Shown: positions 1-64,000 of the stretch, piece by piece | Position numbering within the stretch: position 1 is the stretch's first letter | Layout of the letters: the number at the start of each line of letters is the position of its first letter | From: Pelomyxa schiedti | Lineage: Eukaryota > Protista > Evosea | DNA: 64,000 nt | Direction: 5' to 3' | Assembly (NCBI GenBank): GCA_020536535.1 | Contig: JAHLWZ010000633.1 | Span: 43,407-107,406 of the forward strand | Program-made: the position numbers and the translations under genes | The notes under the pieces: model-generated | What the model was told of the DNA's origin: nothing | What the model saw: the letters and a program-made list of their open reading frames with translations, nothing else | The model's database searches: none

Positions 1-855
1 CCTTCAGCGAATCCTCCTTCAGTGCGGAAACCAAAACCAAAGCCAACCAGCGTTATTCCTCCCGCACTTCCAACATCATGTAGTATTCCATCACACGAAA
101 CAAATGTATCCTTCACATCACAACCACCCACACCTCAACCAACTGCCAGTACAAACACAACCCCCTCTGAGGAAGAACTCTACACGCAGTTTCAAGAAGC
201 TGTATATTCCCTGTTTTCCCCTAATGACTCTGCATTCCGATGGGACATATTGCTATCCAGTGTACATGAGGGAGTTTCCCCGGAGGACAGCTTTTTAGCC
301 GCAATGGACAAAACAATAGAAGACCTGGCATCATCACCCATTCCCCCCACTGAGGTCCCGGCGGAACAAACAACACAAGCAAGCACTCCCACCAATTACA
401 CAACGCCAAGCAATAGCGAGAGTCCCAAGATAAATTCCGCAATGCAGTATACAACACCACAATCAGAATCATCACTGTCACTATCACCAACACAATCATC
501 TACCTCCATTTCATCCTTTTGGGAGGAAGAAAACACTGACGATGACCTGGCTCTTGCTCTCAAGCTTCAAGCCGAGGAAGAGGACAATAAAACCACAAGC
601 CCGGTACTAAGTACACCCAAGGAATCCACGTCATCACAAATGGATGCTGATCTTGCATTTGCACTGTCACTACAGGAGGAAGAGGAAGAGAAGAACAAGC
701 GGCTTCAACAAGTACTTCAAAAACAACAACAGCCACTTCCATGTAAAATTCCTACCAGCACATTCCCTTCCTCTCCAACAAACACACCAAAAACCACCAC
801 CAAGAAAAAACCAAAGGGTAGAAAACCCACAAACCGGAATAAGAATCTAAGTTGA
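1..855 (+). CDS. 3' part of a Ser/Thr/Pro-rich protein with two ubiquitin-interacting (UIM/MIU)-like motifs; probably 5'-truncated by the window edge
   Basis: ORF 22..855 starts at a non-ATG codon and the frame is open from the window edge. Motifs DDDLALALKLQAEEED and DADLAFALSLQEEEEE match the acidic-LAxAL-x-S/Q UIM pattern. Confidence 0.6.
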   Translation, partial: PSANPPSVRKPKPKPTSVIPPALPTSCSIPSHETNVSFTSQPPTPQPTASTNTTPSEEELYTQFQEAVYSLFSPNDSAFRWDILLSSVHEGVSPEDSFLAAMDKTIEDLASSPIPPTEVPAEQTTQASTPTNYTTPSNSESPKINSAMQYTTPQSESSLSLSPTQSSTSISSFWEEENTDDDLALALKLQAEEEDNKTTSPVLSTPKESTSSQMDADLAFALSLQEEEEEKNKRLQQVLQKQQQPLPCKIPTSTFPSSPTNTPKTTTKKKPKGRKPTNRNKNLS

Positions 856-885
856 ATTTCAGGCTTTCCTCTTATTTTTATCACA

Positions 886-3800
886 TCAAGAAGTACCAGA
901 GAAGATGTGGCCATTTACGCAACAGAGTGTGTTTTCCACAAGACTTTTGTGGCAGAAAGGGTCACCTGCCTCCTTCACAATTGGAATTGTGAGGCATGTA
1001 GCACGGTGGACAGATACAGATGTATCTGAGTGACAGTAGTAGCAAAGTGCTGAGGCCTGAGGCTGGTTGGCTGCTGTGATTAGTCCCTGGGCTATTTTGT
1101 TGCCTTCAGGTGTCAGTGTGCACCAAACTTTGATTCCGGGTTCCCCGTAATTGCTGCAGCGGCTGATGGAATTTTGGGTTGTGCACTCACAGCACCACAC
1201 GATGGTGTGTTTGCTCAGCTCCGGAAGCAAATTGAACCGGTAGAATGTGCCCCTTTTTAGATCAAAATTGGGCCGGTACTGTGTTATGTTCGTGTAAATT
1301 TTGTTTTGTGAGCCTGGAGAAAAACGGAGAGGGTGGGGCTCACTTTTTGAAAATCCATCAGGTTTAGTATGGCCCAACAGCGACTGTAGGCTATCATAAT
1401 ATTGTTGTCCAAATCGAGTCTGTCCTTCTTGCAGTGGAAACACTTTGTAGAATATGGTTTTAGTACCTCCAGTTTGTGATGCGCTCTAAATGAAGGTGAG
1501 GAGCTTGTTGATGTGGTGGCCACACATGTAAAGGGAGATTGGCGACATCAGAGGCAGATCACTTAAGTCTTCATCAGGGCCAGAAAACCATCTGTAGGGT
1601 CTACCAACCCATTTTTTCACATCTGTGTAAAATTAATTAATGCGGTTAAAGTTCCAAAGAGCAACCTGTCACAGGTCTGTATCCACGAGCACTGCAAATT
1701 AATTTTATAAGTGCATGGCAATGAACTGTAATAAAGGTGTCGCGGGACGAGCAGGCCAGAGCCGAAATATCCCAAGGTGACAGCAGACACAAAATCCCAA
1801 CCACAGTGGCAGTGGGAAGGGATACCCCAAGCATGGAATAGCTTTCTTTAAGCTCACTTGGTAATGGAACAATCTTGGAACCAGGTGCATCAGAAATAGA
1901 CGAGGAATATTTCCTTTGGAGCTGGATACTGAGCGAAGAAAACTCACCCATGACAAGATACAGGACAGATTCTACTGATCCTGGCTATAGCTATAACATA
2001 AGCAAAACAAAAAATCTTTCTGGGCTAACCTGCAGAGACATGACTTGCTCATAAAGAGGTTGTGCAACAGTGAAGTCAACAATTTTTCCGTGCTCCAATA
2101 CTTGCAATCCAAACATGAGGGTTCGCACTGCGTGAACAAGCTTCTTCTTCCCGAGGTAGATTTGTTTAGTTGCATGAGCACCACCAGCATAACCCAATTC
2201 TAAAAGGAACCTAGTAATATTCATGTTAAAGGAATTTTTAGTCCGGCACAACATCAGTCCACCTGGATTTCTCCTGAAGATAGTTGGCTGAAAACAAAAA
2301 TGACGGGACCACGACAGAGGGATCTACTTGTGGGAGGGATGGTGGTGGCGATCCCTATAAAGGTTCTTAGAAGTGGTATTTGAAAAATACATTGTACATA
2401 CTTTCCATATGGAAGTACTTGGTTGGCTGGCAATTTCAACAGCAAATGGTACCCACGCCAAAAGAAGTGCATTAAATGTTTCAGGGGAGAAGACAAAAAA
2501 ATCACATGGAGGTCCTTGGAGCGCTGTAGTCATAAGAAATTTATGATTCTGTCCCTGAATTAAGTTTTGCAGTGGTGGTATCCACCCTCGACTGAGCAGC
2601 CACTGCAAGTTATCCTGCATCTTTGCATATGGTGCATCATACCTTGCTTAATTAAATTAATTTGGAACTTCAATTTAACAGTACCCAATCACAACAAAAT
2701 CGAAATCAGCATCAGGGCTGGGGTTAGGAGAGTATACTCGGGAACCAAATGAATACCTAGCTAAAATAAGTACCAAATTTTTCGTTTGTTTAGTGCAACA
2801 CATTGGCCAAATGGGTGGCAGAAAGTCCACACGATGTTGCAAACGTACTCAGTTTCCCATCTTTGGTTTGAAGCCACTCTGCATGCTTTCTGCTCTCCTC
2901 TTCCTGTAGTTGTTAGATATTAGACATCGACCAACTGCAAGAACCTCGCGTTGTCTTTTTGCTTCCCAGAGTGCATTTGTTGTTGGGAAATATAAAATTG
3001 CACATAGTGCGCCAACAACAAATAGTTGATGCACACTTGAAGGATCTTTTGCCGAACATTCGAAGTACCTTAAGAAGTATTAAAGAATCATTGTTTTAGG
3101 TGAGTGTACCCTAATGCTCCGTGCTTTTTGGCCCATAGTGTCAGCTGCTCAGCGGAAACGGTGCCCTCTGTTTTCTAAGGATTGAATGAATAAGTTGAAA
3201 AGCTCGTTTGTGGATACCAGATCTGATTTGGTGCCGACAAGGATATAAGGAATCTTAGGGTAAATTTCGTGGTCAGCATGAAACGAGGAAGAACAGGCAC
3301 TGCAGTTTTGTTAGCACAAAAGAAGGTATTGCCTTTGCCAACCCAGAAACTTCCCGCTCTGTCACCTCCTTATCTAAACGAATACATCGAAAGGAGAAGT
3401 GCGCCCATCTGTAGTACGAAGGAAGAACACGAGAGTACTGGCATGCATATGAGGTGTCAGTGAGTATGAGTGAATATGCTAGAGTGGCCGGAATCGAGGG
3501 TGACTTCAGATATTTGTAACTTCCGAATCCAGAAAGCAAAGGCAACTTCACAAGGGAAACTCTCACTTCGTCCACAGCTGCCAAAGATGAGGTTTTTTCT
3601 CAATCCAAAAAATGGGACTCACTGCCTCCAGAGGACAACTTCCCCCGTGTTAGTGCAGTTATCAATGAAGTCCTTCCTGAGTGGTCCTATTCTCATAAAA
3701 ATTAGTTGTACAACAGGGGAAAAAGTGATGCTTTTACCTCCCCATCCAAAATGATCTTGATAGGCCGACAGTGGCCTGACACATCCGCCTTGGACGACGA

Positions 3801-3899
3801 CACCTTGGCCTCGATGTAGTTCAGCCACTCATCTGCCGTCCTTGGGTCCACTTGCCCCTCTTCGCTCGTCGTACACTCCCGCGTCTCTGTAGATCCCAT
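886..3899 (-). CDS. Multi-exon fusion: degenerate Rho/Ras-like small GTPase + Pol-beta-superfamily nucleotidyltransferase + Cys-rich C-terminus
   Basis: Spliced translation from ATG 3899: IKIILDGE|DHSGRTSLITAL (G1-like), LILTDTSYACQYSRVLPSYYRWA (G3-like), PYILVGTKSDL (G4), YFECSAK (G5). Then NV|YSFGSRVYSPNPSPDADFDFVVIG (GS..DxD, exon 2756..2685), CDFFVFSPETFNALL, and KKKLVHAVRTLMFGLQVLEHGKIVDF (ORF 1991..2254). Last exon (ORF 886..1443) carries CCEC, CYYCH and CVNGH. Exon linkage between about 1950 and 1450 is less certain. Confidence 0.72.
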
Positions 3900-3994
3900 C
3901 CCCAGCACCGATTCGATTCTTGGTTGGAAAACCCGCTCGTTTTCGCCGAACCTCTTCGGATCTCGAGCCAGAACGAGAGATTTTCTTACCAACG
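3900..3994. promoter_or_regulatory. Putative compact bidirectional promoter / 5' UTRs between two divergent genes
   Basis: ATG at 3899 (-) and ATG at 3995 (+) are 95 bp apart inside a GC/CpG-rich segment. Confidence 0.5.
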
Positions 3995-6900
3995 ATGTCC
4001 TCGTCGAGGTCAACCACGACAGCGACGGCGGCTCCGACAACTACAACGAGCGCGAGGACGAGCGCTAGTGCCGCAAGGGTCCGGTGCGGCCTAGGGGTGG
4101 GGGCGCGTCTGTTGGACAAAATCCAGCGCACTGTCGTACGCGGGGATCCCTGGCGCATGACGGGCATGCTGGAGGGCGGCGACACCCCCGCCTTCTCGGT
4201 GAGCACGTTCATGGACCCCGAGACGTGCGACGACGGCTGCTCGACTCTGGCCGCCGCCCTGAGCTTCGCACTGGCCCACCGCTCAATGCCCTGCCTCGAG
4301 GCGCTCGTCGCACGCCGTCTTACAGACGCACCCCCCGCTTGTTCCTTGGCGGATCAACTTCCAAACCCTCAGACGAGAACAACTACGTCAAGCTCGACTG
4401 CAATTGCAATTGAAAATGGAAATGGAAATGAAATTATACATGCTGCTATTAATACTGGTACTACCCCTAGTTCCACTTCCAGTGCCAAGGGAGTGGAAAC
4501 TGATGTTTCCAGTTCCAACTCTGCCACCACTTCCACTTCCAGTTCTAGTGCAAGTGAAAACGAAACTACCACTCCACCATTACAAAGGACAAGAAGGCCT
4601 GCTCGTTTACCTCTTGACTTGCACAACGCATCTCTCCCATCAGTATCTGGGAGGCGTCCACTTGTGGTTGCTGTTCTATGGTGCCGCCGTGCAGTCGAGC
4701 TACTTTTGCAGGCTGGCGCTGACCCAAATGACGGCACAGCCCTTGCCTGGGCTGTGGATATGAATCCGTGTTGTGTGCTGCCTCTTCTGCATGCTGGGGC
4801 TAGTCCAGTGGCAGCGTGTGCTGTTCCACCACCAAAGTTCCCATCCTCGGGTACTCCAAGAGATAAGGCATCTGCATTATATAGAGTATTATTGCGAGGA
4901 AGCTCAAAATCGTTCGAGCCTCCCTCTGCAGGTGCTGAACTTCCACCAAATTCCGAATTTGCAAGTATCGATACAGCGCCTCAGCCATCCATAAACGATG
5001 TGATCAAGTGGCTGCTTTATAAAACATCACCAAGAGATCTGGAGCAATTCATGTTAGAGACCCTCTCTGATTGGAGTTTTGGGGGCTCTGGTCGAACTTC
5101 TTTGGAATTGGGAGCTATATGCTATGACAGAGGAATATTGACTGCTGATCAATTTTCCCGCTTTATACATGCCGCTCCAGACCGAAGGTATATTTCCTCT
5201 CTTCTTGGGAGTGTGAAATAAACAAAACCAAAACAAAAAAAAGGGAAGCAGCAAAATACAGCTTGCCATCCTCGAAAAAAGGCGACAATGATCAAGATGC
5301 ACTTCCTCCCCCTCTTCCCCCCATTGTGATTGCTTTTTCCTCGGGCAAAAGACCCCACCCAAGTCTACCTCCTAAAATTCACATTTCCGAGAAAATTTCC
5401 ATCCACCAGAAGGTTAATAGAAACGGTGACATCGCTGGAATCATCGATGACATCAAACATTCACCACCAATTCCCCGCCTGTGCCTCTCACGGAAAAATA
5501 GCTGTCTTCAAATAATCGTGTTTGAAGCAGCAATGATTTACCGTCAAATGCCTCTACTTCAGCGACTCCTCGATCACCCTATCCCCTTAGTTTCACCATC
5601 TCAAATCAAATCTCTAAATGAGTTGCAATCAACTCTTCCTGCTTTAAGTTCTACCACCACTACAACCTCAAGTACAACGACAACCCAAACAACACTTACT
5701 GGCTCAGATGAAACCAGTAAAACAATTCCCGAACCACCTGCAGAAACAGATATCGTCACACTGCCCCTTGACTTGCGGGGGATAACCCTCCCTAGAATAA
5801 ATAAGATACCTGCCCTCATTTCCGCATTACAATGGGGACCAGAGGCTGTAAAGCTTCTTCTACATGCGGGACATACCTCCAACTCCGGAGCACCATTAGC
5901 TTGGGCAGTGGACCTTTGCTCTCAAACAACTGAGCTTCTACTTCAATATCGCTTTTCAACTATAGAGCCAGGTTGTTCCCTCCCTTCATCCACTATCCCT
6001 ATGGCGCGACAACATGCCCCTGCTTTGATCCGAGTACTTTCTGATGCCACCACGAAGCAATCTTCTGTTCCCATGCTGAATTTACTCCTAGAAAACACAC
6101 GCGAGGAGGAATTGGAACTACTGTGTGAGCAAGATTTTAAACAACCCTGGGGTTGCATGGGTGATGACAAAGGGAATATTTGTAATTGGAAGTGTAAACC
6201 TTCATGTCTAGATTATGCTGTTCTCTGTTTTTCAAACCGAGCCCTTAATTCGACCCAGTTCTCTCGTTTCATACGAGCTGCCCCACAATGTGATATAGAT
6301 CCCTCAAAACTCCCCCCGGCTCCGACTGCTGTTACGTCAAGCATTATGTACCGCAGAATTCCTCCCAGTGTTCTATATATGACATGCCAACGGGGTAACA
6401 TTGAGGGAGTAATTGCTCTGCTCAGACGGGGAGCAAATTCGCAGGCTATTGTTCCGCCGTATGGCGAGACTCCTCTGCACGCAGCAGCTGCTGGAAATTA
6501 CCCTGCAATTTGCAAACTTCTTGTAGATTCTGGAGCCAAGAGTAACGTTTTGTCTCAAGCTTCCCCCGACTTGGGTCCAATGACTCCTATTGACTACGCT
6601 AGGTTAAATAGTAACTTTCAGCTCGTCCGCTTTCTTTCAGATCCTCTTAGAAGGTATACCCACTATTTTGTGAAGCCTCTCCATCTTACTTCACTTAGTT
6701 CTCTCCAAGGCCTACTTGTAAATCTGAACCTAGACTCTCAAATTACCTCATTCAGCGAGATTGCCGAACCAAATCCTCCTCCGCCAAAACAAGGGACTTG
6801 TGGCATCTGTCTCGAAGAAAGTAGTCTTCTGTCGTTGAGCCGTTGTGGCCATGCGTAAGTCAACCAAATTTGTTTTTTCCTCATGTTTCACAGATTCTGT

Positions 6901-7949
6901 CGAGACTGCTTGGACCAATGGTTCAAGAATAGTGAAACGGCACATCTCCGATGCCCAAAGCGTGGTTGCATTGGAATTGCCTCTTACTATGATGTTTTGT
7001 AAATTTCTTCTTTACTTCTGAAATGTTATCAATCCCCAGTACAGAGCTGCATTAAAGAACACAGAATCATTTGAACAAAGCATGCTTCGGAGGGGATTGA
7101 GTACCGTTGAGGGTTTTATTCACTGCCCAAAGTGTAACTATGGAGGTTTTGCTGTTTGTGATGACGCCATATGTAATGAGTGTGGACTTCATTTTTGTGT
7201 TAAATGTTTATTGGAGCATCACCCTGGTGCCTCGTATGCCTCTTTTTCCCAAAACCTCAGACCCTGCTTAAAAGCCTTAGGTGTAATGACATGACTAAAA
7301 TTCTACTTGTTGATCAATTGGAAAGGCGGAAAGAAAAGAGATTAACAGAGGAAGGCACTCTCTTAAATAAGGTTAGTTCTTTTTCTCCCACTCTTTTCTA
7401 GAATCCTTATTCCAGAATCGGTAATAAATTCCACCCGTGGTCGACACAATAAAGTGGATGAACACAAATGCCCGGCCATGCCCTCAATGCAAAGCCATGA
7501 TCCAGAAAGACGGCGGCTGCAGTCACATGACCTGCTCCCACTGCAAGCACCAATTCTGCTGGCTATGTATGCTGCCGTACATCAGCCGGCTCACCGGCGA
7601 CCAAGTTGATCCCTGCGAGAGGATTCCCGCGAAGCTTCAGTTCTCCCTGCACTACTTCACCCCAGAGCCCCAGGTGTACCTAGCCATCAGCGGCTCCATC
7701 GCCAAGCTGGGGTTATGGGACCCCTCGAAAGCTGTCCCGATGACCCGGCAGGCCTCGGGATGGTGGACAGTCACACTGGACCTCATGGTGGGATCCACAT
7801 TCTACTGGAAGTTTGTGGTGTGCAATTCAGCCGATCGCAAAGCCTTGAGGTGGGAGGGTACCCCAAACCGGCACTGGAGGGTGATATTCCAGGATGCCAT
7901 TTACACGGCCCAGTGGGAATCAACAAAGTACGTGCAACACCGACCATGA
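3995..7949 (+). CDS. Ankyrin-repeat RBR (RING1-IBR-Rcat) E3 ubiquitin ligase with C-terminal CBM20 carbohydrate-binding module
   Basis: ORFs 3920..5221 and 5263..6858 join in frame through GT-AG intron 5188..5261. Ankyrin [25 protein letters not shown]; RING1 CGICLEE..CGH|.FCRDCL; [30 protein letters not shown]; Rcat [33 protein letters not shown]20 [49 protein letters not shown] lies in the same exon as Rcat. Confidence 0.88.
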
Positions 7950-8135
7950 TGACCCACACTAGATATCACCTCACATCAAACACCCACACCACCTTGTTTC
8001 CGTGCACCCATATCCATCACCTTGATCATTCCCAACGTTGTTGATGACAAAACGCGTGCTGTATTTACACTGAAACTCCAAAACAACTTCGTCTAACTGA
8101 AGGTGTGGTTGAGTGCATCGGCTACCCCCCGCGTA

Positions 8136-9036
8136 ATGGCGTTGCCACGAGGAGCAGGACTTGGGCAGGTTATGGGACTAGTGGCGGCGGCGGCGATGGT
8201 GGTCGCGACGCTGTGGGGCGTGGCGTCGGGGCACGAGGTCACGCTGCTGTCGTTGACGATTCCTCAACAAGGGCCGTGCAACGAGGCGTGCCTGCCGCGG
8301 TCGGCGGCGCACGTGTGTGGGCCGTGCGCTGCGCCTGAGTGCCGTGGGTGCCAGTGGTGCCCAGAATGCAGGGTACTAATGCCAATCAATGAACCAAACA
8401 ACCAACCAACCAACCAACCAAACAGTCAACCAATAAAATATGTGTATCTATCACACAAATGGCTTCCCTGCTACCCCCACAAACCCATTAATAGAATCAA
8501 CAACCAAACAACTGGAATCGTGGTGTGATGTTGGGACTATCTGTGTTGTGCGGGATTGGGTGTTTACCTTTTGTCTGTTCCCGATTCACCTCCTTTAACT
8601 GTTTTGCAAAAGAGAAGGGGACTAGATTTTTTCCTGGACGTGGAGGTGGAGGTATTAGTGTACTTTATTTTATTTTTTTTTTTCTTTTTGTTTTGTAATA
8701 TCGGCATCCAGTTAACTGACCCCCAACCACCTTGTAGTGCACAAATTTTCCCAATGTGATCGCTGAGCCCTACAATCACACCAAATTCTGCGCACCATGT
8801 GAAGCTTCTGACTTTGAGGGTTGTGAGCAGTGCGTGCTTTGTGTGGAAGACAAAAAGGTTCTTTCTCCCCTGCCAAACCTTATTCATTATTTTACTAGGA
8901 ATCGGGCCGAGATGCGGCACCCACAACAAAGTTGGCTTTCCTGTTAATTTCACTTATATGTTCCCTTGGAATCCTTCTCATGTGGGCATACCTGCTTAAA
9001 CCACATGTTCCCCATGGCTATAAGTCGTTGCCTTGA
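8136..9036 (+). CDS. Small Cys-rich type I membrane protein (signal peptide, repeated CxxC ectodomain, TM, short tail with YxxL)
   Basis: Hydrophobic N-terminus (LVAAAAMVVATLWGVASG); CGPCAAPECRGCQWCPEC and CAPCEASDFEGCEQCVLC. Last exon reads KLAFLLISLICSLGILLMWAYLL-KPHVPHGYKSLP* (TGA 9034..9036). Middle exon boundaries uncertain. Confidence 0.65.
8386..8432. repeat. (AACC)n-type microsatellite in an intron
   Basis: aaccaaacaaccaaccaaccaaccaaccaaac read directly. Confidence 0.7.
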
Positions 9037-9126
9037 CTCAACGCCAATGTTGTGTATTATTGTACTTTGCCTTCTGTTTTTTTGTGGATAATAAAAACTT
9101 ACTCGAAACAAAAATGTTTTTGAAAG

Positions 9127-11120
9127 TCAAGATTGTTTTGTTGCCCCAACAGCCACCTTGACATTCTCTTCAATGGGAATATTCGATTCCCTCAGGGCAT
9201 GAAATATCCCAGGGAGTTGCTGTGGCATTTGTACAAGTTCTCCTACAGTTCTTACATAGGCATTATGCCAGAGGAATGACACAACCATGTGGTCAAGCCC
9301 AAGGACCTCAATGGGGTCTTCCAGTTTGATACTTGGTTGAGGTGGATGCAAATTTTTGGTTTCAGTCAACGCAACGAGGCTAATGTCAGGGTTAGCATAG
9401 TTTTTTCCCTGAGATGGAAGTACGAGAGAAATAGAGAGGCTTGTGCAATGTGATTCTGGATATTTGGTACATAGTTGTCAAGCAGACTAAATTGTTGATG
9501 TTTTTGTACTTGTACAAAATCAGCCACCTGGAAGTGGTTACAATTTGTAGTACGATAGAAAGAATCTCACCGTGAGAATGGGAGGCAATGCATTGTGAAG
9601 AATTTCACATATTCCATCAGGCATATCAGCGAGCACTTGTATGGGTGACTGCTTGCTCAGTTGGCTTATATGAGTGCCAGGTTTTACAATTCGTTGTAAT
9701 TGTTGATGTGGGTCTAGAAGGATGAGTGTGAAGTAGAAGAGAACTCACAAGCACTTAGTTTGTTTGACATGCCACTTTCTGCTGTCTGTCTCAGCTGCTG
9801 TACTTGAGAGAGTTTTTTTTCTAAAGCCACTATTTCTTGCAAAAGAAGGTCTTTGGCAGCCTTGGCCAGAACAGTAAGATTAGGAATTGATTGTCTTAGC
9901 AGGTCAAATTTCTGTTGATTTCTTACAGAAATAGCGAGATCCTCAACTGTAGCACTGTGTCAGAGTAAAAATTGCACCCAGTAGACGATACCTGAACAAA
10001 TTCCACTGGCTTTCAGTCTCTCCAGTTCCTGTTCAGTAATGCCAGGAAGGGTTGATAGGGGGTGCAGTGTTTTGGATGGAGTACCTGGCTGTGAGAGAGT
10101 CTCCGCTGTTGGTGCATTCACAGGTGATGTTGGTGAGGTATTTAGTTTGTCAGAAGAAATGCTGGTTGTAGGAGACGGAGAAAGTGGGATGCTTTTTGAT
10201 ACACATGTGTTTGCAACACCATCACTTTTTACAACTTGTGGAGGTGCAGGAAGTGTCTGTTCAGCAGCCTGCTGGTGAATGTGTGATTGCAAGTGGGAAT
10301 GCTGTTGTTGTGGTAGTGGTTGTTGTTGCTGCCGTTGTTGTGGTTGTGCTTGTGGTTGTGGTTGTGTTTTGTGAGAAACAGCAACACATAGAGAAGCACT
10401 GTTTCCAGTTGGGCAATATGACTCAATGATTTTCACACGGTCGAAGTCCACTCCAACAACAGCAGTATGCTCTCCCGGCTCTACTCCCTTGTTAGTGTGA
10501 TGATTCGCAGAACCATCATCGCGATCGGCGCTCGGCTGGAAATTGTAACGCGGCCCGCCGCCGCCGCCGCCATTTGGATTCACGCTTGCAGTTGCATTTG
10601 CATTTGGTTTTGGGCCTACACGCGCTGCCGCCACGCTGCTGGATGCCATGCTCGGCGTGAAAGTGGATTCCATCACAGACACGCCGTTGGTCCAGCAAGC
10701 GCGCGGCTGCGGCTGCGGCGGGGGCGGCGGCATAGACGGCGACAGTGACGGCTGTCTTTGGGCCAGCAACAACAATGGTCTCGCCGCGGTAAGAGGGGCG
10801 CCGCCGCCGCCGATTTGGTGAGGGCACATGTCCGCTGGCGTGCACGTCGTGCTGCAGGCGCTCTTTGGCATTGCTGTTGTTGGTGGAGTGGCGGTGTAGT
10901 TATGGGTGTTTGGTGGCGCTTGTTGTTGCTGTTGCTGACACTGGCTCTCTGTGAGGAAAGTTATGTCGGATGTGGACGAGCGCAACGACGTCTGGGGGAC
11001 GAGGACGAACTCGCCCAAGTTGGAGGGCACTATCACTATCGAGGAGCCCAGGACGTCGCCGTCACCACCACCCGAGCCGCTATTATGGGTCGTGTCACCT
11101 TTCCCCTTCGGCACGTTCAT
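9127..11120 (-). CDS. Low-complexity protein with three C-terminal HhH / RNA polymerase alpha-CTD / Rad51-N-like helical repeats
   Basis: ORF 9960..11120 continues through spliced exons to ORF 9127..9369. Repeats: PLSTLPGITEQELERLKASG|.ATVEDLA; SPIQVLADMPDGICEILHNALPPILT|VADFVQ; PIEVLGLDHMVVSFLWHNAYVRTVGELVQM. Confidence 0.6.
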
Positions 11121-11220
11121 TCCTTTTTTTTTTCGGTTGCCAGAAGTTGGTTAGCTTTTTAGCGAAAAAGAAAAAAAGGTCCAAGCACAAAAATATCCTT
11201 GTGCATAAGACAGTGACACA

Positions 11221-13843
11221 CTACAGGTCGTCAGAATAATGCGCGTCAAGGTGGAAGCCACCACCCGACCTTTTCCACTGCAAGTCATCTTCAATGCGGT
11301 CCTGCTGAGTCTGTAGGTCAACGGCAGAGGGAGTGAGCCCCCGGTAATGCAGCAGATAGCGAAGCGGTGCACATTCACACCGGGTGGCTTGAAGTCCTAG
11401 TACCCCTCTCCACGCGGTTCCGGGTTGCGGTATTACATCAACTGACCTGATGGGGCTGTGCGGTTCTGCTTCACGAACCTAAGGAAGGTGTAACGAGGTG
11501 GTATTTGTGAGACACTAATTGGGTGGCGACCGTACCGCGAAGTGCAGTGTCGCTCGTGCTGTGGCAGCATTGTTCAAGAAATTACGAATGAAGGGAAAGA
11601 AATCAGACGAATCTGAACAAGCTTCTACGTAGTCAATCTCGTCAATACGTAAAACAAGGTCATTGCACTTCAACCCTCCGTTCTCAGCTGGCCCTCCTGG
11701 TGTTACGCTGGTGATCTATAATAAGATGAGTAGAAAAAAGTGAGAGATACTCAGACATGCATCCAGGGCATATTGAGCTCCTTCGGGATTACAGAGAAAC
11801 CGGGAAGTATGTTGTGAGTAATACCTCCTGGTCTGGACGGTTGTGGGGAAAAAAATAGGTGCCGAGAGGATGTAACCTCAATTGCCGAGAAAACTTAAGT
11901 GTACAATGCGCAAACCTGGGGCCATAAATGTGAGGATCCTCATAGTCTGGTAGCACACGCACTGGTCTATGAGATCCCCAGCAGTGATCCCAATCCCATA
12001 CGTGCAATGCTGCATCATAACTCAAAGAAATTGCAAGGGAGTCATCCAGGTACAGGGATACCAGCTCCTCGGGATACCCAAGTATTACAGTGTTCTTGCC
12101 CCTCCTGCCTAGTATTTAGATGTTACATTCTTATTGAAGGAAAGAATATCCACCGTCATAAAAGAATGGACAGTGGCCAACTTTGCAAGAAATTACCATG
12201 AAACCACGGGAATTGATCCCCAAACCAGAGTGAAATTCAACTGGTGCACAATTGGCCACTTCACCAGATGACAAGTTAGTTGTAGTAATCTATTTATGAA
12301 TAAATATACTCCTGGTTTTACTTGATGTTGAAAGACCTCATTTAAATCTGAGATTGTGACACAACAAACTCCTCTTACGGCAATTTCAATTGGAATCTGT
12401 GACGTGCGGGTCTCAACAACAGAAATTTGATGAAAGTGTGTTGGTGCAGTAGCATCTTTTATACGTAAGTGGAATGCACAAAATTCCTTTCAAGTCCACA
12501 CCCCATATTCGTATGGTACCACCGCCTTCAACACTGAAAACGCGATTTTCGGAATAAATCACGGATGACAGCACTTGATGCAATTCCAAGGGAGACTTGA
12601 CGAGACTACCTAGTGATGTCATTTTAGGTAGGAATGAAGGGGTATTTTCCTCCTGTATTATAAAGTCTCAGTTCAGGGTGCTGTTTTTTTCCAAAGAATC
12701 CTGAAATTATAAATCCCTACCGCCTATATTAATATTAATGCCTATGCAATCTTACTAAAACCCATGGTGTGGAGCATAGGGGAGTCTTTTTGTCAGGTGA
12801 GTCCCAGGTGTGTTTCCACAGAAGCTTTTTGCTGTTCCAACCATAAAAGTAATGAACCGCTCCATCAGCTATAGCAGAGGAAGGGAGACTGTAGCAATCA
12901 CGAGGATCGGGAGAATTGTTGCGCTCCTGCATTAAACAATGACAACCAAGAATATCACCATTCCACATCAGATTGATGCATCTATTAATTAATAACGCAA
13001 AGTTGCAATTGAGAGATGGAGCTAACGGTTCATGAGGAAAGTAGCGGTGAATTGATACAACTTCCTTTGCCTTCTCCAGAGGGTGGACCCGTAGTAATTT
13101 GGGGGCAGTACTTATACTTTCAAAAGAGAAAATCATTAACTCCATTTTGGCAACTGCTACCGCTAGGAGTCCAGGCTCTCGATTGTACTGGGAGGAAAAA
13201 CTTATAAGTAAGACCATAAAGAAGAACTCAATACCGCCATGGACAAAGTTACTTTAGGAGTCGACTTGCAAATCAATCAGTTTACTTTGCAAAGAGAAAA
13301 AGCCTCACCTTACCAGCACATCTTTTGAAACCAGGGTCGAAAAGAGTAAATTTCTTGTACACATAGGAGTTACCTTCCCAATTCCTGATGTGCTTCAGCA
13401 CAACCAAAGTTGTTTAACGCTAAGCTACTCACTCCTCAATGCGATACTTTGCAAACCAACGGCACTTCCAGGATCTAAACCATGTATTGATACAAACTAA
13501 AAAAAAAGTTGTACGCCACCTTGGGTTTGGACAATCTGTCTTCATAAATGGCACAGGGTGTCCTGGCCATTCTTTGATATATTTTCTTTCCCAAAACTAA
13601 ACACCCAGTGAATGGCAGAAGACAAAAAGAAAAAAACAGAAAACACAAGGAGATGTCTTTGCTACTTACCTCTTGGTTATTGAAAACTCTGCAAAGGGAC
13701 TTGCACACGCCTGAAATGGAGCATAGAGCGGAGCTAGAAAGGAACGACCCCAGAAACTGCCGACGCAAAACCAAATAAGTACCACATCACATCGTACTTT
13801 CACGCACCGATAGAACCGCTTCTGGGAGTGCCTCCAGAGACAT
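11221..13843 (-). CDS. F-box + WD40-like beta-propeller + PDZ domain protein
   Basis: Spliced N-terminus MSLEALPEAVLS|FLGSFLSSSALCSISGVCKSLCRVFNNQE (F-box). WD-like ENRVFSVEGGGTIRIWGVD and LAISLSYDAALHVWDW. PDZ ILPGFSV..|ITSVTPGGPAENGGLKCNDLVLRIDE..VDVIPQPGTAWRGVLGL. Stop at 11221..11223. Confidence 0.75.
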
Positions 13844-14037
13844 TTTTTTTTACCTTTTTCTTTTCTCACAAGCCCGTTAGTGAGAAATTCGGCGAAAAGT
13901 AATTCTCGGATCTTATCTAGTTCACACACTAGTCCCCGAAAACATTAACCTTGTTTTCGGTGGCCGGTTCTTCCGCGGAAGTGGGCTCAGCCATCATCAC
14001 AGCACCTCCTGTTCGGAGCGTAAGTGGCGAGAATAGA

Positions 14038-16618
14038 TTATGGGAGGAGTGGGGCTAGCGCACCATCACCCGTGTTGCTGATTCTGGATGAGAGGTACTT
14101 TTGACATAGAGATACAACTGTTTGATTTCGTTGTCTACTGGCTTCATCTTTGACCTTTTTGTTTTATTTTGGGCATCAGGACCCGTTTCGGAGTTTTTTG
14201 TTTGGGGATGTAACCTTGTATACATCCTCTATGGAATCGTACTGTACAGCCATGAGATATGCTTCTTTTAGGTGATTCAACAGTATCTAGTAGTGTGTTG
14301 CCTTATTCTCGAGGCTCAAGACACTATGATGAGAATACCTCAGCAGTGCACTTGCTGCTGTCACCACTAATAAACAAAGAACATTGTGCTGCGGCATCAA
14401 AGTCTTTATCTTCTGCATACACTTCCATACAGGCAATAGCCAATTGATCCATGTGACTGGGTGGAAGGATTGTCTTTATTGGCACTGTCATTGGTCTGAA
14501 ATAAAGACGTTACATACATACATTCATCTCCTTGAGGAGTTTTGTTACATCTCGCAGGCTTTTATAGGTTGCAACTTGCCTAACTGTCTCGATTTTGTTT
14601 TTTATGCTAGATTGTTGCATAATATCTTTACGCATTTGTGTGAAATTCTCAGTCATTTCGTATCTGTGGGACTCTTAGTACAAGTTGAATATATGTATGT
14701 TACTTAGCCAGTGAATAAAGTTTTCTTTCTGGCATAGCAAATAACAATACAAAATCTACAATAAAGGATGCAAGGCTAGTTTCGGTTAGTGTACTGAAAA
14801 AAATGTGTACTGGAAACCTAATGAAAATGTATATAGATACAAGGGTTGTCATCAGTGAACTGAACGAGAACTTGGAAAACGTCCCCGTGACCGTGAAAAC
14901 GAAGTTTATCCCTATTTGAAAACTTAAAAAAGGAATATGTAAGCAGAAAACTAATCACCTGTAGAATTTCGGACAGCACGCGTTTGTTGGTCCACGCTGT
15001 TTTATGTAAATTCCTGGATAAGGGTAGCGTCCAGCTTACCTTACCATTGTGTGCCATGTAGAAAATTGCTGGGGAAGGTGTATAACTCGATACTGGTAGT
15101 AATTTATACCCGCACTACCATGCGATTTGCACTGCTTTATGGACTCTAAAAGCTTTATTCAACAACATCCAAACATAAAGGTACTGTACCTTCTGTGGAA
15201 TGCCAAACAAGGTCATGGCAATCTCCATAATCAATAATTACTCGAAACATCCCCCCTAGTTCCATTATTCTGGTCCAGTTTTCTCCAGAGGCCTGGAGAA
15301 ATGTTTCCAAAGCTCCGATAACAAAAACAAACAAACCTCAATCATAGTTCCAAGGGGAATTTCGTCAGCTTGTCCCATCTTTGAGTCGAATAAGGGATAC
15401 CCTGGAATCAATCAGACACCACCTTGTGACATATAAATTTTTTATTGCTTACCATTGGCATCTAAAAGTTGGCCAAACAGATCCCAACATGTCTTTATAT
15501 AGGAAGAAGTCCATGTCGTCGTTCCAGGTTCCACTCCATCATGACGCTTTATATCCTGTTGTAAAAAGTACGGTGCAACAGCCTGATGATAGATTCGCAA
15601 CTGTTTAGAGGTTAACCTCCTCGCATTATTACAAGAGCACACAATGTACTGATTGATATCAATAGCGTACCAAGAATTAATAACTCCAGCTGTCCAAGGG
15701 GAGTGGCATGTATTACCTTTCATATTTCAATTCACGGCAAAAGAATCAGGTTGAAAAATTACCATCACAAGGATCTTGTCTTTGCTGAAAGGACTGTTGT
15801 ATAACTCTTGTTGTGATAAAAATCACTTTCTCCTGGTCTACAGGATATACAAGGTCATCCGACTCCCAGTAAACGCAATTGCATCCTGCCTCACCTAACA
15901 GACTCCAGTTACAAGTTGGTTACAGTTTTAGAGTTACCAGCAAAGGAAACGCAGGAAGGGTCACAATATGTAGAGTTGGCGGGGGTTACATGATCGGGCT
16001 TTTTTCCCCCAAAATTAGCTGAATTATGAACTATGTATGATACCTCAAGCAAGTCTAATTTTAGCAATCCAGCTGCATTATCATATTCGTTATAACCTTC
16101 ATTTTTATAAACCATGAAGAATACAACTACTACGGCTGCCGTGAGAAGAAGCATATAGTTCAGTATACCCAAGCGAAAATCCTTTATTCTCACTGTAAAT
16201 AGGTTATTCATGAAGTTGAAAGACCACGGTTTTTAAACTGAAGAATACCTATTTTATCAGACCTATAGGTTAGAAAGGTCTTCCACTCCTTGTTTTTAAA
16301 CCACATCACCACAGGCTTCTTCACTTTGTCCCATAATGTCTCCTCCTGCGGCTCCAACCTCTTCCTCATCATCCTCGCAACTTCACTCTCACCAGTTTCC
16401 CCATCCACATTCACACCCCCAATGGAGCCACTAAATTCAGAATAGCCCTCCCCCTGCGTGGCTGCAGGCAAATTGACGTCGCCAGTATCCAACCCATAAT
16501 AGCTATCACCACCAGAAGAAGAAGCCCCGCGGCGCCTCAGTGCCTCCTCGCCTTGTTGCTCAGACTGGAGGGCCTCCATCTCTGTGTATGGGACATCGTC
16601 GCTGCCGCTGCTTGTCAT
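14038..16618 (-). CDS. P2X purinergic receptor / ATP-gated channel family protein with a C-terminal spastizin (ZFYVE26)-C-like helical extension
   Basis: FLTYRSDK|..VRIKDFRLGILNYMLLL..MVYKNEGY (TM1); CVYWESDDLVYP..IFITTRV; GINFVFTVTGTFSKFSFSSLMTTLVS; LASFIVDFVLLFAMPERKLYSLAK|YEMTE (TM2 and YxxxK motif). These match the Dictyostelium-type P2X layout. The tail continues in frame to TAA at 14038..14040. Confidence 0.85.
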
Positions 16619-16948
16619 TTTCTTCAGCGGATCTCCAAGGTGGCCACCTTACTGTTTCCGTCCGTTCAGTACGAATCAAACCAACGTCACCGTTCGAAAT
16701 TGTTGATGTGATGAGCTGCACAGAAAGGCAGTCGGAGCAGATGAAAAATCTTCGAAGATTCTGCATCCAGAATATTCTCGCCCAGACAGACCCGGAAGTC
16801 CGAGTTGAAAGGCCTTCTGACTCTCTCCAAGACCTGTGCAAGTGCCCTGTTTCTTCTGACCTACACTAGCCTGCACCACCCCTCTTTCCAGTGCCGTTTT
16901 CCTTTCACACCTTCGTTGAGTTCGGCCCTCCAATCTGTTATCTCTAAA

Positions 16949-18257
16949 ATGGCGCAGCCCGAGGCGACATCCACAACCACAACCGCCACAACGACAGACG
17001 CGTATGATTTTGTTGGATTCCTAGAAGCGGTTCAAGGCGGGAAGCTAGGCCAGGTAGTGGCGATTGTGGCTGCGCGGCCAGGGCTATTATGGGACAAGGA
17101 CGAGAGGGGAATGTGCGGGCTGTGCTGGGCCGCCTACTTTGACGAGGCCGATGTGGCAGTATGGTTGATCAACGCCCGTGCTGCTGCTATCAAGACTGTG
17201 CGTGTTGCCGCGATGTTTTGTACTTGTGGGTTGTGGCTGGTTTTTTGTTTGTTTGTTTGTTTATTTGTTTGTTTGTTTTTCTGTTTGTCTGGACTTCCTT
17301 TGCCCTTTGTTTCAATTTAGTTATTCAGTAATGATGCAGAGAGGTGGAATTCTTGTGGGAAGTGAAGGAACTCCGAGAAATGGGGAGTCAGTGGTGTGGG
17401 GGTGTGATAAGAGGGGCGGCACAGCACTACACCATGCTGCTGTAAATGGGAGTTTAAGAAGTCTGCGGGCATTTGGAGAATTGTCGACTTCTATCGAGCC
17501 ACCGTGGCTGGCCACCAATGAATGGGGTGAGACTTGTCTGCATGTGGCTGCAGCTGCAGGCATTCCAAAGACTCACAGTGTTGTCAACATATTACTGCAA
17601 TTTGCCCCTGTACTATCTGATGCGAAGGATAAATGGGGAAGAGTAGCTTTTCAGGAGCATAATCCCAATGACCCGGCCACTACCACACAGCTTCCGGATC
17701 CCTCATCCCTTCACCCAAACATCAAAAGCAGTCTTGAGGCAGAGTTCATGAAGATGAGGGAACAGTGGTCTGAACGATCACGCAAAGTAGACATTCTAGA
17801 AAAAGGAATGTTCAAGGAACATCAAGTACCAAACCCATCCGCATCTGCACCACCAAAACTTGCCCCGGCCAGAAGAGTGGTTCTGTCCAAAATAGTGGAA
17901 TATCCCGGGGACCCCATGGTTGTAACCCGGGCTCTCAGCCAAGATTGTGATTTCAAAGGGTCTGATATGTACGGCCTCACAGCTTTACACAAATTCAGTA
18001 GCTGGGACAAGCCGGATTTAATGCAGCTTGTTTTACCCCTACTCACCCCCGAGGAAATTCACCAACGCGGAGGGGATTCTCACCAAACAGCCCTTGAAAT
18101 GGCTGCAGAAATGCAGGCCTGGAGGGCTGTGGACTTGTTACTCTCACACTCCTCAACCACTCCAACACAGATCGCAGCACTCCTTTCTGATGTGCAAAGA
18201 AGGGGTGGTGATCCGGAACTCTCTGCTCATTTATTGAAAAGTGGGAAACAAGTGTGA
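16949..18257 (+). CDS. Ankyrin repeat protein
   Basis: DERGMCGLCWAAYFD, GGTALHHAAVNG, GETCLHVAAAAG, YGLTALHKFSSWD, QTALEMAAEM. One intron containing (TTTG)n near 17200..17340. Confidence 0.8.
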
Positions 18258-18385
18258 TGTGAACAAAATAAACCCGTTGGTTTTTCTTTTACAAATAGCA
18301 AAATTCCGTTGGGAATTTTGTCTCGGGCTTTGTGAAGGTGGATGCTGTGTATGCACAAAAATATGCCACAACCCTTCTCGGCCGA

Positions 18386-21300
18386 TCAAGAGTCAGTTTG
18401 CTTCCACTGGTTGGCATTGAAGGTTAAATTAGCCTGTAGATCGGATAATTTGGAACCAGGTTCCGTATCAGGAGACTGTGCATCAGCAAAAGCCGAAACA
18501 GCAGTAAGTAGTGGTGCTACGAAAAACTGAATGAACGCCTTCTGGCAGGTAGATACTCTCGGCGCAGTTCTATCCATAAATGCGGATTTTGTTAGCATGT
18601 GGGTGGCTTCTTGGTCTCCTTGCCGGTAGAATTCCTGTGTAGTTTTCAGTGGACTGATTTGGGAGTATGGTGTTGTGGTTGTGGGGGAGTTAGGAGACTT
18701 ACTTCCATGATGAGGTGTGTCCATTTGGTGGCAGTATCCCATGACCGCATTTGGTTTGAAACATCGGCCAATTTTATAAATATTTGAAATACTAGAGTTA
18801 CATCACCCTAATAGAGTAATGAATGGGTACTGCAGGGTTTTGTCTTGAAAGAAAATAGATTACCTTATGGGAATAGTCAAAGTCGTTAACGGATTTCTTT
18901 GATGTAAATTGACTCAATATTTCTACATGCTTGGACATGCTTGTGGAATGTAAGTACTTCATGAGGTAACCAAAAGTTTCTTACTCCGTGGCTAAAACTA
19001 AGCTGGTCACCATTTGGTGGAATTCGATGAATTCTTGCTTTCTTGGGATTAGTGATATCTTTTAGTAGTTTATCAAGAACCTGAGTGAAAAAAGATAGCC
19101 AATTACTGCCGCCATGCAATGTAAATTCAAAAGATTCTGTCAGGTGAAAATTTTCAAGTATCTATATCAAAGGTGGGTTTTTCATAGGGAAAGTCTCGGG
19201 AACTGTACGGATATCCCGTTATACGTGAGAGCAAGGGGATCAAGAATGCGGTACAGGAAGTTGTTGCTTTAGTTTTGTTGGGAAACAAATTAAGGTAATG
19301 GGTACAAACTTTACACCAGGGTGCCCAAAATCATGTACAACTGCCTAATGGGAAAGTGAGGAAATAAGAAGATTTCGTAGAAAGCAACGGCAAAAAGAAG
19401 AGACAAGATCCACATTGGCGATATCCGCTCGTATACAGATGGGGCTAAGTTCAGTAATAAAAAGTGAGTTGCTTGAACCACATCGGCAGCGTGCATGACA
19501 TTGTGGTACGGGTTGTTCAAATACCTGAACTTAAATGTATCATGAAATACAATTAGAATGTACAAACCCCTTCGAAATCCCTTGTAGCCAGGTTTGAAAT
19601 GCGCCTTGATTTATATTGAATTTCTCAAAGAGCCCGTGAGATTCAAAAATTGGTGTAGCTACTTCACACAGAACCTGGTCTGTTTAGGAAATCTCTTGAT
19701 TAGGGCCAGTAGGGTTTATAAACCATGTACCTGGGCAGTACTTGAAGACAGAGAAGGCCCAGTTGTCAAGAATTTTCTCTCCACAAGGTAATTTCACAGT
19801 CCTTGAGTTGTCCAATTGGTTGTGTTTGGATAGACAAAAAAAAGATACTCTAAAAGTATAGAGTGCTGGTCAAGTGCCTCGTTCTTTGCCTGTGGAGCAA
19901 GCTGGTCAAGAAGGAACGCATCCACCTCGGAATCCATAGCTAAATCTGGTAAACAATACAATCTGCCATTCATTTGTTTACTGTTCATTAGTCCAGCTTT
20001 TCTTTGTCCCACAAAATCAACTCTATGAAGCCCATTGCAGGCAATCAACTGGATGATTTTTTCAATAACCAAGTGATCCTCTTTATTGAGTCCTAGTTTC
20101 GACGTTAGAGCTCTAAAACCAGAAAAAATAAACAACTGTGCTTCTTGTGAATTTCTTGCAACTTTTTAATTGCCGATTCTGCAGGAGTTTTGAGTAGGTG
20201 CGAGGAGAGTGGCTGAGATAAAACAGAAACCTATTGAGATATGAAAATGACGAGGATACCACGTTATCATACTCTTCGTTTGAAATGTCTAATGACCAAC
20301 AATAGGGCAATAATCGTCACAAGGAGAAAAGCTATAACTACTGCTGCGGCGCTTGCAGTTTTCCCTACCATTGATTTTTTCCCTTCTGCTATGAATTAAT
20401 ATCAAATTGGGAACTATTACGTACTATTTATTGTTATAGATATCGTCTTTTCAGTGCTAAAGCAAAGTCCAGAAATAGCATCCACCACAGAAATAGTTAT
20501 GGAGCCAATGTAGGGGAGTCTGTTGCCAATATATGTAACTTGTATAGTAACAGTTTCAGAGCCCCCTAAAGTAACATTTTGCGTGATATTGCCTGCCAGA
20601 TCTGAGAAAAAGAAAAGAAGGTCGTCATGTGACAAACATTTAAATAGGTGTGTCATATTCTCAGAAAAATCCACAACAAGTGGGACATGTCCAGAATTTT
20701 GAAGAAAAATGTTAAATGACACAGGAAGGTCATCAAGTCTGACATCTGCACTGAGTACTTCTGGTGTGACAGTAAAGTTGTGGTCTTCAAAGAGGTAAAA
20801 AAAAAAAAAAAACCACTGGAAAGAACAAACTGGAGAGTATATCACTCTGAGGGACAGCTATCACAACAGTCCAAGGAAGTAAGTCCAGTGGTTGCCGGGA
20901 GTAAATCCACGTTGTCCCATTATGATCAATGGTGGTAGTTCCAGCACTTTCTAAACCATCTAGTAACTGGAGAGCAATGAATAGCTACAAGACTGACTAT
21001 CTGCACTACCTCCGTGAAATCCCATCCAATAGCTGCTGACAAAGACGGTTGGCTCCGAACAGTGAAATTGAAGGAGGGTCCAAACAGTTCTGCGTAAACC
21101 CAAGTATTTGCTGATAAGATATACCCCTTTTTAGACAGGAGCAGGCTGAACCCTAATTGAGAGTAAGAGAAGGCTTTCCACTCTCATACCATTTGGAGTT
21201 GAATGAATCGATTCCATTATCTTGCAAGTGTCTGCCATTGAAATAATACCCGTGACAGCGGAAATGAACTCTCCGTCACTACTATACAAAGGGGCAAGGA

Positions 21301-22542
21301 CTTGGATCATCATTTCTATGCGTTGTGTTACCAATTTATTTATAAATAAGTACTATTCTAACCTGTGACTGGATAGTAAGGTTCTGACCACTTCGAAGAA
21401 CGGTCGGGGTCATTTTCTGGCCATACCAGTCCCCATGATGGGGGCATGTAGTCTGGGTTTCGGGAGTATTCTACAATGGTGAGGTTTGTTGATCTCCAGT
21501 TTGCCCAAGGGGTTACTACTATCCTAATATTGACTAAGAAGTGTATTTGCACAAGAAAAGTGACGCACGATAATGAGACATTGGTAACACTTGCCCACAT
21601 TTTCGGAATATATTTCAAATTTTTTGTGTTGACATCGGCAGATGTCGCCAGGTGCCTGCCTAGAGCGAGCTGCTTACTTGCTTTGCAGAATCGCTCACAA
21701 CTTACTCCAAGACTTGTGTCTTAACAAGAGAAAAATAAACTTTCGAAAATCAAAGGTAGGATGATACTGAGGTAGTTGGCGGAAATCCAGTCTAACCAAT
21801 ATGGATTACAGGGGCAGGGAGCTGTCCGATTCACAAGCACTGGCTTGAGAGCCCGCCGTACAATAGCTGACTGTGAGAAAAAATGCTAAGTGTCCGAAAA
21901 AGATAAGTACTATCAAACCTCTGCTACCCTATCAGGGGCAAAATCGGAGGCAGAACCAGCTGAAGGACCTTTTGTTCTTTTAAAAACTCCAAATTACGGC
22001 AGTTGAATCGACCTGAAGTTAAAATAGTCATTCTTGACATGTAGCTTTTCCATAGGAGTTGTTCCTCGGCACTAGGATTCCTTTCAATGTATTCCAGAGT
22101 AGAAACCATTGCTTCAGTCATCTTGTGTGTTTGTTTAAAGAACAGTAACAACATGAGGCAACTCTTCATAATGCGTGATCATATTATGGAGGGATGTGTG
22201 CCTTACATGTTGCAATTCCACATAAGGTGGTTGAATTCTCAGAACTGCATCTTTAGTCAGAGCAATAAGTCCCTCCAGAGTACACACGGCCCACTCATCA
22301 GTTACACTAGCACACAGTGCTGTTTGTCCACAAAACCACAATGCCACTGGTATTTTTTTGTTTTGAGGGATAAAAACAAAGTTAGTTTGCCATTGAACTG
22401 GAGCAACAGAGTAGCACAGATGGTTGTTGTGGTTGTATTATTAGGCCAGATAGCAGGAATAAAAAAAAAATTCAAGAAAAGCTGCTATCCTACAAGTAAG
22501 GACCAAAATGCACGTGGTGCCTGGCGGTTGTTGGCCCGTCAT
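18386..22542 (-). CDS. Single-pass receptor-type class I cyclic nucleotide phosphodiesterase (signal peptide - dCache - Ig-like - TM - PDEase_I)
   Basis: Signal peptide MTGQQPPGTTCILVLT|LALWFCGQTALCA. Cache motifs NPDYMPPSW..WSEPY, APLYSSDGEFISAVTGIISM, WTVVIAVPQSDIL. Ig-like FNIFLQNSGHVPL..TVTIQVTY..GSITISV. TM AAAVVIAFLLVTIIALLLVI-RHFKRR. PDE motifs NPYHNVMHAADV, VHDFGHPGV|NNFL, LENFH, KLADVSN, EFYRQGDQE, QKAFIQF. Confidence 0.82.
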
Positions 22543-22811
22543 CTTTGTTCCACAACCAAGTTTCCTGGGGGTGAGGCAGTCAATTTTGAGAAAAATTACC
22601 CACCCCCAGGAAACTTCAACGAGACAGGACCACTGAATTGGACGAAACAGAGGAAGGCCTTTCCTGCCCTTGCGAAAAAAGTTCCGTTTGATTGTCAACC
22701 CAGCTTGGTTTAAGAAGCATGAGAAAAAAACATCAAAAGCAAGGGCGCTAGGAGAAAAAAAGTGGGACGCAAGCGAAATTACGGTGCGGTGCTTTTCTGT
22801 TGATGAAACAT

Positions 22812-25800
22812 TTAAATCGACCACTTTTGGAGTAGATCATCGTCGTCGAGGGCGTAGAAGGGTTCAGCGGTCTGCGATATCATTATTTCCCCACACAAAG
22901 GACACTCTGAGGCTATCAGGTCGTCGTACTCTTGTTTGGCCCTTTCGTACGCAGCAATTGCAGCATCATCTTGTTCACCTTTTTTTTGTTTGCATATAAG
23001 GTTATTTGTTTGTTTGCTTGCTTGCTTGTTGGTTTGTTTGTTACCTGGCAAAGCTCCGGTTCGGATAACGGGAGGGCAGGCGAGGATTGATTTGAGGTCC
23101 AGGGCTCTTTGCCTTTGTGTTGGGGTAAGGAACCCAATCATCTGTATTTTGTAGAAGTGGTAATGAGTGAGAAGGGAAATGTTACAACTTGGGTACATGT
23201 GTATGAAGACAATCGGCGTGCATGACGTGCCGGCAAGGGAAATAGAAGAACTGTTTCGCCAAGGCGGGACAATGGCAGATTTCACATTGCTGGGTTGCAG
23301 GCACAACTCCACATTTGTTTCTAAGAGCTCCGATATCTTTTCTTATGAGATTTGCAGATTTTGTTGCTTCTGCCATTTCGTCTTTCAACGCTGCTATGTG
23401 TTTATTGTACTCGTCCAAGGATCTACATATTTCCTCCTTCATGAATGGTAACCATGAGGGGCGAAAGTATATCCTAAACCTTGAAATCGTCAATCACGGT
23501 AAATTCAGGGAAGAAAGGAAGAATGTCTTCAATCTTGAGTAGGTTTTCACATTCCCGAAGGAAGGACATTACACTGAAAGAAGGTTACCAGAGAAAACAA
23601 GTGGCATTGTATGGAGACTTACTATTTGATATTTGCATTCTTGTTGGCTGACTTAGCACTGTTTTCGACAACGTATTTGGCAATTTTGAGCCACAGACGC
23701 TTTTTCAATGCCTCATCTTCTGGTTTTTGGGCCTGCATCTTTGCGAGACCAATATCAACTCCTAAAGCCAAATCAACAGCTTCCTCATGCATATTCATAT
23801 TGCTATAGATGACAACACAAGCTCGCTTTTTTCCCAACTTAGTACAAAGACGTAGAGCATATTTGGAGTCATAGTGTCTTGGTGTTTCCTGAATTTATCT
23901 TTAGTGGAGAAAATTACTTGTAGTGTTGCACATTCAAAAAGCGTTGTAATGATGTTTCTACTTCCTGCTGTGCGTAGAGAGACAGGAGGTAATTATGAAC
24001 TGCAGGATCGTGGTTTGTGCGAATACAAAACTCTAGATACCTTACTGCTTGATTCTTGAAAGGTTAGCGGGATCTGCAAGAGTTTTAATAACAACCTCCT
24101 CTTTAGGGAACTTGGTGGGATCGTAACGCATCAAAGCGGGGAACAGTTGTTTGGGTTGAAGAACAACTTTGGAGGAAATCCAGCATGTCACCAAATCGAC
24201 TGGCTCATGGCAAATAATAACTGGTGAAAATTTATAAAACAATGTCTCATGAGCTTGAGTCTTTGAGTATAATTATTAGTGGTGATTTGGTTTCCCTTGA
24301 ACAAACCAGTTCCATCATGACACTAATGGCTTGCTTGAATGCATTCAACTGCAAAAAGTAGGATAACAATCTCTCGTAGTCCTCTATGAGGAATGCATAG
24401 CGAAGCATATCTTCAGTTCTGCCATGTGCCGCAATAAGACTAAATGTCGTTTCCACATTCAAAGACTCCTGATATTATCAACAGAAAGAACAACAAAGTT
24501 GCTCAGTGACCTTGTACTTATCTAAGAAGGCTTTGAATTCGTCCATGACAACGTTAGCCTTTGATGAACTACCCTCTTGTAGGTTGAGCTTATGAAGATA
24601 TAATTCGGTAACCCAGGTACAAATGGCAGTTATTTGCATTTTGTGCTAGAAGCCCGTTTGATACTCAATTTTAGAAGTAAAAACTACCTGGGGATTGAGG
24701 GTGGCCAATTTATCTGTTAAGTAACGCAGAAGGTACGAGCGCTTTTCTTTATTGATAAATTTGAGGGCCACTTTTTCAAATGGAATCCTTGTTTTCGCAT
24801 ATGAAAGGGCAGATAAGTCGTATTGTTCCTTAGATTGATGAGATAATTTTTGGACTGTAAGGTCATACTGTGGCAAAGTAGTGTTCTGCTTGAGCAGTCC
24901 AAACAATATCCTGCTTCTCTGGGTCACCCTATTTATTTTAACACGAAGGTAGCACATATAAAATAGTACTTTGCAGTAGTCAATTGCCGATTGCCACTCT
25001 TTTTGTTCCATTTTTTGTTTCCAAACATCTCTATCCTCATCAATTACAAGCATTTCATAAATTAGATTGGTGGCACAAATGAGGATTGTGCTGTGCTCTT
25101 TGCTCATATCTCGTAGTATGCAATGTATTTTACCACATTTCTAAAGGAAGTAAACTTTAAACAAGAATATTCACAGTGAGTGTGTACAGGGCTTAATTCC
25201 AGCTCGAAAACGGGTTCGTCTGTCAACGAATTTACACATTGAATCATTTGATCATACACCAACAAATAGTGGAATTCAGTAAGGGCCATTCCAAGGGGTG
25301 GATCAGCAGGAATCGATGTATCTTTAACGGGATAACTAAAACAATGTAAATACCTTTTATTTAGAAGAATAGAAATTACTGAATAAGTGATGTATCAGCT
25401 GTGACGATATCACCAGGTCCTTGAAAACCAAAACTGATTTTCCCATGATAAATACCAGGCCCTAAAGTAATCAAATTTTTGATTTACATGTAAAAGAAAA
25501 AAAGAACTAGGTACCAGTCAACCAAGCAAAATGGGAGGCATTTGCCCTTCGATATTTGCAGAAGAAACAAAGTTCTGCATTCTGTAACCTCACGCCTTGC
25601 GGAATTTCCGTGAATTTAGGACCTTCTTGGTGTTGAAAGATAGCTTCAAAAGTGGGTCCTCCTTGTTGTTTGTTGAATTAAATGAGCCAAAAAAAATCAG
25701 AGTTACCAATGAATTGATAAAAACGAGAGGTGGTTGTAGCAATTACAAAATATCTCGATTTATCCTCAGGACACCTTTCCCATCTTAGGCCAGTTATTGC

Positions 25801-26612
25801 CTGGGATGTGCTGTTGTCAAGAGGGTAAAGCTGTCAACAAAGTTACAAATGAATTGGGCAGTAGGAGCAAACACTTTATTCCATGTCATATCCTTTGCAA
25901 GATCCTTTGAGGTAGAGTCGATGCACGCCTCAAATACCTTCCCTTGACTTGTTCCCACAAGAATTTCTTTAGTGCTCCTAGAGGCCATGTTTACACGGGA
26001 TTTAAAAATGTAGGGAGGTGAACTTGGGGTCTGTGTTCTGCAAATCCCATGCCACACTCTCGATCTTGACTCCTTTGCAACGTGGAAGATACTTTGCCTT
26101 TGTGTAAGACGAGTTGAAATAGTAGTTCTCATCACTTTCGAGGCTTATTATAAGGTGGTAGCCAGTGGGGTCAAGGAAAATTTTGTTGATTTGACTGTCA
26201 TCCGACCTTGGAGTGGGTACAATGAAGTCTGTGTGGTGACAATGTTATCTCTAAGAGGGCAACCACACAATAGGGGAAGTTGGGGAAAAACAAAACAAAC
26301 AAACAAACAAAAAAAAAACCTTTCATAACAGGCAGTCTCCCAGAGGAATCCCGCAAATCAATGTGCACAATGTTCTTGTTGTGGCAAGCCAAAACCAGAA
26401 TGTCATTGGACAGCGCGGCAGTGATCAGCCCCTTGGTGTGCAAAGGCACTGCCGCCAAGCTCGCCAGCTTGGCAACCTGGAACATCTGCGGCCGCTGGGG
26501 CTCCTCTGCAACCGCAGCGGCGCTTGCATCGCCCGTAGGCATGCCGTCCGCGCCCTCCGTGTGTATTTCGGGTTCAAGCTGCCGTCCATGGGGGAAAGAA
26601 GGAAAAGGGGAA

Positions 26613-26646
<34 letters not shown>

Positions 26647-26796
26647 ACCACGTGTTAGATCTTGTGTGGTGTCGGAACGGAGGAGCGTATAGCTTGCGCG
26701 CGAGACTAGCGAGTGAAGATTAGTGTTTGTGAGTACGTTGTCATCGATGCCCGTGGCCCCGTAGGCATCAAACCCTTGGAAGTTATCGTCGGCCAT
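22812..26796 (-). CDS. VPS18: Vacuolar protein sorting 18 (Pep3/deep orange), HOPS/CORVET core subunit
   Basis: N-terminal propeller (ILVGTSQGKVFEA, ALTEFHYLLVY), helical repeat (EDRDVWK, ETTFSLIAAHGR, KRLWLKIAKYVV), C-terminal RING CEICHCPAL..FFYFPCRHVMHADCL..ASECPLCGEIMI..W. About 20 exons. Confidence 0.93.
26613..26645. repeat. 33-nt poly-G homopolymer (poly-C on the coding strand) in VPS18 intron 1
   Basis: Read directly. Length may be inflated by homopolymer sequencing error. Confidence 0.8.
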
Positions 26797-27071
26797 CACT
26801 TTTCTCTTTTTTGTCTTTTTTTTAAATCTGGTAGGAAAACATCGTTTGTTTGATGGTTTTGGTCTTTCTGAAAGACTGAAGGAGACGAGAAAAGGAAACT
26901 CTCGTTGGAACTCGTAGGTTTAAGTGGTGCCCTCTTTACGTGCTCCATTATGGGTGAGTGGCTGAGAGAAAGCGAAGCACCACCCAAATTCGGCAATAAG
27001 CTGTATGAGGTCAAGGGGAAGAACATGCAGAACACAGCTGGGTTTTGACCACCCAATAGCCTTGGTTGTGT

Positions 27072-29256
27072 TTAGTGCGAGGTGCTATTAGAAGAGAGGG
27101 AACACACCAAAAGGACTACACATTTGTTCCGCAAGTAATGAGCTGTGGTTTGGTTGGGGTAAATTAAAAAAAAAAAAAAACAATGGCAGAGCATACTGGT
27201 ATTTACAGCTGGGGTCTTTAGATGATCATCAAAGGCACCGACCTTTGCTTGCCAGCGTTCAGTTATGTATGAGAACTCGGGTGGTACCAATGCGATTTTG
27301 TGGAACCCAAACCTCATTGTTTTCAGATTGACTTCTTGCAGTGTTATGGTGTAATCTTGGGATGTGCTAAAGTCGTCACCAAAAACAACTAGGAACCTTG
27401 AGGAATTCCTGCACACGAACTTGAAGTGATAGAGCTTGTGCTCTAACGGGTTTAGGGGAAAAGAAGGACTTGAGGCACTACAAACCTGACTGCTTTTTGC
27501 ACCGGGCATTGTTCTGAATGGCGTTTTCAACGCCATCTGAGTATCTGTGAGTTACTGAAAATTACTTGCATCTACGAACTCTCGAAGAGATTGATATTCA
27601 AAATAGTCTTGTTTATGTCCAAGGACTTCAGAATTCTTTCAGCGCCAACAGGTCCAATGGGGTTTCCTGCCTGCAGTCAAAAAAGGATATGATTTGATAA
27701 ATAGAGAACACATTAGAGGGGAAGCAAACTTGAAAGACCAAGATACAAGAGAGTATGATTGCGAGTGAGAGCTTGTGAGATGCTTAAGCAGTCATCTTCT
27801 CCAATGTGATTTCCTGTGAGCACTACTAAGTCGAATAAAGGAGTGAGCAAGATGTGTGGAAAACCAGAGAGTTGAAGGTGTACAAGAGAGACATTCAATA
27901 GCAAAGCCTCGGAGAGGGCTAAAGTTCCTTGACTCCCTACTTCATTTTCTGGAAGTGGCATTAGATTAGAGAATGGGAGAAAGAATAACCTGAAAGGTTG
28001 ATGTGCAAAAGGGAATTATTTTTTATCAAAGAGTGACCAATACCAGCGGCTCCAGAATCATCCAGATTGATTCCTGGGTTTCATCATATCGGTTACTTGA
28101 ATAGAGAGCATACTGTCAAGGTTGAGATACAACAGGGAATTGTTCTCTACAATGCATCTTGCAATATCCTCTGCACTGGATCCAATATTGTTTCCTTCAC
28201 CATAAGTTTTCACAGGCACATCAAGTGGGGGGAAGTTGAGAATTGGTTACCGCCAATATCCAGAAATAAAAGAGTGTGATTCTCACACAAAGCATTGAAA
28301 ATATGTGTGCCATCATCAGCCCTCAATTTGCAACCTGTAAAAATAGGAGGTTACGTCTGGACTCAATTTAGAACAGGAATCAATTTCAAGCAGACCATAA
28401 AGGCCAAGATCTTGAATGTGTCGGTTCCGTTTCAAAAGTTCAGCTATGGGAGTAACTCCTTGTGCCCCAATGGCATTAACTACCTGAGTGTTTGGCCACA
28501 ACGACCCAATTTTCAGATACAGTTATGGCAGAAAGAAGGTACGTGAGAGGTTCAACGTGAGGAGAGAGCTATTCTCTGACAGCGTCTCACAAATCACCTG
28601 GGTCTCAGGCACTCCAATTTTGGATTCTGAATAAAGGGAACTGTTATTGAACCAAGGTGGGGGGAATGATTCCAACCCTGAAGATCCAGTGAGAGCAATG
28701 TTGTGCTACACAAAAGACGCCAGGTGACAATACTCGGGTTATTTTGAGGTAATTTCAGTCTGAGGAGGGAACCGTGACGGTTGAATGCCGTTAGGAGAGC
28801 AACTATATCAGTGTCTGTGACACCAGCTTCTAAAAAAAAAAAAAAAAAAGGCTCAGTTCAGTATATCCAAGTGATTGAGAAATTTTGTACCAAGTTCCAA
28901 AGCCACAAGGGATTCTATTGCGGCCAAACCCTCAGCAATAAAAGCGATGGGGGTGTCAGGACACGCACTCATTCCTGTGGATGAGTACTTATGGGTGAAG
29001 AGAAAGCCTCTAAGTTAGACCCACACTTTCTATAGTCAAGGGAAATGGATTCCCATCAAAATGTTGTGCCAGGGTCAAACATAATTTCGCCCCAGATTCC
29101 TTGGTCATTCCCTCGTCTGCTTACAGTTATGGAAAAACATCGCTCCAGGCAGGGAAGGGAAAAAAAAAACAAAGCTTTCGAACCCAAGGACAACTCATAT
29201 CCCCCATAACGGACCAAACGCCACCCCTCCCCACGTTCTACTGCTCTACCAGTCAT
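27072..29256 (-). CDS. Ribonuclease-inhibitor (RI)-class leucine-rich repeat protein with an unrecognised C-terminal domain
   Basis: Repeats AFIAEGLAAIESLVALEL, SKIGVPETQVICETLSENSSLLTLNLS, NAIGAQGVTPIAELLKRNRHIQDLGL, NEVGSQGTLALSEALLLNVSLVHLQLS, NHIGEDDCLSISQALTRNHTLLYLGLS. Start codon tentative. Confidence 0.75.
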
Positions 29257-29392
29257 CACAACTCGCCGTTTAGTTGAAGTAACGAATTATTCTCTACCAA
29301 GAGAGCCCAGTAAGTAATTGGACACGACAGACAGGTAAAGAAAAAGTTCTCTTTTGCAAAGGGGGGTGTGGATTCGCACCACGCGATGTACA

Positions 29393-31150
29393 TCAAGAAT
29401 TTGTGTCTTGTTCCTGGCCAGGGAATGTCTGTGGCTGTGTTTGGGGTTGTGTGTCAGGTTGTTCTGGTGACTGGGTACGTGGGTGCTGTTCTAGGAAAGG
29501 GGTTGGGGTTGTCATTTGTGAGGGTGTTGAGACCAAGGTTGGTGTTGGTGTTGAGTCGAGTTGGGAAAGTGGGGTGGAAAGGTCGTGGTTCACTGGGGAG
29601 GTCAGTTGCATTGGTGGCTGTGGCGGAGGGGGTGGAAACGAGCCACATGTGATATTGGTGACACCGGGAAAATTGGTAGGTTCCAGTGGGGGAGGCGTGG
29701 GGGTCTTGTAGCCGTTGACACAGAGCTTGAGGGGCTTGATCTTCTCCCAGACAACCTCCACTAGCAATTGCTGAAGTGTCTCACGGTGATGTGGAAACTG
29801 GTCCCGGCCCACAATGTAGAATCCTTCCCATGTTACAGTTGCTGGCATTGATTGGGGAGTCGCGTTCCCTACCCAAAGATTGGGAATTTCGTTATTCCGC
29901 TGCCCAATTCTGTGGTGAAATACACTCCCACTGTGTAATGGTGAACGAGAATAGTACTAGGTTTTAGCATACAAGTGACAATCAAGAAGGGACAAGGCCA
30001 GGAGTGTAGGCTCAGTTTGCGATTTTCGTATCAGCATGAAGGAACACTCCTTCTCCTCAGCATTTTTGAGCCGAAGGATATCATCAGCCTGTCCACGTGA
30101 TATCTCAAAGATTGGTCTGTAGTTGGATAAGAATACAAGGGAAACAAAAATAGTTGTCATACTCAATGTGGTCCCAATTTGTTTGGGTCTCTTCAAGTGT
30201 CAGTGTCGATGGCAACTGCAGTGGGACAGCCGAAACAAAGGGCGTACTTGAAAGTGTTGTCATCGTACTCCCAGGTTGTGACTGTTCGGGAGGGAGAGGA
30301 GGCATAGAAGCCACAGGAGAAATGACAGTAGTTTGTGTGGGCATAGGCGCATATTGCGGAGAATATGGGGGAAGTTGGTAGTAGACTGTAGGTGGGGGTG
30401 GGGTTGTAGTTCCACAAGGAGAGACGGGCCAAGAGACAGGTGTGGAAGTTACTGGCGGGGTTGCAGGATAGGCGGGACTTGGAATAGGGGCTGGATTTGA
30501 ATTCTTAACAACAGCCTTCGTTTCTGTGGGAAGGTGTAAATATTTAGTTGTTCCGATAGAGATATACTAAGTATGAAATCTGAGGAAATCCACTTGTCAT
30601 TCACTTTTACCACCACACGCAATTCAAGTGAGCCACTGAATTTAGTAGTGTTGCCCTTGGCTTTTTTTTTTTTACCTGACTTGGGAGGAACTGGTGCAGA
30701 GCCAGTGAAGTTCACCAAACGAATTTCAGAATAGTTCGTTGGAGGATTTGCTGGTTTTAACATCGTGAGCATAGAAGGATCGCAGGGAGAGGAATGAGAA
30801 AACCTATGTGAACCAAATAACAACCGCCCTTGAGTCGTATATAACGGCTGTACTCGGGAGGAACAACTTTGTCCTTTGGGAGAGCCAGCACACCCAGCTG
30901 CAAATTGTGCAAAGGAGAGTAAGAAGTGACATAGCTGTGCTTGGTGCCGGTATCGTGGGGGCGAGTGAACACGCCAGACACATCCTTAGGCTCAAGGTTC
31001 TTTATCATTCCAGTTTGATGATCGATTGTAAAAATAGGCAGACTGAATGTCCCAGGCTCGCAATCGACGAGATGAGATCTCTCACATGCGAAAAGAGGCT
31101 CAAGGACCTTGACTATTCCCTCGAACTTCACAGCGACTCGGCTACGCTTG
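29393..31150 (-). CDS. SH2-domain protein with an N-terminal beta-rich domain and a Pro/Thr/Gln-rich tail
   Basis: Spliced SH2: IFEISRGQADDIL..SFMLIRKSQTEPTLLALSLLD|.TILVHHYTV..TLQQLL, with the betaB Arg and betaD His-Tyr. First exon not located. Confidence 0.7.
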
Positions 31151-31602
31151 GCACTATAGAGATGGAGGGAGGATGGAAAAACATGTCAGCGAGTAATGTG
31201 TAGTTGGGGTTTTTTTTTTTTTTATGGTTCGGTTCGGCATATTTTCCTAAAGAAAACAGCCGGTGTCGCGCAGGGGATTGCATACCGACATACATAAAAA
31301 AAATAAACCGAAAACGAACGAAAAAAACGACTTGGTTGCACCACTTGGTTTGTAAAAAAAAAATTGGATGGTTTTCTTGGTGAAGGAGAACAGATCACGA
31401 GATAAAGACAAAACGACGGCATAAAACAAGGCCACGCACTTGGGTTGCATCCCTCAAGGACGGCACACGAAAAGTGGTTGGGTCGGCGCTTATTTTTTTC
31501 GTTTTTGTTGTCTATTTTTTTGTGCTCCTTCCAGAACCAACTCTTGCGGGAACCAAATTAGTTTTTGGCGGTCGCAGTTGCATTTCTTAGCTTTAGTGCC
31601 TA

Positions 31603-34186
31603 ATGTCTGGTGTTGGTGCTGCGCCACACGATGTCGTCACCGCACCAGCGGCCTGGCCCGACGACGACGACGTTCGGTCGCGGCCGTACCGAGATTCTCC
31701 CACCCGACCCAAGATCTCGGATGGCGGCAGGCCGACCCGAAGCCGACCCGAAGAAAGACGGCGCACGAGGGAGCGCAGCACGAGCCGCGAGACCCGCCAC
31801 CTGCGGACGCGTCCCCCGCGCCCTCGCTCCCGCTCCCGCTCCCGCACTCGAAGCCGCAGCCCGGCGCGCAGGCCGCGCAGCCGCTCGCGCTCGCTGTCGC
31901 GGTCGCACAACCCACAAGTCCCCGACACGCCCTACAGCGACGACCCCAAGACCCGCGAGGGCCCCAGGGGCACTGATTTTGGTACTGGGACTGGGACGGG
32001 GACTGGGAGGAGGCGGTGCAGTGATGGGTGCTGGAATGCCCTGGAGGGAATCGAAGTGGGCGGAATGAGGGTGTTCACCGCTGTCACTTGTGATGATGGT
32101 GGTGGTGGTGGTGACAGCCACGAGGGCGCCGGCGCGGGCGCGGAAGGCGGCGGCGGTGTTGGTCGAGACCACCGGGAACCTGTGGTGATTTCTATAAGCT
32201 CGGATGAGGAGGAGGAGAATGACAACAATGCCAATGCGGCTAAGAATGACGTTGCTGTGGTGCCTCTTAAGGATTGTGGTTCTTCTGAGGCTGGGTGCGC
32301 GGCAAGTCGTGTGGAAGAAAAACCTTGCGCTGCACAAGCACAAACACTTACTCCTCAGCTTGGTGATTTGCCTGCGCCCGCACAGCAAAACATGCAATCC
32401 CAACCGGAGGCAGTTCATGTGCCTAAACCGCAGGTCATGGAACAGACACCACTACCACCAAAGTCACTCACCACCGAACCTCAATCGGTTTGCCAACCAC
32501 AAACAAAAACTGAAGATCGAAAAATCTCTGCCAAATTACCAGAGAAGAAAACACAAAACGATTACATATCCCCACTGTCTGCATCAGCACCCGCATTTCA
32601 TCCTAAAGGTTTAGACACAAGCTCCTGTCCCCAGCCTCCAAGACTCAGCAGGTTGGACATTACTTGTAATAACACTTTTTTGGTTTTAACTAGTTTGACT
32701 CAGCCTGCACTATGATATACTCAACTTTGTAAAACTACTTGGTATGCCAGTTACTACATACTGTACTTACTATCATTAGAGCCCCTATCAGAGGAGGCCA
32801 CAATGAGATCGACCCTGATTTTTAAAATCAAAACACTTGTGACATCCATATGGCCCTGTTCCGAAGTATTTCGCCTTCCTACTACCTTTTTTTCCTCAGT
32901 GTCTTGAGATCCTTGTGTTTGGCTCTTCAGGCTCAAACCTATTTCTTCCTACGAGTGACATTGACCTATGCATTTTCACTAAGGGTCAATCAAGCTATCC
33001 AATTGGAGACCTAGTAGGTCTACTTTACAGATCTGGAATGTGCAAGACAATTGAAACCCGACCAATGGCCAAGGTATGAAAAAGAGGGCTGTGTGCAATC
33101 TTAAAAGATTTAGATCCCAATTATCAAGATTGTAGACAAGATCTTCAATATATGTGTAGATATCTCCTTCAATAATTTATCAGGCAACTTCCATACTCTA
33201 AGCTTTTTTTTTTTTTGTTCAGTTGAAAAATATCAATCGTTTTTTGTCCAAAATAACTTCTGTTAGGTGAAAGTACCCTGTTCTACACATGTAAGTATCT
33301 CAATCAATACCCACATACCCTCCGACCACTTGTTATGGTCTTGAAGTATATCCTGCAAAGATCCAACAGCAACGAGCCTACTCAAGGGGGGTTAGGAGGC
33401 TTTGCATGTATTTTGCTGCTAGTGAGCTATCTACAGAGGCAAGAGGAACTACTGAGCAACTTCACGAAGTCCACTGCTCATACAGGGCCACGAACACAAC
33501 GTGATACTATCGAGCAACCCGACTGCACTAATGCAGGACCTGACGGTGTTGGAGATGACCTGGGGAAGCTATTTATAGGATTTCTAGGCTTTTACGAAAT
33601 TTTTGATTATATTCATTATGGTTTGTTCCCTGGGGTGATGGCCTGCACGTAATTTGTCTAACCATGTATCTTTCAGGGATCGATGTGGAACACGGTTTCC
33701 ATACTTTTCTGAAGGTATTTCTCATTCGTGAAGGTTTTTTTTAACTGTTCTTAGGAGCCTGAGTCAGCTCGACTTCTCTTGCGGGACCCCACTGACCAAC
33801 ACAATAACGTCTCCCACCTTACTGAGTTTAAACCCATTCAAGCACTATTTTCTTCTGCCAGAAAGAATCTGATGTCTAGTAGTACTTGTCTGGTGAGCCC
33901 ACAGGAACCTCACACAAATAAGTTAAGAGAACTTTGGCCAATCCCAGACGAAGTTCACCACAAAAGGGAAGTTACTGTGCAACTTGTAAACCGCATGAAA
34001 TCCGTCAACCACAAAGGGTACATGCCACCACCACACCTCAACACACCCCCACCCACATGGAACCTACCCCATACCATTCCACAATATTCTCAATGGCCAC
34101 CAGGCCTGTATATCCCCCCAGCACCTCCTGTGCCATCCCTGATGTATCCACCACAATTCTCACAGTACCCTTTCCATCTCCCTTGA
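31603..34186 (+). CDS. TRF4: Non-canonical poly(A) polymerase, Trf4/PAPD5 (TENT4) family, with an N-terminal RS-rich region
   Basis: VFGSSGSNLFLPTSDIDLCIF (GS..DxD), IIKIVD..CVDISFN, PLVMVLKYILQRSNSNEPTQGGLGGFACILLLVSYLQ. PAP-associated DLGKLFIGFLGFY..LRDPTDQHNNV. Confidence 0.88.
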
Positions 34187-34320
34187 GCAAGAAAACCGAA
34201 CTGGTTTGTTGTTTGTTGTTTTACACCTCAAACATAAATTTTGTTTCAAAAAATAGTGTTATGTTTATTTCTAAAATTGTTCCTGATATAGTTGTGGCTC
34301 TTGTCTACAAAGAAAATAAG

Positions 34321-36700
34321 TCACGAAAAAGTAGGGAATAGAACACACGGCTCTGTGGGGAGGTCCTCCTCCTTAAGAACACTTATATATGAAATACAGG
34401 TATAATATGTTACAACAAAATAGCCCTAATTGCGGATTAGTACGAGATAGTCTAGGGTTGGGATTACCTCCATTCCGGAATCGCAAGTGAAGTGCTGTAA
34501 AAAACTTACATCTGCGTGAGGGCAGACCGGCTCTGGGCTCCACAATGCCTTCAATAGAACATATGTAAATAGAGGTAGAAAATCGTCTGCCCCTCTGCGT
34601 AATATGAGTCATTACAATTGATTGTTCAGGCAATGCGTACAGTTCAATATGTTCTGTTGGATATGCAGCAGTTATGGAGGCATTGATGTCCGAAGCTATT
34701 TGCTGAAGACATCTCACTTTAGTATGTGAAGTCTTCATTTTTCTCAGTTTCTGGGCAGCTGGTTGTTGGAGTTATTTATTGATGTAAAAAGGAGTAGAGA
34801 GCATACTGAAAATTGCATTACTGTATGGTACAGATAAGGGGGTTGTAGGATCCTCTTTGGGGCTCTTGTCTCCGAGTTAGTGGAAAGTAGAACGGAAGAG
34901 AGTGATACTGAGGACAAGCAGAATTTTTTGGAAACTCCGAGATGCTCAGGAACTAGTGAGTCAAATTGCCGAATTTTATCACTGATATCTTGATCAGCTT
35001 TGGCATTCTAAGTAAGGTTGGTACAAAAAAAAATATGAAGGGGGCAAAAACCAGAGCAACATATTTTGGCCATACAATATCAAAAATCTGTGTGAAAAGA
35101 AATTCACACAATCCTTCAAAAACAGCAATCCTGCAAGAGCGAAAATCAAAGTAAAAGGTGATAATCTCTGGCAAAAGAGACTCTAATTTTTTATTAGTAG
35201 GGCTAAGAATGTAAGAGTCTACCTGCCCATGTTTCCACTATATCTATGATGGATTTTGCACCTCGCTGTGTTCCCACTGTTTGTAGACTCTGAACTTTTC
35301 GCCGCACCTCTTTTACCGTCTTATTCAATGTTTTGCACAATCTGTGATTTTTCACTCTGGGAAACTTGTTAACATCTTGTAGAGAGCAAAAAAGGAACAA
35401 CCTCACAATGTCAGAAAAATGTTCAGACAGTAAAACAGTGGTGTCAGATGGTCTTGCAGACTTGAATTTAACCATCCAGGCCTTTATCCAATCAACCACC
35501 TCCGAGGAGGATAATGACTCCTAGTTCTTCATTCACTACCACAGCAAAGACAAAGTGACATACTATCAGTGGAGATGCTCGATAGGGTGCAGCCTTAGAA
35601 GGGGACCTGCACACTACATAGGTACTTTTCGCGGGCTGGATGCTACCATCTTCGGGGGAAGCCGTTTGGCTGACGTTTGGTTGGATATCAGAACCACAAT
35701 TCTGGGTGGCGCAAGGTACTTCAGATTGGGTGTTTTTTGGCTGAGTTATGATGTTGGATGGAGGAAGGACCACGATCTGCTCGCTGGGTGCGCTTGTGAT
35801 CTGAGGAACATAAGCAGCTGTTGGCGGGTGCATATAGTACTGCCTTGAGAGATACAAATACTGTGTGTAGCTTTCCTCAAAACACCGTTGCCTTTTTTAT
35901 GTATTTAATTTCACCCGTAACTGATAATGAAGCAAACCTAATTTGCTTGGCTGGCCCAGATTGGGGTATATAATACCGCAGATGACGTGTATCACAGGTT
36001 CCCTCAACTGGTGACAATGGTTCTGGAATTCCAGCTTTTTCCAGAACCAAGTCATTAACAAATACACCAGGCGAGTCATCACCATCACTAGACCTTTTCT
36101 ATACAAATTCGTTTTAGCTGCTACATGCCACTACAATTATTCATTTACTCCAAGTACAGAATATGGAATCATTAATGTCTTCAGATATAAAGTAAACACA
36201 CGCACCTTCACATAAGCCGTTGGTAGCAGTAGTGATGCCCCACAATTCACTTTCGCCTGGTGAGTACCACATAATCCGCTACTGTTGCTACTTGTGCATA
36301 GACTCGGGCTAATACAGGTGCTAGTGCTCGTCGTCGTGCTTATGCTCGTCGTTGTCTTTGTGCTGCACAACATCGACGACGCCGACGACGACGAGGACGA
36401 CGTCGAGCAGCTCGTTGTGGTGATCGCGCACGGCGAGGGACTCGCAGCTGGTCCCATAATGGAACTCATGGGCCCTGCGCCATCTACTACCACATCAACA
36501 GCAACATCGCCGCTGCCGTCACTGCCCGCACCCAAAAACATCGCGTAGTCGTTGAGGTGCTTCCTCGATGTGTCAGGGTCGCAGTGGGCCGGGGAGCCTG
36601 ACGGAGGAGGAGGGGGAGACGGAGACGGAGAAATGACCGGGGGAGGTGTGGCTGCCATTATGGGATTGTTTTGTTGTTCCCCCGCTGTTGCTGATATCAT
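34321..36700 (-). CDS. VPS9-domain Rab5-family guanine nucleotide exchange factor
   Basis: Spliced C-terminus: IFDIVWPK..LVPEHLGVSKKFCL..KVRCLQQIASDI..EL|GADDFLPLFTYVLLKA..ME|GYFVVTYYTCISYI. Has the GADDxLP catalytic motif and the E-x-GY motif. Confidence 0.82.
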
Positions 36701-36956
36701 CAACCCGCCGCGCTCGGGGTGTGGATAAACGGTTGTTTTTGCAGGGTGATTTGGTCCCTTGTTTATTATTTACGCCGTGCCTGAGACAGGGACCGAGCTT
36801 TGCTGTTCAAGTGGAAGAAAAGTGCAACGTCTAATTTTTAGTTCCGGAAAACGTGCAGCGGGGCCGAGTGTGGCTCCAAATCAAATCGAAAAAAGAAAGA
36901 GAAATCAGTGCACTTTGCTGAAAGGTCCTTTTTTTTTTGTTGGGCTATTGTTACTA

Positions 36957-39900
36957 CTAACTTAGTGAAGGTGAGGAGGTGGATGTGGACAGGTGTTGAT
37001 CAGATTGAGTTGAGGGTGAATGTTGTAGTATTTGGGGATGGGGTGTGGCTTCTGGTGATGTTTGTTGCATAGGAGCCTGCTGCGGTGTTTGTTGCTGTTG
37101 TTCTGGGGTGTTGGTTGGTTGTGGTGACTGCTGGTGTGTGTTTTGTTGTTGCAAGTTAATTGTTTGGGATTGGGCCAGCTCGGATAGTAGCAGCTGGTGT
37201 TGCACTGAAAATGCCTGTTGTTGTGGGGTTAGATAGGAATTCACAGTTTGCTGTTGCGTTGCTTGCTTTATTTGGGGCAGAATTTGCTGAGGTGGTGACT
37301 GGTTGTTTTGTTGTACACGTGCGGATTGGGGTGTTGTTTGTTGTAGCAAGGGATTCTGGGAGTCCGGCTTTGTAGAAAACTGGGATTGATCAGCTGGTTG
37401 AGTGAGAATTTGTTGGAATTGTGGAAGACTTGGCGTGTTCAGTTGCATTTGTATCTGTGAGCTTTGCAGTTGAGGGAATGACTCTTGTATAGCCGGGTGC
37501 AACAAGTTGGCAGGCACTTGATTCGGTGTATTTTGCTGTGCCTGTTGGAGTGTCTGTGAGATGAGTTGGGTTTGAGGTGGAGTATGTGATTGGGGGCCTT
37601 GTACTTGCTGTGGGACAGAAAATTGTTGTGAGTTCTGTGCCAAGAGATGTTGGGTCATTGATTGCTGCAAATCTTGCTGGGAAAGTTGTACTTTTTCTTG
37701 TTCTAAAGGACTTTAAAATAACAGTAGATTAACTCATTCTTGTACATACGTATGAGTCTATGCCTCTTTGCTTGTATATTTTGCACCATTAAACTGATTT
37801 TTTCATAGACAGCAAGTGTATATGGGGAGTATGGATCAGACACTAAAGGTTGGGTAGTGTGCTGGGGTTCAGGTTCTTCTGGTCGTCGTCTTTTTGTTGG
37901 CAGTATCGAAGTTTGGGATTGCATTCTTTTTAGTTCCGCCGAGTGTGTGGCACACACTGTGCTCACCTATAAGCATTACTGTCTACTGGGAAGTATGAAG
38001 GAACGTGCCTCTGAAACCAAAACTGGATTGGGGCAAGTTACACCATTACTTGAATAAGTGCATTGTCGGAAAGTCTTTTGCTTGGGATCTTTGAGAATAT
38101 CTGTAGGAGACAATACAAGAGAAAATAAGCATTGAAAAGTTGAAAAGGAACTGAATTACGTTGAATGCAGTACATGGACTGAATGAGTGCTTTTCCCGTG
38201 CAACCACTGATGGCACACATCCTCTGTTGGGGATCTATGAGCATATCCAAAGCAGTGGCATATGCACTGTACATTCCATCTTCAGGTGTGGACAAATATT
38301 GCAAAGGATATTGTTGCTGTGAAGCAGTCTCACCAGTGCTTGGCATCGTTTGTTGTGTACTTTGAGTCTGCAGTTGCTGTGTGCCGTGGGTATCAGGCTG
38401 AGGATGTTGCATCATTGCTGGAATGTATTGTTGGGCAAAGGCGGCAGTCATGGATGTGTAATCAAGTCCTCCCATTGCTTGCGGGATTTGTGCCAGTGGG
38501 TGTTGTTGTTGCTGCTGCTCAATAAGTTGCAGGTCCACATCTTCACGAGGACGACGCTTCCTCTTTGGATGCTTGGTGACTGTAGACTAACGGCAATCAG
38601 TCAAGGGGATATTGAAGTCAGAAGATTCGGCTACAACCTCAGAAACAATTTGCCTCCTTTGGAGAAAGTAGCGCCGATGCTTTACTCGCAAGAGGTCTCT
38701 AAGTCTATGAAACTGTAGTTTATACAGTTTCAAGAGCTTCTGGATCTTTTGTTTCCTCCTCCTTGTCAGCTCCTCTTCAGTGAATATTGCAACATCTCTT
38801 AGTGAAGTTGTTGATAGTGAACTGCACAAGAAAACAGTGAATACCGCAAATAATCCGAGTCGGAATCTGAGGTATGTGCCTTGTGGTCCAGGAAGTCTGT
38901 GCTAATCAAATTTTGTTCCGCCTCGGAACCAGATGACTCAGAACCTGAGGCGGAGGGAACACTGGATGAAGACAGACCGTCAGATTCAAATCCTCTGAGT
39001 ATTGTGAAAGTTGAGAATGCGTAGGGCCCATACTTGGATATAAATGATTCTGCTGCAGCCGATAAATGGGATACCTCAAAAGAGGAAGCTGTTGTTGAGT
39101 TGGGTAACGAATCGCTCTTCGCATCTCTACGAGCCTCGTTCTGTAAAAATTATTATACGGGGCAGTCAAAATCTCCAACATGTTGGAATGTGAGTACAAC
39201 CTTCTGGGTTCTAAGTTGGTGCTTGTGCATAAGGTATGCACTGCTGTGCCCAATATTAAATTTCTGAAGAATTTTGCACAGTTTAGATCGAGCCTGCGCA
39301 CCTGAAAGCCTTACACATATTTAGAAGCAGCCAATCAAAAAAAGATAGGGAGGCACATTGGATCAACAGGCTGAGTGCTATTCGCCTGAGTTGAACTTGT
39401 ATATTGGGAACCAGAAACCGGCTGTGTTTGGTAGGTCTGGTGTTGCGCCTGGTGCTGCTGTTGCTGCTGCTGTTGCTGTTGGTAGAGTTGCTGCTGATAT
39501 TGTTGTAACTGGTACTGCTGCTGTGCAATTGAAGGAGGTTGTGGGGGTTGTGATTGCATAAATAGCTGCTGCTGCTGCTGACTAGACGGGGTTCTGTTCT
39601 GATATTGGCTTATTTGGGTGGGTGCACCGTGTGCGGGTGGCTGCGGCTGCCCGCCATCGCCCCCCGCCGGGGGAGACGACGAAGTGGTACCCATGAACTG
39701 GGCGGCGGGTTGGGCGACCCCGCTGGCCTGCTGCTGTTGCGACTGCGACGTGGTGGCTTGCTGCGGCGGGTACTGCGGCGGTGGGTTGGGCGCGTACTGC
39801 TGGTGCTGCGGGTTGGTGTAGGCGGGGGGCTGCTGGGCGGGACTGCTGCCGGTGGCGGTGGCCGGGGCAGTGGCCGAGGAGGGGGAAGAGGACAGGGAGG

Positions 39901-40000
39901 GCGCGGCCAGGGCACGAGTGGCGCGTGGTAATCCTTGTGCCCCCCCACCACCCGAGGTCATTGCCGCTGTTGACTCGGCGGTGCCTGCCTGGTGTTGCAT
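36957..40000 (-). CDS. INO80 subunit D / KANSL2-like protein (zf-C3Hc3H) embedded in Gln-rich low-complexity sequence
   Basis: EEELTRRRKQKIQKLLKLYKLQFHRLRDLLRVKHRRYF, then CAISGCTGKALIQSMYCIQ|HILKDPKQKTFRQCTYSSNGVTCPNPVL..|TVCATH. Confidence 0.8.
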
Positions 40001-40182
40001 TTTCTTTTCGCGAAAGTCATCAACTCTTGCCACCACCCAGTAAGTCCCTCCTACCTTATATCAGCGTTGCTCGACACAGTTTTGAAACGCTGGAAACCCC
40101 TATCATAAATCCAATAAACTCTCGCCAAGCCAATAAAACGGAAAAACCATGTTACTGCTAAGTACAAGACGAAACCAAGTTG

Positions 40183-41218
40183 TCATGGTTGTGTCACGCC
40201 CGCCTGTCCCCGGTTCCCACATTTGTCTTGGAAAATCAAGACATTAACATACCATAATATACCAGTGTTAACTGTGTTTGCATGTTAGAGTGGTAGAAAT
40301 TCGAGAAGAAACAATACATACTACAAATACTCTACCAGAGAACACTTGAGAAACCCAACACCTGAGGGCAGATTCCTCTTGAGGTGTTGGTTTGTTGCCT
40401 GAGAGCCTGAGATTGCAGATTGAGAGGCAATTTTCGTCTTGAGGTGAGCCACATACCATAATATACAAGTGTTAACTGTATCAGTGTATTCCAATTGAGG
40501 TACCACACCAAATAGTGGCACACCACCACAATCAATTATTATTAACATCATTGAACTGATATTGATTTCCCTTTTGGTGTGTTGTTAGATTTGTGTAACT
40601 GTGATACTATTTGTTGTGTTTTCGAGATGGATTAGTTAATTACTTGCTCTAGTTCTTACCAATCAACAAAAATTCCTTTTGACCTTACCCTTGCCAAATT
40701 CACCTCACAAGTGGTGAGTCCAACAGTGGTGGTATGAATGGTGTCAGATGCACCTTGTCAACTATCCATTCTAGAGCTGGTCTAAGGACAAATATGATCA
40801 TGCCGTGTATCTCAATACAATCACGTGCCTCTGCACTTTGTGCAGCATCAACAGACTCGAAAATTATGTACACACTCTCAGTAAAGAACCACAATTCCAT
40901 GGAACTAGAATGTGGGATTAACTATTTGGAAAACTACACAAGATACACAACAATCACGGACAGAGCACATAGAAAAGATCTTTTTGATTCCCCATCAAAA
41001 CTGACATACCTCAGCAATTTGTCAAAGACAGAGCAGGTGTCGAGATTCTTGCTCCTGCACCCCACCAGCCTCGTGGCCTCTGGTGGCAGGTGCTGCCCCT
41101 CAGGCACACATGTGTACCATCCCACTCCCCTGCCTTGGGACTCCCTGCTCCGTCGAACGACGACGTGGTGTTGATCGCGCGGTCGCCGCTCGCCGCGGTT
41201 GTTGTTGATGGCGCTCAT
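40183..41218 (-). CDS. Hypothetical protein, possibly a divergent RRM, with a duplicated microexon near its 3' end
   Basis: Spliced KNLDTCSVFDKLL|SSMELWFFTESVYIIFESVDAAQSAEARDCIEIHGMIIFVLRPA resembles RNP1-helix-strand. The 3' exons are inferred from GT-AG pairs only. Confidence 0.35.
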
Positions 41219-41640
41219 CGTCTTTCCGCGATGTGCCCGGCACTCCACTGTAACAAATTTCTGATATCAGAATCACCAAGGTAATTTTTACCTCGAGAGC
41301 AATCAAAAAAAAAAAACTCAACAAGCCCCGTGTGACGCAACTACACAGTAGCGCAACGCACTGCGAAGCATACAGTTCGAAAGTGATTGATACTCCTAAA
41401 CGACACCTAACTGCAGTAAAACAACACATAAAAATTGCATTATGTACAGTGTGTATAACACTACATTTGAAAATAAACCACAAATGTTACATCAAAAAAT
41501 AACTCAAACTCACATTCTGGAATAAGGAAGATCAGTAACATATAGTAACCCCATCACCCAAAGGGCTCATAAAGTTCCACCAAAGAAGATAGATGTACGT
41601 TCCATCATATTTAACAACAATATCACATTACTAACAATGT

Positions 41641-41791
41641 TTTTACAGGAATTGGAAGAAGTAAAAACGTCAAATGATCTCTGGGCCAGAGACAAGGTTG
41701 CCCTTTGTTGATAACAATTCTTCCACTGTACCAACCTTGTCTCTGGCCCAGAGATCATTTGACGTTTTTACTTCTTCCAATTCCTGTAAAA
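41641..41791. repeat. Perfect 60-bp inverted repeat (41641..41700 / 41732..41791) with a 31-nt spacer
   Basis: The arm ttttacaggaattggaagaagtaaaaacgtcaaatgatctctgggccagagacaaggttg and its exact reverse complement. The ORF track shows the same peptides on both strands. Confidence 0.95.
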
Positions 41792-42560
41792 CATTGACCT
41801 CTGTAAACCAGCACCATCATACATTCTGTACCCTGCATACTGGTGGTGTGGGTTGTTTGGCTGTTTATGATCTGACTTTACCATCACCTATGACAAATAT
41901 TACTGCCCATTTGTAAATAAGTAAGCTAAAAGCTAAAAGCTAAAGTGGGGCTGTTGCAGTGAATGCACATCCAAGAGAAAAGATAAGTTTCCTTATAAGA
42001 AAGTTGAGTGCTTTGGAAAAGGGGAAAAATTCTATTATTTTTAAGTTTAATATTTGGGCCAGTTCAATCAATGCAAACATTTGTTTCAACACAGCATTTG
42101 ATCATGAGTGATCACACCAATTATGCACAAAAGGATTCAACTGAGTTGTGAAGAGAAGAGCCAACTGTTGACATCGGGATGTTGTGTGTGTTGCTCATGC
42201 TTATAAGCCTGCACATGGAAGGTGTAATTCAGTGTGGAAGGTTCAACTCACGCTTCTCCAGGTGCATGTATATGCAAATCAGCTGAGGTGCAGTCGGTGG
42301 ATGTCTGGTGAACTTCTCAATGTGGGAGGGAGTAGGCTTTCCTACTTAGGGGTTAGTCTGACTGTGGACAAGTTGTTCTTTGTTTCATTGAGTAATTCCT
42401 CCAAGATATTTTTCTCCAGGAACTGAGCTTTGCTTCACTGTCCCAGTTGCAGCATCACCAAAGCACTGCATTGCAAATGTCACTTTGTGCCTGTGGAAGT
42501 GATTGTTCAACAATTCTTTGAGATGTTAAACTCAAATTTTTGTTGTAATGGGTCAAGGTA
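41670..42560 (-). CDS. Possible multi-exon hypothetical protein ending inside the inverted repeat
   Basis: Short protein-like frames bounded by GT/AG (AQFLEKNILEELLNETKNNLST; EVNVLQELEEVKTSNDLWARDKVGTVEELL..GPEII*). No family recognised. Confidence 0.25.
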
Positions 42561-43249
42561 ACAGTCCTCATGAGGGACTGTATTATTACTTTCTTTCCTC
42601 TTTTTCTCCCACTCATTTTCAAACACCTGAACACCCTGGTTTCAGATTTTTTTTTTCGGGTTGATCTGTTAGGGGAATGGCCGCTTTTATGTTGTCGTCG
42701 TGTAGCACAAAAACATCACAGCAAACCACAACACTAAGCACAACATTTGTGGGGCAAACCGCCCATCAACCTCAAATACACTGTGCATCCTGAGACAACA
42801 ACGTTGTTTGAGGCACTTGTTGTTTTCGCCCTGGGAAGTTTTTTAAAACATAGAGGCTTTTCCTGAGGATACCTTTATGGTAAGGGATTCACCCTTTATG
42901 AACCAGATATGCAACATGCCGGAATGACGGAACCCAGCCATGACCAACAGCGCTACTTCGAGGTATGTTTATTCTTCACTTTTTTGGAAAGTCATGTGGA
43001 TGGCAAGGCATACAACGGTCAGACCCGGCTCCCTTGCTCCTGCATCCTCCGTGTGCTCCCAGACCCCAGCATGCTGGCTCTGGCTACACATGCAGCACTG
43101 CTGTGCTTGCTCCAGCAGCCCACTACACCCACGCGTAAGGGAGGAGGATAAAAAAGCTAGACATTTTGGAAGAAAAATGGAGAACCCAAAACAGGTTTTT
43201 CCCATTTTGGAGGCCAATCTCTGTATGGGGACTTGTAAGGCATTAGGTG

Positions 43250-44857
43250 TTATACTTGAAGCTTGATTTTATGTACCAAATGGCCCAAGGTGACACCCAG
43301 TAGAAGCAAGGCCACGAGTAACACAGTGTGGGTGTATTTGTAGATTGTGGTGGTTGATGGTTCTGGTGGTGTTGTTGTGTGCGTATCACCAGCAACAGCT
43401 GGCAGGTGCTCCACTGGAAGCACTTTGATGCTCGCGCGGTTGTGGAAGAACGATTTCTGCATGTCTGCAACGGTTTCGCTGTCTTGTATCCATTGTATGG
43501 TCAAGGACCTTGTTGGGGGAGTGAATTGATAAAATTGAACAGTAAGGAAGTGCTGGAACCTCCGAGCAACTGCAACTGGGTCAAAAGCCCAAAATATGGC
43601 CATGAGAGGCCACAGAAATAGGCTCTCTGGGTCAGTGAGTCGTTTGCCAAAATAGGGTGGCAGGTTGGTGTTTCCATAGTACCCTTCAGTTGCAGCTCGG
43701 ATGCTTCCTGCAAGAACTGATCTGTGAATATAAGAAAGAGATATAAGAAAGGGATTGGAGGAACAACCAGAAAACTTGTTTTTTGTACATAAATTCAAGA
43801 CATTCTCGATAAAAATTTGCCCCAACTGAATCAGGTTCAATGGAGAAGCAACCCATAAACCCTCCATCTCTTGTCAGTTCGGCGATAGCTCTGTAAAAAG
43901 GTCAGTGGGGGCTACCCAGAACGGGATATTAATACCTGAAGGATGAGGCATCAGAAACTGTGTTGAAGCGGTCACAACCCAAACCAATTGTCAGTAAAAT
44001 CTTGGTTCCTTTGAGCTAATTTATTGAGGGTACATAGCTGAAACTTTCAGCTTGATGCCAGGAAGTAGTGCCACAGTGGCAACTGATACAGCATCCTCAA
44101 GAGGGTCGCCCAGACCTGACACCATTTCAGGCTAAAATAATGCGGCATGTTACTGGGGTTCATAACGCAAACCTGCTTCATTACCCCTCATAAGACTGTC
44201 AGAGCCACCATCAATAATTACAAAAGCATCAATACTGTGTTCGTCGATAAATTTCTGTGCCCAAAGTGAGTTGAGATTCCACAAGCAGTCCATGTAATGG
44301 GAGAAACCAAATAAAGTTTACTCAGAAGTGATACAGTAAAAGACCTTGCATAGTATGCATATATGAAATGTGGAGCACTCTCAGGAAATTTTTCATCCAA
44401 GAAAGCACAAATATTGATTTCTGGGGCATAGTGCCAATCCCCTTCACTTTGTGCTGTCACCTTCTACTGGTATGGTAACTTACTAGTAATATAACAAAAG
44501 CATGAAACCTTCACCAAGGCCTTTTGGTGCTGGAAAAAAACCTCAGAATTCCCTTGAATTCTGTCCGGGTCGCCAAAAGAGTAGCTGCCAATGACAACCC
44601 TCTTTTTCATCCTCATCAACTCAGGATACAAGTTCATTCCATGAACCTGCGTTTAGCCGTCGAACAGTACAGGCACTTTAGTTTGTTGCTGTTGCTGCTG
44701 ATGATGTACACACAAAGTCGAAGCCGCCGCCGCACCCGCACAGCATCACAGTTTTGATGTCGGGTTCAGCAAGTCTGTGCAACGCCGAAGGCAGAAACAA
44801 ACTCATGGGAGCAGCGGTCGGTGCACCCACGCCTGCTGACTCCTCCTTGTCCCCCAT
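43250..44857 (-). CDS. DUF1152-family protein with a C-terminal transmembrane anchor
   Basis: TVMLCGCGGGFDF, VVIGSYSFGDP, YAPEINICAFL, IDAFVIIDGGSDSLMRGNEAG|LGDPLEDAVSVATV, GLGCDRF, LFLWPLMAIFWAFDPVAVA. C-terminal TVLLVALLLLGVTLGHLV. Confidence 0.8.
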
Positions 44858-45040
44858 TGTTTGACAACATCATCCACACCAAAGAAAAGCACCATCCACA
44901 GAGGAATTAGGGGCCCGCATTAAACAACAAAAGTTCCACCATCTCCTGGTGGCATTCCAGAGGAAGGATCCATCCCCCATTCTCTACCTTGGAAAGTCAC
45001 AAACACCCAGAAGAAGACACACAAATTGGCCACACACAAA

Positions 45041-47319
45041 ATGGAGAACGAGGGGAGCGGCGGGGACAGGGCAGACACGGGGACGGGGTGGCGGGCGACG
45101 GCGGCCCTCGTAGCCGTGGTGGTGGTCGGGTCGTGCGGCCTGGCTGTGGTAGTGGCCAACACGATGTCGCTGGGCCGCAGCCACTTGCTAGATCTGCTGG
45201 CGCTGCTGCCGTCGCCGACCGACAACGACGACCGTGATCCCATCATCGAGACCGTGCTGGCCAGGATATCCGCTGCTGCCGTGCGCGATTGTGACTGTGC
45301 CTGTGACTGTGATTGTGGTTGTGGCTGTGGCTGTGATTGTGATTGTGACTGTGATTGTGATTGTGGTTGTGAGTGTGAGTGTGGTTGTGTCTGAGATTGT
45401 GGGCGGGGAGGGGGTGGTTGTGAATGCGATTTCCTATGTTTAGTATTTAGTTAGGATATACAATCTCAAACCAAACAGATGGATGCTCACTGGAAGTATT
45501 TTTCTGCTGAATCACTTGGGGGAAGGTTCACAGGGAGTGATGGGGAGAACGCGGCTTCGTTGTACGCAGCTACACATATGAACCTGTGGGGATTAGAACC
45601 TGCTGGTGATGACGGGACTTTCTTCCAGAATGTTCCGCTGCAGGTTATTCTTTATTTATGTATTTCTTTGAGAATCGGATAGGATTACTTTAAGTTGGTT
45701 AGTTCTAATCTGTATTATTGGGGAATAGGAGGTGACACCAATAGAGGCAAGTGAGATGACACTGGACTATACATATGGGTATCTGAATCTCTCATGGTAT
45801 GATGATTTTGTCGCTACTACTGAGATGCCTCTGGCTGCTATCCAGTCTCTGGAACTTGTAGACGAAGGCAAATTCCATGAAAGCGATTTCGAGTTGTCTC
45901 ACCCACTCCCCAGAACTGGTTTTCATTGGATATGGCATCAATAGTCCTGATATTGGGTGGAATGACTACAAACTGGACTTAAAAGGAAAAGTTGTCATTT
46001 GCTTCGTGGGTCAACCTTCAACTGGCATTTGGGAAAATCAGACATACCATTGGGAATCACGCTGGCTGTACAAGTTCGTGCCAGTGATCAATCTGTACTC
46101 CCTTTTCCCAACGTTGTGCATTTAGGTACGAAGAAGCGGCTCGTCAAGGGGCCAAAGCAATTTTCCTTGTCCACACATCCAATAGCACTGGCTGGGGGTG
46201 GAGTTTGGCCCAAGCTGCGTGGGGCTACAGCAAGGCAAGAATGGAGCCGACTAGTACCAGTTCACTTCACTTCACTGGGTGGGTGAGGTCCCGTCATTCC
46301 TCGACTGGGCTTAATATTCACATTCCGCAGATTACTGAACACTGCGGAGAGCAGATAGCCTCATTCTGTAATTCATCTCTAAATGAATGGCGGAATGATG
46401 CTGAGTTACGTGACTTCAGGCCCAAAACAATTCCACTGAGAATATCTGTTGCAGTCACCTTCAGTAATCACCAACCTGACAGAATCGTACTCTTCTAACA
46501 TTCAAAAAGCATGCTCGGCGCTCAATGGCACCAATACCCTGGCGAAAAGGCAAGGAGAAACAAATGAAACTATCATCGTTGTGGGACATATTGATGGCAC
46601 TGGAACCAAAAATGGCACTGCATACCCAGGGGCTATTGATAATGCTGCTGGATCAAGCCTTGTGATGGATATGGCTTTTGCTTGGTCCCATATAATGTAG
46701 TTCCAGACTTGGGATTTTCTTTAACTCTCTGAATAGGAAGGACACTCTTAAGAGGACAATAGTTTTCTTACTTGTCACCGCAGAAGAGGCAGGGCTATTG
46801 GGCTCGGAATATTTTGTCAACAACATTCCTTCCGCCCTTACTGGCGCAAACCTTGTTGCTGTGCTTAATTATGATTGTCCTAACACTTGGGGCCCCACAA
46901 AAGACATTGACGCTATTGGAATAGACAAGACTACGATGGGGAAACTGTTCAGATTGGCTGCCAACAAGGAAGATATCACTTATTATGAAACTGGTTCAGG
47001 ATCTAGTTACTACCGCAGTGACATTTGGTCTTTTGCGAAACAAGGCATTCCTTCTGTGTGGGTTGGCTCAGGTACCTCTGATCACTATCACTGCAATATT
47101 TGACGCGATTACCCAGGAAGCGATTTCCTGGACAAGCCCACAAACTATTTGGAAGATGTTATCAAATATGAAACGGATTGCTATCATGCACCCTGTGATG
47201 CATATCGTGCCAACTCTGACCTTGGTGGAATGGTACAAAGTGCCAGAGTTGGGCTAAGAATAGCCTACGCAATTGCCACAGGGGAGAACACACCAGAATG
47301 CATCAATAATTGCCGATAG
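45041..47319 (+). CDS. M28 family zinc metallopeptidase with PA domain and N-terminal membrane anchor (bacterial type)
   Basis: LGGRFTGSDG, GLEPAGDDGTFFQNVPL, FIGYGINSPDIGWNDYKLDLKGKVV. Zinc ligands GHID, DNAAG, TAEEAGLLGS, LNYD, YH; also YYRSDIWSFAKQGIPS. Intron 1 is 45281..45478. Confidence 0.9.
45290..45388 (+). repeat. (TGTGRY)n-type hexamer tandem repeat in intron 1 of the M28 gene
   Basis: tgtgac/tgtgat/tgtggt/tgtggc/tgtgag units, read directly. Confidence 0.9.
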
Positions 47320-47400
47320 ATTTACAAATATAAGATGTTGTAAACTTTTATTTATTCTAATGGCACATGCCTATACAAATGATGGGTTTTCAATGTGATG

Positions 47401-48587
47401 TCAACGCCGACAGTAAGGGTATGTATTGTCAATTAGCAGAAAACGAGCCGAAGGAGCACTGATCTGGAGGAACTTAGTATTTGATGCGGAGTCTTCCCAC
47501 AATGGAGCCCTCCGCCATGCCTTTTCGTGCAAAGAGCATGTGTGAGGAGGTCCAGGAATTGGTGCATATGACAAAATCATTCTCTTCACCTCGGAAGGAA
47601 GCTTCAGGAATGAATCAGTTTGTATGAACCAAGTGTTAATACATACCTTGGACCACAATGGGGAAGTGGAAAGAACTAAAATGAATGCACCATCAAGTCT
47701 GCACCTACGAAATGAAACCTCCATGACCAGGTCCACCGCTTCCCCATCAGTGAAGGTCCAAACATTCTCTACACCGAAAGGGAAGCAGTCACAACCCTGC
47801 TTCAGTGACACTCCTGTTGCGGCAATGCCAGAGTTCAGAACACACTTTTGAGGCTCGAACTCATAATACTCAGCAACCTGAATGTTGCCAGTCAGCAACA
47901 ATGGGTAGCAATCAGACTGATCCAGCCTCCGGCGGAGTTCTTTTTCTGTTGCAACTTTGGGTCGGTCTGCTACACGTATCATGTGTGGTGCAGTAGTCGC
48001 TGCTTTCCAGGTCTTCAGAGTTGCTGGTGTAAGGTCCCGGCAGCATAAGGAATTTCCCACATAGCACCGCACTGGTGAGGTGTTTAAACTGAGTACTTTT
48101 GATGGCCACCATCCTTGTTTTGTAACTATTTGTCCCACAGTAACCTGTGGTAATTTAGCCCCAGACATTCCCACACTATGTATCAACCATTGAAACAAAG
48201 ACAAAAAAAACCAGAGAACTCACTAGGGGTTAAAAAACAGGGGTGTTTGATGATAATAACCTTGACATTGAGGGTCGTGCAGGGGGTGTTATCGAAAACA
48301 GCCATGTTGGCTCTCACAGGCTTCCTGGAAAGGCAACGCAGTCTGTCCCACGTCGCACGTGCGTAGAGGTACACGCAATAGACGAGGCCGACGACCAACC
48401 ACGGCACCCATAATGGCAATGAGACCCACGAGCTCGGGCTGCTCTGAGGCGCCCACGGCCTGAGAGCCCCGCCCAGCAGCGTGCAGAACGAAACCCCATT
48501 CCTGGGCCTTAGCCCGATATCAACCAATCCCCGGTCGAGACTTGCCTTTGTTTCCCAGGCCCTCACCCAGTCCTTGCCGCTCTGCAT
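47401..48587 (-). CDS. Hypothetical protein with an N-terminal TM segment and a C-terminal F-box-like motif
   Basis: ORF 48183..48587 (LPLWVPWLVVGLVYCVYLYA) probably splices to ORF 47401..48204, which contains FLKLPSEVKRMILSY. Confidence 0.5.
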
Positions 48588-48590
48588 CTC

Positions 48591-48628
<38 letters not shown>

Positions 48629-48701
48629 GTCGCCGATCGGCACGCCTTTCGTATTCGGTTTTTCTTGATCGGATCTGTCAAAGCCATCCATCACTGGCAC
48701 A

Positions 48702-50321
48702 ATGGCGGGGGTGAATTTTGGACGTGGAATGTTGAGCGAGTTTGGGTACGAAGAGGGATACACGTGTCTTAACCATGGCTCTTTCGGTTCACTCCCGAAT
48801 CGCGTGTTCAACGCCCAGAGGTGTCATTTCCATTCACTATCTCCAAGGCGGCGATGTACTATAGTTGTTGGAGTGCGTTGGTTAAAAACCACCCCACTAA
48901 GCTTAACTTCGCAATTCTCTTAGAGAGATTCAAGTTCACGCAGAAAAGAGGCCAGATAAGTGGTTCAGAGCCGAGATGTACAACCACCTCACAGCTCAAC
49001 GCAATGCTGCAGGTACTTTAATGCACGCGGATCCTGACGACCTCGTTTTTGTTGTGTGTCATTCCAACTTCTGTTTATTTCGCCCAACAATGCCAAAGAA
49101 CAATGCCACTTATGCTTTCAATGCTGTCCTTGGGTCCCTCTTCTCCCTGCCACAAGAGCAACCTGTCACTATTCTCTATCTATCAATTGCTTATCCATCC
49201 CTGAAGAATACACTTGAGCATTTCAGCAAACGATCGCGAGGAATGGTGCAGTTGATGGAAGTTGACATTCACCCCCTGCTTAGATGTGGGGAGGGAGTAA
49301 GTGCTTCAATTGTAGAAGCAGTGCGTCATGCTCTGGAGCAAAATAAGCTTGATGCCACTTCTTCATCTTCTAGTGAGCACGCTCCTGTTGGGTTTGCGGT
49401 AGTGGATCATATATCCTCGATTCCATCTTTAGTTTTACCTGTGTATGATCTAGTAGACCTTTTGCACTCCCAGGGGGTTCCTGTAATGGTAGTTCCTTTT
49501 TTTTTTGTTTCGTTTTTATTCATCTCATCTCAAGGTTGATGGTGCACATGCCCTTGGGCAGGTTCCTGTAGATCTAACTCGCCTCGGACCGGAGTACTAT
49601 TTTACAAATGCTCACAAGTGGTTATTTGCCAGTAGAGGCTGTGCTGTCTTGTATGTGTGTAAAAAGATGCAACCACAGATATATCCTCCTGTGATTTCCT
49701 GGCTCGGTCAAGGCCCGAGCGAATTCCAAAGAAGTATTGGCATCTAGTACACGCCGTACACCACATAATAAAAAATAAAGTGCAAACTTCAGAGTAATGA
49801 AATATTACCCTGTTAGGGTTTTCTTACCTTGGGACTGATGATATCTCTGCCCTGCTTTCATTTTCTCATGGCCTTGCATTCATGGATTATCTTGGTGGAG
49901 TAGAAGTTGTAAGCTCTCATAACCACACACTTGTTATCAGAGGAGCTCACTTCCTTGCCGAAAAGTGGAACACCAGCCTGCTTGTACCACTTTTTTTCTT
50001 TGCTTTCACAAATAACACATACGGCAGCTAGATGATGAATCCATGATAGGCTCAATGGCATGTGTGCAAATGCCCATGTCGGCAGTCACACCTGAAGAAA
50101 AGCAAAGGGTACATGACTTTCCAATGGAAATGCTCGAGAAGCGCAACATATATGCACCCAGCTTTGTATTCAACAACAAGGCATATTTCCGGCTCAGTGC
50201 CCAAGTCTTCAATGAAATCGAGGTTTTCATTTTCCCCTCTAAGCTCCAGAGGTTTTAACGTGCAACCACACAGGACTTCCTGAAGCTGGCCAACGTAGTC
50301 TCTGAACTCTTGTCTTCCTAG
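48702..50321 (+). CDS. PLP-dependent class V aminotransferase-fold C-S lyase (L-cysteine desulfhydrase / Egt2 / isopenicillin N epimerase family)
   Basis: LNHGSFGSLP, NATYAFNAVL, VVDHISSIPSLVLPV, VDGAHALGQVPVDL..YYFTNAHKWLFASRGCAVLYV (PLP lysine), YLGTDDIS, YFRLSAQVFNE. Confidence 0.9.
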
Positions 50322-50443
50322 GTCTGTGAGACTTTCCCTATCGGGCCAAGTTGCCGAAAATCTTAGAAACAGAACTCGAAAAATCAGTTTTGATCGTTTA
50401 CAGAAAACAAAAAAAAAAAGGCAAAAACATCCAACAAACCAAG

Positions 50444-53114
50444 ATGAATTCGAACAAAAGGCGCAAATACGCGAAACTTAGTTTCGACCCGCAGGCCGAC
50501 ACCTCACAACAGCAGGACGTGGACCAACCACAGTCCTCATCACTGTTTACGTCCCCAACTGCACCATCAATCACAACAACAACAACCACCACCACTTCCC
50601 TCTCCCACAATGACTACGACAACGACTGCGACGACGACCACGGGGCGGTCCCCGAGGTCCCTCCTCCCACTCCCTATCGCTCCAAGTCAGCGGATGGAGG
50701 CAGCAGCGCATCGACAGTGAGCAGTACCAGTACCACCATGACAGGCACAACGCCGAGAGGTGGTGCTGGCACGGACCAGTCGACGTCGTCGACGTGGCTG
50801 GTGGACAAGCCCGGCCACGTGCCGCTGTCCGTGTTCCACTACGACGACTTTGACAACGACGACATTGGGCGCCTGGGCGCCCCCTCGGACGTGTGGCGGC
50901 TCGAGACCCAGGAGGACGAGCACAAGGGAGGCCTGGAACCAGGGCCCCCCGCCGACGGGGGGGGGAAGCTGCCAGAGGACGACGAGGAGGCCGAGGCCGA
51001 AGCCGCGGCCTCGGCGGGGGACGACGGCTTGCTGGTGGACATGAGGCCGACCGCGGACGGCGGCGGCGTGGAGATGTGCAAGCTCGCGAGCTCCGGCGCG
51101 GAGGACGAGCAGGGCCAGGAGGGAAAAGGGGCGGGCGGCGCCACGGGGGAGACGACGCCGCTGCTGGGGAGGAGCGCGGGCGCGGGCGCGGGGGCCGCGG
51201 CGGCTGGGCACAGGCACCACCGCGGCAAGCAGCACCCTCGGCACAGCGTGCACGGGGGGCATCACAGGCACGGCGAGCAGGCCGCCGCGAGGCCTGGAAG
51301 CCACGGCACGAATGGCCACCACTCTGGAACCAAAGGCGATTCCGCCGGCGCTTCTGCCTCCACTATTTTGACCAAGCAGGGTGCATCGGCGTCAGTGTCT
51401 GTGCTTAGGAACTCCGCGGCATCACCGGTACTTAGTTCTGTGCAAAGTGCTTCAGAACTGAAAAGAGCATTATCCCCAAAGACACCTGATGCCCTGGAGG
51501 CAGCGAAAACTCGAAGGCGTACCCAGAAGTGGGGCGTTCCATCTACGGATCAGATAGCAACATTAACAACAACGGCGATTTGCAATGTCGTTTGTATGGT
51601 AAGAGATTACCTCTTTCCTTCTTGGAGGGCTTTAACTCTTCTTTTGAAGATTGCTGGCATGTCTTTTTGCTATTCTAATGTACTTATTTCTTTATGTGCT
51701 CCAATTGTGGCTGCCATAATCTTTGTTTACACAAAAAATTATGGGCCAAGGAATAGAGCGACGGTGGTATGTGAGTACCACTGACATTTATCTTTCATTC
51801 TTGTGACTGCTATCAGATATCATTATTGTACTAGCAGTTGTATGTTCGATATGTGGAGTAGTGGGGTTTACCTCTGGTTTCTGGCTTTGGCCAGATATTC
51901 AAGCATCGATTGTGGAGTGGGCTAAATATGTCTTGCCTGCCACTTACCCGTTCTTTATTGCATTTACAGTGATGAGTACAGCAGTGCTTACAAAACTTAG
52001 ACGCTCTGCTAGGGCCGCGCGTGATGCAGCCTTTAAGCATGTCATTGATGATACCCCATCAGCAACCTTATATGCCAAAATAACAAAACAAGGGCGTGTA
52101 GCCAACACTACAGCCGTAGACGCTACTATCGTGACATTTGTTAACCCTCCATCCAAACCAGTTGGAGAGGAGGATTGGCGTGGCGTTGACTTTGGACCCC
52201 TCCGCATTGATCCTAGGTCTGTAGCTGCTTCACTAGATCCCAATGAGCTCTCTCGGGTTGAGGCAAACCAAGATCACACTGCTATGATTCTGAAATTTCC
52301 TCAAGTGCATCTGCATGATACGCAAAGCAATTTGCACTTTGGGGTACCCAGACCTATTTATCACTCTCGATTTATCAGCGACAGGTGTATTCTGTTGGAT
52401 TGTTTCTTTTTGAAAGCAAGTTGCTCATTGTCATGCACGACTCCATCCCTCTTTTTGAACCAGATTTTTTCAAGAGCGTGAGCAACTTCTCAGATATTGT
52501 TGTCCGCCTTTGGGTACCCCTGCCTCAATAAATTGTCACACCTTATATTACCGCAGCACCGTTCTGTGAGTATGTTTGAGACGCAACTAAAGAGCATCAG
52601 CGCAAGAACCACACAACTAGAAGACAACCTTGAGCAGTCTTCCGATAACAACAAATTGGTGCAATTGTTTGCACTGGAGAAAAGCTTGGCCTTCTTCGTA
52701 AGTGCGCTTGCCTCCACGAACAGGGCACTACTACGCATGTGCAATTCCGAATTCCCAAAACCCAACTTACACCTCACCACTGACCACATTGCACTCCTTG
52801 AAGACCTCCAAATTGAAACAGAACAGTGCTACCAAACAGCTCGCATCACAGCGCAGGTTGTTTATGGTCTCACTGATGCCCGTGCTTCAATTACAGCCAA
52901 CAACCTCAACGCCATGATGAAGAACCTCAATGCCATTGTGATATCCATTGCAATCCCAACGTTCTTGGCTAGTGTGGGTGGAATGAGTGAGTTCACAGCC
53001 ATGGTTGGGGCTGATAGATGGCCTTACGCTTTCCCAATGTTCATTGTTGTAATGTTTTTTGTTGGAGTTCTAACATTCATTGGAATAAAGAAAATAGAGC
53101 CTCTGCTGAGGTGA
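50444..53114 (+). CDS. corA: CorA/MIT-family divalent cation transporter (GMS motif variant) with a long disordered N-terminus and extra TM segments
   Basis: SLDPNELSRVE, LEKSLAFFVSALASTNRAL, LLEDLQIETEQC, DARASITANNLNAMMKNL, ISIAIPTFLASVGGMSEF, second TM WPYAFPMFIVVMFFVGVLTF. Additional hydrophobic segments at about 51580..51990. Confidence 0.88.
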
Positions 53115-53257
53115 AGAGATTATTTTACTTCCCTGTTTCCTTTTTCTATTTCAATGCATCACAAAAAAGTTCGAAATGTCCTCTCCTTTTGATTTTAACA
53201 AGCAGAGAGCACCCCACACAAAACCAAAAACACTTATACAAAAAGTGCAAGGACTCC

Positions 53258-56200
53258 TCAGCTTCCTCCCCAAGGTAAATCAGTAGGGGTTGGTGTTACG
53301 CTCTTTGCAGGCCGGGACATCCATGGAATGGCAGGTGGTGGTGTGCTGGGCCTCGCAATGACAAAGTGAGTGACTGGTGTTGTTGTGTGTTGTGGCTGTT
53401 CTGGATGTGCTGGTGTGATTACGCGAACCGGTGCTGTGGTGACCGTTGCTGTTGAGGATGACGCTGATGTGTGTGATGCTGAGGCTGAGGATGAGGATGA
53501 GGATGATGCAGTTGTTGTTTGTGTACTTGAGGATGAGGATGATGTCGAGGGGTTTGATGTGTGATGGGAGGGTGGGGCCGGAGCTGCGAAGGATGGAAGG
53601 GTGCGGGTGAAGGCGTGGGAGAGAGGGGGTGTGGTGGACGGGGGCCGTGGGGGAGGAAATCTTCCCATGGCCCCGCCGAGGCTTGCCAGGAAGTCCGAGT
53701 CGTCGGACGAGGAGAGGGGCCTGGGGGCCGGGGCCGTGGGCAGTGGCGGCGGCTGCGTGGACGGGACCGGCGCCACTGGGAATGGAGGCTGCGACGTTGG
53801 CGAGGTGGAGCAGGGCGTGAAGGGAGGCGACACCGCCACAAGCGGCGGAGAGCCGTTGGGGGAGATGGGCGGCGTGGGCGGGGGCACTGAGGGCGCGCTG
53901 AGGGGTTTGGATTGCAGGGGCGACGTGCCTGGCGATGGTGACGTCCGCACGAATATGGGCACTGGCGCCGCCGCGGGCTGTGTCAAATTGCCTATGATGA
54001 CAGCCACGTCGTGTTTCTGGGACGGAGTGAGCATGACGCTGCGCCGGCTTGGGCGCGGCTGTGAAACGGGATCGAGTAGCAGCGAGCTGACAGTGGCGGA
54101 GGGGGTTTCTAGTGGTTCACTGGATTTTATGCGGCTCTTCCGAATGGTGAAAGATGTTGACTTTGTCTTCGGCTTTGCAATGCTGGGGAATGGTGTGGCA
54201 GATACAGAAGTCATTGAAGTGGAAGTGGAAACATGCGCTGTTAAATCCACTGGTGTATCAAGAGCAAGAGATAAAACAGGAGGGGGGGAACTTGCTGGTT
54301 CCACGGTCGGCTCGAGGACAAGGGTCTCTTCTATCTCCCGCACTTCAACTTGAATAAAATTAGTTGAAATACTTAAAGTGTTACTTACAAACCTGGGTCC
54401 GTCAATTCTAGCCAAAGAATAATATGCAAAGGACTCATTAAGAAAAAAAAAAAGGGCAAGTGGGTAATGAATACCAGGTTTCTGGCCAAAATAATATGCC
54501 CCGACACAAGATTTGGGATGGATGGCAGTGTAAAATAAACAACTAATTTCAGGGTTCAGACATCAATCGGGAGGAAGAGGCCAACCTTTTCAAAGGGAAA
54601 AGGCAACTGATGAGATAATCATTTAGAACAAGCTTCTTCACTGTAATCAATGTCTGTGGGTGCCAAGCAATGATGATACCCTTCTTGTCTGCTGTCCAAC
54701 CGTATCTGTTTGAAGGTTTGTAAAGCCAACAGTTGGGGGAGGCTGCTCACCCATTGCATTCGCAGATAGCAGATACGTCATCTTCATGGCCAAGTAGTGT
54801 TGTAATGCAATTCTAGTAATTTGTGAGGTTGTGATCTTAATCCAGTAAGGTCGTTACGAATTGTTCAGCATCATAGATAATGACTTTACTTTGCACCCCA
54901 AACCACACACGGTTACCTATTGCCGTTGCACACATATATTTTCCGAGGATTGCTTGCAAAAAATAAGTGTTCCCCAATACTAAAAAAAAAGCATACGGGG
55001 TGGTAACACTCGATACGTTGCCATAGTGGAGCAATCTAGTGTCAAGATACGTTTCCAACACCCCAACCACACAAGGTGGGCACATTGCACAATCGAGGTC
55101 ATCTTAGAATCAGGTTCAAGTGCCAAACGGTTGACTACTTCTTGGCTCTTCACTATATTTTAGAATTGCAAAATGTAGATAATTCTACCTTTGGATCAAT
55201 TACAACAATTGTAGACTCAGTTGAAGAAGCACTCCAAACTCGTATTGGTGAACTGGGGTCACGTGGATCTCGGACACAGAAGATACTGGCAATAGAGCCC
55301 TTTTCTCCATGGGCAGATATTTCACATTTTACTTGTAGCCGCTGATACAATTAAATGCAGGTTATAGGTATTTATATTTTCACCTCCATATCGAGTACGA
55401 ATATTTTCCCAAACTCGGAGCTGGCCCACAGCTCATTTTCAATGGAAAGGATACTGTATATTCTGGTTTTGTGGTGCAAATTGACTGCCTGAGTTGAAAT
55501 TTCACCAGTTGACATCAATGTTCGACGAATTGTCCCGTCAGCAAAGCCGGCCTGGTGGTGTCAGAAGAACAAAAAAGTGAGAAACACCCTTACCCAAATA
55601 CGTCCCCTCATATCCTCTGTGAGACTCCATATTTTTTGTTCGCCAAGTGGCCTTTCCCAGAACTGTACTGCCTCCAATAGAGGTGCCAAATCTATGTGGT
55701 AGGTGTTTGATGGGCCTAAGAGTGAACAACAGGTATACCTTGATGCTGTGAGAGAGAATTTTCCTCCTGGGATAAAAGTGTGGCCAGGTTATTGCCTATC
55801 TGTGTAGCCGTGGGACGACCAGCAGGGTATTTACCCCAACAAGATAAAATAATCGAAGCAAATTCTCTGGTAAGTTTTAATTTAACTCTAAAATCACATA
55901 ATCATACCGAGGGACATATGCTGGGATGGTTGGTCTGAGTCCGTCATGAGCAATGGCGGTTTTCATATTCTGTTCCCGCCACTCAAAGGAGTCACCTTTT
56001 TTACGAGAGTACTGCGGAAGTTCAGCATATTCTAGATGAAATTGGAATACACCAAAAACACAACGAAGTTTACCGTCATAAGGGTATTGTCTCGTGGCAA
56101 TTTCATACATTACAATCTGGTGGAAGAAAATACATAAATCGACCCACAGTACAGGAATTAACAAACCCCCAAGCTAAAAACATCTGCTTGTTCATCATAA

Positions 56201-59200
56201 CCGTCAGACTGAGCGTCAATGATCTCTGGAGCAAGCCACTAGAGTTTTTGATTGAGACCGGTTTTGTATTTTATGTTCCAACCTGCCATGTGCTTAGTAC
56301 TCCTGCTACTTTCCCAGCAACTCGGATGCTGAGCCCAACTAAGTACTTAGTTAGTGGGTTCCAGTCTCAAAACTCCCACTTACAATCAGCTACTTTTGCT
56401 CTGACCAAGGCATTAGGGTCCACATCTTGAATCTTATGCAACACTTAGCCAAGGCAGTTGAAAAAGAAGGGAAAAGCGTACAAAAACATTTGGGCTCCTC
56501 AGGTCCCTAAACAACAGAGAGTGAACAAATAGAGGGAGTGGATTAATAAACACCTGTGAACAACAGGCGGATGCAGTGTATGTAAGTAAGAGAGACCCCG
56601 TGCCACATCCAGTGCGAGGAGTAACCGGAAGTGCCAACTACAAGAGTAAATGATAGAGTGGTAAAAATATTGGCAAACTTCATGGGATATTTGAACGCCT
56701 CTTCTCCTGGTGGATAATCTTTAAGCCAAGGATATTTATCGAGTCCAGGAATTTCAGCAGCTCCTGGCATAGTTTCTGATTGACCTGAACAGACTGAGTT
56801 TTTCATGAGTAACTTTCTTTCCCAAAAACCATCAAGCGGCACAGCATGCAGTAGCTTGAACAGATCCCCATGCGAAATAAACTCCATGATCATCATAGGA
56901 GGACTCATGCAGACTCCAAATAGTTTTACAATATAAGGGGAATCCAGCATGCTTCAGAGATGATTGGTTGGTTCCAACTAAAGTACAAGGGGAAGAAACC
57001 TCATTAAGGAGACTTCCTGCTTAAACTCTGCAAATCTCTCGGCAGCTTCACCTTGTTTAACAATCAGCTCCTTCACAGCGACAATTTTCCCATCCATCTC
57101 CCCTGTTAATAGTTGAGCCATCATTAGAACGAAGTACTTGATTCGACCTTTGTAAATCTTTCCAAATCCACCAGACCCAATTAACTGAAGGTTGATGAGC
57201 GATTCAGCTGCAATTTGAGTTTCAGTATTCAACATTAATTCTGGGACAAAAGAATTTAAGCGGAGGTGAATTCCCTCGACCTAACAGCAGTTAAGGGAGT
57301 GTATGGGGTGGAGATACGGTGAAGGAAAGGCCGTAGGGCAAACCTTGCACATTGGCGTTGTCCTCTGTGCAATTGCTGCCACAACTTCCTCATATGTAAA
57401 AAGGTGTGGTAGTGGAGTATTAGCTGACAGAGGAAGGGGACAGTGGTTGCAAGTGATAAATTTCTTCACCTCAAGTTGAATAGTTCTATGATGAGGTTGA
57501 GTTCGATTCTTGAATAACATAGTGCTCTTACTTATAGAAACAATCGATTGTAGTATCCACAATCTCTAGTGTGAGGGCAAGAAGTATAGGTTTCTATCCA
57601 AAAGGATAAAATAAATAAATAAATAAATCAGAAATGGGAACAGTTACTGAATCTTCGGCCTGTCTAACTCGAAGGCACAGGGCAGGTGTGGAGCCAGTAT
57701 TGCACTCAAATTCGAAGTATCCATATTGAGACCGGGCATCTTTGATTTACTGTTACCTGGAGAAAATCAAGTGAAGAGGAAAAAAACCCGCTTGTGGATT
57801 AAATTCGAATCTCATATTATCTTTCCAGAAGCAGCGTGCTGCAAGTCCTGTGGTGTGCAATACACGTACCAGAAGTCTACCAAAGAGACCAATGGGAAGA
57901 CAGGGGAATACAAATCGACGTTCTTATGGGGACCATAAGTACGTTGGGAAGATTTTACTTCAAGGTGTACCAAATTCGACATATTTCAGCTGTGGTTGCA
58001 GTGGCCAGATGGTGTTTGCCTCGGGTGGCACTTTCTCTGCAAGGGCACTATTTGTGTTAGTAAAGGCAAGACTTTTCACAACAATAAGATCAGAAAACAT
58101 ACCAAGGCACAATGTAGGACTCTTTACCATCCGGAGTTGCAATAGGGTACAAAATGAGGAAGAGTGACAATAATTCAATCAGCATTGGATGTTGTGATGA
58201 GTCGTAATTGTGCCAAATTTGACCCAGGCCTTCCTTCGATAAGATACCATTTACAATCATGGTTGTCTTAAAAGTAACAATTGTAGACATAATACCTGTG
58301 TATGGTTAAAAACCTGCATCATTAAAAAGATTATTGTATAATTTTGTTCAGTCTCTACTTGCAAGATACTCTGGATCGAGGATTACGATGTCGCCTAACT
58401 TAGAATAAGAGCTCTCGTAATAAATTATAGATCCCACTCCATGAAGAAAATGAGCTGCCTGAGAATTTTTGTTAAAGAGGACACAAATTAGGGAGGAGAA
58501 TAGTTGCAGACCTGCTTTAATTTAGACGGTTCGTTTATATTTGCTTTGGCTGCTAATTCTGTGAATTCACTCCACAGAACGGTCTGAGCGGTTCTTCGTT
58601 TGACAGACAAAAGTTTATCGAGTTGTATCCAGTTTCCAGGTACCTTTTGTAATGCATTAAGTACAGAAACAGCCATAATATCAACAAAAGATGGAATACC
58701 TTCTCTCGTAATATCATCTGTTTTGTTATAGCAGCTTTGATAATTGAATCTTCTAATGCAGTGAGGTCCCCATCTTTAGCAGAAACTGGTATGCAGGCTA
58801 TTGGACTCCCAATGCATTTGAATTGCTGGTACAATGCAGTGCAGATTGACTGAGCCTTTTCCATTGAAGGGAGTTTGTCTGCATGGGTACCAACTAGGAT
58901 AACTGGGGGTGTAGGAGGAAGTTTTACTGTCTTGGAAATTTGACTGCACAGAATAATGTTAAACAAGTAGAAATCACAGCAATGCATTACCGTAACCAAT
59001 ATTCAATTCTGTGGGCATGAGGATTTGTGAGGTCAAATACAACAAGATACAAAGCACGCCCAGTCAAAAAAAACTATGGAAATTAAAAGAGGGGTCTGAA
59101 AAATATTTACTACCTGATGGGTTGGCAGAAACACCGCTTGCCCCCCAAAATCTGACTAAGGTTACTTCTAGAAAACAAACAAGAGACAATACCCCATGCA

Positions 59201-61474
59201 GCAAAAGTGAGGTCTCGTATTTGCATGTCTTTTATTGAAATTCCGTCTGAAGCGTGTTGAAGGGATGCATGGGAAGTGGTTGTGTACCTGTAGATATCCC
59301 ATCATGCAACTTTCCCTGAAATCTCCTCAGAAGAGTGGTCTTGCCAACATTCTCAGGGCCTACAACCACTAACTTCACACGAACCCATCGTGTGGTTTCA
59401 TGCAGACTTTGTTCTTCCAAAAATTGTGCAAGTTCGTGAGGAGCCGAAATGGATTGGGGAGGCATGTTTTGTAAGGGATTGGGTTGGTAGTGCAGTTTAG
59501 AAAGCCTTGCATGGTGAGCAAGTGAATGTGGTAGAGAAGCAATCTAATTCTGGTAAGGGCGAAAATGTAGGCTATATCAAATACTTTGTTATATCCACAA
59601 AAGAAAACCATCTGAACACAATCTCCAAGCGAGACAGGTAAAGATTCTAGCTCATTGTGCTCCATCTAGTAGGCATAAGCTTTAGTGTAGAGGTGATTTT
59701 TTTTGTTACGTTGAATTCAATGAGATTCACGAGTGCTGACACAGTTTCAGGAATGCAAGTAATTCTGTTCCCTGTGCTCCACATGAGCTCAACAAAATTG
59801 GAGTGTAAATACATGATAGATCAAGAACTTGAAGGGTTCGCACATTTTCAAAGAATTCAGATGGAATCAATGAAATTTTGTTGTGTGACAAATTCAGTTT
59901 GGTCAAGGACTGCTGACAGAACAATTTCTCTTTATTTCAGTAAGTCGTTGAAAACGATGACAAAACTACTTGGAATGGTTTCAAGCATTAAAAACGGAAG
60001 TGAAACATCTGCAGGGGGTTCAGCAGGAAGCTCCATTTGGTTTTCTTGTGTTGCGTTAGAAGGATTTTTCCTCATTTGCATACCATTCACCCATTCTTGG
60101 ACTCTATAAGGAAAATCAGTCAGCTTGGTATCGAGAATAAGGCTGTAGGTAGAGTTTAGGGACTCGGCCCAATTTTGGTCATTTATCATGCTGGGACCAC
60201 AGGAAGCACCGGTTGGGACTGAGGTCCCCATGCAGGAACCCTGTGGAAAATGAGAGAGCACTAAAACAAGAGCCCGATTGTCGCCAAGGAGTTCATTTTC
60301 TGAGAAAATTAATCATAAGAGTTTTTGCGAGGACAATGGAAAACCTATGAGGTATGTCAGCAAATCACTAAGGTTTGCTCCTTGAGAGATTGCAGTGTGA
60401 AGAGTTGTGTCAATCTGAGTATAATCATCATCATTTAATCCCCTTTTCTTTATACTCGAGGGAATTTTCTCCAGTAATATCGGGGCTATGTCAACTCTGA
60501 AACCAGGAAGAGATTGCTTCCATGTAAGTTTTCTAGGACAAAAAGTGAGATTCAACAGACAAAGGAGAAATACATACTTCTTTTTTGCGGTATGCAAAAG
60601 TACCACATCTTCAAACATGCTCTTAACAGAGAATTTGTCCCGTATTTGTACAACACGAATCATTCCACACATTACAGCACAACTACCAGTTGAAGTGGCG
60701 AGGTTGCTGGAACTTGAAGATGAACCAATAGAACTCAAACTGCCAGTATTTGACAGGGGAGGGCCTGCCCCTCCTCCTACTATGCCAGATTCCGCATTCT
60801 CCAAAGCTTGAGCCAGAGAAGTCCACAAGAGGCAACCTCTTCCTTCCAAGCAAGTAGAATCGATTCCTTGTATCTCTGCTCTCTTCAAGACCAAATTTTT
60901 ATCACCTCCACGCCACCAAATAAGTGAAGCATCAAAATCAATCACACAGAGCACCAGTTTGGTCTTCGAGCAAGAAGGGAAATGCTCCCTCACACGAACC
61001 AGTGTATTTGAGAGTGTGTCAGCTGCCTTGTAGTCCAGCATACTTACAACCACAACCACGGCATTGGTTTGTTTTTGAGTGATCACCTTGGACAGGCTGT
61101 GGGAATGAGAGTGGGAACTTGCAAGAGCAGAGTGTGGGATGTGTTCAACATGAATCTGATAGCTCTTTCCACCAACAAGTATAGTTTTAGAAGCCGGTCC
61201 TATTTCTAGAGGAATTTTAGTGTCACAAAAGAAAACCAAAAAAAAAAAAAAAAAAAAAAACCGATAATGAAAAAAAGCTGTAACGAACACCTCTACCCGG
61301 GCCTGTAGTTGTAAGTGCCACGCCAGTTACAAACATCATAGACAGAGCCTTTGCACACCAGTCTGTATCCGTGGCACTCACAATTACCACAAAGAGCTCC
61401 TGTGGCAATTCTTCGGAACGAGTGATCACCCTACTCTTGATTTTGTGCAGGGTCCCACTCTGTATTCCCACCAT
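53258..61474 (-). CDS. Roco family kinase: N-terminal degenerate Ras-like domain, LRRs, ROC-COR, TKL kinase, probable beta-propeller, Pro/Ser-rich tail
   Basis: LRRs (LTKLNLSHNKISLIPSEFF; LEHNELESLP). ROC VKLVVVGPENVGKTTL, W|DFGGQ, LVGTHAD. COR WSEF, LLSLF, CYIVPW. Kinase IGSGGFGKIYKG, VAVK, EFKQE, HRDLRSPNVF, AD|FGLS, WLAPE. Confidence 0.9.
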
Positions 61475-61954
61475 AAAAATGAACCATAGGGGGAAAAAAA
61501 AGAGGAGAGAACAATAAAATCGTTGAACGCAAAAAAGAGAACCCAAAGTTGTCCCCTAAAAGGAGGAGGAAAAAAATAGAGGCTGTCGCGGAACGTACCA
61601 TCGTCACCCGGCGTGGTAAATACAAAGATTGATTTTTGCTCTTACTTTTTTTTTTCCGAGTTTGGACACAACACAAGGAAATTAATCCGATTTCCGTAGG
61701 GGTGTTCTTGATGAAGAAGGAAAGAAAACATCAATCAATCTGTGATGACTGACAGTTCGCGCTCCCGTTTGTGCAAACAGCTCCACCCTTCTTTTTGAGG
61801 CTGTGAGTTTGGGTTGTTGGCTTCGAATCGGGTGTTGTCGAAGGTCCTCTTCGTTTCTCTGCCAGTAGTCCCAGAAGGCGAGGAACCGATTTCGGGCTTC
61901 AACCAACACGGAGATCCCATAAGCCGGCGTACAACGCTTCTTAATTAGAAGAGA

Positions 61955-63024
61955 ATGACCGGGAAGCAACAACGCACGCGCAAACGATCACCCAAAGGCG
62001 AACAACAACTAACACTACAGCGCCGCCATCCACGCAACAAGCGTGCCCGCCGTTGTCTGTATGTAAAGTGGCAAGAAGATAAACTCGCAAAAGCATTCAA
62101 AGATGAAAGCTCAAGTGTAGTGAGAAGTACGATAATGTTCTATGATGGCGAGCTTCTTATTCCCCAGAAGTGCAACAATTTGTGCCTGCAGAAACCGTGG
62201 AACTCTCAAAAGGTGAGTGCAACTCAATTTTTAAGTGGTGCCTGTTGGGAGGTATAATCTCTTCTGAGCATTACTGCAGGGTACGTCCCTCTTCTTTTCA
62301 TTCTCTGACTTGAATCAGCTAGGCCACTGAACTTCTTGACGCAATTTCCCACATTGCCATGTCTTATTTGGCGGGTCATGGGGATTCTGGACTATCTCCT
62401 ACCTAGATTGGTACTTCCGCACTCAGTGGGACCCTGTGACAAAGGAACGGAGGAACAGGGATGATCTCCCTTTTCCTTCCGATAAGTCAAGCACACAAGA
62501 ATAATATCCGCAGAAACTCCCATACACGGTTCTTGGAGTGAACACCAGACAAACGATCAGGACGCCTATGAGCAGATCCGCATTTTTAAACAAGCGGTCG
62601 TCATTACATGAAAAGCCTGTTATATTTATCCGATGAAATACCTCGGAAAGTCAAGAATGAAGACCTGACATTTATGCGAAACCTGTGCCGCACCTTGAAC
62701 ATGGCTGTTATTTTAGCAGGCATCAACTCCCGAGCAGTCAGTCTGCCAAAATCTGGATCGTCTCGCACCAATCTCACACAGCCGTGCATGTGGTGCCATT
62801 TGTTTACAAGGGTTCTGCTCCAACTAAGATCTCTTTGCAAACCTCGAGGGTGCCACAGTACAGTAAGATTCTTCAGTGATGCCAGGCCATTGACCCACAA
62901 CCTGGCCGTTTTGTTGAGTACTGTTCTATCACATGCAGAGGAAGGTGAAGAAGATGGAGAACCCATGCAGATATCATACCACCAGATTTTGCCACTCGCT
63001 GAAGCTGAGCAGAGAAGGGGTTAG
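61955..63024 (+). pseudogene. Crinkler (CRN/CR)-like NTPase-domain gene fragment with a frameshift at the Walker B motif
   Basis: One frame reads HEKPVIFI up to 62630. The adjacent frame starts DEIPRK..FMRNLCRTLNMAVILAGINS..GSSR..W..RPL at 62632, with one extra base at 62631. The motif series resembles CRN-type NTPase domains, recognised from memory. Confidence 0.45.
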
Positions 63025-63216
63025 AATGGGTGACCTGGCAGCCAACAATCGTGCTTTTCCGGACACTCGCGAGAAAATACTTGAAGTGTCGGGTATCTGA
63101 AGTTTCTAACGTGGTTCTAAGCAACAGATCATTTTTTTTTCTTTCTTCCGTTCTTTCGCGTTTCTGACCAAAGGTCAACACGTAAAAAAAAAATAAAACA
63201 AAGAAGAAACGCGGCG

Positions 63217-63857
63217 ATGGCGGGCAAGATCTTGTCGGGAGTGGAGAGATTGGTGTCGTCTGTGGCTGTCCTCCCCTTTGTTTACGCTTTTTCGGCGCCC
63301 AAGATGAGGCTACAACGGCCGTCGTCGCCCCTGTTTATGCAGATCTTGCCTACGTCGACCGTTGTTTTGGCGCTCGCGTTCTTGTCGTACTTCTGCGTGG
63401 TGTCAGGAATCATCTACGACATCATCGTCGAGCCCCCGAGCGTCGGCAGTGGCGCCGACGGGCGGCCAATTGCTTTCCTGCAGTACCGTATTAATGGCCA
63501 ATTCATCATCGAGGGCCTGTCGGCCGGCATGTTGTTCGCTTTGGGCGGCGCCGGGCTTATCATTCTGGATAAGGTTCCCTCCCATAACTAAAACTCTCCT
63601 TCCTCCCCCCCGCTTCCTTCCTCTGCAACTCACCAAATTCCCTTTTCCCTTATTCTTTTCCAGTCTACGGACAAGTACCTTTCCCAAAGAAACCGGTACC
63701 TCATGTTTTTGTCTGGGGCCATCTGTGTTGTGGCTGCCTACGCGCTAAGCCTTGTCTTCATTCACATGAAAGTTCCCGGTAACTTTTCCCTGTTGGTTGG
63801 CTTTTACTTGTATTCCTTTGTAACCTTCCTTTTTCCCACACAGGCTACATGGACTGA
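63217..63857 (+). CDS. OSTC: Oligosaccharyltransferase complex subunit OSTC/DC2
   Basis: LSYFCVVSGIIYDIIVEPPSVGS..RPIAFLQYRINGQFIIEGLSAGMLFALGGAGLIILDK|..RNRYLMFLSGAICV..FIHMKVP|GYMD*. Confidence 0.95.
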
Positions 63858-64000
63858 TAACCTCCCTCGGTCTCCTATTTGGCTAAATTTTTTCAATACC
63901 AGACCGCGAGGTTTTAGCTTAGAAAAAATTCGACAGCCTCCCCCCTACACTTCTAACGAACCGAATTTTTTTTTCCTTTTTGATTCTAAAACGGAGTGCG

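Follow-up and report, generated by a model that had tools for sequence, protein, structure and literature searches.

Glycogen ubiquitination in cells has been shown only recently, and in the key experiment a CBM20 and an RBR ligase were brought together artificially: upon induced proximity of CBM20 and HOIL-1L, glycogen was ubiquitinated and sent to lysosomes (PMC13345935). In vertebrate glycogen quality control, the CBM20 of laforin (EPM2A) scaffolds the E3 ligase malin (NHLRC1) to glycogen (PMC9844227); laforin is a CBM20-phosphatase, and malin a RING-NHL ligase without a catalytic cysteine. HOIL-1 (RBCK1) ubiquitinates unbranched glucosaccharides and glycogen by means of an RBR module but has no CBM, whereas STBD1 (genethonin-1), a glycophagy receptor devoid of any enzymatic domain, uses an LIR and a membrane anchor to link glycogen to ATG8 and RB1CC1. 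RNF213 (mysterin), on the other hand, is an E3 with a CBM20-like domain in the same chain and modifies a non-protein molecule, LPS (PMC11549300); yet it is no RBR but a giant AAA protein of the dynein-like type, equipped with RING and RZ fingers, whose N-terminal CBM20 can be recognised from structure alone. Here, we describe a Pelomyxa schiedti gene, Pelo_8059, in which the elements found in these systems meet in one chain. As in laforin-malin, a CBM20 would bring an E3 ligase to glycogen; however, laforin and malin are two proteins, while in Pelo_8059 one chain covalently links the CBM20 with an RBR ligase of the thioester-forming class, and homology between the two systems is limited to the CBM20. 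The engineered pairing of CBM20 with HOIL-1L follows the same logic as this natural fusion, which has an RBR module in common with HOIL-1 and a CBM20 that resembles that of STBD1 in sequence, fold and both sugar sites. With moderate confidence, we propose that Pelo_8059 is a cytosolic RBR E3 ligase tethered, through an STBD1-like CBM20 at its C-terminus, to α-1,4/α-1,6-glucan, that is to the glycogen granules of Pelomyxa; its activity, ligand, substrates and physiological role are all inferred.

The gene occupies positions 3995..7949 of the window, the 64,000-nucleotide stretch of P. schiedti DNA analysed (+ strand, as for all features below), and runs from a start ATG to a stop TGA over seven exons (3995-5187, 5244-6653, 6699-6854, 6894-6998, 7045-7233, 7281-7371, and 7455-7949). 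Its spliced translation is identical to GenBank KAH3760116.1, a "hypothetical protein Pelo_8059" of 1212 aa. The six introns (39-83 nt) are all of the GT..AG type, and the reading frame is intact. A preliminary description of this DNA had placed the first intron at 5188-5261; the annotated intron is 5188-5243, and although both forms are in frame the annotated one aligns better with the paralogues. A further in-frame intron of 45 nt (6654-6698) is spliced out in the annotated model. Both differences leave the RBR and the CBM20 unaltered. The Rcat and the CBM20 lie, as that description had stated, in the same uninterrupted exon (7455-7949), and they also do so in both paralogues; thus, the fusion is independent of splicing. 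These paralogues, 47% identical and one of them being Pelo_6410, lie on other contigs and have the same architecture, which therefore occurs on three separate contigs in all. Among the three, dN/dS is 0.18-0.25 for both Rcat and CBM20: the Rcat-CBM20 fusion is kept under purifying selection, and it is older than the duplication, the synonymous sites of the duplicates being now saturated. Could the fusion nonetheless be spurious, with no RBR-CBM20 protein made because the gene model is mis-joined, the assembly chimeric or the gene a decaying pseudogene? The genome was obtained from whole-genome-amplified single cells (PMC8887013), and GC3 is uneven along the gene. Yet the single exon, the three contigs, the intact frame with its six canonical introns and the purifying selection leave such an origin exceedingly improbable, and the high GC3 spans the whole last exon, not the CBM20 alone, with the 5' ends of all three paralogues also GC-rich. 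This distribution of GC3 likewise led us to reject a horizontal origin of the CBM20, an idea that the high GC3 had raised; the eukaryotic nature of the nearest CBM20s speaks further against it.

In one reading frame, the protein comprises two duplicated ankyrin-like modules, ankyrin repeats, RING1, IBR, Rcat and a C-terminal CBM20. The combination of ankyrin repeats, RBR and CBM20 in one polypeptide, claimed beforehand, is borne out by Pfam, which finds RING, IBR, IBR_1/Rcat and CBM_20 in the full protein, and the motifs then quoted are all present, RWE among them. N-terminal module 1 (aa ~169-395, 4499..5179), preceded by a Ser/Thr-rich tract, is degenerate and ankyrin-like, with weak Ank matches; module 2 (aa ~535-745, 5653..6285), kept in the paralogues, is its internal duplicate (28% identity, E 2e-20, BLASTP). 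Canonical ankyrin repeats follow (aa 773-832, 6367..6546; Pfam Ank_2 E 2.6e-17, Ank E 7e-13), and from RING1 to the C-terminus the protein forms a compact unit of about 330 aa. Ankyrin repeats N-terminal to an RBR, with a canonical Rcat loop (GGC-x-H-M), are also seen in ANKIB1 and other ankyrin Ariadne-type RBRs; Pelo_8059 differs from ANKIB1 in having no Ariadne or UBA-like domain, in its lineage-specific ankyrin-like modules and in its C-terminal CBM20. The Ariadne domain (PF19422) had no match in the protein at E up to 0.01.

The catalytic module begins with a C3HC4 RING1 (aa 901-945, 6796..6969, interrupted by the intron 6855-6893), whose zinc ligands are all present (C902, C905, C917, H919, C922, C925, C940, and C945); it is matched by Pfam zf-RING_2 (aa 901-941) and zf-C3HC4 and was aligned to RING1 of HOIL-1 and ARIH2. 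Between RING1 and Rcat lies the IBR (aa 982-1019, 7124..7284), which scores E 6e-7 in Pfam on exon 5 (7045-7233) alone and whose consensus H-x4-C end is restored by removal of the 47-nt intron 7234-7280. The Rcat, or RING2 (aa 1057-1086, 7479..7568; Pfam IBR_1 aa 1053-1091, E 9e-16), aligns with RING2 of ARIH2, ARIH1 and parkin. In RBRs the catalytic triad is defined as Cys, His and Glu/Gln (PMC9834252), and Pelo_8059 displays the canonical set, Cys1070 (7518-7520), His1072 (7524-7526) and Gln1081 (7551-7553), together with the full zinc-ligand pattern; at least 90% of 55 aligned Rcat sequences share the catalytic His. The RING1-IBR-Rcat, with its catalytic Cys/His loop, is thus as complete as first described, and by domain criteria Pelo_8059 is an RBR-type E3 ubiquitin ligase, with predicted ligase activity. 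Among PDB sequences, HOIL-1 is nominally the best match to the RBR (48.8 bits), but only about 12 bits span the scores of HOIL-1, ARIH2, ARIH1, parkin and HOIP, too narrow a spread to place the RBR in any one subfamily. The features that set HOIL-1 apart are a UBL, an NZF, a Trp in place of the catalytic His, a binuclear Zn2/Cys6 cluster and the C-terminal His510. Pfam detects no UBL or NZF in Pelo_8059, and the Trp, the Zn2/Cys6 cluster and the C-terminal His are likewise absent; His1072 stands at the canonical position and C1086 is followed only by linker and CBM20, placing the protein outside the HOIL-1 subfamily. Judged by its sequence, this is an ordinary Rcat of the Cys-His-Gln (parkin/Ariadne), lysine-directed type. 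Lacking the special features of HOIL-1, it gives no pointer to ester over isopeptide chemistry.

The CBM20 (aa 1108-1205, 7632..7925) is identified by Pfam, by an AF2 model and by Foldseek. Pfam CBM_20 (PF00686) matches aa 1111-1194 of the full protein with E 1e-12 and 48 bits, and the last exon alone with E 4.5e-14; scores of 48-52 bits compare with a curated cutoff of 23.3 bits. In an alignment of 42 CBM20 sequences, the domain matches every near-invariant column. The AF2 model of the domain alone (pLDDT 94.9) adopts the CBM20 β-sandwich fold, and its top 50 Foldseek matches are all CBM20 domains, the best being human STBD1 CBM20 bound to maltotetraose (8x8k; TM 0.81/0.93, the latter by target length; rmsd 1.0 Å). 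By sequence, too, no solved CBM20 is closer than that of STBD1 (E 5e-8), and the nearest relatives overall are eukaryotic intracellular proteins, namely Balamuthia DPE2, STBD1, and mollusc and ciliate CBM20 proteins. Sugar-site residues were mapped by alignment to STBD1 and PMC11406230. Site 1 (W1136, K1167, W1181, and N1186; W543, K578, W590, and N595 in glucoamylase) keeps all four STBD1 residues (W293/K322/W334/N339), and site 2 (H1114, Y1115, F1116, R1180, and W1202) keeps four of five (H271/Y272/R333/W355 in STBD1), with one conservative change. The earlier proposal that the binding residues are retained therefore holds for these predicted sites, which correspond to the residues that hold maltotetraose in the crystal structure of STBD1. 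To bind glycogen, STBD1 needs both sites (PMC11406230). The paralogues depart from this pattern: both have lost most of site 1 (W1181 is replaced by T, K1167 by Q or L, and in one of them W1136 by L), as well as the His and Gln of the catalytic triad. With such losses in two of the three members, canonical glucan binding and catalysis are not required family-wide. An expanded family with a varying sugar-binding site would fit a surveillance ligase akin to RNF213, in which the CBM20 reads polysaccharide on prey or on bacterial or archaeal endosymbionts and a ubiquitin coat serves their control or digestion. RNF213, which ubiquitylates bacterial LPS, has a CBM20-like domain under positive selection (PMC11549300; PMC12203941), and P. 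schiedti hosts intracellular prokaryotes and phagocytoses food that contains starch and glycogen (PMC10579272). Nevertheless, Pelo_8059 keeps precisely the glycogen-binding residues of STBD1, a dN/dS of 0.2 denotes purifying and not diversifying selection, and Pfam finds neither a dynein-like AAA core nor an RZ finger; moreover, symbionts and food lie within vacuoles, beyond the reach of a cytosolic CBM20. We regard this function as improbable. As to location, neither a signal peptide nor a convincing transmembrane segment was found in the protein.

Rcat and CBM20 are separated by a linker of about 21 aa (7569..7631) with the motif D-x-V-D-P-C-x-R-I-P-A, conserved in all three paralogues. In the two-domain Rcat-CBM20 AF2 model, in which MSA depth was available for the Rcat only, the linker has low pLDDT (~66), pTM is 0.53, and no confident inter-domain geometry emerges, which counts against the tethered ligase that we favour. 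It also weighs on a different role for the same domains: the CBM20 may be a regulatory sensor, glucan binding releasing the Rcat so that the state of the glycogen store is read out as ligase activity, with substrates located elsewhere and picked by the ankyrin modules. Autoinhibition with allosteric activation is the general rule among RBRs (PMC9834252), the CBM20 sits where Ariadne RBRs have their autoinhibitory Ariadne domain, the short linker with its conserved motif joins it directly to the Rcat, and the large ankyrin-type N-terminus resembles a separate substrate-recognition part. Still, the model offers no confident Rcat-CBM20 contact and Pfam no Ariadne-like domain or other known autoinhibitory element. 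Such a glycogen-gated switch, which is compatible with tethering and not exclusive of it, seems to us unlikely, if less so than surveillance.

How widespread is this architecture? A phmmer search of the Rcat-CBM20 exon against 1.84 billion representative proteins gave 5817 matches; among the best 150 of these plus extras, both halves were matched only by three Pelomyxa proteins, and no Rcat + CBM20 protein was found outside Pelomyxa, a highly divergent fusion (both halves, summed score below about 55 bits) falling outside these best 150. Several candidate relatives were rejected: P0002, P0004, P0006, P0009, P0015 and P0018 carry several CBMs but no RBR, P0005 and P0007 carry several RBRs but no CBM20, and P0122, whose alignment seemed to enter the CBM20, has the Rcat only. 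A scan of metagenome contigs with family-specific peptide patterns returned 83 pattern matches, none of them confirmed. In word-indexed searches, aa 880-1212 matched only the paralogue P0151, the CBM20 alone (282-897 aa size frame) matched nothing, and aa 560-1100, used to seek orthologues of the N-terminal module or of the Ank-RBR unit, retrieved generic ankyrin proteins covering 10-29% of the query and no orthologue. Likewise, no account of such a protein turned up in literature searches on CBM20 with RBR, IBR or E3 ligases and on starch-binding domains with RING-between-RING. As far as these searches reach, the architecture is thus undescribed, as had been supposed, and no other IBR+CBM20 protein was found. 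That the family was found in one species only, P. schiedti, counts against the tethered-ligase reading, as does the experimentally ambiguous role of the CBM20-like domain of RNF213 (PMC11549300).

Under our preferred reading, RING1 would take up a ubiquitin-charged E2, ubiquitin would pass to Cys1070 of the Rcat as a thioester, and its discharge, aided by His1072 and Gln1081, would occur at the glycogen surface, since the CBM20 lies about 20 residues past the Rcat. Ubiquitin would be accepted by lysines on glycogen-associated proteins and perhaps also by glucose hydroxyls of the glucan; RNF216 and HOIP, too, can ubiquitinate maltose in vitro (PMC9834252). The ankyrin repeats and the two N-terminal modules may select substrates or autoinhibit, like the accessory domains of other RBRs. 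The likely outcome would be turnover or regulation of glycogen-metabolising proteins, or the marking of granules for lysosomal or autophagic disposal. Numerous glycogen granules are reported in Pelomyxa cells (PMC12018496; reference list of PMC10579272). In a bolder version, the protein would be a natural ligase for glycogen itself, all in one chain: with the two-site CBM20 as its dock, it would discharge the thioester onto glucose hydroxyls as an oxyester, so that granules are marked for lysosomal or autophagic turnover. We hold this version as a tentative idea, rather doubtful at present. If true, a protist would in Pelo_8059 have independently evolved an equivalent of both the glycogen ubiquitination that depends on HOIL-1 and the engineered CBM20 + HOIL-1L pairing. 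If it acts on proteins only, it is the first RBR known with a carbohydrate-binding targeting domain and a single-protein analogue of the laforin-malin pair, which is defective in Lafora disease. Overall, evolution made by itself a CBM20-RBR fusion, and kept it under selection, in a glycogen-packed organism. This compact fused unit could bear on whether an ordinary Cys-His-Gln Rcat can modify sugars through proximity alone, on how an E3 can be aimed at a polysaccharide, and on whether ubiquitin-based glycogen quality control exists outside animals.

The window is eukaryotic DNA whose introns are very short. Within it, the interval 3995-7949 (+) is made of long open frames with short AT-rich gaps between and holds Pelo_8059, with exons at 3995-5187, 5244-6653, 6699-6854, 6894-6998, 7045-7233, 7281-7371 and 7455-7949 (joined CDS 3639 nt) and six introns of 39-83 nt, all bounded by GT..AG. 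The translation of the joined exons is identical to the deposited 1212-aa KAH3760116.1 (P0001, "hypothetical protein Pelo_8059 [Pelomyxa schiedti]"), part of a published annotation produced with Augustus and refined by PASA/EVM and single-cell transcriptomes (PMC8887013). The preliminary description had placed the gene at the same coordinates; its first intron (5188-5261) gives way to the annotated 5188-5243, a change that leaves the RBR and CBM20 domains untouched. The annotated model also splices out an in-frame 45-nt GT..AG intron, 6654-6698, without effect on the domains discussed. If retained, it would lengthen the segment that separates the ankyrin repeats from RING1 by 15 residues; since the frame is kept, isoforms with and without it are both possible. 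In the protein, Pfam recognizes ankyrin repeats (aa 773-832), a C3HC4 RING1 (aa 901-941), an IBR between RING1 and Rcat, an Rcat-type IBR_1 (aa 1053-1091) and CBM_20 (aa 1111-1194; E 1e-12 in the full protein, E 4.5e-14 and 52.5 bits versus a cutoff of 23.3 for the last exon by itself). Two copies of a degenerate ankyrin-like module of ~230 aa, at 4499-5179 (aa 169-395) and 5653-6285 (aa 535-745) on the + strand, lie N-terminal to the canonical repeats; they share 28% identity (E 2e-20), and each comes after a low-complexity stretch rich in Ser and Thr. A sequence check found neither a signal peptide nor a convincing transmembrane helix. Rcat and CBM20 are joined by a linker of ~21 residues (7569-7631) with the conserved motif D-x-V-D-P-C-x-R-I-P-A and, as had been claimed, both sit inside the uninterrupted exon 7455-7949. 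Thus, the fusion is no splicing or gene-merging error, and the idea that the RBR-CBM20 combination is an artefact is hardly credible.

At the sequence level, Pelo_8059 has all the features that define RBR ligases and CBM20 domains. All zinc ligands of RING1 and IBR are present, as are those of Rcat save the usual second-site His. This His is missing after C-W-L-C, and the invariant linker residues D1097, D1100 and C1102 are candidates to complete the second zinc site, with no obvious fourth ligand. The Rcat loop, G-G-C-S-H-M-T-C, bears out the intact catalytic Cys/His pair noticed earlier: Cys1070 and His1072 (Cys +2), with Gln1081, two residues upstream of the C-W-L-C pair, completing the canonical RBR triad. 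This Cys-His-Gln arrangement is that of parkin, HHARI and HOIP (PMC9834252), and of 55 Rcat sequences aligned, 90% or more have His at the catalytic-His position. Judged by these residues, Pelo_8059 shows itself a catalytically equipped RBR, with a triad of the ordinary lysine-directed type. Against solved structures the RBR scores best with HOIL-1 (48.8 bits), yet ARIH2, ARIH1, parkin and HOIP are nearly equal, so no subfamily is assignable. The HOIL-1 hallmarks (Trp replacing His, Zn2/Cys6 cluster, C-terminal His510, UBL and NZF) are absent, and there is no Ariadne domain like that of ANKIB1-type proteins.

The CBM20 model (AlphaFold2, 42-sequence alignment) is a β-sandwich with a mean pLDDT of 94.9, and CBM20 domains make up all 50 PDB matches listed by Foldseek. 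The top match is the human STBD1 CBM20-maltotetraose complex 8x8k (TM 0.81 on query, 0.93 on target; rmsd 1.0 Å), and STBD1 CBM20 is also the top sequence match among solved structures (E 4.6e-8). The STBD1 crystal structure has two sugar sites, and STBD1 requires both to bind glycogen: site 1, formed by W293, K322, W334 and N339, and an unconventional site 2, formed by H271, Y272, V273, R333 and W355 (PMC11406230). In the alignment, Pelo_8059 has an entirely identical site 1 (W1136, K1167, W1181, N1186), positions occupied by W543, K578, W590 and N595 in Aspergillus glucoamylase; site 2 (H1114, Y1115, F1116, R1180, W1202) is identical at four of five positions, Val being replaced by Phe. Thus, as far as residues can tell, this CBM20 shows the complete glycogen-recognition apparatus of STBD1. 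Its nearest relatives, Balamuthia DPE2, fish STBD1 and mollusc and Paramecium CBM20 proteins, are eukaryotic and intracellular, which argues for a cytosolic glycogen-binding domain rather than a secreted amylase tail.

Two paralogues occur on other contigs of GCA_020536535.1, Pelo_6410 (locus L002; P0151, 1137 aa) and KAH3766962.1 (locus L003; P0003, 1108 aa, deposited as "RNF14"). Both have the full architecture, with Rcat and CBM20 in a single open frame. They are 72% identical to one another and 46-47% to the window protein, and comparison with the latter shows saturated synonymous sites. For the pair of close paralogues, Rcat with the linker gives a dN/dS of 0.18 and CBM20 one of 0.25. Thus, the fusion is old and maintained by selection. 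All three copies keep the duplicated ankyrin-like module, which has no recognizable relatives outside them beyond generic ankyrin repeats. They also share GC-rich 5' ends of ~100 codons (0.64-0.79 per 200-nt window versus about 0.40-0.57 further in; 3995-4400 in the window, 6000-6400 in both L002 and L003). In Pelo_8059, GC3 is 0.82 over the first 100 codons versus ~0.35 mid-gene, and 0.74 in the last exon. Such GC-rich ends look like a genome-wide pattern, not foreign origin. In the regions 9066-9656 of L002 and 8997-9602 of L003, both paralogues retain the catalytic Cys and the whole STBD1-type site 2 but have lost the rest of the triad, where Leu replaces His1072 and Ser or Tyr replaces Gln1081. 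Most of site 1 is lost too: Thr replaces W1181, Gln or Leu replaces K1167 and, in one paralogue, Leu replaces W1136. Both carry insertions in CBM20. On residue conservation, the window gene is the canonical family member, and the other two may form a functionally shifted subfamily still under purifying selection (dN/dS about 0.2).

So far, the family is restricted to a single species. No protein outside Pelomyxa combined Rcat with CBM20 among the best 150 (plus extras) of 5817 phmmer matches in 1.84 billion representative proteins, EukProt transcriptomes included, in word-indexed protein searches, or in a peptide-pattern scan of JGI metagenome contigs; within the reach of these searches, the suspected novelty held. 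The literature searched contained no description of an RBR-CBM20 protein, and the GenBank entry for Pelo_8059 calls it no more than a hypothetical protein.

What such a ligase does can be framed by known systems. The functionally closest is laforin-malin, in which a separate protein with a CBM20 acts as the scaffold that brings a RING-NHL ligase to glycogen (PMC9844227); Pelo_8059 differs in putting both roles in one chain and in its ligase class, which is thioester-forming. Of the earlier interpretation, architecture, catalytic loop and sugar-site residues stood, and glycogen targeting is a reading from sequence. Pelomyxa cells hold numerous glycogen granules (PMC12018496), to which an entry in the reference list of PMC10579272 also points. 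The acceptors may be proteins or the glucan. Direct ubiquitylation of glucan by Pelo_8059 seems doubtful, although HOIL-1 is reported to share in vitro ubiquitination of maltose with RNF216 and HOIP (PMC9834252), and chemically forcing CBM20 and HOIL-1L together suffices for glycogen ubiquitination in cells and routing to lysosomes (PMC13345935). That CBM20 serves as a glycogen-gated regulatory switch is rather unlikely; the Rcat-CBM20 AlphaFold model (pLDDT 78, pTM 0.53, linker ~66) has no usable inter-domain geometry and so does not discriminate tethering from its rivals. Less likely still is an RNF213-like surveillance ligase directed at prey or symbiont glycans, for which an E3 with a CBM20-like domain is a precedent (PMC11549300); by its domain features, Pelo_8059 is placed outside the HOIL-1, Ariadne/ANKIB1 and RNF213 groups. 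Overall, we suggest that Pelo_8059 is an RBR E3 with a predicted, previously undescribed carbohydrate-binding targeting domain. Probably, CBM20 would bind cytosolic glycogen and dock the ligase there, so that the Cys1070 thioester would be discharged at the granule surface, with the ankyrin-type modules possibly governing substrate choice or autoinhibition.

What the first reader, a model, noticed from the sequence alone, without database searches (positions are those of the whole stretch)
14038..14660. P2X channel carries a spastizin (ZFYVE26/SPG15) C-terminal-like domain as its cytoplasmic tail
Seen: directly after TM2 and the YxxxK motif the spliced frame reads RDVTKLLKEM..MDQLAIACMEVYA..ISGDSSKCTAE|ILLNHLKEAYLMAVQYDSIEDVYK|VKDEASRQRNQTVVSLCQKYL. 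From memory this parallels the conserved ZFYVE26 C-terminus (V.ELLKNI..WDQVL.AAINVYA..K..A.I.CG.LKSA..IA..V.DV..V...A......V.D.C..WL). Established: Dictyostelium P2X channels are intracellular (contractile vacuole), and spastizin works with spatacsin and AP-5 on lysosome reformation. Inference: an organellar ATP-gated channel physically coupled to the AP-5/SPG11 coat machinery, a fusion I have not seen described.
Basis: partly seen in the sequence, partly recalled or inferred. Interest (0 to 1): 0.8.

Follow-up and report, generated by a model that had tools for sequence, protein, structure and literature searches.

The report
P2X channel with spastizin-like tail
An amoeba (Pelomyxa schiedti) gene encodes a P2X-type ion channel whose cytoplasmic tail is a genuine copy of the small helical domain that ends the human spastic-paraplegia protein spastizin (ZFYVE26). 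The fusion recurs in other amoebae and has not been described in any paper searched, but in the human complex this part does not touch spatacsin or AP-5.

Summary
The window is Pelomyxa schiedti. A 17-exon minus-strand gene (16618..13929) translates exactly to GenBank KAH3760122.1, "P2X receptor", 643 aa.

After TM2 and the YSLAK motif, residues 496-609 (window 14590..14089) match Pfam PF25569 TPR_ZFYVE26 at E=1.2e-17 (64.8 bits, cut-off 27). Independently of Pfam, a six-sequence profile of such tails finds human ZFYVE26 as the only significant PDB sequence (E=9e-9, residues 2411-2527 of 2539).

The fusion is not an annotation artefact. The same architecture occurs in:
- two further P. schiedti loci;
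- a complete Trinity transcript of Phalansterium solitarium (34% identity);
- one colinear SRA-assembly (Logan) contig with P2X ectodomain plus tail, and one JGI contig with TM2, YxxxK and tail in an uninterrupted ORF.

In the human SPG11-SPG15 cryo-EM study, residues 2454-2539 are poorly resolved and lie outside the SPG11 interface, and AP-5 binds the opposite end.

My best reading, which is inferred, is an autonomous cytosolic helical-repeat interaction module with an unknown partner. The ATP-site residues also look non-canonical.

No paper searched describes the fusion, although the protein and its Pfam architecture are already in public databases. I class it as a new variant of a known kind.

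The parts
13929..16618 (-). Complete coding region of the P2X-TPR_ZFYVE26 gene. It has 17 exons and 16 GT..AG introns of 40-60 nt, and encodes 643 aa. Exons: 16618-16249, 16192-16044, 15998-15938, 15894-15763, 15716-15643, 15600-15453, 15401-15337, 15292-15190, 15145-15040, 14996-14959, 14911-14818, 14775-14704, 14663-14522, 14473-14339, 14286-14215, 14154-14064, 14008-13929.
   Evidence: The translation of these exons is identical to P0003 / KAH3760122.1. P0003 carries PF00864 and PF25569.
16253..16267 (-). N-terminal cytoplasmic YRSDK motif, the P2X YxTxK/R equivalent. It follows a low-complexity N-terminal extension of about 115 aa.
   Evidence: Sequence read. It aligns to P2X4 'YDTPR' in the HMMER alignment.
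16107..16172 (-). TM1 (aa 131-152).
   Evidence: Hydrophobic stretch aligned to TM1 of P2X4.
14865..16106 (-). Ectodomain (aa about 153-431, interrupted by introns 2-10), with 9 cysteines. The beta-1 'KxK' position reads K-L-D.
   Evidence: Pfam P2X_receptor match and PDB P2X4/P2X1/P2X2 matches. Cysteine count.
14736..14864 (-). TM2 region (aa 432-460). It includes the 42-nt intron 11 (14817-14776), which I first missed.
   Evidence: Aligned to TM2 of P2X4. The intron was inferred from the gap against P0001 and confirmed by exact translation.
14663..14717 (-). YSLAK, the C-terminal YxxxK motif (aa 467-471). Its last codon is split by intron 12.
   Evidence: It aligns to the P2X4 post-TM2 segment.
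14664..14703 (-). Intron 12 (40 nt, GTAACA..CCACAG, phase 2), the junction between the channel and the tail. If it were retained, an in-frame TAA would follow the K of YSLAK directly and give a tail-less channel.
   Evidence: Sequence. Splicing is supported by the identical junction (LAKYEMTENF) in paralogue P0001 and the homologous one in the Phalansterium transcript P0004.
14591..14662 (-). Helical linker between YxxxK and the domain (aa 472-495, YEMTENFTQMRKD...). It is conserved across all fused homologues.
   Evidence: Alignment A5. Predicted helices at lower pLDDT.
14089..14590 (-). TPR_ZFYVE26 domain (aa 496-609), spread over exons 13-16. It contains the family's most conserved motif, LKEAYLMA (14271-14248).
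   Evidence: PF25569 at E=1.2e-17, 64.8 bits. Human ZFYVE26 residues 2411-2527 at E=9.2e-9. AlphaFold2 model with pLDDT above 90 across this stretch, all helical.
13929..14088 (-). Predicted disordered C-terminal end (aa 610-643), including intron 16 (14063-14009) and the stop TAG at 13931-13929.
   Evidence: pLDDT below 50. The ending ...VNVFGD is shared with paralogue P0001.

Best explanation
Shown: this is one real gene of Pelomyxa schiedti. It encodes a divergent P2X-family trimeric-channel subunit with cytoplasmic N-terminus, TM1, cysteine-rich ectodomain, TM2 and a YxxxK motif. Its cytoplasmic C-terminus carries a roughly 115-residue helical-repeat domain homologous to the last domain of spastizin/ZFYVE26 (human residues about 2411-2527). 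The architecture is old within Amoebozoa. All three P2X loci found in Pelomyxa have it, and so does a transcript of Phalansterium solitarium (Variosea).

Inferred: the domain folds on its own and works as an autonomous cytosolic protein-binding module. A trimeric channel would hang three copies just under the pore. In spastizin the same module is a flexible end-cap that is not used to hold spatacsin. In both proteins it therefore most likely binds a third partner, still unidentified. Candidates from human work on the larger fragment 2120-2539 are Beclin 1/PI3K-III, KIF13A and TTC19. Through that partner the channel would be sorted to, retained in or regulated at an endolysosomal-type membrane.

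The channel may not be gated by ATP in the canonical way.
For: Gene and fusion:
- The exon model translates exactly to P0003.
- P0003, P0001 and P0004 all carry PF00864 plus PF25569.
- P0004 is a complete ORF on a Trinity transcript of Phalansterium solitarium, EukProt EP01116.
- The JGI contig L002 has TM2, YxxxK and tail in one uninterrupted ORF.
- The Logan contig L003 has the P2X ectodomain and the tail colinear.
- The third Pelomyxa locus, L005, is colinear from P2X to tail, although its annotation splits it in two.

Homology: Pfam at 64.8-76.4 bits and human ZFYVE26 at E=9.2e-9.

Autonomous fold: the AlphaFold2 model has pLDDT above 90 over about 115 residues and ten helices.

Not the SPG11 interface: bioRxiv 10.1101/2024.06.14.598999.

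Partner candidates: PMC3063775 used ZFYVE26 2120-2539 as yeast two-hybrid bait and recovered Beclin 1. GST-fused C-terminal ZFYVE26 fragments also pulled down TTC19 and KIF13A.

Cytoplasmic placement follows from the established P2X topology.
Against: - No partner, location or current has been measured for any of these proteins.
- The human interaction data concern a 420-residue fragment, not the terminal domain alone.
- Foldseek finds only generic TPR/solenoid similarity (best E=0.018), so the fold gives no functional clue.
- I could not check RNA-seq coverage across intron 12 in Pelomyxa.
- I could not check whether Pelomyxa has a canonical ZFYVE26.
Confidence: 0.6

Rival explanations
1. Channel-intrinsic regulatory domain. 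The captured ZFYVE26-type helical module has no external partner in common with spastizin. It acts like the P2X7 cytoplasmic 'ballast', stabilising the trimer or tuning gating and desensitisation from below the pore. The homology would record only where the domain came from.
For: The domain sits about 25 residues after the YxxxK motif, and the linker is itself strongly conserved (KYExTENFxxxRK in all fused homologues), which suggests tight coupling to TM2. From established knowledge, P2X7 shows that a large C-terminal domain can serve the channel itself.
Against: The motifs conserved between the tails and human ZFYVE26 (LK/RxAYLxAVK, LCxQY/WL) have persisted across the Amoebozoa-animal split in two unrelated protein contexts. 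A shared ligand or shared function explains that more easily than a channel-specific role. They could, however, be core-packing residues.
Confidence: 0.25
2. The tail binds spatacsin (SPG11) and/or AP-5, so the channel is built into or sorted by the AP-5/SPG11/SPG15 coat.
For: The domain is truly ZFYVE26-derived. AP-5 components are reported from Entamoeba, another archamoeba (PMC4678011). SPG11 and SPG15 distributions track AP-5 (PMC3191125). The first two helices of the homologous human segment (2411-2453) do lie in the modelled part of SPG15.
Against: In the human complex, residues 2454-2539 are poorly resolved and stated not to take part in the SPG11-SPG15 interface. AP-5 docks on the SPG11 WD40 domain at the opposite end of the arch. 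A 115-residue cap is a tiny fraction of the roughly 4,860 square angstrom coiled interface. The presence of SPG11, SPG15 or AP-5 in Pelomyxa was not testable here.
Confidence: 0.12
3. Annotation or assembly artefact. Two neighbouring genes, a tail-less P2X ending at YSLAK-stop and a small ZFYVE26-like protein starting at MTENF, were wrongly merged.
For: An in-frame TAA follows YSLAK if intron 12 is not removed, and an ATG (MTENF...) lies just after the intron. In the third paralogue the annotators did call two genes.
Against: The same junction occurs in a complete ORF on a Phalansterium transcript. It also occurs in an intron-free continuous ORF on the metagenome contig L002. In all homologues the conserved linker begins before the Met (K-Y/F-E-x-[TS]-E-N-F). 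The gap between the 'two genes' would be 40 nt with perfect GT..AG ends. The split at L005 falls inside the P2X ectodomain, not at the junction.
Confidence: 0.03

Closest known systems
Dictyostelium discoideum P2XA-E (intracellular, contractile-vacuole P2X receptors)
   Same: Amoebozoan P2X-family channels with two TM helices and the N-terminal YxTxK-type motif. They are documented to work on an internal organelle with the ligand site facing the lumen (PMC3853471).
   Different: From my own knowledge, the Dictyostelium proteins are short (about 380 aa) with no added C-terminal domain. The Pelomyxa/Phalansterium clade is so divergent that word-indexed and full HMMER searches retrieved only its own members. 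It carries the ZFYVE26-type domain, has 9 ectodomain cysteines and lacks the second beta-1 lysine.
Mammalian P2X7 with its cytoplasmic 'ballast' domain
   Same: To my knowledge, it is the only other P2X subtype described with a large folded cytoplasmic domain appended after TM2.
   Different: The domains are unrelated. The P2X7 ballast is a mixed fold that binds zinc and guanine nucleotide (my knowledge). Here the domain is an all-helical TPR-like repeat homologous to ZFYVE26.
Human ZFYVE26 / spastizin / SPG15 / FYVE-CENT, C-terminal cap (residues about 2411-2527; Pfam PF25569)
   Same: Significant sequence homology over the whole domain and the same conserved motifs. Predicted helical-repeat fold.
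   Different: ZFYVE26 is a 2,539-aa alpha-solenoid with a FYVE finger that pairs with SPG11. The Pelomyxa protein has none of that, only the terminal module, attached to a membrane channel.
Mammalian lysosomal P2X4
   Same: A P2X channel that resides on endolysosomal membranes and whose C-terminal tail carries sorting information. It aligns best with the Pelomyxa family in PDB searches.
   Different: From my own knowledge, P2X4 uses short linear tail motifs and has no ZFYVE26-like domain. No link between P2X4 and SPG15 was found in the literature searched.

Membership tests
P2X receptor family (Pfam PF00864) | Profile match above the curated threshold | tested here: met
   P0003, which is the window protein: E=5.2e-18, 65.7 bits against a cut-off of 27. 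PDB P2X4, P2X1 and P2X2 at E=1e-12 to 1e-9 with a family profile.
P2X receptor family (Pfam PF00864) | Topology of cytoplasmic N-terminus with YxTxK/R, TM1, large ectodomain, TM2 and post-TM2 YxxxK | tested here: met
   YRSDK at aa 118-122, TM1 at 131-152, TM2 at 432-460 and YSLAK at 467-471. All align to the corresponding P2X4 segments.
P2X receptor family (Pfam PF00864) | Canonical ATP-contact residues (P2X4 numbering K67, K69, N293, R295, K313) | tested here: inconclusive
   The beta-1 motif reads K-L-D in P0003, K-L-E in Phalansterium and K-I-S in P0002, so at most one of the two lysines is present. Under either plausible alignment the NFR arginine is replaced. A K/R lies one residue out of register with K313. 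The alignments in these stretches are weak.
P2X receptor family (Pfam PF00864) | ATP-gated cation current | not testable with these tools
   Needs electrophysiology.
TPR_ZFYVE26 domain family (Pfam PF25569) | Profile match above the curated threshold over most of the model | tested here: met
   P0003: 64.8 bits (67.8 for the tail alone), profile positions 8-123 of 123. P0001: 60.9 bits. P0004: 73.3 bits. The cut-off is 27.
TPR_ZFYVE26 domain family (Pfam PF25569) | Direct homology to a bona fide ZFYVE26 | tested here: met
   A six-tail profile against PDB sequences finds human ZFYVE26 8yad_C at E=9.2e-9, residues 2411-2527. The next hit scores E=0.014.
TPR_ZFYVE26 domain family (Pfam PF25569) | Helical-repeat fold | tested here: met
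   AlphaFold2 predicts ten helices, with pLDDT above 90 across the domain. Foldseek hits are all TPR/solenoid proteins, none significant.
ZFYVE26/spastizin orthologues (SPG15) | FYVE zinc finger and a long alpha-solenoid of about 2,000 aa or more that pairs with SPG11 | tested here: not met
   The protein is 643 aa. Pfam reports only P2X_receptor and TPR_ZFYVE26, with no FYVE domain. It is not a spastizin orthologue and shares only the terminal domain.
ZFYVE26/spastizin orthologues (SPG15) | Binding to SPG11 / AP-5 | not testable with these tools
   The human structure paper indicates that the homologous segment is largely outside the SPG11 interface.

The most novel reading that the evidence does not exclude
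The fusion is a 'Rosetta stone'. The terminal cap of spastizin and endolysosomal P2X channels would act in one conserved pathway. The cap would bind a partner, for example the Beclin 1/PI3K-III complex or a kinesin, that is controlled by or controls local channel-mediated Ca2+ release. In amoebae the two are welded into one polypeptide. In animals lysosomal P2X4 and SPG15 would cooperate as separate proteins in lysosome fusion and reformation. That would give the unexplained, structurally unresolved C-terminus of a hereditary spastic paraplegia protein a function.
Probability: 0.15. Interest if true: 0.85.

Novelty: new variant of a known kind. Interest (0 to 1): 0.6.

Why it matters
As far as I know, P2X receptors almost never carry extra folded domains, and the P2X7 ballast is the one studied case. 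A second, unrelated cytoplasmic domain, conserved across distant amoebozoans, is therefore a notable addition to P2X biology.

For spastizin/SPG15, the fusion shows that its last 115 or so residues are a self-contained, transferable module. The sequence is conserved from amoebae to humans, yet the region is unresolved and functionally unassigned in the SPG11-SPG15 structure.

Nature has placed this module on a channel related to those that work on internal, endolysosomal-type membranes in Dictyostelium and mammals. That gives a concrete and cheap experiment: use the isolated tail and the human cap as baits and look for a shared partner. The result could bear on the mechanism of a hereditary spastic paraplegia gene.

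Tried and rejected
1. Hand-built gene models. My first 13-exon and then 15-exon models contained an internal stop or missed three short introns and used a wrong last donor. Comparison with P0001 and P0003 corrected them.
2. Single tail exons against PDB sequences found nothing. The single P0001 tail gave only chance coiled-coil hits. A profile was needed.
3. The single full-library HMMER job, run with exon 6 (87 aa of the ectodomain), returned only two proteins. That was enough to obtain protein ids but not to map the family.
4. Whole-protein and profile searches of the 5.8-billion-cluster collection found only the same three full-length members. The tail profile added three metagenomic fragments. 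The length filter kept ZFYVE26-sized proteins out of reach, so I could not build a tree to ask which ZFYVE26 lineage donated the domain.
5. Two metagenome-contig scans with tail alignments found nothing.
6. Foldseek of the tail model against the PDB gave only generic TPR/solenoid matches such as COPI subunits, VPS35 and Rgg receptors, all with E of 0.018 or worse. This is no functional lead.
7. The scan notebook has nothing for this genome on P2X, FYVE, SPG11 or AP-5.
8. The merged-gene artefact was considered and rejected (see rivals).
9. I did not hand the spliced window protein to any tool as typed letters. All protein-level tests used the identical database entry P0003.

Full report
**What is in the window**

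On the minus strand between 16618 and 13929 lies a eukaryotic gene with very short GT..AG introns of 40-60 nt. My hand-built models were corrected by comparison with database proteins. The final 17-exon model translates exactly to P0003, which is GenBank KAH3760122.1, 'P2X receptor [Pelomyxa schiedti]', 643 aa, on a 107-kb contig. The window is therefore from the anaerobic archamoeba Pelomyxa schiedti. Its genome paper reports 7.4 introns per gene and annotation by Augustus, PASA and EVM with single-cell transcriptomes, and it does not mention P2X (PMC8887013).

**The channel part**

P0003 matches Pfam P2X_receptor at E=5.2e-18. A family profile matches solved P2X4, P2X1 and P2X2 chains at 1e-12 to 1e-9. 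The landmarks are in place:
- the N-terminal YRSDK motif (YxTxK/R type);
- TM1 (aa 131-152);
- a cysteine-rich ectodomain;
- TM2 (aa 432-460);
- YSLAK (the YxxxK motif, aa 467-471).

The family is very divergent. A full HMMER scan of 1.84 billion representatives with an 87-aa ectodomain exon found only two proteins.

The canonical ATP contacts look incomplete:
- The beta-1 'KxK' reads K-L-D in P0003, K-L-E in Phalansterium and K-I-S in P0002.
- The arginine of NFR is not conserved under either plausible alignment.
- A K/R lies near the K313 position.

The alignments there are weak, so I rate this inconclusive. 'ATP-gated' should not be taken for granted.

**The tail**

Exon 12 ends inside the last codon of YSLAK. 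Intron 12 (14703-14664, 40 nt) joins it to exon 13, which starts ...YEMTENFTQMRKD. Exon 15 alone (24 aa) already hits Pfam PF25569, 'TPR_ZFYVE26: ZFYVE26-like, TPR repeats', at E=3.3e-4.

The whole protein gives E=1.2e-17 and 64.8 bits against a cut-off of 27. It covers profile positions 8-123 of 123 at residues 496-609, which is window 14590..14089. The next TPR family scores E=0.07, so this is not a generic TPR signal.

Independently of Pfam, a three-tail profile finds human ZFYVE26 (PDB 8yad chain C) at E=2.4e-5. A six-tail profile finds it at E=9.2e-9, residues 2411-2527 of 2539, as the only significant PDB sequence. Shared motifs include LK/RxAYLxAVK and LCxQ(Y/W)L.

AlphaFold2 on the six-sequence alignment gives a confident all-helical repeat of ten helices, with pLDDT above 90 across the domain. 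It is followed by a disordered end of about 30 residues. Foldseek finds only generic TPR/solenoid neighbours.

Its end point was not: the TAA at 14038-14040 lies in intron 16, and the true stop is at 13931-13929.

**Is the fusion real?**

Yes, on several independent lines:
1. A paralogue in the same genome, P0001 (Pelo_16049), has the same architecture and the same exon junctions at 71-76% identity.
2. A third, much more divergent Pelomyxa locus (contig JAHLWZ010001347, L005) is colinear from P2X to tail by tblastn. Its annotation splits it into a 290-aa P2X gene and a 251-aa PF25569 gene, and the split falls inside the ectodomain.
3. P0004 is a complete ORF on a Trinity transcript of Phalansterium solitarium (EukProt EP01116). 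It is 34% identical over the full length and carries both domains, with PF25569 at E=2.6e-20. This is transcript-level evidence from a different amoebozoan class.
4. The JGI contig L002 (P0005) carries TM2, the YxxxK motif (LYRSAK) and the tail in one uninterrupted ORF.
5. The SRA-assembly (Logan) contig L003 (P0006) carries the P2X ectodomain and the tail colinearly.
6. The linker right after YxxxK (K-Y/F-E-x-T/S-E-N-F-x-x-x-R-K) is conserved in every member. This argues against a separate downstream gene starting at the Met of MTENF.

One caveat remains. If intron 12 were retained, a TAA would follow YSLAK directly and yield a tail-less channel. This is a trivial consequence of an AA|GTAA donor in phase 2, but it could also be used as an isoform switch. 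I could not examine RNA-seq reads.

**How it probably works**

By P2X topology the tail is cytoplasmic, with three copies per trimer just below the pore.

The cryo-EM study of human SPG11-SPG15 (bioRxiv 10.1101/2024.06.14.598999) bears directly on this:
- SPG15 is modelled for residues 157-2453.
- AP-5 docks on the SPG11 WD40-hairpin at the opposite, N-terminal tip of the arch.

The segment homologous to the P2X tail (2411-2527) is thus mostly the flexible end-cap. It is not the SPG11-binding solenoid and is far from AP-5.

A larger fragment, 2120-2539, was the yeast two-hybrid bait that recovered Beclin 1. GST-fused C-terminal ZFYVE26 fragments also pulled down TTC19 and KIF13A (PMC3063775). 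Nobody has mapped these interactions to the terminal cap.

My best reading is therefore an autonomous interaction module whose conserved partner is still unknown. It would be used by the channel for sorting, retention or regulation at an endolysosomal-type membrane. The main rival is a channel-intrinsic, ballast-like role.

An organellar location is plausible by analogy with the Dictyostelium contractile-vacuole P2X receptors (PMC3853471) and with lysosomal P2X4, but it was not shown here.

**What I could not test**

I could not test whether Pelomyxa or Phalansterium has a canonical ZFYVE26, SPG11 or AP-5. AP-5 components are reported from Entamoeba (PMC4678011), and SPG11 and SPG15 distributions track AP-5 (PMC3191125).

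The length filter of the protein search and two empty metagenome scans kept ZFYVE26-sized relatives out of reach. The origin of the captured domain therefore could not be traced.

**Novelty**

No paper in the searched library combines P2X with ZFYVE26 or spastizin, or mentions PF25569. The protein is deposited, and its two Pfam domains are precomputed in public tables. The architecture is thus visible in databases but, as far as I can find, undescribed.

It is a new variant of a known kind: a P2X-family channel with an unprecedented cytoplasmic domain. It is interesting mainly because it isolates the unexplained C-terminal cap of a hereditary spastic paraplegia protein as a portable module and ties it to a channel family known on endolysosomal-type membranes.

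Noticed in passing
window 16067-16047 (aa 166-172, LLKLDLL); also P0004 and P0002: Canonical P2X receptors have two ATP-binding lysines (KxK) on beta-1. All amoebozoan members of this clade instead read K-L-D, K-L-E or K-I-S. The NFR arginine also seems to be missing. The ligand or its affinity may differ from classical P2X receptors.
   Followed up: partly
L005:298-2742 (P. schiedti contig JAHLWZ010001347.1): A third P2X-TPR_ZFYVE26 paralogue is annotated as two adjacent genes: Pelo_17440 (290 aa, P2X) and a 251-aa product with PF25569. By tblastn it is colinear with P0003 from aa 106 to 588, so this is probably a mis-split single gene.
   Followed up: yes
window 14703-14664 (intron 12): Retaining this 40-nt intron would place a TAA directly after the YxxxK lysine and give a canonical-length, tail-less P2X. 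This could be an isoform switch or just a by-product of the AA|GTAA donor.
   Followed up: no
P0004:413-490 (Phalansterium tail): There is a weak Pfam hit to HPS3_C (BLOC-2 subunit C-terminal region, E=0.009-0.05). This is another endolysosomal-trafficking solenoid. The hit is probably generic helical-repeat similarity.
   Followed up: no
window 17178-18254 (+): The upstream neighbour on the opposite strand has a long open frame with ankyrin repeats (Ank_2, E=8e-12). The downstream minus-strand ORFs at 12738-13217 and 13478-13774 have no Pfam match.
   Followed up: partly
L003:1671-2174 (P0006): The called ORF has an 11-residue insertion (KVSLCCKHNQF) inside the otherwise conserved tail. It is probably an unspliced short intron read through by a prokaryote-style gene caller.
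   Followed up: no

What the first reader, a model, noticed from the sequence alone, without database searches (positions are those of the whole stretch)
18386..22542. Receptor phosphodiesterase: extracellular dCache + Ig-like sensor wired through one TM helix to a class I PDE
Seen: signal peptide, double-Cache motifs (D..P.W..WSEPY; APLY..G..I.AV.GII; W.VVIAVP.SDI), an Ig-like beta domain, one TM helix, a juxtamembrane linker and a PDE with intact metal ligands (YHN..H, HD, D). Established: dCache is the main extracellular small-ligand sensor of bacterial signalling and of alpha2-delta subunits, whereas animal class I PDEs use intracellular GAF/PAS/UCR regulators. Inference: a ligand-gated cAMP/cGMP-degrading receptor, the counterpart of receptor cyclases, possibly used in chemosensing.
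Basis: partly seen in the sequence, partly recalled or inferred. Interest (0 to 1): 0.72.

Follow-up and report, generated by a model that had tools for sequence, protein, structure and literature searches.

The report
Cache-sensor receptor phosphodiesterase gene in Pelomyxa
This amoeba gene encodes a single-pass membrane protein with a bacterial-style chemical sensor (double Cache domain) outside and an intact cAMP/cGMP-destroying enzyme inside; no searched paper describes this build, and whether an outside chemical controls the enzyme is untested.

Summary
On the minus strand, 22542 to 18386, lies one intron-rich gene: 26 exons, 25 GT-AG introns of 36-147 nt, about 958 aa.

- **Build:** signal peptide, a divergent double-Cache ectodomain, a PapD/MSP-type Ig-like domain, one transmembrane helix, a four-helix juxtamembrane module and a class I PDE.
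- **PDE:** all 34 checked near-invariant PDE family positions (metal-binding His/Asp motifs among them) are kept.
- **Gene model:** spliced RNA contigs confirm the last ten introns. They stop before the transmembrane and Cache exons.
- **One gene:** continuity across both halves rests on an unbroken reading frame, tiny introns, and 22-23 of 25 intron positions shared with tandem paralogues.
- **Family:** at least eight further loci of this kind are found in Pelomyxa schiedti. NCBI names them as ordinary PDEs.
- **Cache evidence:** a family profile hits only dCache sensor structures in the PDB (best E 1.9e-5). Pfam dCache_1 reaches E 3e-8 in a paralogue but stays below Pfam's threshold. A paralogue's predicted proximal module matches dCache proximal modules (Z about 10). 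The distal module has sequence support only.

Ligand control of the enzyme is inferred, not shown. No searched paper describes Cache plus class I PDE. This scan had already noted paralogues elsewhere in the genome. Verdict: a new variant of known kinds.

The parts
18303..22542 (-). Whole transcription unit as modelled: 26 coding exons, 25 GT-AG introns, CDS 22542..18386 (about 958 aa), and 3' UTR reaching at least 18303
   Evidence: Manual model refined against paralogues. The spliced RNA contig ends at 18303. 22/25 and 23/25 intron positions and phases are shared with paralogues P0075 and P0076.
22494..22542 (-). Exon 1: start codon and the first 16 residues of the predicted signal peptide. 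This is the least certain exon, and the 147-nt intron after it is unconfirmed.
   Evidence: It supplies the in-frame ATG missing from the open frame that holds exon 2 (stop to stop 22437-22138). Hydrophobic peak at aa 11-29. Paralogues P0076 and P0004 have clear N-terminal signal peptides before the same EWxVCT(L/M)EG motif.
20831..22346 (-). Exons 2-10: ectodomain, aa 17-387. It holds an N-terminal helix, a Cys-containing family-specific region (CxCNPYW, SCERFC) and the dCache-like distal and proximal modules.
   Evidence: The family profile hits only dCache sensor structures in the PDB (best E 1.9e-5). Pfam dCache_1 gives E 3e-8 and 1.4e-7 in paralogues P0002 and P0074, and E 0.07 on window piece 20790-20984. 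There are 10 NxS/T sequons outside against 1 inside.
21190..21523 (-). Exons 7-8: core of the membrane-distal Cache module (PPSW, WSEPYY, APLYSSDGEFISAVTGIISM)
   Evidence: Aligns to the distal modules of Mlp24 (6iop), Mlp37 (3c8c), PscC (6mni) and a histidine-kinase sensor (9nia). The AlphaFold confidence here is low, so the evidence is sequence only.
20831..21152 (-). Exons 9-10: membrane-proximal Cache (PAS-like) module (GFSLLLSKKGYILSANT ... PWTVVIAVPQSDI)
   Evidence: The AlphaFold model of paralogue P0075, residues 226-360, matches the proximal modules of dCache structures 3li8, 9hvj, 6mni, 8bmv and 4wy9 at Z 8.4-10.0. Mapped to window aa 252-385.
20425..20784 (-). Exons 11-12: Ig-like beta-sandwich of the PapD/MSP/ASH type, between the Cache domain and the membrane
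   Evidence: VIA Z 11-11.7 at rmsd 2.2-2.8 A to MSP, VAP, CEP192-ASH and pilus-chaperone domains, and Foldseek E 7e-6 to the OCRL ASH domain, for the paralogue model. The window exons align with it. The 36-nt intron at 20602-20637 is shared with P0076.
20291..20350 (-). The single transmembrane helix (aa 508-527), followed by RHFKRR
   Evidence: Kyte-Doolittle mean of 3.3 over 19 residues; no other segment comes close apart from the signal peptide. In the paralogue's AlphaFold model the helix runs on past the membrane (H2-40).
19731..20290 (-). Juxtamembrane module, aa 528 to about 650: four conserved helices (TPAESAIKKL, EDHLVIEKIIQLIA, LHRVDF, SEVDAFLLDQL) and a variable loop
   Evidence: Conserved in all paralogues and in Mastigella transcripts. 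Predicted helices H51-65, H70-84, H88-103 and H107-117 at pLDDT about 60-86. No Pfam family matches.
18386..19801 (-). Exons 17-26: class I PDE catalytic domain (aa about 646-934) and a short C-terminal tail
   Evidence: All ten introns are confirmed by spliced RNA contigs. Pfam PDEase_I matches. The paralogue model superposes on human PDE3, PDE4 and PDE1 catalytic domains (TM 0.7-0.85, rmsd about 2 A). All 34 checked near-invariant residues are kept.

Best explanation
The gene encodes a type I single-pass membrane protein of Pelomyxa schiedti, and is one member of a family with at least nine loci.

Outside the cell, after a signal peptide, sit a divergent double-Cache small-molecule sensor and a PapD/MSP-type Ig-like stalk domain. 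Inside sit a conserved four-helix juxtamembrane module and a catalytically intact class I cyclic-nucleotide phosphodiesterase.

Shown: the domain order, the intact catalytic residues, splicing and expression of the 3' half, and conservation of the whole build and its intron positions in paralogues.

Inferred: an extracellular ligand bound by the Cache domain changes the geometry of a receptor dimer. That change passes through the Ig-like stalk, the TM helix and the juxtamembrane helices to raise or lower PDE activity, so an outside chemical sets cytosolic cAMP/cGMP. This would make it the degradative counterpart of receptor cyclases.

Because the Ig-like domain interrupts the Cache-to-TM helix, transmission probably resembles that of single-pass receptor enzymes (dimer rearrangement) rather than the bacterial piston. 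The direction of regulation, the ligand and the cAMP/cGMP preference are unknown.
For: Gene model: an unbroken frame runs through 26 exons with GT-AG introns of 36-147 nt. The ten 3' introns are confirmed by spliced RNA contigs from two single-cell RNA runs of one sample. 22/25 and 23/25 intron positions and phases are shared with the tandem paralogues P0075 and P0076.

Full-length homology: 55% identity to P0075 over aa 8-945, and 47% to P0002.

PDE: Pfam hits, all 34 checked near-invariant residues kept, and a fold match at TM 0.7-0.85.

Cache:
- Pfam dCache_1 hits fall in the same region of six paralogues, with E from 3e-8 to 0.25.
- The family profile hits 16 of 16 dCache sensors in the PDB, best E 1.9e-5.
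- The proximal module matches dCache proximal modules at Z 8.4-10.
- The nearest ESM Atlas clusters are mostly Cache or sensor families, though the top hit is unannotated and all scores are under 0.9, so this is a lead only.

Topology: signal peptides in the paralogues, one TM helix, 10 sequons outside against 1 inside, and conserved ectodomain cysteines.

The TM, juxtamembrane and PDE cassette also occurs on one Trinity transcript in Mastigella eilhardi, behind a different ectodomain.
Against: - No RNA contig spans the Cache exons, the TM exon and the PDE exons together; the contig ends at 19892.
- No family member reaches Pfam's dCache_1 gathering score of 45 bits; the best is 33.8.
- The first 225 or so residues of the ectodomain model have pLDDT mostly under 50 (short stretches reach about 60-70), so the distal module's fold is not shown.
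- Taken alone, the distal and proximal profiles give only E 0.013 and 0.35.
- The canonical amino-acid-binding residues appear absent, so no ligand can be proposed.
- The Ig-like spacer has no precedent in Cache receptors, so coupling is conjecture.
- The window's own protein was not found in any protein database searched.
Confidence: 0.6

Rival explanations
1. A membrane-anchored but constitutive PDE. The ectodomain serves adhesion, localisation or turnover, or is a decayed sensor, and does not regulate catalysis; the protein simply degrades cyclic nucleotide close to the membrane.
For: The ectodomain is strongly diverged from ligand-binding dCache domains: it is below the Pfam threshold, it lacks the amino-acid motif, and it carries an insert of about 100 aa with cysteines. 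An Ig-like domain breaks the helix that transmits signals in bacterial Cache receptors. No ligand is known.
Against: The Cache core motifs and the juxtamembrane helices are conserved across paralogues that are only 33-55% identical to the window protein, which points to selection on both. The family has expanded to at least nine loci, as chemoreceptor families typically do. Related PDEs carry other ligand-binding ectodomains, ANF_receptor and NMT1/PBP-like.
Confidence: 0.2
2. A gene-model artefact: two adjacent genes, one a Cache-Ig-TM membrane protein and the other a soluble PDE, read here as one.
For: The RNA contigs cover only 18303-19892. NCBI annotates one paralogous locus as two proteins, P0077 and P0001.
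Against: - Only 36-50 nt separate consecutive exons between the TM exon and the PDE exons, the frame stays open, and no in-frame stop or promoter-sized gap exists.
- P0077 itself runs from the ectodomain through the TM helix and linker into the start of the PDE region, so that split looks like an annotation break.
- Five other full-length NCBI models, and Mastigella transcripts, join an ectodomain, TM helix and PDE in one product.
- Intron positions are conserved along the whole length.
Confidence: 0.05
3. The ectodomain is a generic extracellular PAS-like or other alpha/beta domain, not a true double-Cache, so the link to bacterial chemoreceptor sensors is only superficial.
For: The distal module is not confidently folded. 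PAS domains such as VqmA score as high as Cache modules against the proximal module (Z 10.7). The Pfam score is below threshold.
Against: All 16 PDB profile hits are double-Cache sensor domains, and the alignments span the junction of the distal and proximal modules. The Pfam hits cover dCache_1 profile positions 113-239 of 240, and MCP-like_PDC_1 hits in P0002. The structural matches fall on the proximal modules of dCache chains, residues about 170-300.
Confidence: 0.1
4. An ecto-phosphodiesterase: the catalytic domain faces outward and degrades extracellular cAMP, as reported for Dictyostelium Pde4 (from my own knowledge, not checked here).
For: Amoebozoa do use extracellular cAMP and ecto-PDEs (my own knowledge). 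Lysines also precede the TM helix.
Against: An N-terminal signal peptide plus one TM helix places the C-terminus in the cytosol. There are 10 sequons and conserved cysteines in the N-terminal part against 1 sequon in the C-terminal part, and RHFKRR follows the helix.
Confidence: 0.03

Closest known systems
Rhodopsin phosphodiesterase (Rh-PDE) of choanoflagellates
   Same: A membrane sensor fused through a linker to a C-terminal class I PDE, so that an external signal acts directly on cyclic-nucleotide breakdown (10.1101/2020.04.14.040642; PMC12004702, abstracts listed).
   Different: In Rh-PDE the sensor is a multi-pass retinal-binding rhodopsin and the signal is light. Here the sensor is an extracellular Cache plus Ig-like ectodomain on a single TM helix, and the presumed signal is a chemical. 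No rhodopsin domain is present.
Bacterial and archaeal dCache_1 receptors (chemoreceptors, histidine kinases, GGDEF/EAL enzymes, cyclases)
   Same: An extracytoplasmic double-Cache sensor N-terminal to a TM helix and a cytoplasmic signalling enzyme. The best sequence and structure matches are to Mlp24, Mlp37, PscC, PctA and mmHK1S-Z2.
   Different: - The output here is a eukaryotic class I (HD-type) cAMP/cGMP PDE, not among the outputs listed for prokaryotic dCache_1 (PMC8915833).
- A signal peptide takes the place of TM1.
- An Ig-like domain lies between Cache and TM.
- The distal module carries a Cys-containing insert of about 100 aa.
- The score is below Pfam's threshold.
Known eukaryotic Cache proteins (alpha2-delta/CACHD1, plant and fungal histidine kinases, a Naegleria Cache adenylate cyclase)
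   Same: A Cache domain in a eukaryotic membrane signalling protein. The Naegleria Cache cyclase is the synthetic counterpart in cAMP signalling (PMC4822843).
   Different: PMC8915833 states that all eukaryotic dCache_1 proteins it found carry a VWA insertion. No VWA hit appears in any paralogue scanned here. The output is a PDE, which neither paper lists.
Single-pass receptor guanylyl cyclases
   Same: The same logic: a ligand-binding ectodomain, one TM helix, a juxtamembrane regulatory region and a cyclic-nucleotide enzyme. A chytrid relative of this PDE even carries the ANF_receptor domain (P0040).
   Different: The reaction runs the other way (hydrolysis), the ectodomain is unrelated, and there is no kinase-homology domain. 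This is an analogy only.
Dictyostelium RegA (receiver domain plus PDE)
   Same: An amoebozoan class I PDE under sensory control. NCBI names three of the paralogues 'regA'.
   Different: No Response_reg domain is found in any family member. Any control here would come from a covalently attached ectodomain, not from a phosphorelay. The 'regA' names are misleading.

Membership tests
Class I cyclic-nucleotide phosphodiesterase (Pfam PDEase_I, PF00233) | Profile match at or above the curated threshold | tested here: met
   Window exon pieces score 25.0 and 39.7 bits against a cut-off of 24.8. Paralogues score 160-246 bits.
Class I cyclic-nucleotide phosphodiesterase (Pfam PDEase_I, PF00233) | Metal-binding and catalytic motifs (H-N-x-x-H, H-D-x-x-H, E-x-x-H, T-D, D) and the purine-clamp glutamine | tested here: met
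   YHNVMH 701, HDFGHPG 744, ENFH 774, TDMSKH 815, LADVSN 854 and CQKAFI 906. All 34 checked near-invariant columns of a 35-sequence alignment are kept.
Class I cyclic-nucleotide phosphodiesterase (Pfam PDEase_I, PF00233) | All-helical PDE catalytic fold | tested here: met
   Tested on paralogue P0075 (55% identical), not on the window protein itself. AlphaFold pLDDT exceeds 90 over the domain. Foldseek gives E 2.5e-19, TM 0.7-0.85 and rmsd about 2 A to human PDE3B, PDE4 and PDE1B.
Class I cyclic-nucleotide phosphodiesterase (Pfam PDEase_I, PF00233) | Hydrolysis of cAMP and/or cGMP | not testable with these tools
   Needs an enzyme assay. The sequence is about equally distant from human PDE3, PDE1, PDE4 and PDE9 (173-184 bits), so no specificity can be read off.
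dCache_1 (PF02743), Cache superfamily | Pfam profile match at or above the gathering score (45 bits) | tested here: not met
   The best paralogues give 33.8 bits (E 3.2e-8, P0002) and 31.8 bits (P0074). The closest paralogues give 11-15 bits, and a window piece gives 13.1 bits.
dCache_1 (PF02743), Cache superfamily | Significant sequence-profile similarity to solved dCache sensor domains | tested here: met
   The family ectodomain profile hits 16 PDB sequences, all double-Cache sensors. Eight have E at or below 0.008, and the best is 1.9e-5 (6iop, Mlp24).
dCache_1 (PF02743), Cache superfamily | Membrane-proximal PAS-like module | tested here: met
   Residues 226-360 of the paralogue model match the proximal modules of 3li8, 9hvj, 6mni, 8bmv and 4wy9 at Z 8.4-10.0 and rmsd 2.1-2.8 A.
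dCache_1 (PF02743), Cache superfamily | Membrane-distal PAS-like module after a long N-terminal helix | tested here: inconclusive
   There is sequence support only: the distal-only profile gives E 0.013 to 6iop with all 7 hits being Cache sensors, and MCP-like_PDC_1 gives E 4e-4 in P0002. The AlphaFold pLDDT is under 50 there, with only 7 sequences in the alignment.
dCache_1 (PF02743), Cache superfamily | Extracytoplasmic position directly N-terminal to a TM helix | tested here: not met
   The extracytoplasmic position is predicted (signal peptide, sequons). However, an Ig-like domain of about 110 aa separates the Cache domain from the TM helix.
dCache_1AA (amino-acid-sensing subclass, PMC8915833) | The AA motif, including the Asp that binds the ligand's amino group and the R-x-W-Y segment | tested here: not met
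   In the Mlp24 alignment the Asp of FYDVEL pairs with Thr in the family consensus, which by eye corresponds to Ile in the window protein. The segment aligned to W-Y is PPSW and has no Arg. These are low-scoring alignments, so the result is tentative.
Eukaryotic alpha2-delta-type dCache (with VWA insertion) | A VWA domain inserted in the dCache_1 domain | tested here: not met
   No VWA family appears among the Pfam hits of any paralogue at E up to 1.
PapD-like / MSP / ASH Ig-like beta-sandwich | Seven-stranded Ig-like sandwich superposable on MSP or PapD domains | tested here: met
   Residues 361-472 of the paralogue model give Z 11.7 (1row), 11.4 (6tqr, 6fvi) and 11.3 (2qsv) at rmsd 2.2-2.8 A over 97-108 residues. 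No Pfam family matches, apart from a weak DUF1573 hit in P0004.
Rhodopsin-PDE (enzyme rhodopsin) | An N-terminal microbial rhodopsin domain | tested here: not met
   There is only one TM helix besides the signal peptide, and no rhodopsin family appears in the Pfam scans.
RegA-type PDE | An N-terminal response-regulator receiver domain | tested here: not met
   No Response_reg hit appears in P0074, P0075 or P0076, although NCBI names them 'regA'.

The most novel reading that the evidence does not exclude
Archamoebae, and perhaps some chytrid fungi, possess a so far undescribed class of single-pass 'receptor phosphodiesterases'. Interchangeable ligand-binding ectodomains (double-Cache in Pelomyxa, a Cys-rich domain in Mastigella, NMT1/PBP-like in Mastigamoeba, ANF_receptor in Physocladia) would directly gate a cytosolic class I PDE. 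These would be chemically gated mirror images of receptor cyclases, and the Pelomyxa Cache type would be a eukaryotic dCache without the VWA insertion that PMC8915833 reports for every eukaryotic dCache_1 protein it found.
Probability: 0.45. Interest if true: 0.75.

Novelty: new variant of a known kind. Interest (0 to 1): 0.62.

Why it matters
Direct receptor control of cyclic-nucleotide breakdown is known so far from light-gated rhodopsin-PDEs. Chemical signals are thought to reach PDEs indirectly, through Ca2+/calmodulin, cGMP-binding GAF domains, phosphorylation or phosphorelay (my own knowledge).

A Cache-gated PDE would be a one-protein path from an outside chemical to lower cAMP/cGMP. 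It would also extend the short list of eukaryotic Cache proteins: alpha2-delta, plant and fungal histidine kinases, and one Naegleria cyclase (PMC4822843). And it would give an exception to the reported rule that eukaryotic dCache_1 always carries a VWA insert (PMC8915833).

The family's expansion in an anaerobic sediment amoeba suggests a chemosensory repertoire. A ligand-switchable PDE could also be useful as a chemogenetic tool alongside Rh-PDE.

The claim is testable with ordinary ectodomain binding screens and PDE assays.

Tried and rejected
- **Statistical gene finders.** Two home-made dynamic-programming gene finders (codon and dicodon log-odds plus an intron penalty) recovered at most 2 of the 10 RNA-confirmed introns and were discarded. 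The model was built by hand and corrected against paralogues.
- **First manual model.** It had three in-frame retained introns and one wrong acceptor. Paralogue alignment exposed them and they were fixed.
- **Window's own protein.** It was not retrieved by the exhaustive search with the last exon as bait, or by three word searches with a full-length paralogue or family alignments as query. It seems unannotated or fragmentary in public sets.
- **Deepening the alignment.** Word searches with the family alignments found only Pelomyxa proteins, even at E up to 10. The ectodomain alignment could not be deepened, and the AlphaFold model of the N-terminal half stayed poor.
- **Foldseek on the ectodomain.** On the whole ectodomain model its listed top-50 hits held no Cache structure and were mostly Ig-like-domain matches. 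VIA-wide was needed to see the Cache module.
- **Split profiles.** The distal-only and proximal-only profiles lose significance on their own.
- **ESM Atlas.** The machine was busy twice. The third try gave only sub-0.9 leads.
- **RNA evidence.** It could not be extended: the only RNA runs are 3'-biased single-cell libraries kept as contigs.

Full report
**Gene and model**

ORF listing and three-frame translation of the minus strand between 22800 and 18200 show a chain of short open segments, typical of an intron-rich eukaryotic gene. Two public single-cell RNA-seq runs from one sample hold spliced contigs for the 3' part. One 1103-nt contig covers 18303-19892 and skips ten segments of 43-68 nt, each CT..AC on the plus strand, which is GT..AG on the minus strand. 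Joining those exons gives a clean PDE catalytic sequence ending at the stop codon at 18386-18388.

Statistical gene-finding scripts failed, so I built the upstream part by hand. I then corrected it against full-length paralogues. Three in-frame retained introns (45, 36 and 36 nt) were removed and one acceptor was moved.

The final model has 26 exons, 25 GT-AG introns of 36-147 nt, and 958 aa. Independent support for it:
- 22 of its 25 intron positions and phases coincide with those of the NCBI model of paralogue P0075.
- 23 of 25 coincide with P0076, including two of the three introns I had inferred only from alignment gaps.

Two weak points remain:
- Exon 1 and its 147-nt intron have no RNA or paralogue support.
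- Intron 4 has an alternative acceptor 15 nt upstream (21885).

A separate RNA contig at 22776-22980 belongs to the neighbouring gene and bounds the 5' end.

**Organism and family**

Earlier notes of this scan name the genome as Pelomyxa schiedti.

An exhaustive HMMER search with the last exon (82 aa) returned 68 proteins. Aligning my model to them locally showed full-length relatives. Cluster look-ups identified these as NCBI proteins of Pelomyxa schiedti. Word searches added P0074, P0075, P0076 and P0077.

| Paralogue | Identity to the window protein | Aligned span or note |
|---|---|---|
| P0075 | 55% | window aa 8-945 |
| P0076 | 53% | – |
| P0002, P0074 | 47%, 46% | – |
| P0004 | 37% | – |
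| P0026 | 33% | from the Cache core onward |

- P0075 and P0076 are tandem genes on JAHLWZ010000612.1 of GCA_020536535.1.
- None of these proteins is the window's own product, which I could not find in any database.
- Counting P0032 and the split pair P0077/P0001, the genome has at least nine loci of this kind.
- This scan had already flagged three other pieces of the same genome as Cache-PDE receptors. I treat those as leads; they are consistent with the paralogues found here.

**PDE half**

- Pfam PDEase_I passes its threshold on two window exon pieces and scores 160-246 bits in the paralogues.
- The window protein keeps all 34 checked near-invariant positions of a 35-sequence alignment of the closest PDEs. 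These include HNxxH, HDxxH, ExxH, TD, the Asp of LADVSN and the Gln of CQxxFI.
- The AlphaFold model of P0075 residues 505-960 has a mean pLDDT of 83, above 90 in the catalytic domain. It superposes on human PDE3, PDE4 and PDE1 catalytic domains.
- By sequence the domain is about equally distant from human PDE3, PDE1, PDE4 and PDE9. It therefore belongs to no metazoan family, and its substrate preference cannot be inferred.

**Membrane and linker**

One segment, aa 508-527, is strongly hydrophobic and is followed by RHFKRR. In the model this helix continues into the cytosol. After a short loop come four helices that are conserved in all paralogues and in Mastigella eilhardi transcripts. No Pfam family matches this roughly 110-aa module.

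**Ectodomain**

The N-terminal part carries 10 N-glycosylation sequons against 1 in the C-terminal part. It also has cysteines that are invariant in the family, C-x-C-N-P-x-W. Paralogues P0076 and P0004 have textbook signal peptides before the shared EW-x-VCT(L/M)EG motif.

Cache evidence comes at three levels.
1. **Pfam.** dCache_1 hits the same region (profile positions about 113-239 of 240) in six paralogues, with E from 3.2e-8 to 0.25. All are below the 45-bit gathering score. MCP-like_PDC_1 hits P0002 at E 4e-4.
2. **PDB profile.** A profile of seven ectodomains searched against all PDB sequences returns 16 hits, and every one is a double-Cache sensor (Mlp24, PscC, mmHK1S, Mlp37, PctA/B/C, McpH and others). 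The best E is 1.9e-5, and the alignments run from the distal module into the proximal one. Split profiles keep the same kind of hits but lose significance.
3. **Structure.** The AlphaFold model of the P0075 ectodomain is poor overall (pLDDT 52, only 7 sequences) but usable from residue 226 on. VIA-align matches residues 226-360 to the membrane-proximal modules of dCache structures at Z 8.4-10.0.

The front of the distal module, which includes a family-specific insert of about 100 aa with cysteines, remains unmodelled. The ectodomain is therefore best called a divergent double-Cache: proximal module shown, distal module supported by sequence only. Nearest ESM Atlas clusters are mostly Cache or sensor families, at sub-threshold scores.

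The domain between Cache and the membrane is a PapD/MSP/ASH-type Ig-like sandwich (Z 11-11.7; Foldseek E about 1e-5).

**One gene or two**

RNA does not bridge the two halves. Five observations argue for a single gene:
- an unbroken frame;
- 36-50-nt introns between the TM, linker and PDE exons;
- conserved intron positions along the whole length;
- five other full-length paralogue models;
- Mastigella Trinity transcripts that encode an ectodomain, TM helix, linker and PDE in one ORF.

I put the two-gene artefact at about 5%.

**Mechanism**

The build is that of a type I receptor enzyme. The most likely working is that a small molecule bound by the Cache domain alters a dimer, and the change reaches the PDE through the stalk, the TM helix and the juxtamembrane helices.

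This is inference. The Ig-like spacer argues against a bacterial-type piston through a continuous helix and favours a dimer-rearrangement mode. The residues that define amino-acid-sensing dCache domains appear absent. The ligand and the sign of regulation are open.

**What is known**

Full-text searches found no paper joining a Cache domain to a class I PDE, and no paper on Pelomyxa PDEs.

- Upadhyay et al. list eukaryotic Cache proteins as alpha2-delta, plant and fungal histidine kinases, and one Naegleria adenylate cyclase (PMC4822843).
- Gumerov et al. state that all eukaryotic dCache_1 proteins they found carry a VWA insert, and that the function of eukaryotic dCache_1 is unknown (PMC8915833). 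No VWA is present here.
- The closest functional precedent is rhodopsin-PDE.

Among the nearest PDE relatives, other sensor-type N-termini occur: ANF_receptor in a chytrid, NMT1/PBP-like in Mastigamoeba and GAF in one protein. dCache was seen only in Pelomyxa.

**Verdict**

It is a new variant of known kinds: a Cache receptor with a new output, or equally a class I PDE with a new sensor. The proteins are already in public annotation under generic or misleading PDE names, and this scan had already noticed paralogous loci.

Noticed in passing
L001:10001-18937 (JAHLWZ010000612.1 of GCA_020536535.1): Two tandem paralogues of the window gene (P0075, 1049 aa; P0076, 896 aa). They have 25 and 24 introns of 38-296 nt, nearly all at the same positions and phases as in the window gene.
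   Followed up: yes
Proteins P0077 and P0001, both on a 69,379-bp Pelomyxa contig that was not fetched: NCBI seems to split one more paralogue in two. One part is 'hypothetical protein Pelo_7094' (ectodomain, TM helix and linker, running into garbled sequence). The other is a 247-aa 'PDE9A' fragment. This is probably an annotation break rather than two genes; I did not check that the two lie next to each other.
   Followed up: partly
Proteins P0012 (Mastigamoeba balamuthi), P0040 (Physocladia obscura) and P0003 (Mastigella eilhardi): Other sensor-like N-termini occur on the closest PDE relatives. P0012 has a signal peptide, an NMT1/THI5-like (periplasmic-binding-protein type) domain and a PDE. 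P0040 has ANF_receptor, a TM helix and a PDE. P0003 has a Cys-rich ectodomain on the same TM, juxtamembrane and PDE cassette as the window gene.
   Followed up: partly
NCBI product names of P0074, P0075, P0076, P0004 and P0001: The names 'regA', 'calcium calmodulin-dependent PDE 1b' and 'PDE9A' are not backed by domain content: no receiver domain is present, and the catalytic domain is equidistant from human PDE1, PDE3, PDE4 and PDE9.
   Followed up: yes
window:22776-23493: The neighbouring minus-strand gene has its own RNA contig (22776-22980). Its ORFs have a RING-like Cys/His pattern (CEICHCP...FPCRHVMHADC). It bounds the 5' end of the PDE gene, leaving an intergenic gap of about 230 nt.
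   Followed up: no
window:16805-18257: A plus-strand ankyrin-repeat gene ends at 18257, only about 45 nt from the 3' end of the PDE transcript (18303). The two genes converge in a very compact arrangement.
   Followed up: no
window:17190-17320 and 22930-23090: (TTTG/TTGT)n-like low-complexity tracts, which read as FVCLFVCLF in translation, lie on both sides of the region, in or near the neighbouring genes.
   Followed up: no
window:18607-18641: Several DNA-run contigs break or branch here, and one contig joins 18641 to 20854 with 2202 other letters between. Depth also rises locally. This suggests a short repeat or an assembly-graph fork inside intron 25 and exon 26, possibly from paralogues.
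   Followed up: no
window:20389-20424, 20602-20637, 19946-19981, 21153-21189: Four predicted introns are only 36-37 nt long, shorter than any RNA-confirmed intron of this gene (43-68 nt). All four are at positions shared with P0076, two of them (20602-20637 and 19946-19981) with P0076 only.
   Followed up: partly
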